Assembly (NCBI GenBank): GCA_963514005.1
Contig: OY740802.1
Span: 15,128,001-15,192,000 of the forward strand
DNA length: 64,000 nt
From: Raja brachyura
Lineage: Eukaryota
Reading direction: 5' to 3'
A program made the position numbers and the translations under genes. Below the pieces are notes generated by a model, which ran no database searches, had not been told where the DNA came from, and saw only the letters and a program-made list of their open reading frames with translations. Positions 1 to 64,000 of the stretch are shown here, piece by piece (within the stretch, counting starts at the first letter, position 1; each line of letters opens with the position of its first letter).

Positions 1-2118
1 GAGTATTCATTATCGATTGCAGTGCACTAAGTGGGCTGACTGAAAGGTGTTCAGATGGGTGATCTGTGATGACTGTTAGTCCAGAACATCCGTTGGTTAA
101 TGAAAAATTTGGAGATCCTGCTTCACTCTTTACAGGCTCGTTCTTGAAGATTTGCTTCACTTCTTCAGCTTCTTTCAAACAAGGCGAGTCTGCCTTTGGG
201 AGATCAGTGAGGGTCTCTGACTTTATTGGGTTCTCACTTTCCTTTTTACACGGCAAAAGCAGTGCAGACTGAAGGTTTAACTTTGGGTCCTTTTTCTCGA
301 TATTGCATTCTTCCAGCTTAGATGAAATCTGTTCGTGAACCGGGCTAATTGGTTCCTCCTTGATTTGGTCATTGTTGGACTGAAGCCCTTGGTTTTGGCT
401 GCTTGTAATTACAGAGAAATACCTGACTTTTGGAGCTATAGGTTTCAGGTTTGGCTTAACTTGCAATATCTGAGTACCAAGTTGCACAGGCTTAATGATT
501 CCTGGAAGCTGGTAGGCAGCATGGATGCTGGGATATGCACTCCAGCTTGGACTCCCAGTTTGGGCTTTGTTGATGGCTGAAGCAACAGTGTTTTCAAGTG
601 ACTTGAGAATGTCACCACCTCCCTTTGAGCTCTCCTCCAGATCTTCTTCTCTTATGTATTGATATTGAAGCGTGGAGCCAAACATCTTCTCTGGATTGTC
701 CCCCTTGCAATCGTCTTTGTCTTGAGGTGATTTCTCCACGTTCTCTGTTATCTCTTGCTTTTCTTCACTTTTGTTATCTTCAACCGCGGGTGGAGTTAAG
801 GAATCTGGAGGCAATTTGCTGACTGGTGCCAGAGGCTGGATCTCGTTTGACGGCGCTTCTGTGATGGACTGTGCTTTGTCCATGGCCAAAGGGTCAAAAA
901 CAATCTGCTTTCCCTTTTTCGATGCAGAGTTTGTTACCTTGAGGAAGTGCCCCGTCACCATCATGTGGGCTGTGAGTTGCTGCAGGGTATCATGAGAGCT
1001 TCCGCATTCCATGCACTTCAGAATTTGCGACTTGCAGGCTTCAAATTGCCAGGTGTAGCTGGCACCATTTTGATAACCGTACCGATTGTTAGACGACACG
1101 TAGGGGTTTGAATTCTTGTGTGCTTCGCCTGTGAATGTCCCTGCAACTCCAGTGGTTGAATCTGGTGAACAAGGCTGATTGACTTCATGCTGGGCCCGCT
1201 TTTTAGTGGGAGGGACTAACTTTGATCCGATAGGTGGCATTGGTTCCTTCAGAGGCACTTTCTGGTAATGTTTTGTTTTAATCATGTGAACGCTCAAATC
1301 TTGAAGGGACTCAAAAGAATGACCACAGTACATGCACTTTAACACTTTCTGGGCATCATGCATACCATCCATATCCTGCAACGCTCGTTTCCGTGACTTT
1401 GTCCAACTGGTGTTGTGGTCCAATTTTTTTTTGTGGTTATTGTCTTGGTAATGGCCTGTGTCATTCATGTGCACGGTTAGTTCTACCAAAGTGTCATATG
1501 CTGCACTGCATTCTTTGCAGCGAAACCTACTGGCGCCTGTGAAAACAGTCCCAAACAATTTGTTATTTTGCCTGTACAACTGCACCGAACTGAAAAGATT
1601 TGGTTTCGGCATGGGTCTGCAAGAGGAGGTCTGTTGAAATGTTTTGGATAATGCATCTTGGTGCCAATCAAAGCTACTTTTGGTGCTCTCATTACTGCTT
1701 TTGCAGCTCGTCCTTTCAGCCTTTGACTGTTTGAGGTCAAAGCCTAGACTTGACCAATACGAATCGGAGAGAAAGCTAGCATAAACGGCTCTCATTGCCC
1801 CCAAACTGTTCTGTTGGCCATTCTTCGTCTCTCCATTCGACTGTTCTTCCTTTTCTTGCCCGTCCCGGGAAGAAATACTTTTAAAATCAGCCAACCTATC
1901 ACTGGTATCACTTATGTGCGACTCGCACTCTGCATCTTGGTTGGACATTGCACTAATTGGGGAATTCTGGTAACTGTAGCTGCCTTTGCTGTCTTCCTCT
2001 TCCTCCTCCTCTTCCTCTGTGCACATGTAACCATTGCCTTGTAACTCCTCTGCAGAAGGGCTGCCATCTTCTCCATCTCTCAGTTCTCCCGTCTTTAAGT
2101 CTTCTTCGGGGACATAAA
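1..2118 (-). CDS. TSHZ2: Teashirt zinc finger homeobox 2, large coding exon 2 (5' part, ~706 codons; continues past base 1)
   Basis: Manual minus-strand translation from the acceptor (tttatatttcAG|TTTATGTC, phase 1) gives (V)YVPEEDLK...SYQNSPISAMSNQDAE...AMRAVYASFLSDSYWSSLG...FDWHQDALSK...LFSSVQLYRQ...GASRFRCKECSAAYDTLVELTVHMNDTGH...KVLKCMYCGHSFESLQDLSVHMIKTKHYQKVPLKEP...YGYQNGASYTWQFEACKSQILKCMECGSSHDTLQQLTAHMMVTGH...YIREEDLEESSKGGGDILKSLENTV...SWSAYPSIHAAYQL...SPLSALQSIMNT. The same frame holds to base 1. FDWHQDALSK, ASRFRC, EACKSQ and GGGDILK are TSHZ2-type rather than TSHZ1/3-type. Confidence 0.95.
947..1525 (-). other. TSHZ2: Three Teashirt-type C2H2 zinc fingers within the TSHZ2 exon (ZF1 1451-1525, ZF2 1268-1342, ZF3 947-1021)
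   Basis: CX2CX12HX4H motifs: FRCKECSAAYDTLVELTVHMNDTGH, LKCMYCGHSFESLQDLSVHMIKTKH, LKCMECGSSHDTLQQLTAHMMVTGH. Confidence 0.95.
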
Positions 2119-2140
2119 CTGAAATATAAATTAAGATGGA
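2119..2140 (-). promoter_or_regulatory. 3' splice acceptor of TSHZ2 exon 2
   Basis: Minus strand reads ccatcttaatttatatttcAG directly before the YVPEE codons, the position where vertebrate TSHZ exon 2 begins. Confidence 0.88.
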
Positions 2141-2205
2141 CATTGTAATTGGCAGAAATTGAACCAGAACAGAAATCTGCAACATTGGCACAAAATATGA
2201 CTGAC

Positions 2206-2280
2206 ACCTCCCCCCACCCCCCCCCCGCCCCCCCTCCCCCCACCCCCCCACCTCCCGACCTCTGCCCTCCCCACCCCTTC
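2206..2280 (-). repeat. Poly-G tract array on the TSHZ2 sense strand (G-quadruplex-capable)
   Basis: Plus strand shows at least five C runs of 6 or more (cctcccccccacccccccccc...cccccctccccccaccccccca). Confidence 0.8.
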
Positions 2281-3497
2281 TCTTCCCCAATCATGTTTAA
2301 CCTGATGAGGTTCAATCTCCCGATTTCTGTACAATTACTTTACATGCCCAGTTGTCTTCTCTTTCCGAATGCCTAAAACCGCGCAATGATGGATTTGGTT
2401 GCAAAATGGAAGATGAGACCAATTCAAACATAATCTCATTAAAATAGCGACGCATCCAACATTTTAATTGTGTATTTAAAAGAACGACAAAATACAATAC
2501 TGAAACGGTTTTGTTCGATTGAAGGCAATAAATTATATCACTGCTTACGTTTGGTCAATTCTGTCCTCATTAATAGGAGGGACGTCAATAGGAAAAAAAA
2601 AAATCACTATCATCACCGTGAATCTGCATCAAATATTCTCTGAACAGGTACTGTATAGCTGTGGGCATACTAGTGGTATTGCTGTACAAGTCCAATCATG
2701 TGCTTTAACCTTCGTGTCAGTAGTGATCTTCTGTCTACACTGGTGTGATATGCCTGGTATAATTATGTTTATTATAGATGTTTTTTTATGCTTATGCATA
2801 ACATTACACCTGTTTTTCACACTAGCCATTTCATACTGAGGGATTGTTTCTCTTTTGAATTCCATGAAAGGAATTTATTAAGGCCAGGCAAATCTTGCAG
2901 CTGAGTGCAATTAACTGGGACACACACTAAACTGGAACATTACGGAGCAGCAGTAAGTAAATCAATTTTCTCCAGCCATGTGCACGATCCATCGATTCCA
3001 GTTCATCAACAATGATGATGAATTCCTGTACACAAGGAGCAGCCTTTCAGATGACTGCACTTGATACAAGTATGAAAAGCTTTTCCTTCTGCTATTCAGA
3101 TTGGACATAGTTGTCCACTATGAAATTAGGAACTATCCATCCCAACGTGGGTATAATGAAACAAGAGTGATTTTAACCACTGCACCACACCTGTAATATC
3201 TCTGAACACCTCTCACACAAAACATGGTGGGAAGTAGCAGCTAACTGGAAGTTGGATACATTAAAGATAGAGAAAACTTTCAGTTGTGCACCAAAGAAAT
3301 CCTTGGCCGTGAGGTAAAAGACCAAAGGATAAATGATGAGGATCACGTATGAGGCATTTGGGATTTGAAGAGTAGACCCCAGTGTGGGGAGGAGAGGTCT
3401 AATCTTACCTCTTGGGTCAAAGGAGCAATATTGTATCTCAAACCTATCAAAGGAAATTAGAAAATATAAAACAATACTGGGACTAAACAAAGAGACC

Positions 3498-4770
3498 AGC
3501 CTGAAGAAGGGTCACGACCTGAAGCGTCACCCATTCCTTCCCACCAGAGATGCTGCCTGTCCCGCTGAGTTACTCCAGCATTTTGTGTCTACCAGGGACT
3601 AGACTTAGTGGACATACCTACCAACCCCCACAGTTATCTTGGCTACACCTCCTCCCACCCTGCCTCTTGCAAAGAGGCTATCCCCTACTCTCAATTCCTC
3701 TGTCTCTGCAACAGCTGCTCCCAAGAAGAGGCTTTCCATACAAGAACATCTAAGATTTCCTCATTCTTTAGAAAACCTGGTTTCCCTCCCAGTTGCCACA
3801 GATGGTTCCATCACCCATGTCTCTTCTGTATCCCGGAGTTCTGCACTCACTCCTTCTATCCCCAGAGACAACAAGGACAGAGTTCCTCTGGTCCTCTGAC
3901 ACCCAACCAGCCTCTGCATCCAACATATCATCCTCTGACATTTTCATCATCTCCAACGAGATCCCACCACTAATATCTTCCCAACGCCACCTTGTGTGGA
4001 GACTGCTTCCTCTGCAACTCCTTGGTTCACCCATCCCTTCCCACTCAAACCACCCCCTCCCCAGATATTTTTCCCTGCAACCAGAGGAGATGCAACACCT
4101 GTACTTATACCTCCTCCCTTGACTCCCTTCAGGGGTCCCAGCAGTCCTTCCAGGTGAGACAGAGATACACACACACCTCCTCTAACTTCATCTACTGCAT
4201 TCGGCGTTCCCGATGTGGGTTCCTATACATTGGTGACACCAAGCGTAGACCGTTTTGTTGAACACATGAGTTCGGACCGCCAAGACCTACTGGATCTTCC
4301 AGTTGGTAACCACTTTAACTCCCTTTCCCATTCCCATAATGACCTTTCTGTTCTGGGCCACCTCCATTGCTAGAATGAGGCCACATGCAAATTGGAGGAG
4401 CAGCACCTCATATTTCACTTGGGTAGCCTACACCCTAGCAGCATGAATGTTGGATGTTAATTTTTTTGTAACTTCTATCAACAGCTCCCTCTACACCCTC
4501 CTCCCTCCGGTAAAAGTCTCCCCAGTTTACAACTATGTATCCCGCTTGGGCTCACACTTGTCTCTAGCCCACAATTGGCCTATCAGGCAACCTTCTTGCC
4601 TGAGGTCAACCGGATTTGTCCTATTTTAATCTCTCTTTAAGCCCCCCACCCCCCGCCCATTCTCCTTACTACAATCAGTCTGAAGAAGGATCCTGATCCA
4701 AAATGTCACTTATCCATTTTTTCCAGAGATGGTGCCCGACCCATTGAGTTACTCCCGCATTTGGTGTCCC
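3498..4770 (+). mobile_element. Penelope-like retroelement 3' fragment (RT thumb, GIY-YIG endonuclease, pseudo-LTR with hammerhead motif), decayed
   Basis: Frames give HSYLGYTSSHPASCKEAIPYSQFL..EEAFHTRTS and FPCNQRRCNTC..SSNFIYCIRRSRCGFLYIGDTKR (GIY-YIG), with frameshifts. CTGAAGAAGG... units flank it at 3498 and 4676. Confidence 0.88.
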
Positions 4771-6589
4771 TTTCCCATGTTTTTGTATCCCATTTCCTCT
4801 TCATACCACAACCTCTGTATCTCCATGCCACAAATGGTGTAAACATACACCTTCCCTTTATAACCCATCTCTCATCAAAACCCGACATTTCGCCCATTTA
4901 TGCTTTGAATAACTAAGAACTCCCAGTTTCCAAAATGCTTAAAGGAGCAGATTAAAATCAGAAGCAAGGGGGAGAGACAGCACATCCTGAGAAGCTAAAT
5001 TCCACAACATGTTTTTAAGAAGCTACGTAATATATTTAATTCCAGCTGCATTTGTTTTAACATACCAGAGGTCTCACTGAGTATGATTGCTTTACCAAGA
5101 ACTCTAGAAAGCCTAAAGAACTGCTGGAGCATTTTGATGACCTTATCTCTCTCCTAAATGCTGCTGAGCATGAGTGTGGAGCTGCCTGGACCAACATCAG
5201 AAGATAAAACTTATCCAGACTTTACGCCTGAACTACCTTTGCACTCATAGAAAGAATAACCTGCCTTGAACTGATTGGAAATGTAAATGCAGAGATAAAG
5301 CACAATGTATAAAACATATTCTTCACCACATCTCAGTCCATGTCTTTGACAGATTAATGTCCACAAAATTACTTCCAATACCTCATCGACCTCTATATTG
5401 TTTTTTTACCATTAGCCATCACATTGCCTTGACAAGGGAGGACGATTTGCTCCAGTCAAAACAGTCTGCAGCATTGACATCATCTGTTGTGAAGTGAAGG
5501 AGACTGTGGACCATGAAGAACATTTCTCAATACATTGTTCAGAAGTTATATGCAGTGACTATCAATGGAGTGCCATTTCTTCATGAAGAATAGTAGAGGT
5601 AATGTGAAGGATCATCATCTTTATAATTTCCTCTGTCCCATGCAGTATGAACAGTCTATTGACTCTCAGGAAAGAAAACTGCCTTGAACTAAAGGGATTT
5701 GAATCTCTGAATGGTGGTCTAGTGTTTGTTTGCAAGTCTCCACAGAAAATAGAGTTGGAGAGCACACACATGGATTATATTAAATTCAATTCTTCTGCAT
5801 TTTCAATTACTAAATATTCTGGAAAAACAGTAAAAGGCGATAAATTCAAATTATTTTAGTTCTGAACCATGATTAATTTTCTGGTATAAAAAAGGTAAAT
5901 TCATAATTTAGAGCATAGGGTTTAGAGTCGCCTTTTATTCCATTTCTACTCTGTGTCATTACCCTTTCTCAAAAAACCTGCTGCATCTTTGCTTTCATGT
6001 ATTATTTGCCCAGTAAATGGCAGGGCTTATTAATTTCAGACTAAGTATCATTGAAAATTATTTATTATTGTATCAGTATTAGAGTTACTGTGGTGTACAG
6101 TTCCTAACTAGGAACTGGGTTAACTGAGGGAAATAAGGTGCTTCACATCAATCCATGTAATGATAAATGATTCAGCAGTGCAGAAACACTAAAACGTTAG
6201 CTTGACTTTCAAAATACTTTCTTTACAAAATCATCTGCAAAACTCGATTTGTTTTACTTTAGAACCACAAAGAGGATCATGAAGCTATGGAGAAGATGGT
6301 AAGTTAATTAGCTACTGTAAATTATCCCTAGAGTGCAAGTGAGTTGATGGGAATGTAAGAAGAATTTTTCTTAAAAGCCATTATTGTAGATGGGCGTTTG
6401 ATGGTCAGTGCAGACTTAAAGGGTCGGAAGATTAGTTTTCTTGCTGTATCAATCTATGAATTGCAACTAAGGTTTCAGTTGACAAATCCCTTGACACCAA
6501 AATCAGCATTGAAACATTCAATATTGTGGATGGCCTTTATAGGTACACAAAATCCAACAGTTGCCAGTGTGACACTCAACATTCACAAG

Positions 6590-7420
6590 ATAAGGGTCCT
6601 TTATTAAACTGCCCCTGCTGCAACACATTGCCCGCTGGCAGTAAAGGTTCAAGGCAGGACTTTAGAAAACATGGACCTCTTGCCCTATCTTGGAAACCAC
6701 CTTTCATTGAAGGCCGCCATTGATCATGGACTTTCTCAACCACTTTCAACGTGCCACCTCTGTCTTTCGTTGACTGTGGGAAGAGGTGTTTAAAGATCAA
6801 CATATCAGACGTGGCAGAAAACACATGGTCTACCAGTTAGCAATGATCCCTACCCTCCTATATGCTTCTGGAACTTGGTCTAACAACAGCAGGTTGAAAA
6901 GATACCATGATGTCTCTTTCCACAATATCCTACAAATCCACTGAATGGAGTAGCAACCAATTTCAGTGTCCATTCCTCAGCTGACATTTCAGCTTTGAGA
7001 CCCGACATACAGTTTGCTATGCTATGCTGCCCATGTTGTTCATATGCCCGGCATAGGACACCAAAAACAGATATTCTACCCCAAGCCCTTTCATTGGACT
7101 TTGCAGATAGGCAGAGGAAAAGATAGAAGGCTTGTTGAACTTGATTTTCTTGGCAAATCTCTGCCTCTTGACCACTCAGAGGGAAGAAATGGCATTCACT
7201 GTGGTATTGGGAACTTTGACGCCTTGCATTGGGAGCACACATATGTAAGCAATGGCAAAAGTGGACCATCTCAAAAACCACTTATCCATGTGCCCCAGTC
7301 AAGCATCCCCTGCCCTTGGAAGAACCTGCAGTTCCCACATTGGGTTCATCAGCCATCTCAGAATGCACTAAATCAGAGTGGAAATAAATCTTCCTCAACC
7401 TAAGAGTTTCATTATAAAGG
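6590..7420 (+). mobile_element. Old RTE-clade LINE fragment (RT C-terminus)
   Basis: Degenerate translation VKVQGRTLENMDLLPYLGNHLSLKAAID...KRxFKDQHIR...IPTLLYASGTW resembles RTE ORF ends. Many stops. Confidence 0.7.
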
Positions 7421-7704
7421 AGAAGATAGAGTTTGGACTTAGAGATGGGTTTACAATTGCAAATGGAGAGTGTATCTCCTGTTCCCCAAGTAGTTACTAA
7501 GATTAAATTGCCCTGTAAATAGCTGGTCTGGGATGCCAGTATTCCATGCCACATCGTCCACAGTTCTTAACAGAAATGCCGGAGGTCACAACCAAAAGTT
7601 TAGAAGTAAAGTCCTCTGAAATTGTAGACTGCTGCAGATAAAGCCTCTTGTTTCTAAATTGCACTTTTCGTGCAAGCGGTTCGGGAGATAGAAAAAATCT
7701 TTGT

Positions 7705-7900
7705 GGATTAACCTGCCAATTGCCAACCGGCAAACCTGTATGTCTTGGGAGTGTGGGAAGAAACAGGAGTACCCGGAGAAAACCCACATGATCACAGGGA
7801 GAATGTACAAACTCCGTCCAGACAGCATCTGTATTCAGGATCAAACCTATCTCTCTGGCGCTGTGAAGCAACAACTCTACTGCTGTGCCACTGTGTTGCC
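7705..7900 (-). mobile_element. HE1-type (tRNA-derived V-SINE) 5' part
   Basis: Reverse complement has the GGCACAGCAGTAGAGTTGTTGC head and the V-domain GTGGGTTTTCTCCGGGTACTCCTGTTTCTTCCCACACTCCCAAGAC. Confidence 0.85.
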
Positions 7901-10258
7901 CTATCTCTTCCACCAGGATCTCCATTGTTGCATATGAGAATCTGTGCACTCTCTATGTTGTTACATGAGCTATCCGGCAACGTGCCATTATATACCAGCC
8001 AGTGTAATTCCCATTCTTGGTGGGAGTGGGTGTGTCCACAGATGCTGTTTCACAACCATTCCAACTAATTTGCACACATGCTCGATGTACAGATTAGATT
8101 TATTACCTCAAAAGAAGTTCAAATCATAGCGATCTGTAATTAGGGCCAAATATGTGTCAGGTTTATTTTTAAGTATGACCTCAGTACCTTTGCTCATACT
8201 TTGTATAGAATAAACCGTATAAGATTTTGCTCTATTCATATTTTTGCTAGGTATATTCAAAGGTGTCTAGAGAACAAAACAACCTCTCTTGAATGGGCGA
8301 CATCTTCCCATTGAGTATGCAGCTCTTATAAATGATTCAGGGATTTTAAACAATAAACAAGCACTTCCATTAAAAATATTTTTTAATGAGTAAAACCATT
8401 ATAAAGTTCCTGGATCAGATTAAAATGACCTGCATTTAATACATCAAAAATTAAGCCTACGTAGCATTATCATATAACTCAGCCATCCCTATAAACGTCA
8501 TAGTGTTAGCTATAAATATCAGTGGAGAAGATGGCAGTAAGTCCAAACCAGCTATCATCTTTTTATGTGAATATAAAAATGACATTCTGCAATCAAATTG
8601 AATTTTTTTTTAAATCAAACTGCACCGATTTTATGCAGAATTCATCTTTCTTTTTGAAATATCTCCCAATAGATCCCAAATTAAAACTTGTTGTCGTAAG
8701 ATTTTTTGGGGGTAATTTTTATTCATTTGTCAGGTCAAATCTGATCCTGGCTATAATAGCTCTCTTTAGAGATTTCTTTTCAGTAATTAAAGTACATAAA
8801 AGTTGATCCCCCCAGCCAGGTGTAGTAGAGAGCTCTTTTAAAAACATGTCAATAGAATTCTTCGGGAGTCAAGGAGAAATTAAATTAACTCGTACAAATT
8901 TGACAGCATGTTCTCAATTATGTAGTAGGTCTCGAAAATTAATTACTCCCTTCCAATTTCTTTCTTTGCTTTTAAGCATGAAATGATTTATGGAACTGGA
9001 AGTAATCTATTACAACAGTAACAGCTAAGTTTATATCATACTCAACAGTCTAACAATTACACTGTTGATTCTGCTTGGTATAAACACTACCTGGCACTTT
9101 ACGAACAATACCAATGCATTTATATGTGGATTGATTCAATCCAATGAACCAGGAGTCGGGATTAAGCCATTATAATCATTCCTTCCACCACCAGCCCACC
9201 TCAGCTGCTGCGCATATCAATCAAAGTGGAGACCCATTTGGGTATCCATGCTCACTCATGTTCTGCTATCAGTTCCATCGAGTGTTCAAAGTGATTTCCC
9301 CACTGGTTTCAGCTACAATGCATCTCCCCTTCAAGGAGTGGGTTGGCTTTAATCAGTGCTGAAATTGATGCCAGCCAATGATGGGATTAAGCTCTGCGGT
9401 TAGGTCATCAGGAAATCAATACCATGAAGAATGCTCATGGCTGCAGGAATCACAACACTGCATTAACAGGGCGCCGGGCAAAACACGTAAAACTACCCCA
9501 GTCCAATTTTGACCCCAGTAAAATACCAAAATAAGATTAGTTAAAATATAAGATTGCATAGTGCAGGTTAATTTCCCAGCAGAGATAACTTTGCTTCATC
9601 ATTTTCTATTCACACAAGAGTCATTTTTACATTACGATCATTAATAAAGCTTTTCAAACATTAGTTTATTACTGCAATTGCATTTAATTACATTACAATG
9701 AATACTTAAAAGTAAACCCTAACCTCGTGCAATATGCACTTCAACCATGTAAGCGTACAAAAGACCTGCAACCTGCATGCCTTCCTAGTCATTCGTTTTA
9801 CCTCCTTTCCTTTTCCCAAACAAAAGGTATGTTTAAAATCTCTCTTGCATGTTGTGCTGTTTCGCAGCTTTCTTTCTCATTTTGGGGATTAGAATAAATG
9901 TAAGAAACATGGAGTTTCCATGTCAGCACAGTACATGTGGATAGGGTTGTCAGACATCTCACAATCACCCCTGTATTGTCCAGGGCTGTTTTTTTCATCA
10001 AGTAGGGACAGCGTAATAGTTACATTCCTGTATATTTTAGAGTTTATTTAATCTACAATTAGGGTTTGAATCTTTTTTGATTTGCTGATGGTAATAACTG
10101 AAAAATATTCCAGTAGATCTTCTTAGAAAATATATTATTTAACATTGATAAAACCCTGAGCTGGCAAAATGTTTCGCTGTGTTAACTAAAGCACTGTTTC
10201 AGGAGTGCTTAAAATGCATTAACCACTGACCAGTCACATATGTAGTGGACAAGTATGA

Positions 10259-10392
10259 GGGAATTGCAGATGCTGGTTTAAACCAGAGACAGACACAAAA
10301 TGCTGTAGTAACTCTGAAGAAGGGGCTCCACCCTGAAATGTCACCCATTCCTCCTGTCCCGCTGAGTTACTCCAGCATTTTGTGTCTGTCTT
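10259..10392. repeat. Penelope-derived hammerhead unit, inverted pair
   Basis: gacacaaaatgctgtagtaactc followed by CTGAAGAAGGGGCTCCACCCTGAAATGTCACC...gagttactccagcattttgtgtc. Confidence 0.8.
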
Positions 10393-11867
10393 TGTAGCAG
10401 ACTTGGCAGTCAAGTGACTGGGAACTTTGGATGGGCAGCTGGTATACATTATGTGTTCATTTCCAATTAAGTTGTAGTTCATTAAAGAAATACAATTTTG
10501 CTTTTGCCTGTAGCTTGTTCTAGCAACATTATAATGATGATATAACACCCCCTAACTGAACCAAAATAAGTGAAAAATTCAAGACTTGTCCAGTCTATTC
10601 AGCAGAAATTGAAATGGCAATATCAACAGCCAAAAGCTTAAAACCTTTCTAAACAATTCTGAGTCCATCTTTTAAATGGGGGGATTATATATCTAAAATT
10701 TAATGCATGTACTTAATGAGGAAATGGGAGAGGGAGCACCTGACCAAATCCTGTTCCAAATATTTTTCTAAGGGTTGGCTTTATTCTCATTTCTCCTTTT
10801 TGCAGTTACTGTGCACATTAGGATATCTTTTGACATTGTTCATGTTTCTTTATGGAAGCAAGTTATTGAATAATCATTATTCAATTACAACCCTTATTTC
10901 CATGAAGGCCCACGGATGACACGTACATTCTACAGTTATATTTTTGCTGTGCTGTGCTCGAGTGGATTTTCAATGAACCCTTTCTGATCCATTGAACTTG
11001 GTCACAGTGAAGGGGTGAGCCACATTTCTACAAATCCTGAACACGTACCTTTACATGGATATTGAAAAAAAGCCAGATAGTACTTTGTAGGAATTTGTGA
11101 TAAGCTTTGAACATGTGAAATTGTGATTGGGCCATGAAATATATATACGCCTCACATCAAAAGCATAGGACTTGACTGGTTTGACAGAATGATAAAACTC
11201 TCAGAGACATAACCTGCTGGCCTCACGTTCTAGAGTTTTTTTTCACTTTTTATCAATAGGTTATATAGATATAAAGTTGAACCATTGCAGACTGCTGAGG
11301 AAGAGGTATTAAATGACCAGTAGTCAATATTAAACATTAACACATATTGAAATTGATGCCATACTTAGTGGCAACCTACATAAGTGCTAAGTCCTTTATT
11401 GCAGTTAATAACCTGGAAGGACACCAGAGAATGCAGCAAGTTATACAATTCATCAGAACAATCACAAAATAAGTACAAATTTTGCAGAAATGTTATTCTC
11501 AAAATCTATCCCTGCATACTTGAAATTCACTGACATAGGACGTTAGAAGTGAATGGAATTAATCTCTGCTATCTCAAATGCACAAACAATTTTGTTTCTC
11601 TGAAATATTTCTTCTTTGTATTAGTAGTTATCTTCCATTTTGAGTAAGGCAGTGGAAAGCTGTAATAGGTTTCATTATAATGAAAACAATTCTATTTTTC
11701 TTGACTTCCACTTGCCACATACAGTAGCTGAAAGATATAGAGGAGAATAAATGTGTAAGCCCACTGCATCCAAAGGTACTCCATGCCAAGAATATCAGAA
11801 ATGTAATATTTATTTTGATATTACTAATAGTGACAAATGACTCAAAACGTACAGAACCCTGAAAGGG

Positions 11868-12020
11868 GACAAGCAGCATCTCTGTAGAAAATGAATAGGT
11901 GACGTTTCGGGTTGAGACCGTTTATCAGTCTGATCCAGAGATGCTGCCTGACCCGTTGAGCTACTCCAGCATTTTGGGTCCATCTTCAGTGTAAACCAGC
12001 ATCTGCAGTTATTTCTTGCA
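11868..12020. repeat. Penelope-derived hammerhead unit, inverted pair
   Basis: gcagcatctc...ggtgacgtttcgggttgagacc...tcagtctga then ccagagatgctgcctgacccgttgagctactccagcatttt. Confidence 0.8.
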
Positions 12021-12024
12021 CAAA

Positions 12025-12350
12025 ATCCTGAAGGGTGTTGTCAGGGTGGATGTGGATGAATTGCTTCCTCTTGTAGAACTAGGTGTCACTATTTAAAAAT
12101 AAGGTCACTCGTTTAAAATCGCAATGAGTTGCTTTATTTTCACTCAGGACAATGAGACTCTTTGGAATTCTCATCCTCAAAGCGGGTGAATATTTATAAG
12201 GTAGTTGTAGAAGGATAATTGTTAAGCAAAAGGGTGAAAGGCAGTAGGTAGCAATGCGGGTATGAGGTTAAAATCAGATCAGCTACAATTTTATTGAATA
12301 ACTGAGTAGGCATGAGGGACAGAATGTCTGACACCTGTTTCTAATTTTAT
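12025..12350 (+). mobile_element. Old CR1 LINE 3' end
   Basis: Degenerate match to the younger CR1 3' ends in this window (aaaatcctgaagggt..., tttggaattctc..., agatcagctacaattttattgaat). Confidence 0.6.
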
Positions 12351-12689
12351 GTTGATAGATTTCATTTTGCATCTTTAGTGATATGTTAAATTATTAAGAG
12401 CAAAAATAGATTCTTGGTTTTTGGCTGCTCACATATAAAAAGGCTGGGGTATAACATAGACAATATATATAAATATACTAAAGACTCAGTTTTGTTTTGT
12501 ATTTATTTATGCAATGTAAGCATTACTGTAAGGGCCAGCAGTTATTGCCAAACCTGATTTCTCTAAGCCACCATAGACTTTCAGGTGCATGTGGCCGTAG
12601 ATACGGCAGGGTCACTCATAGCACAATACATGGCCTCTGAGCTGGTTTTATAGTCAAAGTATCCACAAAGATGGTCCTAGTTGATGATG

Positions 12690-14000
12690 ATTCCTCAAAT
12701 GCTCCTGTAATTGCAATTCCTCTCAATATCATATGCATGCAGGAGTTCTTAGGTTCCTGAGGAGCTGTAAATAGCATTGGTCATCAGCAAACATCCACAC
12801 CTCTGACCTTACGATGGAAGGAAAGTGACCAATGAGACATCATAGGTTGGTTGAGTCTCAGACACTGCCCTGAGGGACTCCTGCAGAAATGTCTCTGCAG
12901 GAGTCCCTTGCCATATTCTTGCCATAGAGGGGGTACAGAGAAGATTCACCAGACTGATTCCAGGGATGTCAGGACTTTCATATGAGGAAAGACTAGATAG
13001 ACTCGGCATGTACTCGCTGGAATTTAGATGATTGAGGGGGGATCTTATAGAAACTTACAAAATTCTTAAGGGGTTGGACAAGCTAGATGCTGGAAGATTG
13101 TTCCCGATGTTGGGGGAGTCCAGAACAAGGGGTCACAGTCTAAGGATAAGGGGGAATTCCTTTAGGACCGAGATGAGGAAAACATTCATTACACAGAGAG
13201 TGGTGAGTCTCTGGAATTCTCTGCCACAGAAGGTAGTTGAGGCCAGTTCATTGGCTATATTTAAGAGGGTGTTAGATGTGGCACGTGTGGCTAAAGGGAT
13301 CAGGGGGTATGGAGAGAAGGCAGGTACGGGATACTGAGTTGGATGATCAGCCATGATCACATTGAATGGCGGTGCAGGCTCGAAGGGCCGAATGGCCTAC
13401 TCCTGCACCTAATTTTCTATGTTTCTATGTTTCTATGTCCTGGGGCAGAGACAATTGATCTTTGACAACCACCATTCCTGGTGATGGTTACGACTACACA
13501 TTGGAGAGTTTTCTCTCTGATGCCAGTTGACCTTAGCTTTATCAAGGATCTCTGAGGATGCACTTGTTCAATTGTGTGTTAGAATTCTTCAGTAGTCACT
13601 CTCCCCTCACCTCTGACTCTTGCATTATCGCAATCTGTATTGAGTGCACCTGGTGAAATCCACACTGAGCACTGGTAAACATTTACGATTAACATGTAAG
13701 TGTGAGTTAAATGCTTTATTGGTGCCATGATCCATTCATTTGGTGATGACAGAGAGTAGGCCGGTGGGGCAGTAATTACCCACATTGCCTTTGCCTGTCT
13801 GTGGAAACATCTGGTCAATTTTCCACATTTTTCAGTAGATGTCAGTGTTGTCACCATATTTAGATGGCTCAGCATAAGTGCAGCTGTTCCTTGATGACAC
13901 TTCCAGCATAATTATAGTGCTATGATACGGCAGTGGGGATATTGTCTGGTCTGGCATCAGTTATAGTATCCAGTACCCTCAGTCATTTCCACTCATTTCC
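12690..14000 (-). mobile_element. Ancient non-LTR retrotransposon RT fragment (CR1/Jockey-like), interrupted by a young CR1
   Basis: Minus strand gives AGVPQGSV...LPSIVRSEVWMFADD around 12780-12890, and NYRPISL-like and RVTALD-like remnants at 13580-13800. Confidence 0.65.
12909..13437 (+). mobile_element. Young CR1 (HER1-like) LINE, 5'-truncated
   Basis: ORF2 end LRGDLIETYKILKGLDKLDAGRLFPM...RVVSLWNSLPQKVVEA, then a 3' UTR and a (CTATGTTT)n tail. Confidence 0.93.
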
Positions 14001-14507
14001 TGCTGTCACATGGCACAAATCAAGATGGCTGAAGACTGAGGTACATGATGGAGGAAATATCAAAAGGAAGCTCAGATGGATCGTCCATTGATTCTTATTC
14101 TGATTTGTTGCAACTGAATGTATTGCGTGGCCATTTCAGAGTCTGGTTGTGACTTAACTGCTTTTCTCTGGATCTGGGATCCCATTTTGGATGTGCAGAT
14201 TGTTTTCTCAGAAGGACATTGCAAAAATTACCACAATCTGCTAGTTAATTTTTCTGCTACATGACCCTACATTAGTTGTCTTCCACTGGCTGCTCCTTGA
14301 CTTACTGAGTATCTTCAGTATTCTCTGATCTTATTTCAGATTACCAGCACCTCAAGATTTTCACTTTTCAACAACTACATGCATTATTCTTCAAGTATTG
14401 AAGACTTATGATTTTGTCATTAATGTGTCACCTTGTCGAACTAGATCAGAATTACATCAGTTTATCCACCTAATAGTGCCCAATTGACATATTATTAAAC
14501 ATTGGGT

Positions 14508-14748
14508 TCAGTCTGAAGAAGGGTCTCGAACTGAAACGTCACCTATTCCTTCTATCAAGAGATGCTGCCTGTCCCGCTGAGTTACTCCAGCATTTAATGT
14601 CTATTCAGGTTTGTAGGTTAATTGGTTTTGGTAAAGACTGTAAATTGTCTCTAGTGTGTAGGATAGTACTAGTGTGGGGGGGATCGCTGGTCAGTGTGGA
14701 CCCAGTGGGCCAAGGGGCTTGTTTCTGCACTGTATCTCTAAACTAACA
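14508..14748 (+). mobile_element. Penelope hammerhead unit (14508-14605) fused to the 3' half of an HE1 SINE (14607-14748)
   Basis: cagtCTGAAGAAGGGTCTCGAACTGAAACGTCacc...ccagcatttaatgtct followed directly by caggtttgtaggttaattgg...ctgtatctctaaactaa. Confidence 0.85.
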
Positions 14749-16544
14749 CTAATAGAATCAACCATACAGTTTTCACTATATGTCCTCTTGCTCACAGAAG
14801 TTCTATTGGAACTAACTGTGAAGTAGGGAGCCAAAGTTCCATTATCCCTTTTCAAGAAAGGTTGGTCCACTGCGGACAGGAAAAGCAACCAGATATTCAT
14901 TAAGTAATTGGATTAAATAATTATCAATGAACTCAAACATTTAATCAGGAAGTGTAAGTTAGAAAGTTTAATTCAATATGAAATAAACTATAGAAAGCAA
15001 CATAGAGAGAAGGAAATGATTACATTGAGTATTTAAATTTACATTAAAAATCGTCTATGTAATTTCTGATATTTGTTCGTTTTAACAGTAAATAACATTC
15101 AGAGGAGTTAGATTTTGGTCTTGCAAACATTCAATTGCAATGGTCTGCAGCTTAAGTTTTCAAAAATATAGACATTGTACTGTGAGAAAATTACCTATAC
15201 TGGAGTTGACAAGTCGTTATCCTTTCAAATGAGTTTCATGGCTCTTCATAACAAGACTGTGGCGAACCTTATATTTGAACGCTAACCCTTTCTTCGAGAT
15301 ACCATGATGGTTGAGTTCTGCACTCGACTCAAGGAGCAGGAACTTCAGTAGTACCCTCCTCACCTGGAGTTTTTATTGTGCTAATGCAGTTGATATAACT
15401 CACTGTTTAATATCTGCTTAAACATTGTAACACCAATAACCCCACCATTATTTCTGCTGGAAAATAATACTCATTGAATAAGTATGTGTAGGTTTACACA
15501 TACATATTCTTGACATAAAAATGCTTTGTTAGCAAGTAGAAAGAGAATTTTGAGTTATTTTAATGGAGCTTCGTAACACCATATCAAAATCCTTCTTCAA
15601 TTATTTAATACAACAATGAGAAATTGCATTAGATAATTATCAAAGTGAACTAGCTTTCAAAGTAAATCAAATCAGCTTTCCAATATATGTCAAGAAAATA
15701 TGTTGAATGATTTTATGGAGTAATTCCAATAGCAATCAGTGCTACATTGGTATGGAATGTAACTTTGGTTCCACCCAATTATATTGATGCAAGTGACTGT
15801 ATTCTTTCAATATTCCACACAGGTAAAGAGCTGGAATATCAATATTTCTCAATACAATTATAATATGTTATCAGATTAAAAAAACCTTTACACAACCACG
15901 TTTCATAACCATATTTTCCTATTTTACATGCTAATTATATTACATATTAAATATCAAGATTTTTTCATGTGCTAGCAAAAATAAAAGCAATTGTAAGCTG
16001 TAGATTCTGGCTTTAATACCCCATCATCTGAAAGTTGGGTGAGATTGGGAAGAAATGTTTAACTTATTTCAAAATCTATCTGAAAGGACAACAGGAGAGG
16101 TTGGCTACATTTTCTCTGGACAGTTAATGGACCAGAGAAAGAACATTGTATGAAATACTGCGGTGGAAACAAAATATGATTATCCTGTTTATAAAGAAAA
16201 TGGATAAATACTTGAAATATAAACAATATGAGAACGTTAGAGGAATGGAACTAAGTGAATAGGCCTTTGAGGGAAAGCCTGTAACCACAATATGCCAAAT
16301 GACTTCCTTTTATACAATAACTTTCTATGACTATCTTGTAAGGGTATTTATCTACAACTATAAGTCTTAAGACAGAAAATTCAAGGAATCTACATTAATT
16401 ACTAATTCTGTCATGTTTTCATTATATTTTTAATTTTATAAATACAATAACATTACTGTAACGTTAGAGTAATGACTGCAAACACACAGTTTCTTTAGAT
16501 TAAAGAACCAAATCCAAGTAAATTAATAGAAAAGAGCATGAGAA

Positions 16545-17290
16545 ATTGTACACAAAGTGCGGGAATAACTCAACGGTTCAGGCCGAACATTTTGGGTTGG
16601 GACCTTTCTTCAGACTGATTGCAGTGATGGGTGGAGCAGAAAGAGAGGTGGGGACAGGCAGACACAACCTGACAAGTGATAGGTGGATACAGGTGAGGGG
16701 GAAGGGGGTTGATTGCCGAAAACAGGCATGAGAAAAAAGGAGATAAGGATAGAAGAGGTACCTGTTGTGATGCCAGAGGAAGGAATATAGGTGGAGGTGA
16801 TGGGGAGGGAGGGGAGAAATGGGTGCAAATCCCAATGGGGCACAGGGAGGAGGGGGGTGGGAGGGGAGGAGAAAGAGTAGTTCATTTATAGGTTAGTTAC
16901 TCAAATTAGAGAATTTAATGTACATTTCATTGGGCTGTAAACTATCCAAGTGAAATATGAGGTGCTGTTCCTCTCCCCCCCCCCCCACCCCCCCCCCCCC
17001 AGCTTCCCTGTGCTCCACCTGGATTTGCATCCATTGACACCCTACCAACTCCCCCAGCCCCATCGACCACTGGCTTCACAATTTGCACATCTTATATTCT
17101 TATCTCCTTATCTCACAAATTTTGTCTTTTCATCTTTGGTCTTTCTCCATCCATCCGCCAATCAGCCCTCCCTCTCCCCCTCCACATGTATCATCCCCAC
17201 TACAATTAGCCTGAAGAAGGTCCAGATCTAAAATGTCTCCTGTGTCTTTTATGTCTTTTTTATAAAGCAGCATCTGCAGTTCCTCCAGGA
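16545..17290. mobile_element. Penelope-like element 3' ends in inverted arrangement
   Basis: A minus-strand pseudo-LTR and ORF end (16545-16975, ...ccaagtgaaatatgaggtgctgttcctc) is followed by a plus-strand pseudo-LTR ending in agcctgaagaaggtcc...catctgcagttcc. Matches the element at 4390-4770. Confidence 0.75.
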
Positions 17291-17303
17291 AAAAAAATGT
17301 AAA

Positions 17304-17840
17304 GTGGCTGTCCCTTGGGCAACCTAATCCGCGAGTTCTGACGAGTTTGCCCTTGACTCATACTCGCAGCATGGTCGACACGAGGTCGTAGGAAGTTTTC
17401 GTAACTCTCCTTCATGCTCGAGAGTGGTCCCCGCGTACTTGAGGCCTCAGTAAGGTTGCGGCGTTTTTTTCAATATGTTAAAAAAATGCCTGCGAGTAAA
17501 AAAAGGTTGCCATGGAAAAAATCGAGAATTTTTTTACTCGTAGGTTTAGTCGTAGTAGGTCGTAGTAGGTCGGCATGCTAGTCGTAGGTAATCGAGGGGT
17601 AATGGAAGGTAGTTGTAGAAGGAGAAGGAGATCGAAGGAGGTCGTCTTCACTCTCCACTATTCGGTGTCCAATTTTCCAGAAGTTAGTCGTGGCTAGTCT
17701 TAGTTAGTCGAAGCTAGTCTTCAACATAGTTGAAGGAGTTCAAAGGAGGTCTTCAACATAGTCGAAGGAGGTCTTCAACATGTCATTTGTTTAAAACTCT
17801 TCTAAGCACGTCAATTAGGTCACCCAAGTGGGACAGCCCC
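17304..17840. mobile_element. Non-autonomous DNA transposon (MITE) with GGGGCTGTCCCACTTGGG TIRs
   Basis: Left end gtggctgtcccttgggcaacctaat, right end attaggtcacccaagtgggacagcccc|ttaa. The CpG-rich interior has many GTCG(T/A)AG repeats. Confidence 0.8.
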
Positions 17841-18534
17841 TTAAGTCACCCAGAACAGTCCCTATGAGAGGGGAAAGTCTATGCTCCTTGCAAACTAAAG
17901 AGATGTACCACCGAATGAACAGCTGATGTTCAAGATGCTTCCAGACATTTAACTTGCTTTGCCAACTCAGTATTGAATCTGTCTGCTTTAAATGGAAATG
18001 AAAATGGAGCAAGTTCTACAATGGAGAATGCATTTTTAAGTGCAAGAGGGATAGCCACAGACTGACAAGCGATCATGGGAAGAAACTAACATACAAACAC
18101 ATTGTTTAACATAGGATTCAATTGACTGAGGCTACAACACACATACTTCTTGTAAACAGATAACCTTGTGAATGCAGTAAGAGATGTAACCTGCATTAAG
18201 GAGCATTGCTTTGGTAGTCATATAATCATTGCAGATCTGGCATGCATGTGTGCTCTCTTGAATTTATGTATTTGACTTATTTCAGAACATAGTTTTAGCA
18301 TTATGAAATCCAGGGCATGTTTATGCTTTTTGGAAACTTTTATTATCTTTGTGGCGAGATTATCCCTAGTTTTGAAGGGCATCAATCACCTCTGATGTAT
18401 CATTCTTGTTCTATGCATGTGATAGCAATTTATAATTACATGCTCTAAACTGATGATCGCATTAGTTTTAACAGCCTGATTTGCTTGCAAAAACAACTTA
18501 CTAATGCTATTTTCTGAGGCAGAGTAAAAGAGCT

Positions 18535-18836
18535 GAGAGGTACAGCGCAGAAACAGGCTCTTCGGCCCACTGAGTCCGGACCGACCAGCGATCCCCGCAC
18601 ATTAACACCATCCCATACACATTAAGGATAATTTACATTTATACCAAGTCAATTAACCTACAAGCCTGCACGTCTTTGGAGTGTGGGGGGAAACCGAAGA
18701 CCATGGAATAAACCCATGTGGTCACGGGGAGAACGTACAAACTCCAAACAGACAGCACCCATAGTCGGGATCGAACCTGGGTCTCTGGCGCTGTAAGCAC
18801 TTCAAGGCAGCAACTCAACCACAGCGCCACCATGCC
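18535..18836 (-). mobile_element. HE1-type SINE, near full length
   Basis: Head, V-domain and LINE-derived tail are all recognisable on the minus strand. Confidence 0.9.
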
Positions 18837-19516
18837 ACATAACTATTTTGGTTATGTCGACAACAACTATGTCAATGTACTTGCGATTGATCACTCTGAG
18901 CTGGTACATCCGACTGGCTTAAAAATAAGGTTGGCCAGAAGTCTGGATCCACAGCCAAATGCTTTTCCTTACCAGAGAAGTTAGTATTCCAATACAGTTT
19001 TACACATCAGATCACACTGAAAATTACAATCTGTGATCTCATATTCCTCTTTTCCGTCTTTTAACTACTAATGTTAACTTGCTTCTATTAAATACTTAAT
19101 ACCAGTGTTAAAAGGTGTACAAAATGATATATATGCATACTAAACATCTGTCTACCAATAACACGAACATTTTATTACCATACATTACTGGTAACCTTGC
19201 ATGCGCTGGATTAGGTGACAAAAAGCCTCTGAAAGAGCTCACAGATGAGGTAGAATGCCCACCATGTTAGGCTCATTGGGCAAAGTGCAAATATGTAGAA
19301 ACCTGGAACAAATCGAAGCATTACATCTTTGTAACTAAATATGCAATTTAATTTAAAATACACATATCTTATGTTTTTTTTGTAATTGTATGTAATTAAT
19401 AGACATTTTGAGTTTAAAAGCATTAAATGCATTACTTGAAGCATTTGTCTTGTTAAAATTGAATAGGGCACTTGAAGCCTTCATAAACAGGTAGGTCTGC
19501 CATATAGAACATTACG

Positions 19517-19825
19517 CACTGTGGCACAGTGGTAGAGTTGCTGCCTTACAGCACCGGAGACCCGGCTTTGATCCTGACTATGGGTGCTGTCTGTACGGGG
19601 TTTGTATTTACTCCCTGTGACTGTGTGAGTTTTCTCCAGGAGCTCTGGTTTCCTCCCACATTCCAAAGAAGTACGAGGTGTATTGGTTAATTGGCTTCAG
19701 TAAGAACTGCAAATTGTCCCGAGTGTGTAGGATAGCGCTAGTGTACGGGGATCGCTGGGCGGCACAGGCTCGGTGGGCTGAGAGGCCTGTTTCTGCGTTG
19801 TATCTCTAGACTAAAATAAACTGAA
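19517..19825 (+). mobile_element. HE1-type SINE, full length
   Basis: gtggcacagtggtagagttgctgcc (A box)...tttgatcct (B box)...tttcctcccacattccaaag...gtatctctagactaaaataaac. Confidence 0.9.
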
Positions 19826-19920
19826 CAAAAGAAAGGGAACTAAGATTCCGGGCACTAGTTACATTTAGGAGTTACTTTTCATCTTCCTTATTTTTACAAA
19901 ATGTTGCTTCTCAACTTGGT

Positions 19921-20400
19921 TTGAGAACTGTTCTGCCCAAGAGCAAAAGAAATTGCAGAGAGTTAGAAATGTAGCCCAGTGTCTATCACATGGACCAGAC
20001 CTCCCATCATTGACTCTACCTACACTTGTCCCATTTTTCTTCTACCTGTTTCTGTCCGGCAAAAGGTACAGAAAGCTTGAAAGACTGAGAAACAGCCTGA
20101 GAAACACCAGACTGAGAAACAGCTTTTCCCCCTCTGTTATCAGGATGCTGAATAATCTTCCTTAAGCTCGGGTACTGCCCAATTCACCTCGACATCATTG
20201 AGGATATCGGACTTTGTCTATAGTACTAATGCGGTTCATTGGTGGGATCTATATTCTGCACCCTGTATCTTCCCCAGCTGAACTTGAGTTTGAGGTGCTT
20301 GTATATATGTATAGTATTATCTGATCTGATTGGAAAGTATGTAAAACAAAGCTTTTCACTGCATCTCGGTACACATGACAATAATAATCCTAAATCTAAA
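19921..20400 (+). mobile_element. Rex1/Babar-type LINE 3' fragment
   Basis: NCSAQEQKKLQRVRNVAQ...LSGKRYRKL...RLRNSFSPSVIRMLN, then the tail gcttttcactgcatctcggtacacatgacaataa. Confidence 0.8.
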
Positions 20401-20799
20401 TACTAAAGGTGAATACACATTCCCTACATCATTATATTCTGATGTTTTGTTATGTGTGTTGGGTATTGAGGGAGCAAAATGATTTCCGCACAACTTACTG
20501 GTTTCATAGTGACATGATCCACCGAGGCTTCAAAAGGTGGTAGAATAATAGTCTTGAATGTTAATGGCCAAATACACTTATTAAACAGGGAATTATATGT
20601 AAATACGTAAAAAGCAATACAGTTTCATATCAGGATTTGCATTGCATCACTTTTCCATAGAAAGAGTAAAGTACCAATGGTGATCTGGAGACAAGGTCGA
20701 TTCCAAAGAAACCAAAAATGGAAAACCAGATAAGTGTTTAGCCAGATGTTCAGAAAACAGTTGTAAGGAGATATTGGATATATTGTTAAATTGATGGAA

Positions 20800-21112
20800 G
20801 GATACAGCATGGAAACAGGCACCATGGCCCACCAAGTCCATGCTGAACATTGATCACTGATTCCCACTAGTTCTAAGGTTTTCCACTCTCTCATCCACTT
20901 CCTACCTACTAGGGGGAATTTACAGAGGCCAAATTACCTACAAACCGGAACATCTTTGGGATGTGTGACAAAATCTGAGCACCCGGAGGAAACCCACATT
21001 GTCACAGGGAGAACATGTAAACTCCACAGAAACAGCATCTGAAGTCAGGATCGAACCTGGGGCTCTGCCGCTGTGAGGCAGCAACTCTATCAGCTGTGCC
21101 CCTGTCCCACCC
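20800..21112 (-). mobile_element. HE1-type SINE
   Basis: Same consensus as the other copies, minus strand. Confidence 0.85.
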
Positions 21113-21119
21113 TAAAAAG

Positions 21120-21450
21120 CTTGGGTTTATTCTCACTGGACTGTAGGAAGCTGAGCAGTGACCTTATATTTATAAAATTAAAAGGAGCAGAGAGAGGATA
21201 GATAGTCAGAATCTTTTCTTTCCAGGACAAGGTCTTGGAAAGTAAAGGGCACTGATTTAAGGTGAGAGGGGAGAAATTTAAAGGTGATCTGAGGGTAAAT
21301 TTCCCACACAGAGGTTGGTGAATATCTGGAAATTGCTGCCAGAGGAGGTGGTGGAGGCATGTATGATATCAACGTTGAAAAGGCATTTGGACAGGTACTT
21401 GTATAGGAAGGGTAGGGATGGATACAGGTCTAGTGTGGCAAGTGGTATTA
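21120..21450 (+). mobile_element. CR1/HER1 LINE 3' fragment
   Basis: tttaaggtgagaggggagaaatttaaagg...ctggaaattgctgccagaggaggtggtggaggc...aaaaggcatttggacaggtac. Confidence 0.8.
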
Positions 21451-21861
21451 ACCTGTTCACTGCCAAGTTTATTTTGCACTATGGGCCATGACCTGAGTAT
21501 ACTTAAGGGTGGAACTGAACCAAATTAATGCAAACTCCCTTCACCCTTGGCAAGGCTGAAGTAGGCCAAAAGGCCCCGTTTCTGTGAAGTATGTTTCTAT
21601 AAGATTAAGCCATACAGAAGTTATTTTCTCAAACATTACAATTGAGATGAATCATTCATAAGCCTGGGCAATCACTACAGCATCTCAGTCCTCCGATTTC
21701 TGGCTGTGGTATCAACTATAGTCCGGGTTGGGTAACTACAGAGTGAGCAGAGGGGTGTATGTTCAGGGTGGGAGAGGTTGGAATAAGTCAGGGGAGTGGA
21801 AAAGTTGAGATGGTTGATGTCCCGCCTGCAGTTGAAAGTGAAAAGGTCTAGAGAAGAAAAC

Positions 21862-21960
21862 GTCTAAAGAAGGGTCTCGACCCGAAACATTACCCATTCC
21901 TTCTCTCCAGAGATGCTGCCTGACCCGCTGAGATACTCCAGCATTTTGTGTCTATCTTTG
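21862..21960 (+). repeat. Penelope-derived hammerhead unit (core mutated)
   Basis: gtctaaagaagggtctcgacccgaaacattacc...ccagcattttgtgtctatc. Confidence 0.85.
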
Positions 21961-22671
21961 CGCTATCAACTAAACAGAGTTGAGATTTTGCTTCAAGATT
22001 TTGGAAAGGAAACATCAATTGCAGATGGCAAGGTTTTAAAACAGAATAATTGGGAAAGATTAGAATGTGGACTTTGCAGGGCAAAATAACATAAGAAGAA
22101 GTTTGGGATGAGATGGCAGTTTAAAGACAGATGAGAACATGGGATCTGGTTTAGTGGAGGTGAACGCTATTTTCCTTACTGCAATTTAGGAACCAGCCTT
22201 TAACATTTCACGTGAAGCAACAAGACCAGTGAAGAAGAAACCCACCTAAATAATTCAGACCAACTAAATCAGTCTTGTCACATTTAACAATCTAAATAGT
22301 GACTGATTGGTATCAAAAAATAAATCAGGAAAGTATAGTTGGGATCCCAACCACAAGGTCTAAGTAAGATATGAGATAGACGAGAAGAGACAAGTTTGAA
22401 AACAGACATTAGAAATAAAGAAACAACGTAGGTTGAAAAGGCTACAGGTGCTTAAAGAAGATTGGGTGCACATCCATTTTTGTGTTGTATGACTCTAATT
22501 GGTCTTCTGTACAACAAGTGATCAATGCCTAGACTCTGGAGACAGCAGTGCCTGGATTCTTACGCACTGCTTTGTGGTTGTGGATGACTTGCTTCCAATA
22601 CAAGCGACTGAAGTGTTCCATGTAGGATATGTAGACACGGGCTCCAATTGTTGGTATCTCCAACAATCAGG

Positions 22672-22972
22672 CTTTAGTTTTTATGGAGATACAGTGCAGA
22701 ATCAGGCTCTTCAGCCCAGCGAGTCCCCGTCGACCAGCAATTCCCACAAATTAACACGACCCTACCAACACTACGGACAATTTATATTTACGCCAAGCCT
22801 ACAAACCTGTACATCTTTAGAGTGTGGGAGGAAATCGACGAAAACCTACGTGGTCACGGGGAGAATGCACAAATTCCATACAGACATCACCTGTAGTCGG
22901 GATCGAAACCGGATCTCTGGCAAGGTAAGCGCTGCAAGGCAGCAACTCTACTGCTACGACACCATGCTGCCC
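22672..22972 (-). mobile_element. HE1-type SINE
   Basis: Same consensus, minus strand. Confidence 0.85.
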
Positions 22973-23364
22973 ATTACATGGAGTTGAACAGACTTTGTGC
23001 AAGGGGGCCATAAAAATGAGCTTGGATAGATCAACACAATAATGGCAAGGGAGCTATTTACAATTAATTCATGTTAAATTAGTAAAGAGAATTGCTGTTG
23101 TAAAATTAGAAACAAAATAAGAGCAGAGAAAGGTGTCAGAGAAGCTAAGTAACAAACAGCATAAGATTTGGCAGAAATGGGTAGGAACAGAATCCATGGC
23201 AAGATGTCAGAAGGAAACTGTATTTATTTAGATAACATGTAGAAATACACTATGAGAGGTATTGAATTGGATTGTTGGCAAAAAATGATCAACCAGGGGG
23301 TTACAACCTGTGGCATCATTAGAACATGACAAGGTGACAAGTCAACTGGCATGTTGGTAGCGGA

Positions 23365-23455
23365 CTGATACAAAATGCTGGAGTAACTCAGCGGGGCAGG
23401 CAGCATCTCTGGATAGGAATGGGTGACGTTTTCGGGTCGGACCCTTCTTCAGAAT
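23365..23455 (-). repeat. Penelope-derived hammerhead unit
   Basis: caaaatgctggagtaactcagcggggcaggcagcatctctgg...gtgacgttttcgggtcggacccttcttcag. Confidence 0.85.
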
Positions 23456-25433
23456 GTCTATCTATGTTGGTGGCAGAGATTGGAAGGCTGCAATTAATTA
23501 AAAATTAAGCTAATGGAAACCATAATCCTTCAAGAGGCATCGAATGCAGCGTGTATTCAGTTTGTATTGGTTATTAACTAAAAAGCCAAGATAATGGACA
23601 ATGAGACTAACGTTTTCCATATCCATGAACTGTAATTACATTAATGGTTCATTTGGAATGAGAACATCAGTTGAGATAGACCTTGCTAAATGGGAGTGGC
23701 ATTCTGTTTGGATAGGATGATGATCAGGACATCATTCCAGTGGTATTGGTACCATTCTTGCTAATGGGTGTTTTTTAACGGGAGCATACAGTTAGAATAG
23801 AAGCCATCCTCAGAGACAGTGCTAGGAGGTAATGATTTGTGTGGTTGAAAATTCTGGAATGGGGCTAATAAACAACAAGCACGACGAGCACCTACAGCAT
23901 CTGATTAATGATGAAGAGATGTGGGTAACATCAAATATGGAATGATGCCTCCCAAAAATGACAACTTGTGTCTGTGGGTCTATGCACGGAGGCACAATGC
24001 TGCTTTGGCCACTGCATTTATGTGTGTTGCAGAAAGGAAAGCTAAAGTTAGGCCAAATAAAAGACAAGGGAGAAAACTGCATCACCACCAAACTGTCTTA
24101 AAACTGTGGATCAAACAAAAATGCCCCTCTTCTTTAATTCTACATCACCTCAATTAAACACTCATCACATATTGTTGCTCAGGCTCTGGTGCTAATGCAC
24201 CATCATAGGAACATGAGACAAAGTCGCATTGTGCATCCGATACAAATATATTGAGTAAACAACCAAAGAGTTAAGAGATTGTTAATGGTAGGAGACAGCA
24301 ACAAGTGCAGAGTTACACGCCAGACTAGACAGTTAGTCACAATGAGGTGAACCAAAATGAGGCTAGCAGTTAGTCAATTAGTTGCATTAGTTGCTGTATT
24401 GACTGGTTGCACAAGCATATATGGGATGAGGATTGGATGTCCGAACCAGTAACTATTGACCAGGGTAACTATAGAATGAGAATCTGACATAAGGAAAGGA
24501 TAAATTTAACAGTTGATTAATTATGTGCTAAACACACAAACTGTAAAAATGAAACATGGATGTTAATCATTGAGCACGTTTGGCATGAGGAAATATGAAT
24601 CAATGTGAAACACCATATAAAGTAATATGATAAAAGGGAGCCAATATGGGAGAAAAATAAGGATTTGGATGTAACATTAAAGTACTAAGAGGCTGTATTT
24701 TCAGTCGTGCAATACCCAAAGACGTGGCTGTTGCAATAACAAAATGGTGTTCAGATCAAACAAATGGTAATTCCTTCATAACTTATTTTTATAACAAGGT
24801 TAATAAAGAAAACTCTGGAGCACAAAGCTCATGCTGAATCTGACTTTGCAATGAGGTATGCAATTTTAAAACACCTTGATTCCAAATTAATGAAACCAGC
24901 CAAACAATCAAACCGGTGTAGGAAGGAACGGCAGATATTGGTTTAAACCGAAGATAGACACAAAAATCTACAGTAACTCAAATATAGTGGATGTGAAATT
25001 CTCCTTTACTTTGTATAGCTAATATAAACCAACCGCTTCCTAAATACAGGATACAACTATAATATTATAACTGGTAGAGCACAGGAGCCTTTGTCAACTG
25101 CGAGGGCTGGTATTTTGGGAATTACTAGACCAGCTCTGAAAGAAATGATTGGGTTTCAACCTGGCAGCTTGCCAAGCTCGAGTATATCTGCTGCTTGGCG
25201 CCTTTCAGTGTTATCAGTTATTTGATTTTCGCTCAACTGCAGTAGTTTACTGCAATTGTATTTATAGAAGAACTCACAGATTAAAAATTGTATTGATTAT
25301 GACAAGTAAAGAGATTTAAGGACAATTAGAAGTACATTAGAATTTCAAATCGTCACTTCGGTCCTGACCAGTTAGAGCAATGGATTCAAGCACAAGACAT
25401 TATCAAACGGAAGCGACATCCTTTCAACCTTAA

Positions 25434-26126
25434 GCCCCTGTCCCACTTACGTGTCCTTGGCTCGCTAATTACGCAACCTCCTGGTCGCGTTGAGGCGCGA
25501 CGGTACCACGAAGGTCGCGCATGACTTCATACGTTTGCACAGCCGCCTGGAGCGCATGACGTCATTTGAAGTTAGACACAAAATGCTGGAGTAACTCATC
25601 AGGACTGGCAGCATCTCTGGAGAGAAGGAATGGGTGACGTTTCGTGTCGAGACTCTTCTTCAGTCTGAAAGAAGGGTCTTGACCCAAAACGTCACCCATT
25701 CCTTCTCTCCAGTGGCGCTGCCGGTCCCGCTGAGTTACTCCTGCATTTTGTGTCTATCTTCAATTTTCTTGGCCCCGCTCTGGGAGGAGAAGTGGGGGAG
25801 GACGAGATCCGCAACAGCCGTGAGTCCCAGGCCGAGTTCGGCGATCGTTTGCCTGCTTCTGCTGCTGTTCGAGATGAGACATTGCGTCGCACCAGGGTCT
25901 TGGGCCTGTCCCACTTTGGCCATCAATTACGCGACAGGCCGTTGGCGTGCGAAGATTTCGTTCGCTACAAAATTTCAGAGCGCGGCACGATACCGCGCAC
26001 AACTACATACCCCTCTGCGCTTCTCCGTGGAACCGGTCCCGCACGGCCACACGATGCCCGTGCGCCTCAACGCGATGACAAGGTTGCGTAATTTGCGTGC
26101 CAAGGACACGTAAGTGGGACAGGCCC
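25434..26126. mobile_element. Composite MITE with ~65-bp TIRs, flanked by TTAA
   Basis: TTAA|gcccctgtcccacttacgtgtccttggctcgctaattacgcaacc... and ...ggttgcgtaatttgcgtgccaaggacacgtaagtgggacaggccc|TTAA. An inverted hammerhead pair lies at 25572-25760 and an extra left-end copy at 25902. Confidence 0.9.
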
Positions 26127-26801
26127 TTAACTCTTCAAATGTCTCGCACAAAGTGCATTATCAAACATCTAATGGAACAGACTCTCAGTGTGAAGCTGAA
26201 TTGCACTTAGAATGCGTTTTTAAAAAAAAGTTGTTAGTTTATTTACAATATTTTACAAACAATTGAATTATGATTTAGACTTGTTTGTCGCAATCAAAGG
26301 TAAAATTCTCCCCTAGAAATTCAAATGCATAAAATGCATAAGCATTAAATTGAGCTACAAAATTAATCATGGTATACTATCATGGTAAAATTAATCATGG
26401 TATACTTACTGAACACATTGAAACTTGTGATCACAAGCTCTCGTGGACTTAAAATACACATGTGAAATGGCAATCGTCATGCATTGCTTCTGTGACAATA
26501 AACCATGGATATGCACTGAAAAAGTAACATGGGCTGCGAGAGGACACTAGCACAATACAGGGAACAAACCTGCTCATGTGTGAAGAGAAATACCTCATAT
26601 TCATCTTTGCTGGGGTGTCAAGAAGAAAATGATGTCGTCAGTGAAGACACAGCAATAAACCAGACTTCTGATCGTTATTTGAATATATTTTTATATGGGA
26701 GACCCAAAGCTCTCCAATCCATTCTAAGGTACCTCCAATGCAGCACGGAGCAACTGTAGTGCTTAGGCCCACAAACCATTTCAGTGTAAATAAACATAAT
26801 C

Positions 26802-26895
26802 GGCCTGAATAAGGGTCCTAATCCAAAACGTCACCTATCCATGTTCCCCAGAGATGCTGCCTGACCTGCTGAGTTACTCCAGCACTTTGTGTCCC
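26802..26895 (+). repeat. Penelope-derived hammerhead unit (decayed)
   Basis: ggcctgaataagggtcctaatccaaaacgtcacc...gagttactccagcactttgtgtc. Confidence 0.8.
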
Positions 26896-27229
26896 TCAGT
26901 GTAATTCTCAACAGTTCACTTAAACTGTACCATCAATTTTGCCAATGCTTGCAAATGAGAAACAAAAAGCTTTAAAAACTGTGGTTTCTCTTCACCCTCA
27001 CGTACGATTACCTCCAATAGTTATAAAAAAATATTCTTTGCCCCTTTCCTTTCACTACAACTATAACCCTAACCCCAATGCCCTCAGCAATATCCTAAGA
27101 AAACAAATTTGAACCAAATTGCACTGAGGTTTGGAGAAGCCTTTACTATGTCTAGACTTAACTTTTCCATATTGTTCAGTCTGTCTTCACTCTTCAAGTA
27201 TCGGTAAATGTTTACCAATGCAAGTTTCC

Positions 27230-27710
27230 CATGTTTTAACCAACTCTAATCCCATTTATCCGCAACTGACACGCCCACACCGATCCACAATGGATCCGGG
27301 TGATTGCTTGCTAATTTTAATTATTCACATTTGCTTTTAACTCTCGGCCTCATTCTACCTTAGTAAACTCTTCCAGCAATGTCACCTTCCTGGTATATGT
27401 ACTTGGGTAATCTGGTTTGTTAATCATCCCAGAATTCAACGTGCAATGGTTTCACTGATCAAGACCCTAAGCTTTGGCAATTCCTTCTGTAAACTTCACT
27501 GCTTTATTGAATTTCTATCCTGTCTACATCGCTCTTCTTTTATATAAATGTTCCTTAGAATATTTCTCTTTAACCAGGTTTTTAGTTATCTGCCTGAATA
27601 TCTCCCTATGTAACTTAGTGGCAAATCGTATTTAACAACACTCCTGTGAAGAACCTTGGGATGTTTTGCAATGTTACAAAAAGGTCTTAACATGCCCAGG
27701 TTTTATTATT
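27230..27710 (+). mobile_element. Ancient L2-clade LINE 3' end
   Basis: Tail ctcctgtgaagaaccttgggatgttttgcaatgttac resembles the elasmobranch L2/SINE tail TGTGAAGCGCCTTGGGACGTTT. Upstream sequence has an LWNSLP-like remnant. Confidence 0.55.
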
Positions 27711-29121
27711 GTTCTGAAGATCCTGCCAGATCCACTCGCACTTTGCACTTTTATTCCTACCAAAGTTTTGTTTTCTTTGTAAAACCCTCCCACCAGCGTT
27801 ACAATTCAGGAATCATCTTCTCCAGTAGCTCAAATGCCGGATTGCTTCGCTGAAACAGTTAAACACACAACACAATGGCGATAATAAGCTTTCCTGCAGT
27901 TGAATGAAAAAGTTTGATGACATTGTTGCAGCCATTTGCAGCTTGACTGTCCACTTCCATCTGCATTCACTCTGCTGATTTAGGTGCTCAGTGTAGTTTG
28001 AAAGCAAACATGATGAGGCCGCCGTGTACAGCAGCCACTCTAATGGGCAACTGGCAGTCTGATTTCTTTCATATATTTGGTCTGTCACTGAATCTCCATT
28101 CCCTGTCACTCAGCTTTTATAACTTTGGACAGGCCTGGTGAAGAGGTCATGTGACCCAGACAATGAAGCTGAAACTTGGTAAAATCGAAGAAAGGGACTC
28201 CAGGGCTTTAAACAAATGCACCTCATTTTAACACAATATCATGTACAGAAGTCAATTATGATAATACACAGGGGTGTCAAAAAATACAAAAATCCTGATA
28301 CAGCAGCCAATCTGCATTTAGAACGTCTTGTACACCACTGGTGCTCCGTTCCGGCTATAAATAAATTGTGCACACTTCTGAGATTGCAGGACGTTCTGAG
28401 AAAGGGAAACCACAGCATAAGCCATCAATGCCAATATTTCCTTTGTTATTGGTAACTGTTACGGTCACTAATCACTTTAGTGCCACTAACCAGCCACCAA
28501 CTGCCATAGGTTGCAATTCTCCAGTTCCTTCCAAGGAACAAATTTAGCCAATTTGTGCTCCCTTTCCCCATACACACGCAAAGTATTTAGGAAATTTACA
28601 ACAAAAATGAAGAACAGAAAGTGAAATAATAGCATTAATGGTCATGCTTCCAGCTGCATTTGTGTCAAATGATCACGCATTGCAATGTAAGCATAATAGG
28701 CCAAGTCTGGTTATATTGTGCATTTACTGCACCATTCTGTACTGCACCGTCTGTACTTGATGCCAACTGATCCTGCACTTTATTCAAGAGATTAAGCCAT
28801 GCATTCATTTTATGCAGGGATATGGTAATCCAATCTATATGTGCACAATTTAAAGAGGACGCAGATAATTTGTTTGTATTAATCAAGTGGATTAGAGGCT
28901 AATCATTATGTAACAATCTTCTCAATGACACAGAAAACCTGACAAACCTTACTTATGGGACAGGGCCAAAATTGCATCTTACCCAACAATATGTGTACCT
29001 CTGTGGCAGGGTGTTAAAGAGCTCCAGAAAACCTTGACTTACTTGTTTGCTTTCCCAGCTGGAGGAACTTAAGTGATGTAAAGACTCCTTTAACAGAAAG
29101 CAAACAAAAGAACACAATTTT

Positions 29122-29250
29122 GTCTGAAGAAGGGTCTCGACCCGAAACGTCACCTATTCCTTCGCTCCATAGATGCTGCCTCACCCGCTGAGTTTCTCTG
29201 GCATTTTTGTCTACCTTCGATTTTTCCAGCATCTGCAGTTCTTTCTTAAA
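29122..29250 (+). repeat. Penelope-derived hammerhead unit, intact core
   Basis: gtCTGAAGAaGGGTctcgACCCGAAACGTCacc...cagcatctgcagttctttcttaaac. Confidence 0.9.
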
Positions 29251-30111
29251 CAAAACGATTGTAGTAGTATTTTGTTGATTGTATAGGCTGCAAAGTTCCA
29301 GACGATACTTGAGTGATTGTCCCTTTTATCGTTATTATGTCCCTGCGTAAAGTTCAACCACCCCAGTATACAGTAGTACCTGCATGTGTATACTTACATG
29401 TATATCTTAGACCAATATGGTCAATATATAAATAACAGTGTTCAATTGATCAAACTCCAAAATAATGCATCCCAGCTAAGTCCCAATTACTCTGGTGGAA
29501 AATTCTTTAAAAAAGCAAAGAAGTTCAAATATGGGTCGGAAAAAATACCAATCAACATCAACTAGGTCACTATAAAAAGAATGAACCAAATTAATTGTAT
29601 CTGTAATCTGCCGACATGTTAAACAGACAGAAAATATGTCCCTGCATACCTATCCTACATCACCATTTATGAGTAAGATAATGCTGAGAACATTTTGCAA
29701 GCATCATGAGACTCCCATCCTGACCCAAAACGTCATCTAACTTTCTCCAGAGATGCTGCTTGACCTGCTGAGATACTCCAGCAGTTTTTGTTTTTCAGGA
29801 TATTCCTAATTAGACTTGAAGAAGGGTGTTATGTGGACTCCTGAGAAATGTTGATTGATGTCATGATTTCTTCTGATAAACCTGAAGATGCCAACATCTA
29901 ACAAGAAATGTAATACTTGGAGATGGATTGTTTGAATTGAAACATAATGGAATATTACAGACTGGAATATGACACATGTCTTAAATGTGCATTTAACCAC
30001 ATTTCTCTTGATTATTACTGTTAGTTTCTTCTTTAAAGAGTCACACTGGGTTGAGCAAAATGATATCTAACATGCATAACCTTCCTTTGGCATCTGATAA
30101 TAATTCATTTA

Positions 30112-30390
30112 GACAAAAGACAACAGACAATAGGTGCAGGAGGAGGCCATTCGGCCCTCCAAGCCAGCACCGCCATTCAATGTGATCATGGCTGATCATC
30201 CACAATCAGTACCTTGTTCCTGCCTTCTCCTCATATCCCCTGACTTCAAGGGCCCTATCAAGCTCTCTCTTGAAAGTATCCAGGCCTCCACCGCCCTCTG
30301 AGGCAGAGAATTCCACACTCACAACTCTCTGTGTGAAAAAATGTTTCCTCATCTCCGTTCTAAATGCCTTACCCCCTATTCTTAAAAGAT
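30112..30390 (-). mobile_element. CR1 LINE 3' end
   Basis: Reverse complement of the CR1 3' UTR (caataggtgcaggaggaggccattcggccc...ccgccattcaatgtgatcatggctgatc). Confidence 0.88.
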
Positions 30391-30817
30391 GGCTTACCCC
30401 TTAAATGACTTAACCCTTATTTCTAACCTTATTATCTGCCGAGTAAAATCAGGTCTCTAAGTAGGTGTTATCTAGCTATTGATTGGAAGTCATTTGTCAG
30501 CAGACCATGATGTCACATTGTTGCTGCCCCTGACTAACACAAATCCAGAAGCTGTAAATTATTCTTAAAGACTTCTTCCCAGAGATTAAGACGTCGAAAA
30601 ATGGGTGACATGCAGGATTATTGGAAAAACAAATGAGCAGATCACTTTGCATTGAACTTTCAAGATGTGGAGAGACTATTTCATCCAAGATATATGCATC
30701 AGTGCTTGCTTTAGATTGGAGCAATCTAATTTCCCTATGCCGATGGACATCTTTAACATTGAGATGTACCTGAATACAGATAGAAAAACAGTTGACTGAG
30801 ACCGTCCACGATAATTG

Positions 30818-31050
30818 TACAGGAAGGAACTGCAGAAGCTGGTTTAAACCGAAGATAGACACAAAATGCTGGAATAACTCAGCGTGACAGGCAGCATCTC
30901 TGGAGAGAAAGAATGGGTGACGTTTCGGGTCAAGACCCTCCTTTAGACTTCATCAGTCTGAAGAAGGGTCTCAATCCGAAACGTCACCCATTCCTTCTCT
31001 CCAGAAATGCTGCCCGTCCTGCTGAGTTATTCCAGCATTTTGTGTCCATC
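30818..31050. repeat. Head-to-head inverted pair of Penelope hammerhead units (~95-bp arms)
   Basis: 30856-30948 is the reverse complement of 30955-31050. Confidence 0.9.
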
Positions 31051-32714
31051 TACAGTAATATTCGTTTTGGTCAAGTGTGATTGAATTCTCATGTAAACAG
31101 ATCCCTACTGACCAAGGGTTTAATTATACTGCGATGGTAAATCGTAAAATTTTGTTAATTAGATGACTTGAAGCATAGATTTTAAATAATTAGTCATAAA
31201 ATTAGAGGAGCATTCTTTTCATTTAGAGTATAATAGGCATATGGTTCTCATGGCCTCTAGGGGGTGAGAGAGGCAGACAACCTCAATCACATTCAAAACA
31301 TCTTCTGCTGTGCCTCTGAACAGCTGCAACCTGCAGAGTCAATGACATATAGTGAGATGTTATGACCAGGATATGTAGCTCTCCACGAGAATAGGTTCAG
31401 TCGGCCAAATGGCCAACATCTATATTCTACGTTTCCTATGATTCTATAACAGGGCCAGACCTTTAAGTGACCAGGACATGAGAATCTCAGGATTTTCCAT
31501 GTGCTCTCCTCCAGGTTTCCGAAACATTACAGGAGGCAAGACCAAAAATACATCATCAAACATGATTTTTTTAATCATTCCCAAATGTATGAGCTGAATA
31601 ATATTAGTAAATCCCACCAATTGTCAACTTAATTCAATAAGAGGACAAAGACTAAGTTTTTCTGTCTGTATTAAGGTTCATCTAAATTTAAAAAATTGTC
31701 AAAGGGCATAGGAAAATGAGATTATTCCAATCTAAAGCAAGCACTGAGAAGATACCTTGGATCCCTGTTTGGGGATGTCAGGCTGGGCTGCTACATGGCA
31801 TGATCTGAACACCATCTCCTTCTCCAACAGAAGTCCCAGACTCTCAAGTTACTCCACGGTGAGTAGACCTGGACCCAGTTATGGGTAGATTTCTATTAGG
31901 AGTGCACCTTTGCTCATCCATGTTAACTGATCCCAGTAAACATATTAGAGTCAGTAATACACACACATAAAAACTGGAACTTCCCGCTGCCTTAACGTTT
32001 GCTGGTGCATTGAACAAGTTATCTTTGCATTCACACTTTAACATAAATCACACCAATCTCCCGAAGTAAAAGAGTAAAAAGTGCTAAGACTTCCCACCAC
32101 AGTTAAAAAGCCCCTCAAATGGTGAAATTTTTTGCAGCAATTATCTTAATCAAATGAATTTATTTTGGCTTTAGAGGGACAGAGATCTCGTTTGGGGTTA
32201 ACCCTTGCCATGATGTTACTTTGAAACAAATTGCATGCCACAGGTACGCCTTTATTCATTATTGCTGAGATAACCTGGTATTATTAACAAAACACTGGAG
32301 GGAATGGGTGGTCCATATAGTTTGACAAATGCCAGCTCAATCTAGACAACTGATGCCAACCAAATGTTCTAGTAAATAAGATAATGCCTCTCAATTCGCA
32401 CAGTCCACCATCCAAAGAAACAATTATGTTCAACTTCTGCACAATTCCCATCCTTAAAATATTCAGTACTTTTCCAGTCGAGTGGGTTGACAGCCATGAT
32501 ATTGAGGATTTCATAAAAATTAATTCAAACAATATATGCTAGGAGTTAGCACTCTGGATTTCCAGAAAAATGGATGCTGGATCCCAAAGGATCAGTTAAG
32601 CAGCATTAAAAATAAATATCCATAAATCCAGCATTGCTCATCTAACTATCAAAAACATATATTCAGTCAGCCAGTACACATGATATGTTGGAAAACCTAC
32701 ACTACAGCCAATGG

Positions 32715-32870
32715 CCAAGCCAATGGATATTTTTAAGGCAGAGATAGATAGATTCTTGATTAGTACAGGTGTCAGGGGTTATGGGGAGAAGGCAGGAAAA
32801 TGGGATTAGGAGGGAAATATAGATCAGCCATGACTGAATGGAGGAGTAGACTTGATTGGCTGAATGCTCA
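32715..32870 (+). mobile_element. CR1 LINE 3' end
   Basis: gatatttttaaggcagagatagatagattcttg...ggttatggggagaaggcagg...gatcagccatga. Confidence 0.85.
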
Positions 32871-34719
32871 TATCACATGAATCTATAAACTGTAATTTAT
32901 TTACACAAAAAAATCCAAGTATTTTGGAACTACAATACAAATCTCTAATACAATAGACAGTAACCAATAATTTTTCGTTAATCATCTCATTTTGATGCAC
33001 ACATATCGATCTCTTTATAACTCTCAAAAAGGAAATTGTACATGTGCATACGTCACCTTGCTTACATATATCAAAAGTGCAAAAATGGAGAGGCACAAAA
33101 TCAAAAAATAAATGGTAGTTCAAGTATTTATTTAAAAGTTCTAGATTTAGCTCAGTACAATAATGATTCAAATTGAGGGAATTTGCAAATATGAGTTAGT
33201 GATCTTGAAATGTGATTATGCAGCACCATGTTAATGTGTTCTATGTGAGAACATTTCTTCAGCAAATTGATCTTTCAATGGGATCTAAGACTTCAATGAT
33301 TCAATGATTCTTTACTGCAACATGTACCTAGGTGCAGTGAAATGCTTTGTTTTGTGTACAACCCGGTAAAATCATACAGCAGACCTCACCTGGGCAGTAC
33401 ACAACATTCACCAGGTTACGAAAAGTTAATCGAACTTATTGCGTCTTTCAGAAAATCCACAATTTTCCTCTACACATGATGGTGTCTTATCTCACATATG
33501 TCCCCAGCCAAACAAACCCCATCCAACAGAAGCGACAGGCACGCTGATGCCACATCTGCTAAATATTATTGGGATACATGTATATGGGCCGCAAATGCAG
33601 AACCAGGACTTCAGTAATCATGCAAGGCCTGCTCCAGTGTGACAGACATGGGGCACCTTAAGGGCAAGTAGGGATCCTTTATGTAAAAAAAAACCTTGAA
33701 GTAAATCTTCCTTGAACTCCAACCAACTTCTTCTGATCTTCACCCCAATGCAATCAACTACTATCCTGATCCACCTCGCAGCTAAACGAGAAGCTAGTCC
33801 TACACCCAATTCACTGATTGTCACTCTGTGCACTGATCTGATCCACAAGCTTCCAATTCCATCAGCACCATCCTCCCCATCTCGATTGCTACCTTACTTA
33901 ACACCATTATCCCTATGCCTATCCTATTCCATCCTCCCCATCTCTGCCCCCTTCCCTGTACCAATCACCTAAGAACTGAGTACTACTTTCATTCCTCTGC
34001 CTTTGTGTATGGTAAAAGTGCTTTGGAATTCTGCTGTAGACATTTGTTGCAATGCATTTGTTTGTTGGCCCGATGCACAGCACATGTCCAATCTTTGGCT
34101 GGTCTGGTGTGAAACTCATGGAAGTTCAACTCTAATTGCAAGATGCAAACCTAAACAAGGTTCTGATAAGCACAAAGAACAAGTTAGAACAGAAAGTCAT
34201 GTACTATAATGTATAGAGCACAATTACTTATGAGATCATTATCCCAGTGTTTACGGTTGCATTAGCCAAATAGCCAGCTGCACTTCTAACCTTTGGCTGG
34301 TAACAATTTTTCTTTCCATGTTAATTGAAGTACTTACTCAATTGACAAATCACAGGAGATGTCACTGTGGGTGATATACGATAGCAAAATGTGAGTTAAA
34401 TAAATCCTTTCCTATATAAAGCAGCTAAACAGTAAAGGTCATTAATCCAATTTAAGTCGATGTCAGAGTTGGTCTGGAAACTGTAAGTGCCCAGTTATTG
34501 TCAAGCTTTGGGGCTGCAGGTGAATCTCTTCCTGCAGCGAATGAAAGATTGAAGTGATTTGCTCAAAGAGGTCCCAGCAAGAACAAATGGGAATGTCCAC
34601 ATTGTTTTTATTTGTAGTGTTGATGATTTGTCAAACATTTACAATCGGAAGACAAAACCTGTCCATTTATAAACATTACCTCGTCCCAAAACATTATGTA
34701 TGTTCTCTCCCTCTTACCA

Positions 34720-35170
34720 AGGATTCAACTGCTGCTTCCATAGCATCTAGATCATCAACCCAAGCACAGATTCTCAATTTCCAGAGACTTGCTCAGTCGC
34801 TATTGTGCAATGGGGCAGTTTGTAATAAGTATATGTTGCAGATGTTTAGTTTAATGCCCACTCCGTTGTGCATTTTGGTGATCTATGTACGAATGACCCG
34901 TGGCCATGGACCAAAGCACCATCTATGCAGTGCAGCTCAACTAATGAGGATGGAGTAATCATGATGTAGGCTCAACAGTTTCCTAATTTTCCTGCAGATT
35001 AGTTTGACTCCAGTGGAAAGCTGATTGGAGATAAATCACAGTACTAAGGTACCGAGGAAAGTGTTAAGAGTGACGACACAGCCTTGCTTGATGCTCGCCT
35101 TTGCTGCAAATTGGGTCTGTTGTAGCCCCTTGGTTAAAATCATAACCTGCATGATATCAGGTCGAATGGT
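34720..35170 (-). mobile_element. Old RTE LINE RT fragment
   Basis: Minus strand gives a SIKQGCVV (GVKQGCVL-like) motif near 35070-35100 and a GVKLI motif. Confidence 0.5.
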
Positions 35171-37602
35171 TTAATTCTACACCTATCTCTTATGATCTTG
35201 TGATTGTGTAGAACATGATGGATAAAGATGAATTTCTGAGGGTAGCCAAATTTGAGAAGAATTCATCACAGATCCTCTCAAAGTCAGAAGCTCCATAACA
35301 TTCCAGAGATCTTTTAGATATCTATATCTGTGTGTGGTGAGGCTCCATAAAGAGGCAATATTACAGTATATTTCAGGACAGACACACATCCATTAAGATA
35401 TGCACTTGTAATTGGACTGCCAGTGTGAATCTTTCACACCCACTGAGAAATCCACACATACTAATCATGATACTAGCAGGGAATACAAATTTCAACATGA
35501 GCTTGGCAGGAAATAAAAGCCAACAACCAACATTGTTCCCTATCAGTATATTTTTCAGGAACATATAGGGCAACCACTGCTTTTTTTTAATTGAGCATTT
35601 TAAATTCCTGGCCCCGTGTTAAAATTGCATATCAGCTTCTAATGTGACAGCCAATCTATGCTGCGACATAAAAGAGGTATTGTGTGTGTGCAGTGGAATA
35701 TTTTGTTCCTTTAGTTAAGTTAACTATCACTTTTGAAGGCAACAGGCACCTCCAAATCCACAAGATAGCAGGAACTGTTCAGATTTCTATTCATTATGAA
35801 CCAACTCAAAAACAGCGAAATCCAGATCACAAGAGGTTGATAGTTGTTGCTACCCTACGGCATGCGTGGACATACACTGAAGAGAGGAAGGCAGAAGATT
35901 ACATTTGGGGCATACCCCGCCTTAGAGATCCCAAGGATTGATTTCTATGTATTTTTCTCTAATCATTTTTCCTCTACTGCACTATATCCTTTCTTCTATG
36001 GAGGATATAGTGCGTTAAATACATTGAAAATCCAGGGTCAGAAAATGTAGTTCTGCAAATATGCAAAATCAGCAAACAACATAGCCAGAAAATGTAGGAA
36101 ATAGCACATTCCTACACGCAGAGCTGTTAGAAGGCTCTTGTTTCAGTTCTGACCCTTCATTGGAAATGAAAATGCCGATGTAATGGGACCATCAGAGGCA
36201 AACATGTATTTCCATTGTGAATACAGAATACAAACCCGATATCGCACTCCTTATAGTCACTCACCGATTTACTGCGTTTGGTTCAGCTTTTTTAAAAAAA
36301 CTGCTATGATTGACATTTGCATTTTTGTCTTTTAACTCATATTTGCAGATTAATATAACAGAAAGGTGTACGTAAATTCCTAACTAGAAATGGTGTACAA
36401 TGTGGAAAAACTTGTTACCTCGGTAGCAGCCAGTGGGGAAAAAAAAATAAAGCACAGCAGATTTCATGGACATTTGTGCCAGCTGTGGTTCTCTAGTGTA
36501 ATCATTTTCAGAACATTTCCAGCAATTGTAACAATATGCTGTTGGTTCGTGTCGAAAGCTAGCATGGTACTGTACTGGCATTTATGCTAAATGTTCCTAA
36601 AATTATTATTAATAATGCATGACCCAACAGTGACAACCATGAATAAAACGAAGGTGACAGTAAAAACAGAAGCTTAAGCTGCCAAACAGAAGCCATTAGG
36701 CTTCCTCATTTTCTTTTAATTTAGTCTGGAAAGATTTAGCTTTTTTGACAGAAGTCTGCACTGCCATTCTTTTCGGATGCTTCATTAAAAGAAAGGTGAT
36801 TTAATGAGCTTATAAACCCATATTAAACAATAATCTTAAATTATTTAAACTTCAAAATGGCACTCTGAGTCACACGTAACATTTTAATTACTACTTAATT
36901 ACAAATGAGTATTTTAATTACTTTTGTTCTTTAGTTTTGTCACACAACAGTTTCCTAACCCCTACTTTTTCACCTTTGGTAATTACTATAGTTTTTTTTT
37001 TTCTGTTGCAAAGTTCCCTCCAAAGTTGGCAGCTTGATTGACTCAAATATTTACTGATCTGTACTTGTGCAATTAGTTTTAAATAGCAGCCCCTGGTACT
37101 AACATGTGCTATTGCCAAAAGAGTTAAGGGGGGAGATTTGATAAACTCGAATCAACCAGAATATTTGAAGCAGGCACCTTCTGGGGTGGAGAAACAAACA
37201 AAAACAATTAGTTTCTTCTGACTACTGAATATTTTATACTGCAGGCTACCTATTCTTCAAAATTAAAATGCACACATTTTTTTTTTTCATAATAGAAAAA
37301 TTATCCCATCATCTATTTTATCCCTTCACTTCACCCAGGGGCACAGACATATTTTTTCCATACAGCTGGGAGTGGTGAATGGCCAAGTCTACAATCTCCA
37401 TGGCTACAATTAATGATGCACACTGCATGACAACCAGGAGAGTGTGGTCAAGACATTCAAGCAAGCCCTGCACCCTGCCATCGTCTATTGGCATTTTGAC
37501 CAACAAAATAAGCTTTCCGAGTGATCCCACGTAATAATCCTGAAAAGTCGTAGCTTTCACATTCAGGCCTCCAAGTTAGGCAACCAAAATCCAATGAACC
37601 CG

Positions 37603-37700
37603 AAGGTAGACACAAAATGCTGGAGTAACTGAGCGGGTGAGGCAGCATCTCTGGAGAGAAGGAATGGGCGACGTTTCGGGTCGAGACCCTTCTTCAGCCT
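37603..37700 (-). repeat. Penelope-derived hammerhead unit, intact core
   Basis: Reverse complement reads ggCTGAAGAaGGGTctcgACCCGAAACGTCgcc. Confidence 0.9.
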
Positions 37701-38501
37701 GAAGCTGCTCTGGTGTATTTCTCTACTTACAGAGTCTCTGCTTAAAAATCGACTAAACCTACATCAGTTCAATATCTGTTGAAAAGCGGAACTGCCTAGT
37801 GTGTTAGCTTGGTTTCGACAAAATCTGATTATTTCTGTCATTTAACACATTAAACTTCAGCAACATCTGTTAAATCAACTGGGCTCAAGTCAATTAGCAA
37901 GTCAGGAGAGATCTTTCACCTGGGTTACTGCATATATTCAGTCGTCAATGGCTGAGAACATCCTGGAAATATTGTTAAATCTTTGATGGTTTCAGCAGCA
38001 ACTGCAGAAATTTTAATTTTACTTAATAGCTTAGAAATCCTACTAGATAGTGCATACATTGTTATATTCATCCTCATTGATCTGAAGCTGAAAATCAATG
38101 AAATGCTTCAATGTTTAAGATGGAAATATATCACTCTCCTCCATGTATGTGGTGTACACTGGTACTGAGGCTGGTAAATGGGCTCATACCAGTGATGATG
38201 ATAGCTGCACAAAACATATCTGATTGAAGTGTACAAAAGTGATTAAGAAACTGCATAAAACACCAATGCAAAAATGGAAGAATGGAAGCTTGCTCCACAT
38301 TACATTGTAGGGATAGTCCATACCTAAGCTGCAATCTTAACTTTTGGACCAGAGAGGTAAGCTTCATTTATTTTTCTTGGAGGGCAGGGTAGATTTGGCC
38401 TGACTATTCTTATGCTTACTCTAGGTGTCACTAGAGAAGTGTCTTTGAGATGTCCAATTGTCCAGAGACCTGGAATGCTCAAACCTGCTTATAATCCATT
38501 A

Positions 38502-39617
38502 CTAGACTAAGTGGGACCCATTGGGTCCCAGCTTCACACGGGAGGGCTGGTCCCCCAACGCAATATTCCACCTCTCCACCTATTCCAATATTGCTGGCCA
38601 GTGTGTGGGGGGGGGGGGGGGGGGCTTTCTGGAGCGCTAGCATGGTGTTGTGGGCCAAAGGGACTGGTTTCCAGAGGGCTAGTATGGACATTGTGGGCCA
38701 AATGGATTCTTGGGCTGACAGCTCAGTCACTGAGACCACTCACACACTCGCACTCTCCCACACACACACACACACACACATCCACTCACAAACACACTCA
38801 CAAACACGTACACACTTGCACACCCACACACAGACACTCACACAGACTCACAAACACATACAGACACACTCACTGACTCACACACCATATATGTGGCAGT
38901 AAACTTTCTTGAATACTCACAGGGCTGAGCGCAGCCTCTCCACTTTGGGGCTTCCGCAGTCAGCAGCATTTCCGCAGTCAGCGTGACCTCTGCATTTACT
39001 GAAAATTAGGCAATCAGCGCGACCTCTGTTCTCATGGGAAATTACGCAATCAGCACGACCTGTCCACTAAGCGGAAGTCACGAAATGAGCGTTACTTTTG
39101 AACCAAACACAGTCGGACCTAATAAAACATTTATTCCTTCCAAACACAGTCGGACCTAATAAAGCATTGCAGTTTCAAGCACAGGCAGGGCAGCAGGCCA
39201 AACAACTCATGGCATTGTCATTAAGGCTAACAAATCATTTATTGCAAGTACATTGCAAACTCACAGTTCAGTTGATTCACAGCTTAGAATGAGAGTCGTG
39301 GCCTCTCCCTCGCGATCTTGCAGAGTGACTGAGTCACGTCCTGATATCTGGGGTTTTATAGTCCTGCTCCCCCCCCTCCCCGGAAGGGGCGCTACCTTCA
39401 TCACAGTGATTGACAGGCGAGAGGATCTCAAGGTTTTTTAAACACAAATAACTTTTTTTATTTTTCATCGATGGGAAAATTCCTCGGGGCCTGCTCAGCG
39501 GAGGAGGACTGTGAGTAAGAAGGCCAAAAATCATAGCAATATATGGTAGCGTTTTTTCTAAAATCAATAAACAGCGCAGACAGGAAGTGGTCAAGATGAG
39601 ACTTTTAATTATATAGA
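38502..39617 (-). mobile_element. Non-autonomous Helitron (~1.1 kb)
   Basis: Minus strand starts A|TCTATATAATT and ends CTAG|T. A perfect hairpin TGGGACCCA-t-TGGGTCCCA (38512-38530) lies 6 nt from the CTAG. No TSD, inserted in an AT dinucleotide. Confidence 0.85.
38738..38886. repeat. Imperfect (CA)n microsatellite inside the Helitron
   Basis: Directly visible. Confidence 0.9.
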
Positions 39618-39917
39618 TTCTTGGTTTTGGAGTTCCACCAAGTTCCACCTATCATAAGAGGCCGTTCCTCTTCTAAAACTCCTGGCTTGCAAGAAACTAC
39701 ATTTTAAAGTATATCCGACCAAAGACCCTGGGTAAGGTTCCTTGCATAAGGTGCGCATCAAAAAATCCCTTCCCCTTGCCTCCCTAGTCACTTGATTTGG
39801 GTTCCCTTGCAGTTTTCCCATGATTTTGAACTTCCAATCTAATGCAGCTCTCCAGTATCACAAGTAAAATTAATATGTTATTTTGTACAGAAGATTGTAA
39901 CAATTGTGAAATGAGAA

Positions 39918-40030
39918 TCCCGACCCGAAACGTCACTCATCCATGTTCTCCAGAGATGTTGCCTGACCTACTGAGTTAACCCAGCACTCTGTGTCTTTTT
40001 TTTGTAAAACCGCCAACTGCAGTTCTTTGT
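39918..40030 (+). repeat. Penelope-derived hammerhead unit, 5'-truncated within helix II
   Basis: cccgacccgaaacgtcactc...ccagagatgttgcctgacc...ctgcagttctt. Confidence 0.8.
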
Positions 40031-41244
40031 TTCTGCAAATAAGAAGACTGCTGGGTCTTCTTCAAAATAGCTCTTACATTATGACTATCGTCAAGATGGA
40101 TTTCAAATGTTTGCATTGAATTATAAAAACTGATTAATTGGCATCTCTGTAAGAGGCAATACGTTTATTTATTCACCTATTCTAAAAAATAAATAAATCC
40201 ACATTTTCTACACTTAGCTATTAACATTCATCTTTAATTCAAACAGGAGACAAGGGATAAATCAAAGTGTCTGATCTCTATTGGTAGCAAGTTGAGATGT
40301 TTAAGTACATGGGTCATACTAACTGGTGAAAGATAGCCTGGGCAGAGCACTAGGCTTTCTTTTATATACATGTGGGCTGTCTTCCTCCTCAGCTGGAAGT
40401 GGCTCCCTCAGTGTTACTGAGTTTGTCTGTGTCCTGGTACCTCACCCTCTCAGCATTGGGTCAGCAACAGGGAGTACCTGCATCATCAATCATGCAAGAC
40501 CAAAAACACTGACGCAAATTCCACGAAAACCCAACACCGAGGCTAAGCGGAGATTTTATGCAAGGTTGATTGGCTGTATAAAGATGCATCTCTATTAGAT
40601 ACAACGTAAAAAAAATGTAACCCATTGGTTCCACGCCGCTGGCACACAAAACACTCAATTTGCATAGAGTGCAATACAAAGCGATGTCTGGGCACCATGG
40701 TGTGAGTATATGTCCTCCAACAAATAAAATTACGACAGCTCCGATTTTAATGTACAATTTCTGAAAGTAGTAAGGAATTGTGAGTAAAACACCACATGCT
40801 TTGCACAATTATACTGCTGAGGGAACCTAGAAGGAGTGATTGTAATCTTTTTTTTCTCATGTTCTGAATCAGAACAATTATACTCAGCCTCTTCTGAATT
40901 GAGGAAAGAGTATTATGTTCAAGCAGCCTGTATTATATTCGTGAGGACATAATTGTATTGGTTGTCTTAGTGACACAACAATTGAAGAGCACAGTGGGTG
41001 TATATATTTTACTGTAAAAATATCCTTCAAGGATTCCTAACAATAAGATTTACATTTAAGACTCTTGTATAATTTGTCAGAAAAATATTAAAAATGTGTA
41101 AGTATATGTTGCTCAATAAATATGTTTCATTCACTTTAATGTAACTACATAAATCATAATTCCCCTGTATCTCTCATTTCTTGTATGATTTACAGATTTT
41201 TTAAATATGCTTACAAAGGCAATTGTAACAAGATGGCATTCAGT

Positions 41245-41530
41245 GTTTAGTTTAGTTGAGTTTAGAGATACAGCACGGAAACAAGCCCTTTGGCCCACCA
41301 TGTCCACGCCGACCAGCGGTCCCCATACACAAGCACTATCGTACACAAACTAGGGACAATTTACAATTTACAGAAGCCAATTAACCTACAAACCTGTACT
41401 TTAGAGTGTGGGAGGAAACCAGAGCACCTAGCGAGAACCCACGTGGTCACGGAGAGAACGTACACATTTCGTAGAGACAGCACCCGTGGCCCGGCTCAAA
41501 CCCGGGTCTCTGGTGCTTTGAGGCAGCAAC
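41245..41530 (-). mobile_element. HE1-type SINE
   Basis: (GTTTA)n tail and V-domain on the minus strand. Confidence 0.9.
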
Positions 41531-41894
41531 CCAGTGGTATGAGCTCCTTCTGTTTCAGTTCCATGGAGTTAACTGTTGTCCCACCCAAAGCAAAGTAGTG
41601 TCAATACTGGTGGACAGATGCCAATATTGATAGCGCATTATGATTGCAATTAGCTACTAATAAAAATAGTACCCAGGAAGGGAGGTACAATTTACAGATA
41701 CTGTATGTGGGTTGGAGGAGGTGGGATGCATGCAAATCCTTGGGACAGAAAGAAGGGGCACAATTTGGGAGCTCCAAGGTATTGTTGTTGAACTAAATGT
41801 ACCAATACACCTCCAGAAGCTCTGAAACATTTTGAGGAATATTAATCTCAGTCTACATCTTTTCTTCCGCCATATATTACAACAGTACCTTGAT

Positions 41895-42280
41895 CAGCTG
41901 GCCTGGGCAAGTGGGCTGAGGAACAGATAATGGAGTTTAATGCAGATAAGTGCAAGGAGTTGCATTTTGGGAAGTCAAGCCTGGCCAGGAACAATGGTAG
42001 GACCTTGCGGTGTATTGTGGAATTGAGGGGGAAGGGAGAGGGGTGATGTGGGGTGATGTGGGGTATGTCTGGGAATAAAGGTATGTAGTTTCCTGAAAGT
42101 GGTGCCCTCGATAGATAGTGATAAAGAAGACTTTTGGTACATTGGCTTTCATCATGAATGGTAATGTATATAAATCGGGACGTTATGTTACAACTGTACA
42201 AGACGTTGGTGGGGCCGCATTTTGAGCATCATGTTCAGTTTTGCTCTCCGTACTTTAGGAAGGATGTCATTATGCTGGAA
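41895..42280 (+). mobile_element. CR1 LINE ORF2 fragment
   Basis: LGKWAEEQIMEFNADKCKELHFGKS...MLQLYKTLVGPHFEHHVQFCSPYFRKDVIMLE. Confidence 0.85.
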
Positions 42281-42319
42281 ATAAGTTTCTGTGTTGTTTG
42301 ACTCAATTACTCTATTTAA

Positions 42320-42448
42320 GTCTGAAGAAGGGTCTCGACCCGAAACGTCGCCTATCTCCTTCACTCCTTAGATGCTGCTGCACCCGCTGAGTTTCTCCAG
42401 CTTTTTGTGTAACCCTCGATTCTCCAGCATCTGCAGTTCCTTCTTTAA
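42320..42448 (+). mobile_element. 129-bp hammerhead-bearing Penelope-derived insertion with a 12-bp TSD
   Basis: TACTCTATTTAA occurs at 42308-42319 and 42449-42460, flanking GTCTGAAGAAGGGTCTCGACCCGAAACGTCGCC...CTGCAGTTCCTTCTTTAA. Confidence 0.92.
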
Positions 42449-44644
42449 TACTCTATTTAACCAGTGTGCCGGATGCCTCAATAACACTGCAATGCAATTT
42501 AAATTAGGATACTGCACCTCTGAGGTCAGGTAAATCAAAGGAAACGCCTTGACTACCTGACGTAGCCTTAGTAAGTCAAACATATGAGTCCACTGACATC
42601 ATGGGTTTTATCCTCTGTCTGCAGAGGGTCCCCTGGCTGGGGGAAGGATAATTTACATTTAGCATTAGTTTGGCAAGACATCCAGCTTTTCCATTCTTCA
42701 GCTCTGAAATTAGTGTCCGGCTATCTGTTTTTTTTTTCCTACAATGAGCTTCTTAATAAAAGAGAAGTAGTATTTGAAATAAATTGTGGCCTTTAGATTA
42801 CACTTTTTAATGGGATCAGAAGGAAAATTCATCCCCTCACCATTTCAGAGGGCACAATAACCTTGTCAAGGAAACATTTAATGCTGATGTAACGTCCATT
42901 GGATTTAATCTAGTTACCTAGTTATCTGTTTAGATTCTATATACAAAAATATTTTTAATGTTTATTGGTTAATGTGCAACTACTAAATTCCTGCATCTTG
43001 CTTAAAGTTTAATTTGTGGACATGATCTATGCTCGCCAAGTACTACATGATAGAACTGGGGAATTATATGCTTTGCAGAATTTTTATTTCCAAATGCACT
43101 GGCATCAAGAAATCAAAGATTAAATGCAGTATAGATACCCGTTTCCTCAGTTTGAGGCAATACTATGCCTTCACCCCTGCTGCCTATATACAATGACATT
43201 TCTTTATCCTTCCCGGAAGGACAATGTCAATTCAATCCAGATGTGGTGAATATTTTAGCCACTTGAATCTGAGTTCATGTTTATCAAACAGGATATTTAG
43301 CAGTGCAGCCACTGGCATTAAGGTAACTTAAAAATTATCCCGTTACAATTAATTTCTGCATTATGAATATATTTCTTGCTACTGTACACAGCAGTGCATG
43401 GTATATTCACTGTGCCACCTAGGCGGGTGCCTTGTTCCAGCATCCTGTTATCATTTCTGCACGATTTTGCATCAAAAATATTTGAGCACTCGTATGTGGA
43501 AATGCTAAACTTAGATACCAACAATAGATTGGACATAAATTGACATTGTTGGGCAAATAGGATTAATGTGTTCGGCTTCATTTTTTTTTAAAGAATATAA
43601 ATTTGGAAGCAATACCCAGGGGTTTTGATGTAGTTTTATCACACAAAGTCACTGCTGTCACTGTGGAGACACATTGAAACAATGCCACTGATTTTGTGCT
43701 GACGTCTGGTGTATGAACTGAAAGAGGACAGATGTGAATGGAAAAGTGCGAAGAATCACATTCACTTCAGGTCATCCCAATTAGAACCAAGTGCAATCTC
43801 AATGGAACAGTTTTCCTCCTCACATTTATCAATATGAGTAGGAACAGATTTCCTGAGTGTAGTTAATCAATGGCACGGAGAGAGGTTTTTGCCCAGACTG
43901 CAGCAATAGAGTGAATATGAAATGAATTATCTCTTGCAATTTAATCTCCTGATCATAGGTCACCATTTACACCTGTCTCTACCATAGGTGGCAATTCTAA
44001 ATCACCAAAGTACTTAAAACTCCAGATAATTATAATAAAAAATTAGCAGAGTAATTGTTTTGAAAAATTCTATTCAGTAAATTCTTTATTTACTCCAAGT
44101 CAGTTAGAGCCAGGTAAATCGGGAATCTCTTAGAATTAATGAGTGATCTGGAAATGTCCTCAGAGACAGAGATACTTTACAAGTGCATGGCTTAAACCTG
44201 TGATACTCTTTGCCCCTTATTTTGGATATACACCCCAGCTCATTCTATCAGTTAAGGTTTTAAAGGCCCTGACAGGGATTTTTCCAGTGGTGGTTTTGCA
44301 ATCTATTCCTCCACCGAGTATTTGGCGGGAGGGAGTGCAGCAGGGAGGTCCCATATCCAATGGCATCATTGGGCCTCTTACAAAAGTGCTGTCTCCCTAA
44401 TCTGGAAAACCAAGATGAAACGCTTGGACACTGTCCCGATATCATATTCTCGGAACATCCTCCAAATGACCTCAAACAAAAAAGCAATGCAAAATACATA
44501 AATCATGCATCCAACAAATGGATGAGCCATCAAGCAGAGGTGCTCTTAAAATATCAGATGTATTTCAGCTAGTTTGACTCCCAGTTTTGCATGGAGCGCA
44601 ACCTCTAAAGGAAATTTACTTGCTTCAGTCTACAGGTAGAGGAC

Positions 44645-44878
44645 ATAGTCATACAGTATGGCAACAGACCCTTCAACCCAACTTCTCCATACCAACCAAG
44701 ATGCCAAATCTACACTAGTTTCACCTGCCCATGTTTGGCCCATATCCATCTAAACCTTTCTTGTTCATGTACCTGTCCAAGTGTCTTTTAAATGTTGTTA
44801 TAGTACCTGCCTCAACCACCTACTCTGGCAGCTCCTTCCATATACCCATCACCCTCTGTGTGAAAAGGTTGTCCCCCA
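44645..44878 (-). mobile_element. CR1/HER1 LINE 3' end
   Basis: catagtcatacagtatggcaacagacccttc...gtacctgtccaagtgtcttttaaatgttg...ggcagctccttcca. Confidence 0.85.
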
Positions 44879-45334
44879 GGTGTTTAGATTTACAAGAAGA
44901 AACCACCTTTCACACCCTGATGTCACCTCTGGTGTTGGTGAAGAATCATTGAAAAATGCAGCAATTAAACTTTCTTAGTCATAAAGTGCTAGAAATATTA
45001 AATAATTACTAAACGTCTGCTTTTGGAGAAGAACACACAGAACATCTGAGAGAACCAGGGGAATAGCCAGAAGAAGAAATGAAGGAATTCGTATCAATCA
45101 AAAATATACTGAAGAAGTTGGGCAAGTGGATAAGAAGTGGATAAATGCCTAAAATCTTAGTTCCAGAGTTTGTTGAGATAGTATCCTCTTTGGAATGTCT
45201 ATGGATTCTGAAATTGTTCCTGTGGATGAGGACTGTGATCCATCTTTTCAGTGACAGTGGGAGAAAACACATGAAACTACTGACTTGTTACCCAACAGAA
45301 ATGCAGTAATCTATAATGAAGACCTTGATAAATA

Positions 45335-46450
45335 ACAAGATCGTGCAGACTCAACATCGGGCAGTGAAAATAAAATCATGCTCTGTGAGGAGGTATCAAG
45401 CAGAATAGATAAGGGGTAAGCCAATACATGGGGTGCACTTGGATTTTCAAAAGGTATTTGATAAGGACCTGCACAGGAGGTTGGTCATCAAGGCGCACAT
45501 GGAACTGGGGATAAATGCTGACAAACATTGAGAATTGGTTATTAGATGCAGAGCGAAGACTGAGAATAAATGGCAGCTCAACCTAATGAGGTACCACAGG
45601 ATCTAGTACCTGCATCCCAATCTTTCACAATCTGATGAGGTGGAAGGAGATATTATTGTATTTGCACAGGATCTAGTCTAGTCTAGTTTAGTTTAGAGAA
45701 ACAGAATGGAAACAGGCCCTTTGGCCCACCGAGTCCATGCCGACCAGTGACCCTGCATACTAACACTATCCTACACACCAGGGTCAATTTACAATTGTAT
45801 CTAGCCAATTAACCTACAAACCTGTACGTCTTTGGAATGTCGAAGGAAACCGGAGCACCCGGAGAAAACCCACCTAGGTCATGGGGAGAATGTGCAAACT
45901 CCGTACAGACAGCACCCATAGTCAGGATCAACCCCAGGTCTCTGGCGCTGTAAGGCAGCAACTCTACTGCTGCACAGCTATGTTGCCCCTGTGCCACCAT
46001 TGTGATTGCAGCTGGAGTATTGTGTATGGTTTTGGTCTTCTTACCAAATAAAGAATACGTTTTTCATGAAAGTCGTGCGGCAAAGATGCGTCAGGTTCCA
46101 GGGTTGTTGGATTCATTGTATTCACTAGAGTTTAGAAGAATGGGAGAACTTAATAAACAAAGTTTATCAAGGCGTAGAAGACAGGATATTTTTAAGCTTA
46201 AGGTGTCTGGGACCAGGAAACAGTTTGAGAATACAGGATAGGCTGTTAAGGACTGAGACGAGGAGAAATTATTTGGCGGAGAGCCCTGGCAAACCTTTAG
46301 AATTCTCTGCCCTGGTGGGCTGTGGAGACTTATTTGTTGCATTCGTTCAAAATGCATATTGATAGATTTCTGGGCATTAAAGGAACCAAGGGATGTGAAG
46401 ACAGTGCTGGAAAATGGCAAAGGGATAGAAGGGATAGGGATCAGTCATTA
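45335..46450 (+). mobile_element. Old CR1 LINE RT fragment split by an HE1 SINE
   Basis: VHLDFQKVFDK-like motif at 45430-45465 and EVPQDLV (GVPQGSV-like) at ~45590. The element resumes after 46002 with LEYCVWFWS and ends in a CR1 3' end. Confidence 0.7.
45675..46001 (-). mobile_element. HE1-type SINE, full length
   Basis: (CTAGT/TTTAG)n tail, V-domain and tRNA-like head. Confidence 0.9.
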
Positions 46451-49400
46451 AAGTAATTAATGGTAATGCATGTTTCATTTATACATACTTGTATATAAAT
46501 TAATTATTTGACATTACATTTCAGAGCAGCTTCCAAATTATTTTAAAAAAATAGACAGATGTATACATTTGAGCAGATATCCCAACTCCACTTAAGAATT
46601 TTAAATATGTATTGAATATCTAAACATATTTTTAAAATCTTCACAAAAATATGTGAGAGTAATCAGCAAGAATTACTGACACGATTTAATTGTAACTGGA
46701 TTGTGTTAATAATAAGTGTCAGTTACATCTTAACTGGATTCATTTGAAGTTGTTTGATCTAAGGTTTGCCTCCATATCCTACCTGGAAAGAAGTGATGAA
46801 TGCAATGTGTTTTATTGTTTGTTTATTTTTCCTATTGACTTAATTTTGTGATCTATTAGGTTAACAGCACTGATGAAAACAATCAGGGTGACCACTTTGG
46901 AGGAGATACCAAGATTGGCAGTGTGAGAGAGATTAACTAGCGTTCTATGGTCACAATGGGAAGATCACTGAAGATACGGTTTAATGAAGTTGCTCCCAAC
47001 ATCAACTGAGTTTCACAGTGGACATGCTGCTTTTAACATATGCTTCCTTAAAGAACTGAAAGAAGGCATTGTGAGTGGTCACATCTGCCATTACTGACAA
47101 TTGCACGACACATTCATTTTTGAGAGATCATGATTCCCTCTTCAAAGATCAGAAGAATGCTCCATCAAAGGTCCAAAATTATAGGTTGTTCGATTTCAGA
47201 GATCGACAAGAACCTCAATTCACAATAACTGTCTGGGGGGAACATGCCCATGGTGCATGAAGTATTCTATTTATGCAATCATTGCACAACACATGGTGAA
47301 TGCATTGAGAAAATGCTCCCTTTAGAGGAAGCAGCCAAACAGATGAATGATTTTTTTCTTTATTAAATTGAGCATACCGTGTGGTAGCCTACTATGTCTC
47401 AAATCCTGTTGATACCAAATATCATTGCACAACGTCATTGTCACAGGCCTCCTATACTTAACTTACCAGTGCATAAGCTGAGCAGTCCAAGTTGCTCATT
47501 GAATATTTCCTGCCAAACCATTTTCTGTATTGAACTAACAAAATATTGTGGCATGCCTGTCTCAAATGCACTGGAATGAAAATGAACTCTGCAGATTTTA
47601 GCTGAAGCATTTTATCCAATTACCACACTGCCCTGAGCCGCATTCAGTTTGCTATGGGCAAAATAATACAGCCTGAATTCTTGTTTATCATTTTTACAAC
47701 CGCATTACTTTGTCCAATAGTGTCTCCGCTCAAACAACCTTAACACATCCTTAATAATGCATTACAAGAAACATTTCTCAGCACTTCATGTTCTGTACAA
47801 AAAGCTGCTGTTCCCACCACTTAAAAAGCATTCACCGTACCAGGCAGAAGGTTAAACTGACACGTTAGCCTCTCCAGAATGGCTTTGATCAATTAACTCT
47901 TGAAGTGCGAAGGGTATGCTGCTGTTCCCTAGGTTTCCATTGAATAGCTTGCTTTTGTCTTAGTACTAAATGATGTTTTGCCACATAATGAGCTGCATTA
48001 CTTTCATTTGGAGATTACGTTTTTATCATTCGATATAAGATGCTATCATGTCAAGTAGATTGAGGCCAGCTGCATTCTGTGCAGTGGAAGGAGTGGAACC
48101 ATTTATGCTCTGGATTTTCATTCATGCAATTGTGTAAATCCCATGTTAAGAATTTTTTAGTTGGAGGTTTATCAAGTTGAATGATGAGAGAATGAGTAAA
48201 AATTGCACAAAAGGAAAAGACCAAAGAAAGATAGCAATTTACAGTTCCGAAAAATAACCACGAAATGAGAAAAATACAGATAAGAGGAAGGACAGTTGGT
48301 ATCCTGGAAAATGAATAAAAGACAAACAGAAATATTGGCAGATGAAAGATGTAAAATCTATTGGAAAATCCATTCTTTATATTTATACAGTAGGCAGAGG
48401 CACCAAAATTATGGATGCAGGGGAACAAAATAAATGGTAATTTCTATGAAACATATTTATAACAAATTTTGAAAACAGGGGACAGTAAAATAATTCAATT
48501 TTTTTAAACAAATGTATTTGTGGTGCTAATAATTTATAGGAAATACTATGCATGACCATGTCTAAGTGCCAACAAAACAGAAACATTGCAGCTCTTAATC
48601 CTCAGAAATGCCCATTATAAGTAATGTATTGGAGTGAATAAATGGTGCTAGAATGAAAGTGTCTTTTATCCAGCAAAAAAAACACTACTCAGTCTCTTAA
48701 AAGAAAGAGCTGGCTTGCGAAGCATTCTCAAAACCACTGTAGCTTCATAAAGTAAAGGTTGTGAGAACACGATAAATGTTTACATTTTTAGTACATTTCT
48801 AATGTGAAGTGAAAAAAAATGTAGGTATTGATGTTACACGTGGGATGTGAGAGTACAGATATCCTTTACACTTGACTGAAATACTTCACTTTTTTTATTT
48901 CATGCGGTTGGCACCCCACTGAAGTGATGGAGAGGAGGATTTCTGATGAATGTGTGCACAGTTTGAATGCCAGCAAACCACGGCGTTGTTTTCAGAGGCT
49001 GTGTGTTCAACCACGTCTACTGTTCGATGCAGTGGGACAGCAATGGATGATGAGAAGTGAGGTTAGGTGAAAGAAAGGTCATGTTTCAAAAACGAGCTTC
49101 GGAAACGCAGTAAATCCACCATCGAAACCCAGATACCTCATGGCAAGTATTTGAAACTACCGACCTATTTGATTTAGTTATCTCAAAGCCTATATTATCT
49201 GTATTGGATTCTGGGAAGAACTAGTCTGTCATCACGTCATGGAGTTGGACAGTTGTGAACTGATGTATGACTCAAGCCAAGCTTTACAATTGATTGTGCC
49301 TTCAGTCTTGGGAGTTGGCACAAATCAGCTTGACCAAGAAGGTGAGCATCACAATTTATCTCTTTCACTTTGGCAACTGCTGATAACACCAGTGAAGAAC

Positions 49401-50151
49401 AGGAGAACAATGGTGATTCTTACCGGCAGGAGCTACATCTTTTTTCATCGGCGTTACACCGAGAACATCACGTAAAATAACACAGCAAAAACAAAAATAC
49501 ATTTTGAATATAACATTCAGGACACAGACATTGAAGTTAATTTGTTAAATCTGCAAAAAAAGTATTCAGATAAGTGAACTGTCAGCCATCTAGTGCCTTC
49601 TCTTTCTGTTCAAAATGATTTATACATAATGAATTACCCTAATGCAGTGACTGTTGGTATGTACGATGATAAAGTAATTAAATGAGCATCTAGTTAATCA
49701 ATCTTTTGAAGACGTTGGCCAAAGAGAGAGTGCTGACCAGTGCACAAGGAAATTATATCATTCTTCAAAGGGTGTCATGCAAATTTGACATGCATCTGAA
49801 TCATTGGAACTAGCAAGGCAGGTTTAAATTAGAACAAATGGGGGTGTCATTCCAACCTCCAAAAATGGGAGTTTCGCTGATGGATTGATCATTCCTAACT
49901 CCAGTCCGTCCGCACCACCTTAAACCTGCTGCTACTATTGAAGATACAAAGATGAAGTTGGGGCAAGCAGATTGGTGAACTAACGAGCCCCATGATAGGA
50001 CAAGGGCTATTCATTGTCTTTGTATCGCTCTTCCAGATTTGGTTGGCTTGCCAGGGCTAGGAAACTAAAGAGAGGCAAAGTCTGCTCGATGGACAAATTA
50101 AATTAAATGCTTCTCCAGCACTTCTTATGGGACAGATGTAGCCACAGTTTT

Positions 50152-50430
50152 AGGATGGCACAGTAGCAGAGTTGCTGCCTCACAGCGTCAGAGACCCAGT
50201 TTTGATCCTGCCTATGGGTGCTGTCTGTCAGGACTGCTCCCTGTGACCATGTGGGTTTTCTCCGGGTGCTCCGGTTTCCTCCCACACTCCAAGGATGTAC
50301 AGGTTTGTAGGTTCATTGGCTTTGGTAAAATTGTGAATTGTATCCTAGTGTGTAGGATAGTGTTTGTATATGGGATCGATCGGTGGGTCGAAGGTCATCT
50401 TTCCCTGCTGTATCTCCAAACTAAACCAAA
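50152..50430 (+). mobile_element. HE1-type SINE
   Basis: ggcacagtagcagagttgctgcctcacagc...gtgggttttctccgggtgctccggtttcctcccacactccaagga. Confidence 0.9.
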
Positions 50431-50519
50431 CGTAGTTCACCAAGTGACCTTGTTAACGCCCCTATAATCAGACGGTGTCTCCCTGATGCACCCTTAAACT
50501 GATTGTTCTCCTTCATTTG

Positions 50520-50697
50520 TAATTCACTCACTTTGATGTTCATGTTGAATCCTATGGTGTATTGTGTCTTTTTTCTTATTTTTTATTTTATATGGATGTA
50601 TGGTAATCTAATTTTTTTCTCTGTAAAGGACTTTGGCTTCAACATGATTTGATTTAAAAGTGCTATATAAATAAAAATTACTTACTTACTACTTACT
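50520..50697 (+). mobile_element. L2-clade LINE/SINE 3' tail
   Basis: ctgtaaaggactttgg...aaaagtgctatataaataaa followed by (TTAC)n. Confidence 0.6.
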
Positions 50698-50819
50698 GCC
50701 AATCTAACTGTGCTCACCTTCAATCTCCATTCTAATCCCTCCCACCCACTCACTCCTCCCACCCACTCACTCCTCCCACCCCCTCCTCTGATGTTCTCCC
50801 CTTTCCAGTTCTCTCTGGG

Positions 50820-51925
50820 AAGTCGGCACATGAACGTTATCATGAAAAGGGCACGCCAGTGCCTCTACTTTCTTTGAAGTGTAAAGATATCACCGAATAC
50901 TCTAACAAACTTAAGGGCCTGTCCCACCATGCGATGAGCGCGACCTAACGTGGTCACTTGAGCCGTCCGGCGTCGCGGGGCCGGTCCCACTTCGATCGCC
51001 GGAGCCATGCGGAATTGTGCGGAGTTCGTCCCAACATCGCGCGGGGCTCCGAAAAACTGACCGTGTTCAAAAACTCCGCGCGGCAACGGCTTGTCGGCTT
51101 GCAGTCGCCTCAACGCATTACACACCGCCTCGACGTCGTGCCTCCGTGACCCTCTCTGTAGGTGCCTCCGTGACCCTCTATGTGTGTGGCTCCGTGGCCC
51201 TCTCTGTGTGTGCCTCTGTGCCCCTCTCTGTGTGCCCCCCTCTGTCCTGGCGAACTTACCTTTAAGACTTCGCTCCAAGTTCGCCTCACTTTGCGCCACT
51301 CACCCGACCTCCGCGCGGCCCCCGCTGCCGGCTTGGTCACGCTTGTCGCATGCAGCGCATGATGGTGGGACGGGCCCTGTAGAGTATGCATTGTAGAAAG
51401 TACCCTGGTGGTTGAGGCCTGGTACAGCAAATCCAATGTGCAGCAATACCAGAGGCTGCAGAGTGGTGAGCTGTGCCTGTTCCTCAACAGCACAGCTCTC
51501 CCCACCATCCAAAGTATCTACACAAGGTACTGCTTCAATATGGCAGCATCTATCTTCAAGGATACTACACTCCCCCCCAATCTAGGCTATGGCCTCTTCT
51601 CGCTTATGTCATTGGGCAATTCTGATGGTGCCGCACCTGCAGGAACAGATACAATTACTTTCCTACAATCATCAGGTTCTTGAATCAACATGTATAACCA
51701 TAATACTATCTCAGCAATGTAACACCATGGACCACGCAATTCTAATTGTATTTTGCGTAATATCATGCTTATGCAGTCCTTTTCTTTTCACAGTAGAATT
51801 AGTGTGTGATTTGGTTTGGTGTGTTGTTCGAGTCAATGTCTTACTGCTTCAAGAAGGATTTTCATTTTACCTGTACCTCATCGTACTTATGCATACGACA
51901 ATAAATTTGACTTGACTTGACTTGA
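50820..51925 (+). mobile_element. Rex1/Babar-type LINE 3' fragment interrupted by a MITE
   Basis: KRARQCLYFL before the MITE, then AWYSKSNVQQYQRLQ...LPTIQSIYTRYC...IFKD...GYGLFSLMSLG after it, ending in a (CTTGA)n tail at ~51905-51925. Confidence 0.8.
50915..51377. mobile_element. MITE with GGGCCTGTCCCACCAT TIRs and an internal 24-bp tandem repeat
   Basis: ttaa|gggcctgtcccaccatgcg...cgcatgatggtgggacgggccc. About four copies of GTGCCTCCGTGACCCTCTCTGTGT at 51138-51235. Confidence 0.85.
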
Positions 51926-52017
51926 GTGCCAGATCTCTGCAGAAACTTTTCCACTGATATTCAGTCTGCCCATGAGGCTAACCACCTCAACATCTTACAC
52001 CATTATCTTAAATTCAC

Positions 52018-52192
52018 TGAAGATGGACACAAAATGCTGGAGTAACTCAGCAGGTCAGGCAGCATCTCTGGAGAAAAGGAATCGGTGACGTCACCCATTC
52101 CTTTTCTCCAGAGATATTGCCTGACCCGCTGTGTTACCTCAGTTTTTGTGTCTATCTTTGGCGTAAACCAATATCTGCAGTTCCTTTCTACA
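52018..52192. repeat. Inverted pair of Penelope-derived units with the hammerhead cores deleted
   Basis: The arms meet at ggtgacgtcacc. Confidence 0.8.
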
Positions 52193-53534
52193 CATCTTTA
52201 CTTCACTCTTCCTTGCACCCTTGCTGATTTAGTACCATGGGCCTTGCAAATATCTGGGGCAATGACCCAAAAGCATGATGTCATGGCATAGAATGCAACT
52301 CCTAAACACAGTGGCAGTCTTTGGATAGGTATACTTTGAGGTTCAGTTACAAGAGGATTTTTGAGCTTTATTATGAAATAATTAGTGCATTAAGGATGAA
52401 AAAAAAGAGGAATCAAATGATTATTCCATTAAATTTACTTAACAAAATAATTGGTTTTAGTGGCTTCACTCTAAAACACTGGCTGACAATATTTCACTGA
52501 GCAGATGTGATTTGTTAATGTCAGGCGTACGATTCCTGGACTAGAACACTCAATAGCTGTTATTGATTCCTCATATAGTTATTTTGTGCACATTCTGACT
52601 AGGGTCGGTCTTTTTAATTTGAAACTTGTCCCACCATATCTTTCCATTGGTTCTTGAGTAATATAATACATCTGCATGGAATTAGTTTAAAGTGGGGGAA
52701 AAAAAGCCTCCCAATTGGAAAGTACAGGCTTCGGAGTGTTGCAATAGTGCCTCGCAGACACTTTCCTTTGAGCCTCATCAGTGCAATGTGTCCAAGTCCC
52801 AACTGTTGCCACTTTTAAAACATCCCTTAAATTTAGACAGTACAATGGTTTGTCAACACCATCATTTAGGACTTGGATTTGAAGGCAGTCCAGTATATTG
52901 GAATGCAATCAGTCTAGTACAATGTAAAACTCCTCTCTTCATCATATCCAAGGATATGTAAATTGAGGTGAGGCATTCTCAATCTAGTTCGCCATGATTG
53001 CACAAGCACCGGAAACATGCACCAAACCAGAACACAATTAGCCATCCCGACGGAGAAACTGGAACGATACTGTTGAAGAAAGCGGAAGTATGCACAGGTG
53101 GAGGATATGCTTCTCGGGATGAATTAAAATGCCATTCAAGCACTAGTATATTCAATCTTGAAATTATAGAAAAATCACCTGAAAGGTACATACATTTTTG
53201 GAACTTTTTGAAACAACAAAAAGTTCAACATCAAAGGCAAGCATCAATTTACAGTGGTCTTATCTTAGAAAGTAATCGCTTCACACGCATGAACTAGCAT
53301 TTCTCTCCAATATTATGAGAACGCTCATTGTTGAAATTGGCATGAAATGTCCTGCTTGCTCGCTCTCTTCTTGTAGCAAGTTCTGACTATGCCCTGGAAA
53401 CTGTTTCTTATCTAAATGCACAACAATGAGGAACTGACCATTAATCTTACATACAATTATCGAAATAATATCAATGTGTACAAATTCATCACCCATATTT
53501 TGTCTAAAACACAGCAGTGCTTACATTTCAAAAT

Positions 53535-53816
53535 GTTTAGCTTAGTCCATACCGACCATCAACTACCCGTTCACACTAGATCTATGTTATTCTACTTTTG
53601 CATCCCCTCCCTACACTTAGGGAATCTTTTATTGTTTTTAACAGAGGCCAATTAACCTACAAACCTTTGGAATGTGGGATGAAACCGGAGCACCCAGAGG
53701 AAGCCCACGCAGTCATAGGGAGATCGTGCAAACTCCACACTGACAGCACCTGAAGTCAGCATCAAACCAATGTCTCTGGCTCCATGAGGCAGCAGCTCTA
53801 CAAGCTGTGCCACTGT
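53535..53816 (-). mobile_element. HE1-type SINE
   Basis: Same consensus, minus strand. Confidence 0.85.
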
Positions 53817-54073
53817 AGTTTATAACAAGAGCCAGGATGATTAGGAGCTAAAAGTCTCTGAAATAGGCAGGTAAAAAGGCATAATAAAATTACAAAAAAG
53901 GCATGAAAAAGGCATTTATTGACAAAAACGGCATGAAAAGACATTTATTTCCACCACCAAAATATGGTTAAAAAGTAATAATATAAAGGTATACTACATT
54001 AAATTACCAAAGTTGCCTAGTTGCACATAATTACCAGCATTTTTATCAAATTATCTGGTGTTAAACTATGCCG

Positions 54074-54937
54074 TCAGTCAAACAGAATATGCTTCAGTTG
54101 TGAAAAACTTCTTTCTACCCCAGCTGAGGTCACTGGTGCATACCTGAAACAAGCTACAAACTCTACATTCATGTTGATATCTTGTGCATTACAACTACCT
54201 TTGAGAACATTAGCTATGTTTTGTATTTCTGCAAGATCTTTGTTAGCTAAAATCACTCTCTCACATTTTCCTTCTATGTCTTTACCTACATCGCCAGGAA
54301 CTTTAAGTACAAAGTACAGCAAGTGAAGATGTAAACAATAAGTAAACAATGTAAACAACTGAGTCTTTGACTTCTCCAATACTTCCGATGTCAAGAAATA
54401 ATCCTTTGATGGTCGACCTGCCTCCAGTGTACCAATGACCACATTGGCAACATATCGCCCCACAACATCGGTTGTCTCGATATTTTGTTGCGTGCAACTT
54501 CATCTCTAATTTTCTGCACAACAATGTTGAAGTTTCTGTCAACATAATTTTTCCGTAATAATGACTCGCTCGATATGTTCCTCTGTGTATTTCTCTACAA
54601 AACCTCTGAGAGATTTGTTTTCCAATTTCCACAGTGGAATTCCAGCATCAATGAATGCTTTGCCCAGATCACTCGAAAACTCAGATTTGCGACTGGAGCC
54701 AGCAGTAAATGTTGTGAGGAGACAAGCTTGCGTATTTCCTACCGTCAGTTTCTCTGCCGTCGACTTGTGTTTAGCTGTCTGTACATGCTGGGAGACAAAA
54801 TATTTCTTCTCATGATTCACTGCTTTCTCACACGCTTTGCAAAACAGCACACAGTTGTCTGTAGAGAATATATCACTCCCGTACACTCTCACCAAATCGT
54901 TCCGTTTTTTACAAGGCGTTGGCTAGACTTTAGGCGT
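54074..54937 (-). pseudogene. CGGBP-like hAT transposase remnant
   Basis: N-terminal BED-type finger LFCKACEKAVNHEKKYFVSQHVQTAKH, FSSDLGKAFIDAGIPLWKLENKSLRGFVEKY, catalytic-region ETTDVVGRYVANVVIG, and C-terminal FRYAPVTSAGVERSFSQLKHIL. It carries frameshifts, stops, large deletions and an apparent start mutated to ACG. Confidence 0.85.
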
Positions 54938-54954
54938 TTTGACGCTTGCGGGGG

Positions 54955-55060
54955 TAGATTCTACAGGAACGGGGATGCAGATCTCTACAGGCAGGCCAAG
55001 TATAAGCTGAGAAGAGGAATCAGAGCTGCCAAGGAAAGGTACTCTGAGAAGTTTGAAAAG
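54955..55060 (+). mobile_element. Rex1/Babar LINE internal fragment inside the hAT element
   Basis: YRNGDADLYRQAKYKLRRGIRAAKERYSEKFE resembles the Rex/Babar endonuclease-RT linker. Confidence 0.7.
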
Positions 55061-56529
55061 ACTAGATCCTTCCCCACGCACCTCTCTCCAATCACCACTT
55101 CACACCCACTTACAGCCGGGTCCCGGTGGTGTAAATTTTCTTATAAGTTACGTTAAAATGGCAAAAAAAGGCTGATTTAGGCACTCAATCGCGAAAAAGG
55201 CATTATCTTCCTGAAATCATCAAAAAAGGTATGAAAAGGCACATGGCATTTATGGCAAAATCCCAGCACTATTTATAACATTTAAATAAAGGGCTAAGAT
55301 GCTATAAAAATGAACTTTGCTCTTTAGATGATATTTTCCTCTTTTCTGTGGAAATTCATAACTTTTTGCCTTCAAACAATATACAAGAAAAATGGTACCA
55401 AACTAATATAATTCCCGCAGTCTATCTAGAAATGAAACATGCTGTACAGCACCTTCATTTACAGCCTGAGACTGTATAGCCAAAACACTGTATTGACTTT
55501 AAAATTCATTACATCTTTACAATGGTTTAGTTCACAGACTGTGACCTGTCCTCTTCAATGTACAAAATGTACCATCAACTCTTCCCATAGTTTCCACTTT
55601 GACATCAATGAGATAGCAATACACCTATGGGAATATAACTGAGGATAGTTATGTTCATGGTAGGAAGCAGCCAGGCAAGCTCTGAACAGTGAAAACAATT
55701 GTTTTCGCAGAAGCTGTCACTCTGGGATTCCCTTTCATACTTTAAGAATCAGAGAGTCATACAACACAGAAACAGGCCCTTTAGCCCACCACGTCAATGC
55801 CAAACCTTTTGCCCATCTCCACTGGTCCCACTACCCTGCGACGGGACAGTATCCTTTACCCTTTATAGACCTATCATTTAAAGTACCAAAAAATTCATAA
55901 AATGCACTAATCTGAAAGTGAACATTATTTCAATAAAGCTGAGATCATGTGGGATCCATCTCTGAGAAGCATAGCAAGATTTTCAGTTTGTTGAAAAGTC
56001 ACCAAATATAAATCGTTTCTCCCTCCACTGAGATGCAGCTTGACCTACTCAGTGTTTCCTGCATTTACAGTTTTTACATTTATTTATGACCCAAGTAATG
56101 CCAGGATTTCAGTTTTGTAAATTCAACAATAGTGAATTATTGTGGACATTTATTTAGCCCTCTTCCTTATGGACTATTTTATGCATGGATAAACCTAACT
56201 CAAAGGTGTATCTCCTTATCTCCTGTGCACCCAATGCAGATGATTGTTAGGTTTCTACATACAAAGGAGGTCTAACTTTGGCATCTCTGATTCAAGAAGA
56301 GACCATGTAACTATCAGAATAGGTGAACCAGTACAGTTTGGACCTGCTTCCCAGACAACATATCTCGTATTCCATTACACACCAAACAATGCAGACTGCT
56401 GACACCAAAACAAGCCTGCAGTACAGAGATGAAGATGTCCTCATTTAAAGGAAGCTTGACCTACATGGATTAATTGACAGGGACTTCAAGTTCCTTACCA
56501 ACTTGCAAGCAGGTCCTCCTTTGAGCGAT

Positions 56530-57340
56530 TTAGTTTAGTTTCAGTTTAGAGATGCAGCATGGATACTTGTCCTTCAGCCCACAAAGTCCATGCATAGGGT
56601 TGCCAACTTTCTCACTCCAAAATAAGGGACAAATGGTCAAAGTAAGGGACAAATTCCCGGCGGCATTTTGTTGACCAACTCGGCCGTGGTTAGGTGAATG
56701 ATGAGTTGGCCCGGGTGCTGGACTGCACACAAAGCCCAGCCGGCGGGCCAGCTAAGGAGTTTTGGCACAGACGCCGGAGGCACGCGATGTCACGCGCAAA
56801 GTCCAGCGCCCGGGCCAAAACTCCTGAACTGGCCCACCAGCTGGGCTTTGTGTTCTGCTGTACGCAAAGTCCAGCGCCCCATGCAACTCATGAACCGATG
56901 ATCGGCCATGAGAAGGAAGGGAGGTGGTGTCGGCGATAAGCGAAGGTCTGAAGGTCGGACAGCTGGCCGGGCTGCCGACCGACGGGGCCATGGGCAAGGT
57001 GCTGCTGCTGCACTCCATGGGCTGCACTATGTCGGGACGGGTAAGGTGGGGCCAGACGCGGCACTCCGACCCGACAGTCTCCTCGACCCGATTAGTAGCA
57101 GTTAAATACGGGAGAAGGGTGGTCCCGTATTGGACAAACCAACTTAGACCAAAATACGGGGTGTCCCGGCTAATACGGGACAGTTGGCAACACTATCCAT
57201 GCCGACTATCCATCGATCACCCATCCACACTAGCTCCGTGTCATTCCAATTCATCATCCACTCCCTACGCATTACGGTCAATTTTACATAGACCTTTTAA
57301 TCCACAATCTCGCACATCATGTGCGAGGAAACCATTGCAG
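56530..57340 (-). mobile_element. HE1-type SINE 3' part, split by a hAT MITE
   Basis: Tail ttagtttagtttc...cccacaaagtccatgc resumes at 57196 as tccatgccgact...gatcaccc...cacactag. Confidence 0.75.
56595..57195. mobile_element. Non-autonomous hAT-type element (601 bp)
   Basis: TIRs TAGGGTTGCCAACT / AGTTGGCAACACTA, TSD TCCATGCA / TCCATGCC (7 of 8), and subterminal AATA(A/C)GGGAC repeats. Confidence 0.88.
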
Positions 57341-58309
57341 GGTAGTTCAAAATCTTGCTTGAGACAAATTCTGGTGTTACAATATTGCTGATGTCATTTG
57401 GATGTGATAGAACTAGAAGAACAGTGGCCAATGTGACAAAATCCTTTATCAAAAGTGCCATTCACTATTATAAACTGGTGTTAATTCTCCAAAGTGCAAA
57501 ATTGCTCAGCAACATTTTTGTTACAAATCTTTATTTGCATTTTGCCAGCTTTTCCAGTTTTGCACCGTCAGATTTCAGTACTAATGAGACTGCATTACAT
57601 TTTTTAAGGAGGAGAAGGGGCAACAATGGAGAATGCTGTTATTCTGCACAGGCCAATTCTGAAGATCAAGTGTACACGAGATTATTTGTTTTAGTTGCTC
57701 TGGTCAAGATGATGATATGTATAAAAAAAGATTTGTAAATACTGGGCAAACAATCTTTCCAGTTTAAAGCTATCCTTTTGCGGTTGTACTTTGCTGAAAG
57801 GAAGCAAAATGGACAAACATCATTTGCATGCAATGAATGACAGCTTTTCTGTGTAATACAAAACAAAGAGCTACTGAATTGGAACAGGACCTTGATGAAT
57901 GACTCTGAGAGATTGATAGTTATTATAAATCAAGTCTTTGGACCAGTGACAAAGATCAAAGTAGAAAGTAGGAACAATAGCTCGCAGACAATTTTTAGCT
58001 GAACCCACTTTGGGGGATAACTCACCACAAAATGCACAATAGTGCAGAATGCACAATAGTCCAGAATCACTTCTGGACTATTCTCTCTTTTGAGTTGCCT
58101 AAAACAAACTAACACATTGTAATGGGAAAGGATAGCGTCAACACAGTAAAGCAGAATTTAAGACAGAATTTACTTTTATTTTTGGTATGTCTTAATTCAC
58201 AATTAGTTGAGTTTAATCAACTTTAACTATCACATCATGGAAGAATACCAAATGGAGTTTGAGGGTAAACACCTCAGGACCATAACCAGTGCCCTCAACT
58301 TAAATAAAG

Positions 58310-58742
58310 TCATAAGTAATAGGAGCAGAATTAAGCCACTCGGCCCATCAAGTCTATGCCACCATTCAATCATGGCTGATCTATTTCTCCCTCCTAAGCC
58401 CATTTCCCCTGCCTTCTCCCCATAACCCCTGACATCTGTAGAATCTATCTATTTCTGCCTTAAAAATATCAATTGACTTGGCCTCCACAGCCTTCAATGG
58501 CAATTAATTCCACAGATTCACCACCCTCTGGCTAAAGAAATTCCTCCTCATCTCCTTCCTAAAGGGAAGTCCTTTAATTCTGAGGCTATGACCGCTAGTC
58601 CTAGACTCCCCCGCTAGTGGAAACATCCACTCCACATCCACTTTATCCAAGCCTTTAACTATTGGGTACGTTTCAATGAGGTCCCCCCATCATTCTTCTA
58701 AACTCCAGCGAGTACAGGCCCAATGACGTCAAACGCTCAAAT
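58310..58742 (-). mobile_element. CR1 LINE 3' fragment
   Basis: Reverse complement of the ORF2 end and 3' UTR. Confidence 0.88.
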
Positions 58743-59186
58743 GCCGTCAAGTAAGGGCAATAAGAAGATTATGAAGTAAAGGTTGGACAAAGTGAACTGA
58801 GAAAATAGGCTTAAAAGGAGTGTTCACTAGATGAGTAATGGCAGATATGCACTCAGCAGAAAATCGACCAATTCTGAGTGAGAGATTTGCTGGGAAAGAT
58901 GAAACATTGGTGGTTAATATAATTGGTCCATTAAAGCTGGTGCTAGACCAGAACAAGATTTTTTCAGGACCCAGAAAGGAACATAAAAAAATACTCGGGA
59001 GGGAGAAAATTGATTAAGAGAGTAAATTGGCGAATGATTACAAAAATAAATAAGAACTTCTATGTATATTTTAAGGATAGGCAAAATAGGTGTGTGCACT
59101 TGCACTTCGTAAACCTGGGCTTTTAATAACAGGAAATGTAAAAAATTAATACTTTGCATCATCTTCCCCATGGACGATTCTGCACA

Positions 59187-59548
59187 CTGGCACCTCGCGT
59201 TTTACGCGGTCTTGATTTACGTGTTATTAGAATAATGCTCTTGTCTAATTCCTATCAAAATTTAATTTATGTGTTCCTATTTTCGGAATAATGCGCTCAG
59301 ATTTATGTCCAGCAAACTTACATATCAGTTTTCAAAGTTATCCTGTAAGTTCAGATTTGCTTAACAGAAAGAAAACATTGCACAGATGGAAGGGCGCACT
59401 TTGCAATGTTGTATGATGTGATTTACCCTCAATTATTTCAATTGGCAGCATAGACACGTGCGGTGCCTGGCACATTTGATTTAAGCGCTTTTTGATTTAC
59501 GCGCTGCTTTTCAGGCCCTTAACCCCTATGCAAAACGCCAGGTGCCTG
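59187..59548. mobile_element. Tc1/mariner (Tigger/pogo-like) MITE inserted in an old CR1
   Basis: TIRs c(t/a)ggcacct(c/g)gcgtttt at both ends. Right flank TA, left flank CA. Internal TTGATTTACG repeats. The host has a YFASxF-like remnant at ~59150. Confidence 0.75.
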
Positions 59549-59691
59549 TACATCCCAAGGATAAAAGAAGGACTATTTTCAAAAGGGAGGGAAAAACTTG
59601 AAACAATCCCCATTACAGGGGCCAATACTTTGGAAAAAGAGTGAAGGGAGACAGGCACCAGGTTCCACCACCTCACATCTTCATGTTCTTA

Positions 59692-60020
59692 GAGCAGAAT
59701 TGGGCCATTCAGTCCATCAAGTCTACCTGCCATTCAATCAAGGCTGATCTATCTTTCCCTCTCAAGCCCTTTCTCCTGCTGTAACCCCTGACACCCTTAC
59801 TAATCCAGAATCTGTCAATCTCTGACTTAAAAATAACCATTGATTTGACCTCCACATCTGTCTGTGGCAATGAATTCCACAGATTCGCCACCCTCTGACA
59901 AAATAAATTTCTTCTCATCTCCTCTCTTAAGGTACGCCCTTTTATTCTGAGGCTGTGGCCTCTGATCCTAGACTCTCCCACTTGTGGAAACATCCTCTCC
60001 ACGTCCACTCTATGCAGGCA
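59692..60020 (-). mobile_element. CR1 LINE 3' fragment
   Basis: RVDVERMFPQVGESRIRGHSLRIKG...RVANLWNSLPQ. Confidence 0.9.
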
Positions 60021-60172
60021 TCGTTTCAAGGTCTTTTAAAGAAAGTGGCTGCAGGGATAGCAAATCCATTGGTTGAAGATTTTCCAAAGCTCAGCCAATT
60101 CCAGACATTACCAGCAGATTGAGAAATTAAGAAGAAGAACTAGATATATTTTTGAAAGAGCAGGTAATTAAG

Positions 60173-60722
60173 GTCATAAGTGATAGGAGTAGAAATAGGC
60201 CATTCGGCCCATCAAGTCGACTCCGCCATTCAATCATGGCTCATTTATCTCTCCATCCTAACCCCGTTCTCCTGCCTTCTCCCCATAACCTCTGACACCT
60301 GTACTAATCAATAATCTATCTATATCTGCCTTAACAATATCCACTGTCGGCCTTCACAGCAGTCTGTAGCAAAGAATTCCACAGATCCCCCACCCTCTGA
60401 CTAAAGAAGTTTCTCCTCATCTCCTTCCTAAAAGAACGCCCTTTAATTCTGAGGCAATGACCTTTAGTCCTAGACTAGTGGAAACATCCTCTACACATCT
60501 ACTCTATCCAAGCCTTTCACTATTCTCTGTATGTTTCAACGAGCATCCCCCCCCTCATTCTTCTAAACCCCAGCGAGCACAGGTCCAGAGCCAACAAAGC
60601 TCATCATCGGTTAACCCAATCATTCCTGGGACTATTCTTGTAAACCTCCTCTGGATCCTCTCCAGAGGCAGCACATCCTTCCTCAGAGATGGTGCCCAAA
60701 ATTGCTCACAATACTCCAAATT
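60173..60722 (-). mobile_element. CR1 LINE 3' fragment
   Basis: LEYCEQFWAPSLRKDVLPLERIQRRFTRIVPG plus the 3' UTR. Confidence 0.9.
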
Positions 60723-61482
60723 GTGAGCAAGGAGAAATTGGCACAGATGAGATCTGGCCTGGGGTATAGCAGCTATGATCATAATGAATAGTGAGACAGG
60801 CTTGTGAGGACTGCTCTAGCTCCTGTTTTCTCATGTTCTTAATGTGCGCAATATCACTTAAAAAAGATTAAAAAATGCTAACCCAAGACTAATCTTATAA
60901 TAGGTATCTTAACAAGTATTTCAGCTGTACACTGTGATCTGAAAAGTTAACAGTGATCTTATCATATATTTTTTGGTAATTAAAAATTGTGACAAAAGAA
61001 AGTCACTACTAATTAATGGTTTAATTGGCTCAATTATCCTTTGGTTCACTATGTAGGTATGTAGATTGCTCATTAAAATATAATTTCTGAATAAGTTGTG
61101 CTCTGTGATGTGTAAGAAAAGGTTTGCTTTATTCATCCAGCAAAGATTTTGTCAGATTGAAAATAAAAAGAGAAAATGCTGGATATACTCAGCAGGTCAG
61201 GCAGCGTTTGCCAACAAGGAACTCTGACAAATGGTTTTGACCTATTTCGCTTTCCAGACGCTGCTTGACCTGCAGGGTGTTCCCACTGTGTTCTTGTTTT
61301 TATTTCAGATTTTCAGCATCTGCAGCTATTAGATTTTGTCAGATTGTGCTTGACTAAGGTGGAAAGTCAGAGGAATTAAAGGAGATTCAAGCACAACTCT
61401 ACATAAAAACTGCTGCATAAAAAAATGCTGGCTTTTCACTTCTAAAACAAACAAAAATACTTACTTTAAGTTTTAATTCAGA

Positions 61483-62088
61483 GAGTAGAAGTACTTCTGC
61501 AGTTGTACAGAGCCCTAGTGAAACCACACCTGGAGTATTGTGTGCAGTTTTGGTCCCTTAATGTGAGGAAGGACATTCTTGCTATTGAGGGAGTGCAGCG
61601 TTGGTTTACAAGGTTAATTCCTGGGATGGTGGGACTGTCATATGCTGAGAGAATGGAGTGGCTGGGCTTGTATACTCTGGAGTTTAGAAGGATGAGAGGG
61701 GATCTTATTGAAACATATAAGATTGTTAAGGGCTTGGACATGCTAGAGGCAGGATCATGTTCCCAATGGTGGGGGAGTCCAGAACCAGGGGCCACAGTTT
61801 AAGAATAAGGAGTAAGCCATTTAGAATGGACACAAGGAAACCCTTTTTCTCACAGTGAGTGGTGAGTATGTGGAATTCTCTGCCTCAGAGGGCGGTGGAG
61901 GCAGGTTCTCTGGATGCTTTCAAGAGAGAGCTAGATAGGGCTCTTAAAAATAGCGGAGTCAGGGGATATGGGGAGAAGGCAGGAACGGGGTACTGATTGG
62001 GGATGATCAGCCATGATCACATTGAATGGCGGTGCTGGCTCAAAGGGCCGAATGGCCTACTCCTGCACCTATTGTCTATTGTTTATTG
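61483..62088 (+). mobile_element. Young CR1 LINE, 5'-truncated
   Basis: LYRALVKPHLEYCVQFWS...RMRGDLIETYKIVKGLD, then the 3' UTR and a (CTATTGT)n tail. Confidence 0.93.
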
Positions 62089-62517
62089 ACAGTGGACACA
62101 GTTTGAAGCATCTCACTGTAAGAAGAATATAAAACCGAGGGAAAGGTTAAAATGTAAATCCATTGGAACAAATCAAGAATAAAGTGCTTCAGTTATGCAG
62201 AGGAGCAAGAGGCTGGGGTTTTAAAATTGTAACTGGGGAGGACAAAGGGTAAAGTAGTAAAGAACTACATACTATGATAGGGTTTCACCACGTACACTGT
62301 TTGATGAGAAGATAACATGAGAACATCAATATAACAATCATTATAAAGTTGAGGGGTAGACTGGGGAATTATAATTCTCAATGGGTGGCATATGCAATGC
62401 TTTGGTCAAACCATTGTTCATTGTAAATACTTTAAATGAAAATTATAACGTTGCCTACAAATATTTTAAAAAATGAAGGAAACTCAGATCAAAGTGAATG
62501 TAGACAGAGACAAGCAA

Positions 62518-62610
62518 AATCTGAAGAAGGGTCTTGACACGAACCATCACCCATTCCTTGTCTCCAGTAATGCTGTCTGGAGTTACTCCAGCATTTTGTG
62601 TCCATCTTAA
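62518..62610 (+). repeat. Penelope-derived hammerhead unit (decayed)
   Basis: atctgaagaagggtcttgacacgaaccatcacc...gagttactccagcattttgtgtc. Confidence 0.8.
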
Positions 62611-63402
62611 GCGAGATAACAAGTCAGCAGTCTTGTTAGGTATTGTAGCATTGAACAATCGTATAAACATGAAAAACAAATTTTCAGCAGAGGTCAGCAA
62701 ATTGAAGTTCCAAGCCATGCAATTCTTTCATTTCCCGTTAATAGGGTCCCCTTGCTCCCATTTAGTTTCTGCATCTCCTTTCTGATTTCCTGCTACATGG
62801 CAAAATTGCATTCCTTCGAACTTCAGGAAAGATTTTAACTGTGCATAAGGGGCTGGAGGTGGGGGTCCCCTCAAGGTTAGAAGTACTTAGATTTTGTGAT
62901 GTTACCCCTGGGATTAACAGATTGGTTTGCAAGTATTCTGTGACACTGCAGATCATCATTCTTCATTGTAGAGATTGAGATTTTCGTTGACAGTGAGTCC
63001 ACTGTTCAAATACTCGCGATTCCTACTGTTATAACATTGTACAATAGTTTTACAAAGTTATCTTGTGATGGTTTTGAAATTAAGTTGTAGGATTTTTAGA
63101 TTTTCTTGAAGTTTAATTTTCTCTGCTGTGTTAGGAATTTATTGACTCTTTTTTTTCTTCCTTAAGCAGATTAATGACTTTGTTAAACTGCAGAGAAAGA
63201 GTTAATCAGTCGAATCTGTTCTCTCATGGTATAATTTCAAGTCTTTGGTTTGTGTGCTTTAGTAAACGTGATCTCATCTCCTATATATTTCATCTACAAT
63301 TTTAGAAAATGCAAATACGAATCACAAAGAATGAGTTTCCCATTTGCCATTCCACAGATAAATTACCAGAAATTGTGTGTGCGAGAGGATTAGAGAATGT
63401 AA

Positions 63403-63850
63403 ACAAGGAACTGCAGATGCAGGCTTACAAAAAAAAAGACACAACAAGCTGGTGTAACACCGGTTCAGGCAGCATCTATGAAGAACATGGATAGATGACG
63501 TTTCGGATCAGGACCCTTCAGCCTGATTGTCGGAGGGGGGATGGGGGGAGTGAGAAAGAAAACTAGAAGAGAGGAGAGTAAGGATAAAACTCCAAGGTTG
63601 TTACAGGTGAGGTTTTTTTGATGAGCTGATAATTGCACAAATGCCAGAGATGAAAAAAAGAAACAGGTGTGAGACAAAAGGATTGAAGAGTTGTGAATTG
63701 TGAAGCTAGAGGAAAGAATGTAGGTTGAGAGGGGGGGGGGGAGGGGTGAATTAGGTGCGAGTCCAGGTGGGGCACAGGGGAAGGAGGTGGAAGAATGAGG
63801 AGGTGGAAGGGAGAAGAAGGGAGTGGGAAGAGTTATGTAGTTACAAGAGG
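63403..63850 (-). mobile_element. Penelope-like pseudo-LTR/3' end with hammerhead motif
   Basis: aaggaactgcagatgc...gatgacgtttcggatcaggacccttcagcc followed by the purine-rich segment also seen at 16620-16900. Confidence 0.78.
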
Positions 63851-64000
63851 ACTAGTTTGTCAAACAGAAATAAAAATATAAAGGCTAGAAAAACTCAGCT
63901 GCTCAGGCAGCATCTGTGCGGAAAGAGAAAATTGTAACATTTCAGATTGAAAATTCAAGAATAGAACCAGGATTTATTGTTATTAATTTAATCACTGAAA

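Follow-up and report, generated by a model that had tools for sequence, protein, structure and literature searches.

The 129-bp unit at 42320-42448 of the window (the whole 64-kb stretch of DNA that we analysed) is, as judged from its sequence, a solo pseudo-LTR with its tail that belongs to a Penelope-like retroelement, probably of Neptune type. What we found is mostly explained by known Penelope biology. The solo pseudo-LTR (pLTR), the tail, the duplication, the inverted arm and the minimal hammerhead are all parts that are already known: the available text of PMC3846280 describes solo pLTRs, one-armed tails and 8-10-bp duplications, an optional tail of 30-40 nt is defined in the corresponding parts of PMC8557442 and PMC11167929, and PMC4209133, to the extent available, describes many single and opposite-strand minimal hammerheads. 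In a curation guide, the pLTR is a second copy that is usually truncated (PMC8969392, in part). The fixed 5' edge of the solos is the one undescribed feature. Our literature search, which ran mostly outside subscription papers, found neither a description of a fixed 5' edge in solo pLTRs nor a paper that treats this family in cartilaginous fish.

The unit and its immediate surroundings contain the following features.

42308..42319, + strand: left target-site duplication, 12 bp, whose last A could equally be the element's first base
42320..42448, + strand: putative pseudo-LTR module, solo and tailed (unit nt 1-129); it belongs to subfamily C and is most like the copy at 29122
42449..42460, + strand: right target-site duplication, 12 bp
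42418..42448, + strand: optional tail of ~30 nt, which separates the 3' ends of the short form (nt 95-105) from those of the long form (nt 123-135)
42370..42432, + strand: conserved 8-bp helix, 42370-77 with 42425-32, around a small hairpin; its two strands lie on either side of the short 3' end

Identical 12-mers at 42308-42319 and 42449-42460 directly flank the 129 bp of the unit. Exact flank matches of at least 12 nt occurred at 2 of 5000 random sites when pairs of flanks (35x35 nt) were compared, and the perfect 12-bp repeat that the initial annotation had read as a target-site duplication is confirmed. The target of the insertion is 61% AT. The 8-bp helix, which we infer to be a candidate start structure for reverse transcription, has a z of -2.3, with 3 of 200 shuffles as good and a covariation term near zero. 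An empty site was sought in 4 of 20 sequencing runs, where the output was dominated by repeats and coverage was missing from part of the right flank in every run; none of the 15 joints listed spans the unit. Upstream of the insertion, a decayed LINE RT C-terminus, which we take to be CR1/L2-like from its motifs, occupies 41890-42283 and stops 25 nt before the duplication.

How typical is this unit of its family? A profile search of the window recovered 33 family pieces. Of these, 30 were kept; the others were two weak rows, with E values of 0.19 and 0.68, and the half of the 17204 copy that holds its tail. Family matches at E<0.01 cover 2,866 nt, or 4.5% of the window. The 3' ends fall into two groups ~30 nt apart, with 16 of 30 at nt 94-105 and 10 of 30 at nt 123-135 (4 are shorter), and these two groups indicate that the tail is optional. 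The initial annotation had named solo copies at 3498, 14509, 21862, 26802, 29122 and 62520, all of which do start within a few nucleotides of the hammerhead core, as it had stated. It had also proposed a discrete element of 129 bp, a description that does not hold: five of the six named copies are tailless, with their 3' end at about unit nt 95-104, and only the copy at 29122 has the long form, while other copies are inverted pairs, start internally or run through into the 3' UTR.

Further copies illustrate this variety.

29122..29253, + strand: a second direct solo of the long form, also in subfamily C and 88% alike to the 42320 unit
23354..23474 (outer ends approximate), - strand: short solo that has an inverted arm of 9 nt and is flanked by a 10/11 repeat
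30814..31060: head-to-head pair in which both arms start at the boundary, one with a tail
25565..25766: head-to-head pair centred on a short palindrome at the boundary
61144..61346: older related module, a head-to-head pair (61160-61330) with a perfect 16-bp duplication (61144-59 and 61331-46)

The window holds five young head-to-head pairs, and in four of the five the tail is on one arm only. Inversion junctions fall on palindromes, either at the edge (25663 and 37699) or in helix III of the hammerhead (52088/52091); in the 52088/52091 pair, the helix III palindrome on which the junction falls adjoins the predicted cut site. A tiny inverted arm is clear at 23454 (score 9.5; 6 of 2000 random sites reach at least 9) and marginal at 62519 (score 7). 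We considered such tiny arms as a general rule and rejected it, as seven other solos failed against the random score. Among 26 rows we found no tandem array of the unit, the arrangement by which non-LTR retrozymes are recognised. Within the unit there were no Pol III A or B boxes at one mismatch to the consensus, no tRNA and no Rfam match. Elsewhere in the window, ORF pieces that resemble a transposase, presumably of hAT type by their motifs, lie at 54074-55156 (-).

The 5' edge is the real end of the solos and not a mere artefact of the query. Four of the 30 rows run through upstream into the Penelope 3' UTR, at 4678, 16615(-), 17210 and 63522(-). Of the 26 copies that do not run through, 15 have their start at the edge, within a span of 11 nt (for uniform starts over 79 positions, binomial p is 2e-7), and the non-random 5' boundary of the initial annotation is thus supported. 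The remaining 11 start inside the unit, some of them being older forms that are poorly fitted by the profile, and the edge is spread over ~11 nt and not set at one base. No upstream sequence is common to nine solos that were compared (the best score in 36 pairs was 9, a value that 15 of 1000 random pairs reach). Moreover, adjacent flanking repeats accompany 6 of 12 direct solos versus 10 of 400 random sites (best 3'-flank match within 1 kb, ending at most 14 nt from the edge), a comparison that is somewhat optimistic because the copy ends were set by hand after the ends had been viewed. Between repeat and unit, 4 of the 9 full solos carry 9-13 extra nt, one of which (23454) is clearly a tiny inverted arm. 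The 5' edge is common to subfamilies A, B and C and to the older form. A search for 5' transduction gave no distant duplications above the null, and the 12-mer of the 4678 copy lies inside the element. Three readings suit the bases at the edge: an initiator-like motif, a splice acceptor or a short palindrome. The initiator consensus is a short and common motif, and the Drosophila downstream promoter motif, compared by eye, does not fit at the required spacing from the edge.

To what kind of element does the unit belong? Two features near the left end of the window bear on this.

3542..4475, + strand: decayed, 5'-truncated Penelope-like ORF with RT thumb, CX4CxxC linker and GIY-YIG, of Neptune/Nematis type; homology is clear from about 3617
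4640..4775, + strand: C-rich end of the 3' UTR running into the module, the autonomous setting, subfamily B

Since the C-rich tract and the ORF precede the module at 4678, we read the unit as the end module of the element, that is, its pseudo-LTR. [quoted passage not shown] The ORF matches P0008 (tblastn E 1e-40), its long relatives carry RVT_1 and GIY-YIG, and its nearest named proteins come from stingray, skate and shark, so that a cartilaginous fish is the most likely host. The mobilisation by a Penelope RT with GIY-YIG that the initial annotation had suggested is supported. A CX2-5CxxC linker before a C-terminal GIY-YIG marks the Neptune or Nematis type in the available text of PMC8557442. 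Such a linker is present at 3542..4475, where it would also suit Nematis, and the window is without the RT core. Pfam gave no match in the window fragments, and a protein search found no proteins that carry the translated module. We considered the copy at 3498 as the 5' pLTR of the 3617-4775 element and rejected it, as this copy is 74% identical to the 4678 module, belongs to another subfamily and has its own 9/10 flanking repeat. The 3498 copy, which abuts the truncated Penelope RT/endonuclease fragment, is probably an insertion of its own. Two composite arrangements were also seen. At 16541-17290 a long head-to-head pair of truncated Penelope copies is joined near 16975-17010, its left arm extending to the end of the ORF and its right arm bearing the tail. 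At 63399-63949 (-) an older module directly precedes a fragment of 3' UTR and a tailed B-type module, forming a partial tandem of two subfamilies.

The subfamilies differ in their link to this element. None of the 19 arms of A and C (0/14 events) runs through, versus 4 of 7 arms of B (3/6 events), a difference with a Fisher p of about 0.02 when calculated by hand on events. The window contains no A/C copies with run-through, and the autonomous parent of A and C was not found there. A tree of 22 rows places three run-through rows and three solos in group B (88/85; no starred branch), and the end branches of A and C tend to be shorter. In all 4 run-through copies the edge is preceded by a pyrimidine-rich tract (78-85% in 40 nt; 50-55% C) that ends in CAG or TAG at the edge.

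The initial annotation had placed the 5' end of the unit at the ribozyme itself, and indeed the first base of the unit is the first base of the short helix I of a predicted hammerhead, whose cut would fall 30 nt inside the unit.

42320..42351, + strand: predicted minimal type I hammerhead motif, from the sequence and pair counts on 21 rows, with the architecture given in the available text of PMC4209133
42320-21 with 42350-51, + strand: hammerhead helix I, 2 bp
42322-28, + strand: hammerhead core, followed by an extra A (42329), helix II (42330-41) and GAAA (42342-45)
42345-48, + strand: palindromic helix III, dimer only; predicted cut after 42349

The core, the extra base, helix II and the palindromic helix III are all present in the unit. 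Across the 21 hammerhead rows (12 window copies and 9 metagenome motifs), pairing is 78% overall versus at most 35% in slid controls, and helix II is 95% paired with two-sided change in 3 of 5 pairs. Helix I has 2 contiguous pairs in the 42320 unit and at most 3 among the 12 copies, short of the 4-5 bp of a minimal hammerhead of Penelope-like elements (PLEs); in most of the metagenome motifs it is roughly 3-6 bp by eye. The forced hammerhead fold has -4.2 kcal/mol versus -7.6 kcal/mol for an alternative fold, and Rfam gave no hammerhead match to the unit at the gathering threshold or at E<=10. The motif resembles the minimal PLE hammerheads of PMC4209133, as far as that source is available, in its extra base before helix II, its palindromic helix III and its many single or opposite-strand copies, and it shares a 2-bp helix I with the D. 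virilis Penelope hammerhead described there, but it differs from them in its helix II of 4-5 bp.

Similar motifs occur in other DNA. Scans for close relatives found 0 in viral contigs and 0 in a first metagenome scan. With a looser core pattern we obtained 14 loci, 13 from metagenomes and 1 from a prokaryote, none of which is similar to the fish module outside the core; the 9 motifs that came from 8 of these 14 loci entered the pair counts only. The metagenome contigs L001, L002, L003, L006, L009, L010 and L012 have nearly the same core and mostly a longer, covarying helix I. In L003 a Penelope-like ORF lies just upstream of the core, and L006 holds an inverted pair. On a bacterial MAG contig (L014:4001-4026) the core pattern comes with a plausible helix I and is possibly a bacterial type I hammerhead.

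Matches to the stretch are abundant in four public sequencing runs from four organisms, one of which may be the source of this DNA, with 60,463-65,861 contigs per run. Among the matches listed, the top upstream loose ends are at 42319 (681-810 per run) and 42320 (398-478 per run). The position of this peak is forced by where the window's copy ends, and it is therefore evidence of run-through and abundance, not of a hotspot. At 42319 the consensus of the loose ends is C-rich 3' UTR in all four runs (agreement 0.34-0.36). The loose ends before 42320 have an A/T-rich consensus that ends in G, again in all four runs (agreement 0.31). A G-rich start would lengthen helix I to about 4 bp, and could represent a subfamily or untemplated bases. 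Separately, the best-supported joints among those listed go back 37-38 nt at 42319-42356 and describe short tandem repeats of the hammerhead alone, in 4-15 contigs per run (X1, X3, X7 and X10). The repeat junction lies 3-8 nt past the cut site, and in X7 the edge is often preceded by one G, perhaps copied from a cap.

How would solos with one 5' edge and two 3' ends arise? The best guide is the anole Poseidon protein, which, in the available text of PMC11167929, cuts and extends both target strands in AT-rich DNA. In that element two internal priming sites define the tail, and the first 172 nt of the ORF are needed; product length in vitro tracked the template's 5' end and was unchanged by ribozyme mutants, and no reads ending at the ribozyme cut site are reported there. 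By analogy, the unit would have been inserted by target-primed reverse transcription, from an RNA that we infer to begin at the base just before the hammerhead, at the initiator-like motif. Priming in the upstream module would leave only 100-135 nt to copy before run-off at the RNA 5' end, comparable to strong-stop DNA. Priming on the second target strand could then add an inverted arm of 0-135 nt, an arm that the 42320 unit does not have. Solos that lack the downstream binding region would mostly be dead ends, and the ribozyme would mark the edge by its position only, the edge not being made by its cutting. We consider the chances even that priming at two internal sites, followed by run-off at the RNA 5' end at the initiator-like motif, explains the fixed start. 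In its favor are the duplication, the identity with the end module of the element, the two 3' ends, the optional inverted arms and the 5' hotspot. Against it are the absence of a run-through copy from subfamilies A and C, the origin of the biochemistry in another clade (Poseidon), the brevity and frequency of the initiator consensus, whose bases suit other readings too, and the spread of the edge over ~11 nt. We suggest, tentatively, that transcription of Neptune in cartilaginous fish may start at the first base of the hammerhead and that the 100-135-nt solos may be abortive strong-stop products. In D. virilis, Penelope starts at 371 and has an intron at 416-491 (PMC2377424), the 3' end of which maps to the 5' end of the 2-bp helix I (PMC4209133, in the text available). 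This start is about 120 nt upstream of the intron end and helix I and so provides no precedent for a start at the edge base.

Other explanations of the edge must be weighed against run-off. A rather doubtful one is the main idea of the initial annotation, that A and C form a dedicated non-autonomous, SINE-like lineage. Its short master loci, made of the module and some sequence just downstream, would have their transcription start at the boundary and depend on a Neptune protein in trans for their copying; the step at which the RNA starts here is common to this explanation and to our preferred one. It would account for the run into the 3' UTR of 4/7 B arms and 0/19 A/C arms, for run-through tree rows that all lie in B, for the shorter A/C end branches and for the about 60,000 contigs per run that match the stretch, and non-autonomous Penelope relatives (MRC1; retrozymes) are known from the literature available. 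However, the edge is common to A, B, C and the older form, and B is tied to the ORF. Moreover, the copies end at priming sites and hence are without the downstream region that the anole protein needs, according to the available account, there are no Pol III boxes, and the picture comes from one 64-kb window with weak tree support. Could the edge be a 3' splice site instead, where a pyrimidine tract and a YAG immediately precede the hammerhead and the cDNA stops at or just past the junction after a very short or variable first exon? We regard this as unlikely. The tract and CAG or TAG in all 4 run-through copies are what a splice acceptor looks like, the D. virilis intron ends at the corresponding base in the available text of PMC4209133, and the four solos with 9-13 extra nt could be read in the same way; splicing could also supply the missing strand of a helix I that is 2 bp here versus roughly 3-6 bp in most invertebrate-type relatives. 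Yet the nine solos have no upstream exon in common, and no distant duplications mark longer 5' exons. C makes up most of the tract (50-55%), an inverted arm and not an exon accounts for the clearest of the extra pieces, and described Penelope copies retain the intron (PMC2377424).

For the RT the edge is beyond the fold, and it is 30 nt upstream of where the cut is predicted, so that self-cleavage and arrest both misfit. The arrest of RT at the folded ribozyme, which the initial annotation had offered, would take the form of a stall or release on a longer RNA, caused by the fold, a bound protein or the edge palindrome. We find this improbable. It is favoured by inversion junctions whose palindromes lie at the edge (25663, 37699) or within helix III (52088/52091), and by the protein-assisted anole ribozyme (PMC11167929, in part), but the RT would meet the 3' side of the fold first, and the ends are past the fold instead of in front of it. 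As a fold the motif is weak (-4.2 versus -7.6 kcal/mol), solos with no or a tiny inverted arm have the same edge, and the anole RT read through its own ribozyme in vitro, with a product that ignored ribozyme mutants, in the same available text. It is very improbable that a self-cleaved or circular RNA of ~130 nt was the template, as in a retrozyme. Such a template would suit the conserved hammerhead core and the rare 37-38-nt tandem repeats of the motif in all four runs, but cutting would leave ends after unit nt 30, where no copy in the window starts, and there is no loose-end peak at the cut site among the matches listed, which are biased to copies alike to the 42320 unit. Tandem arrays of the unit are absent from the window, helix I has 2 bp, and the available part of PMC11167929 has no anole reads at the cut site. 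The retrozyme- or SINE-like label of the initial annotation is not supported, given the lack of a tandem array, of an end at the cut site and of Pol III boxes, and a non-canonical hammerhead. Plain random 5' truncation, with an edge that merely reflects where the query starts, is hardly tenable. It draws on the 11 of 26 copies that start inside the unit, on a query and profile that extend only 8 nt upstream and on the forced position of the loose-end peak, but it is countered by solos without common upstream sequence and by the 6 of 12 with flanking repeats that end at most 14 nt from the edge.

The family can be compared with further known systems. Like EN+ Penelope-like elements of Neptune type (PMC3846280 and PMC8557442, each in part), it has a module that ends an RT + CX4CxxC + GIY-YIG element, an optional one-arm tail of ~30 nt, head-to-head pairs, 8-16-bp duplications and a palindrome at the 5' end of the module. 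However, these papers, in the text available, describe variable 5' truncation and few solos, whereas here module-only copies are the majority and have one 5' edge. PAc (Poseidon, Anolis carolinensis; PMC11167929, in part) likewise has two 3' ends about 30 nt apart, at ~90 and ~120 nt past helix II, an AT-rich target and ends away from the ribozyme cut site, but it belongs to another clade, and the available text reports no fixed genomic 5' edge. Non-LTR retrozymes, as described in the available parts of PMC7229834 and bioRxiv 10.64898/2026.07.22.740005, are also non-coding, hammerhead-bearing kin of PLE pLTRs, and dispersed monomers exist among them. They are defined by tandem units, type I ribozymes and circular RNA, in contrast to the minimal motif and the monomers with duplications, without arrays, that we found.

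What would a fixed edge mean for Penelope biology? The regeneration of the pseudo-LTR and the role of the hammerhead are open questions in the available text of PMC11167929 and in PMC2377424. A fixed 5' edge together with two known priming sites predicts a template that begins just before the ribozyme and is uncut by it. If this is true, a template jump from the run-off end would be the source of full copies and pseudo-LTRs, and the first-strand intermediate of Penelope would be preserved in the genome as a very large fossil record. In the boldest form, the younger A/C lineage would be a ribozyme-headed analogue of a SINE that uses the run-off route alone, and the 5' copy would stay uncuttable through the loss of most of helix I, caused by the start site or by a splice. 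As the family makes up 4.5% of the window, its annotation matters for shark, skate and ray genomes.
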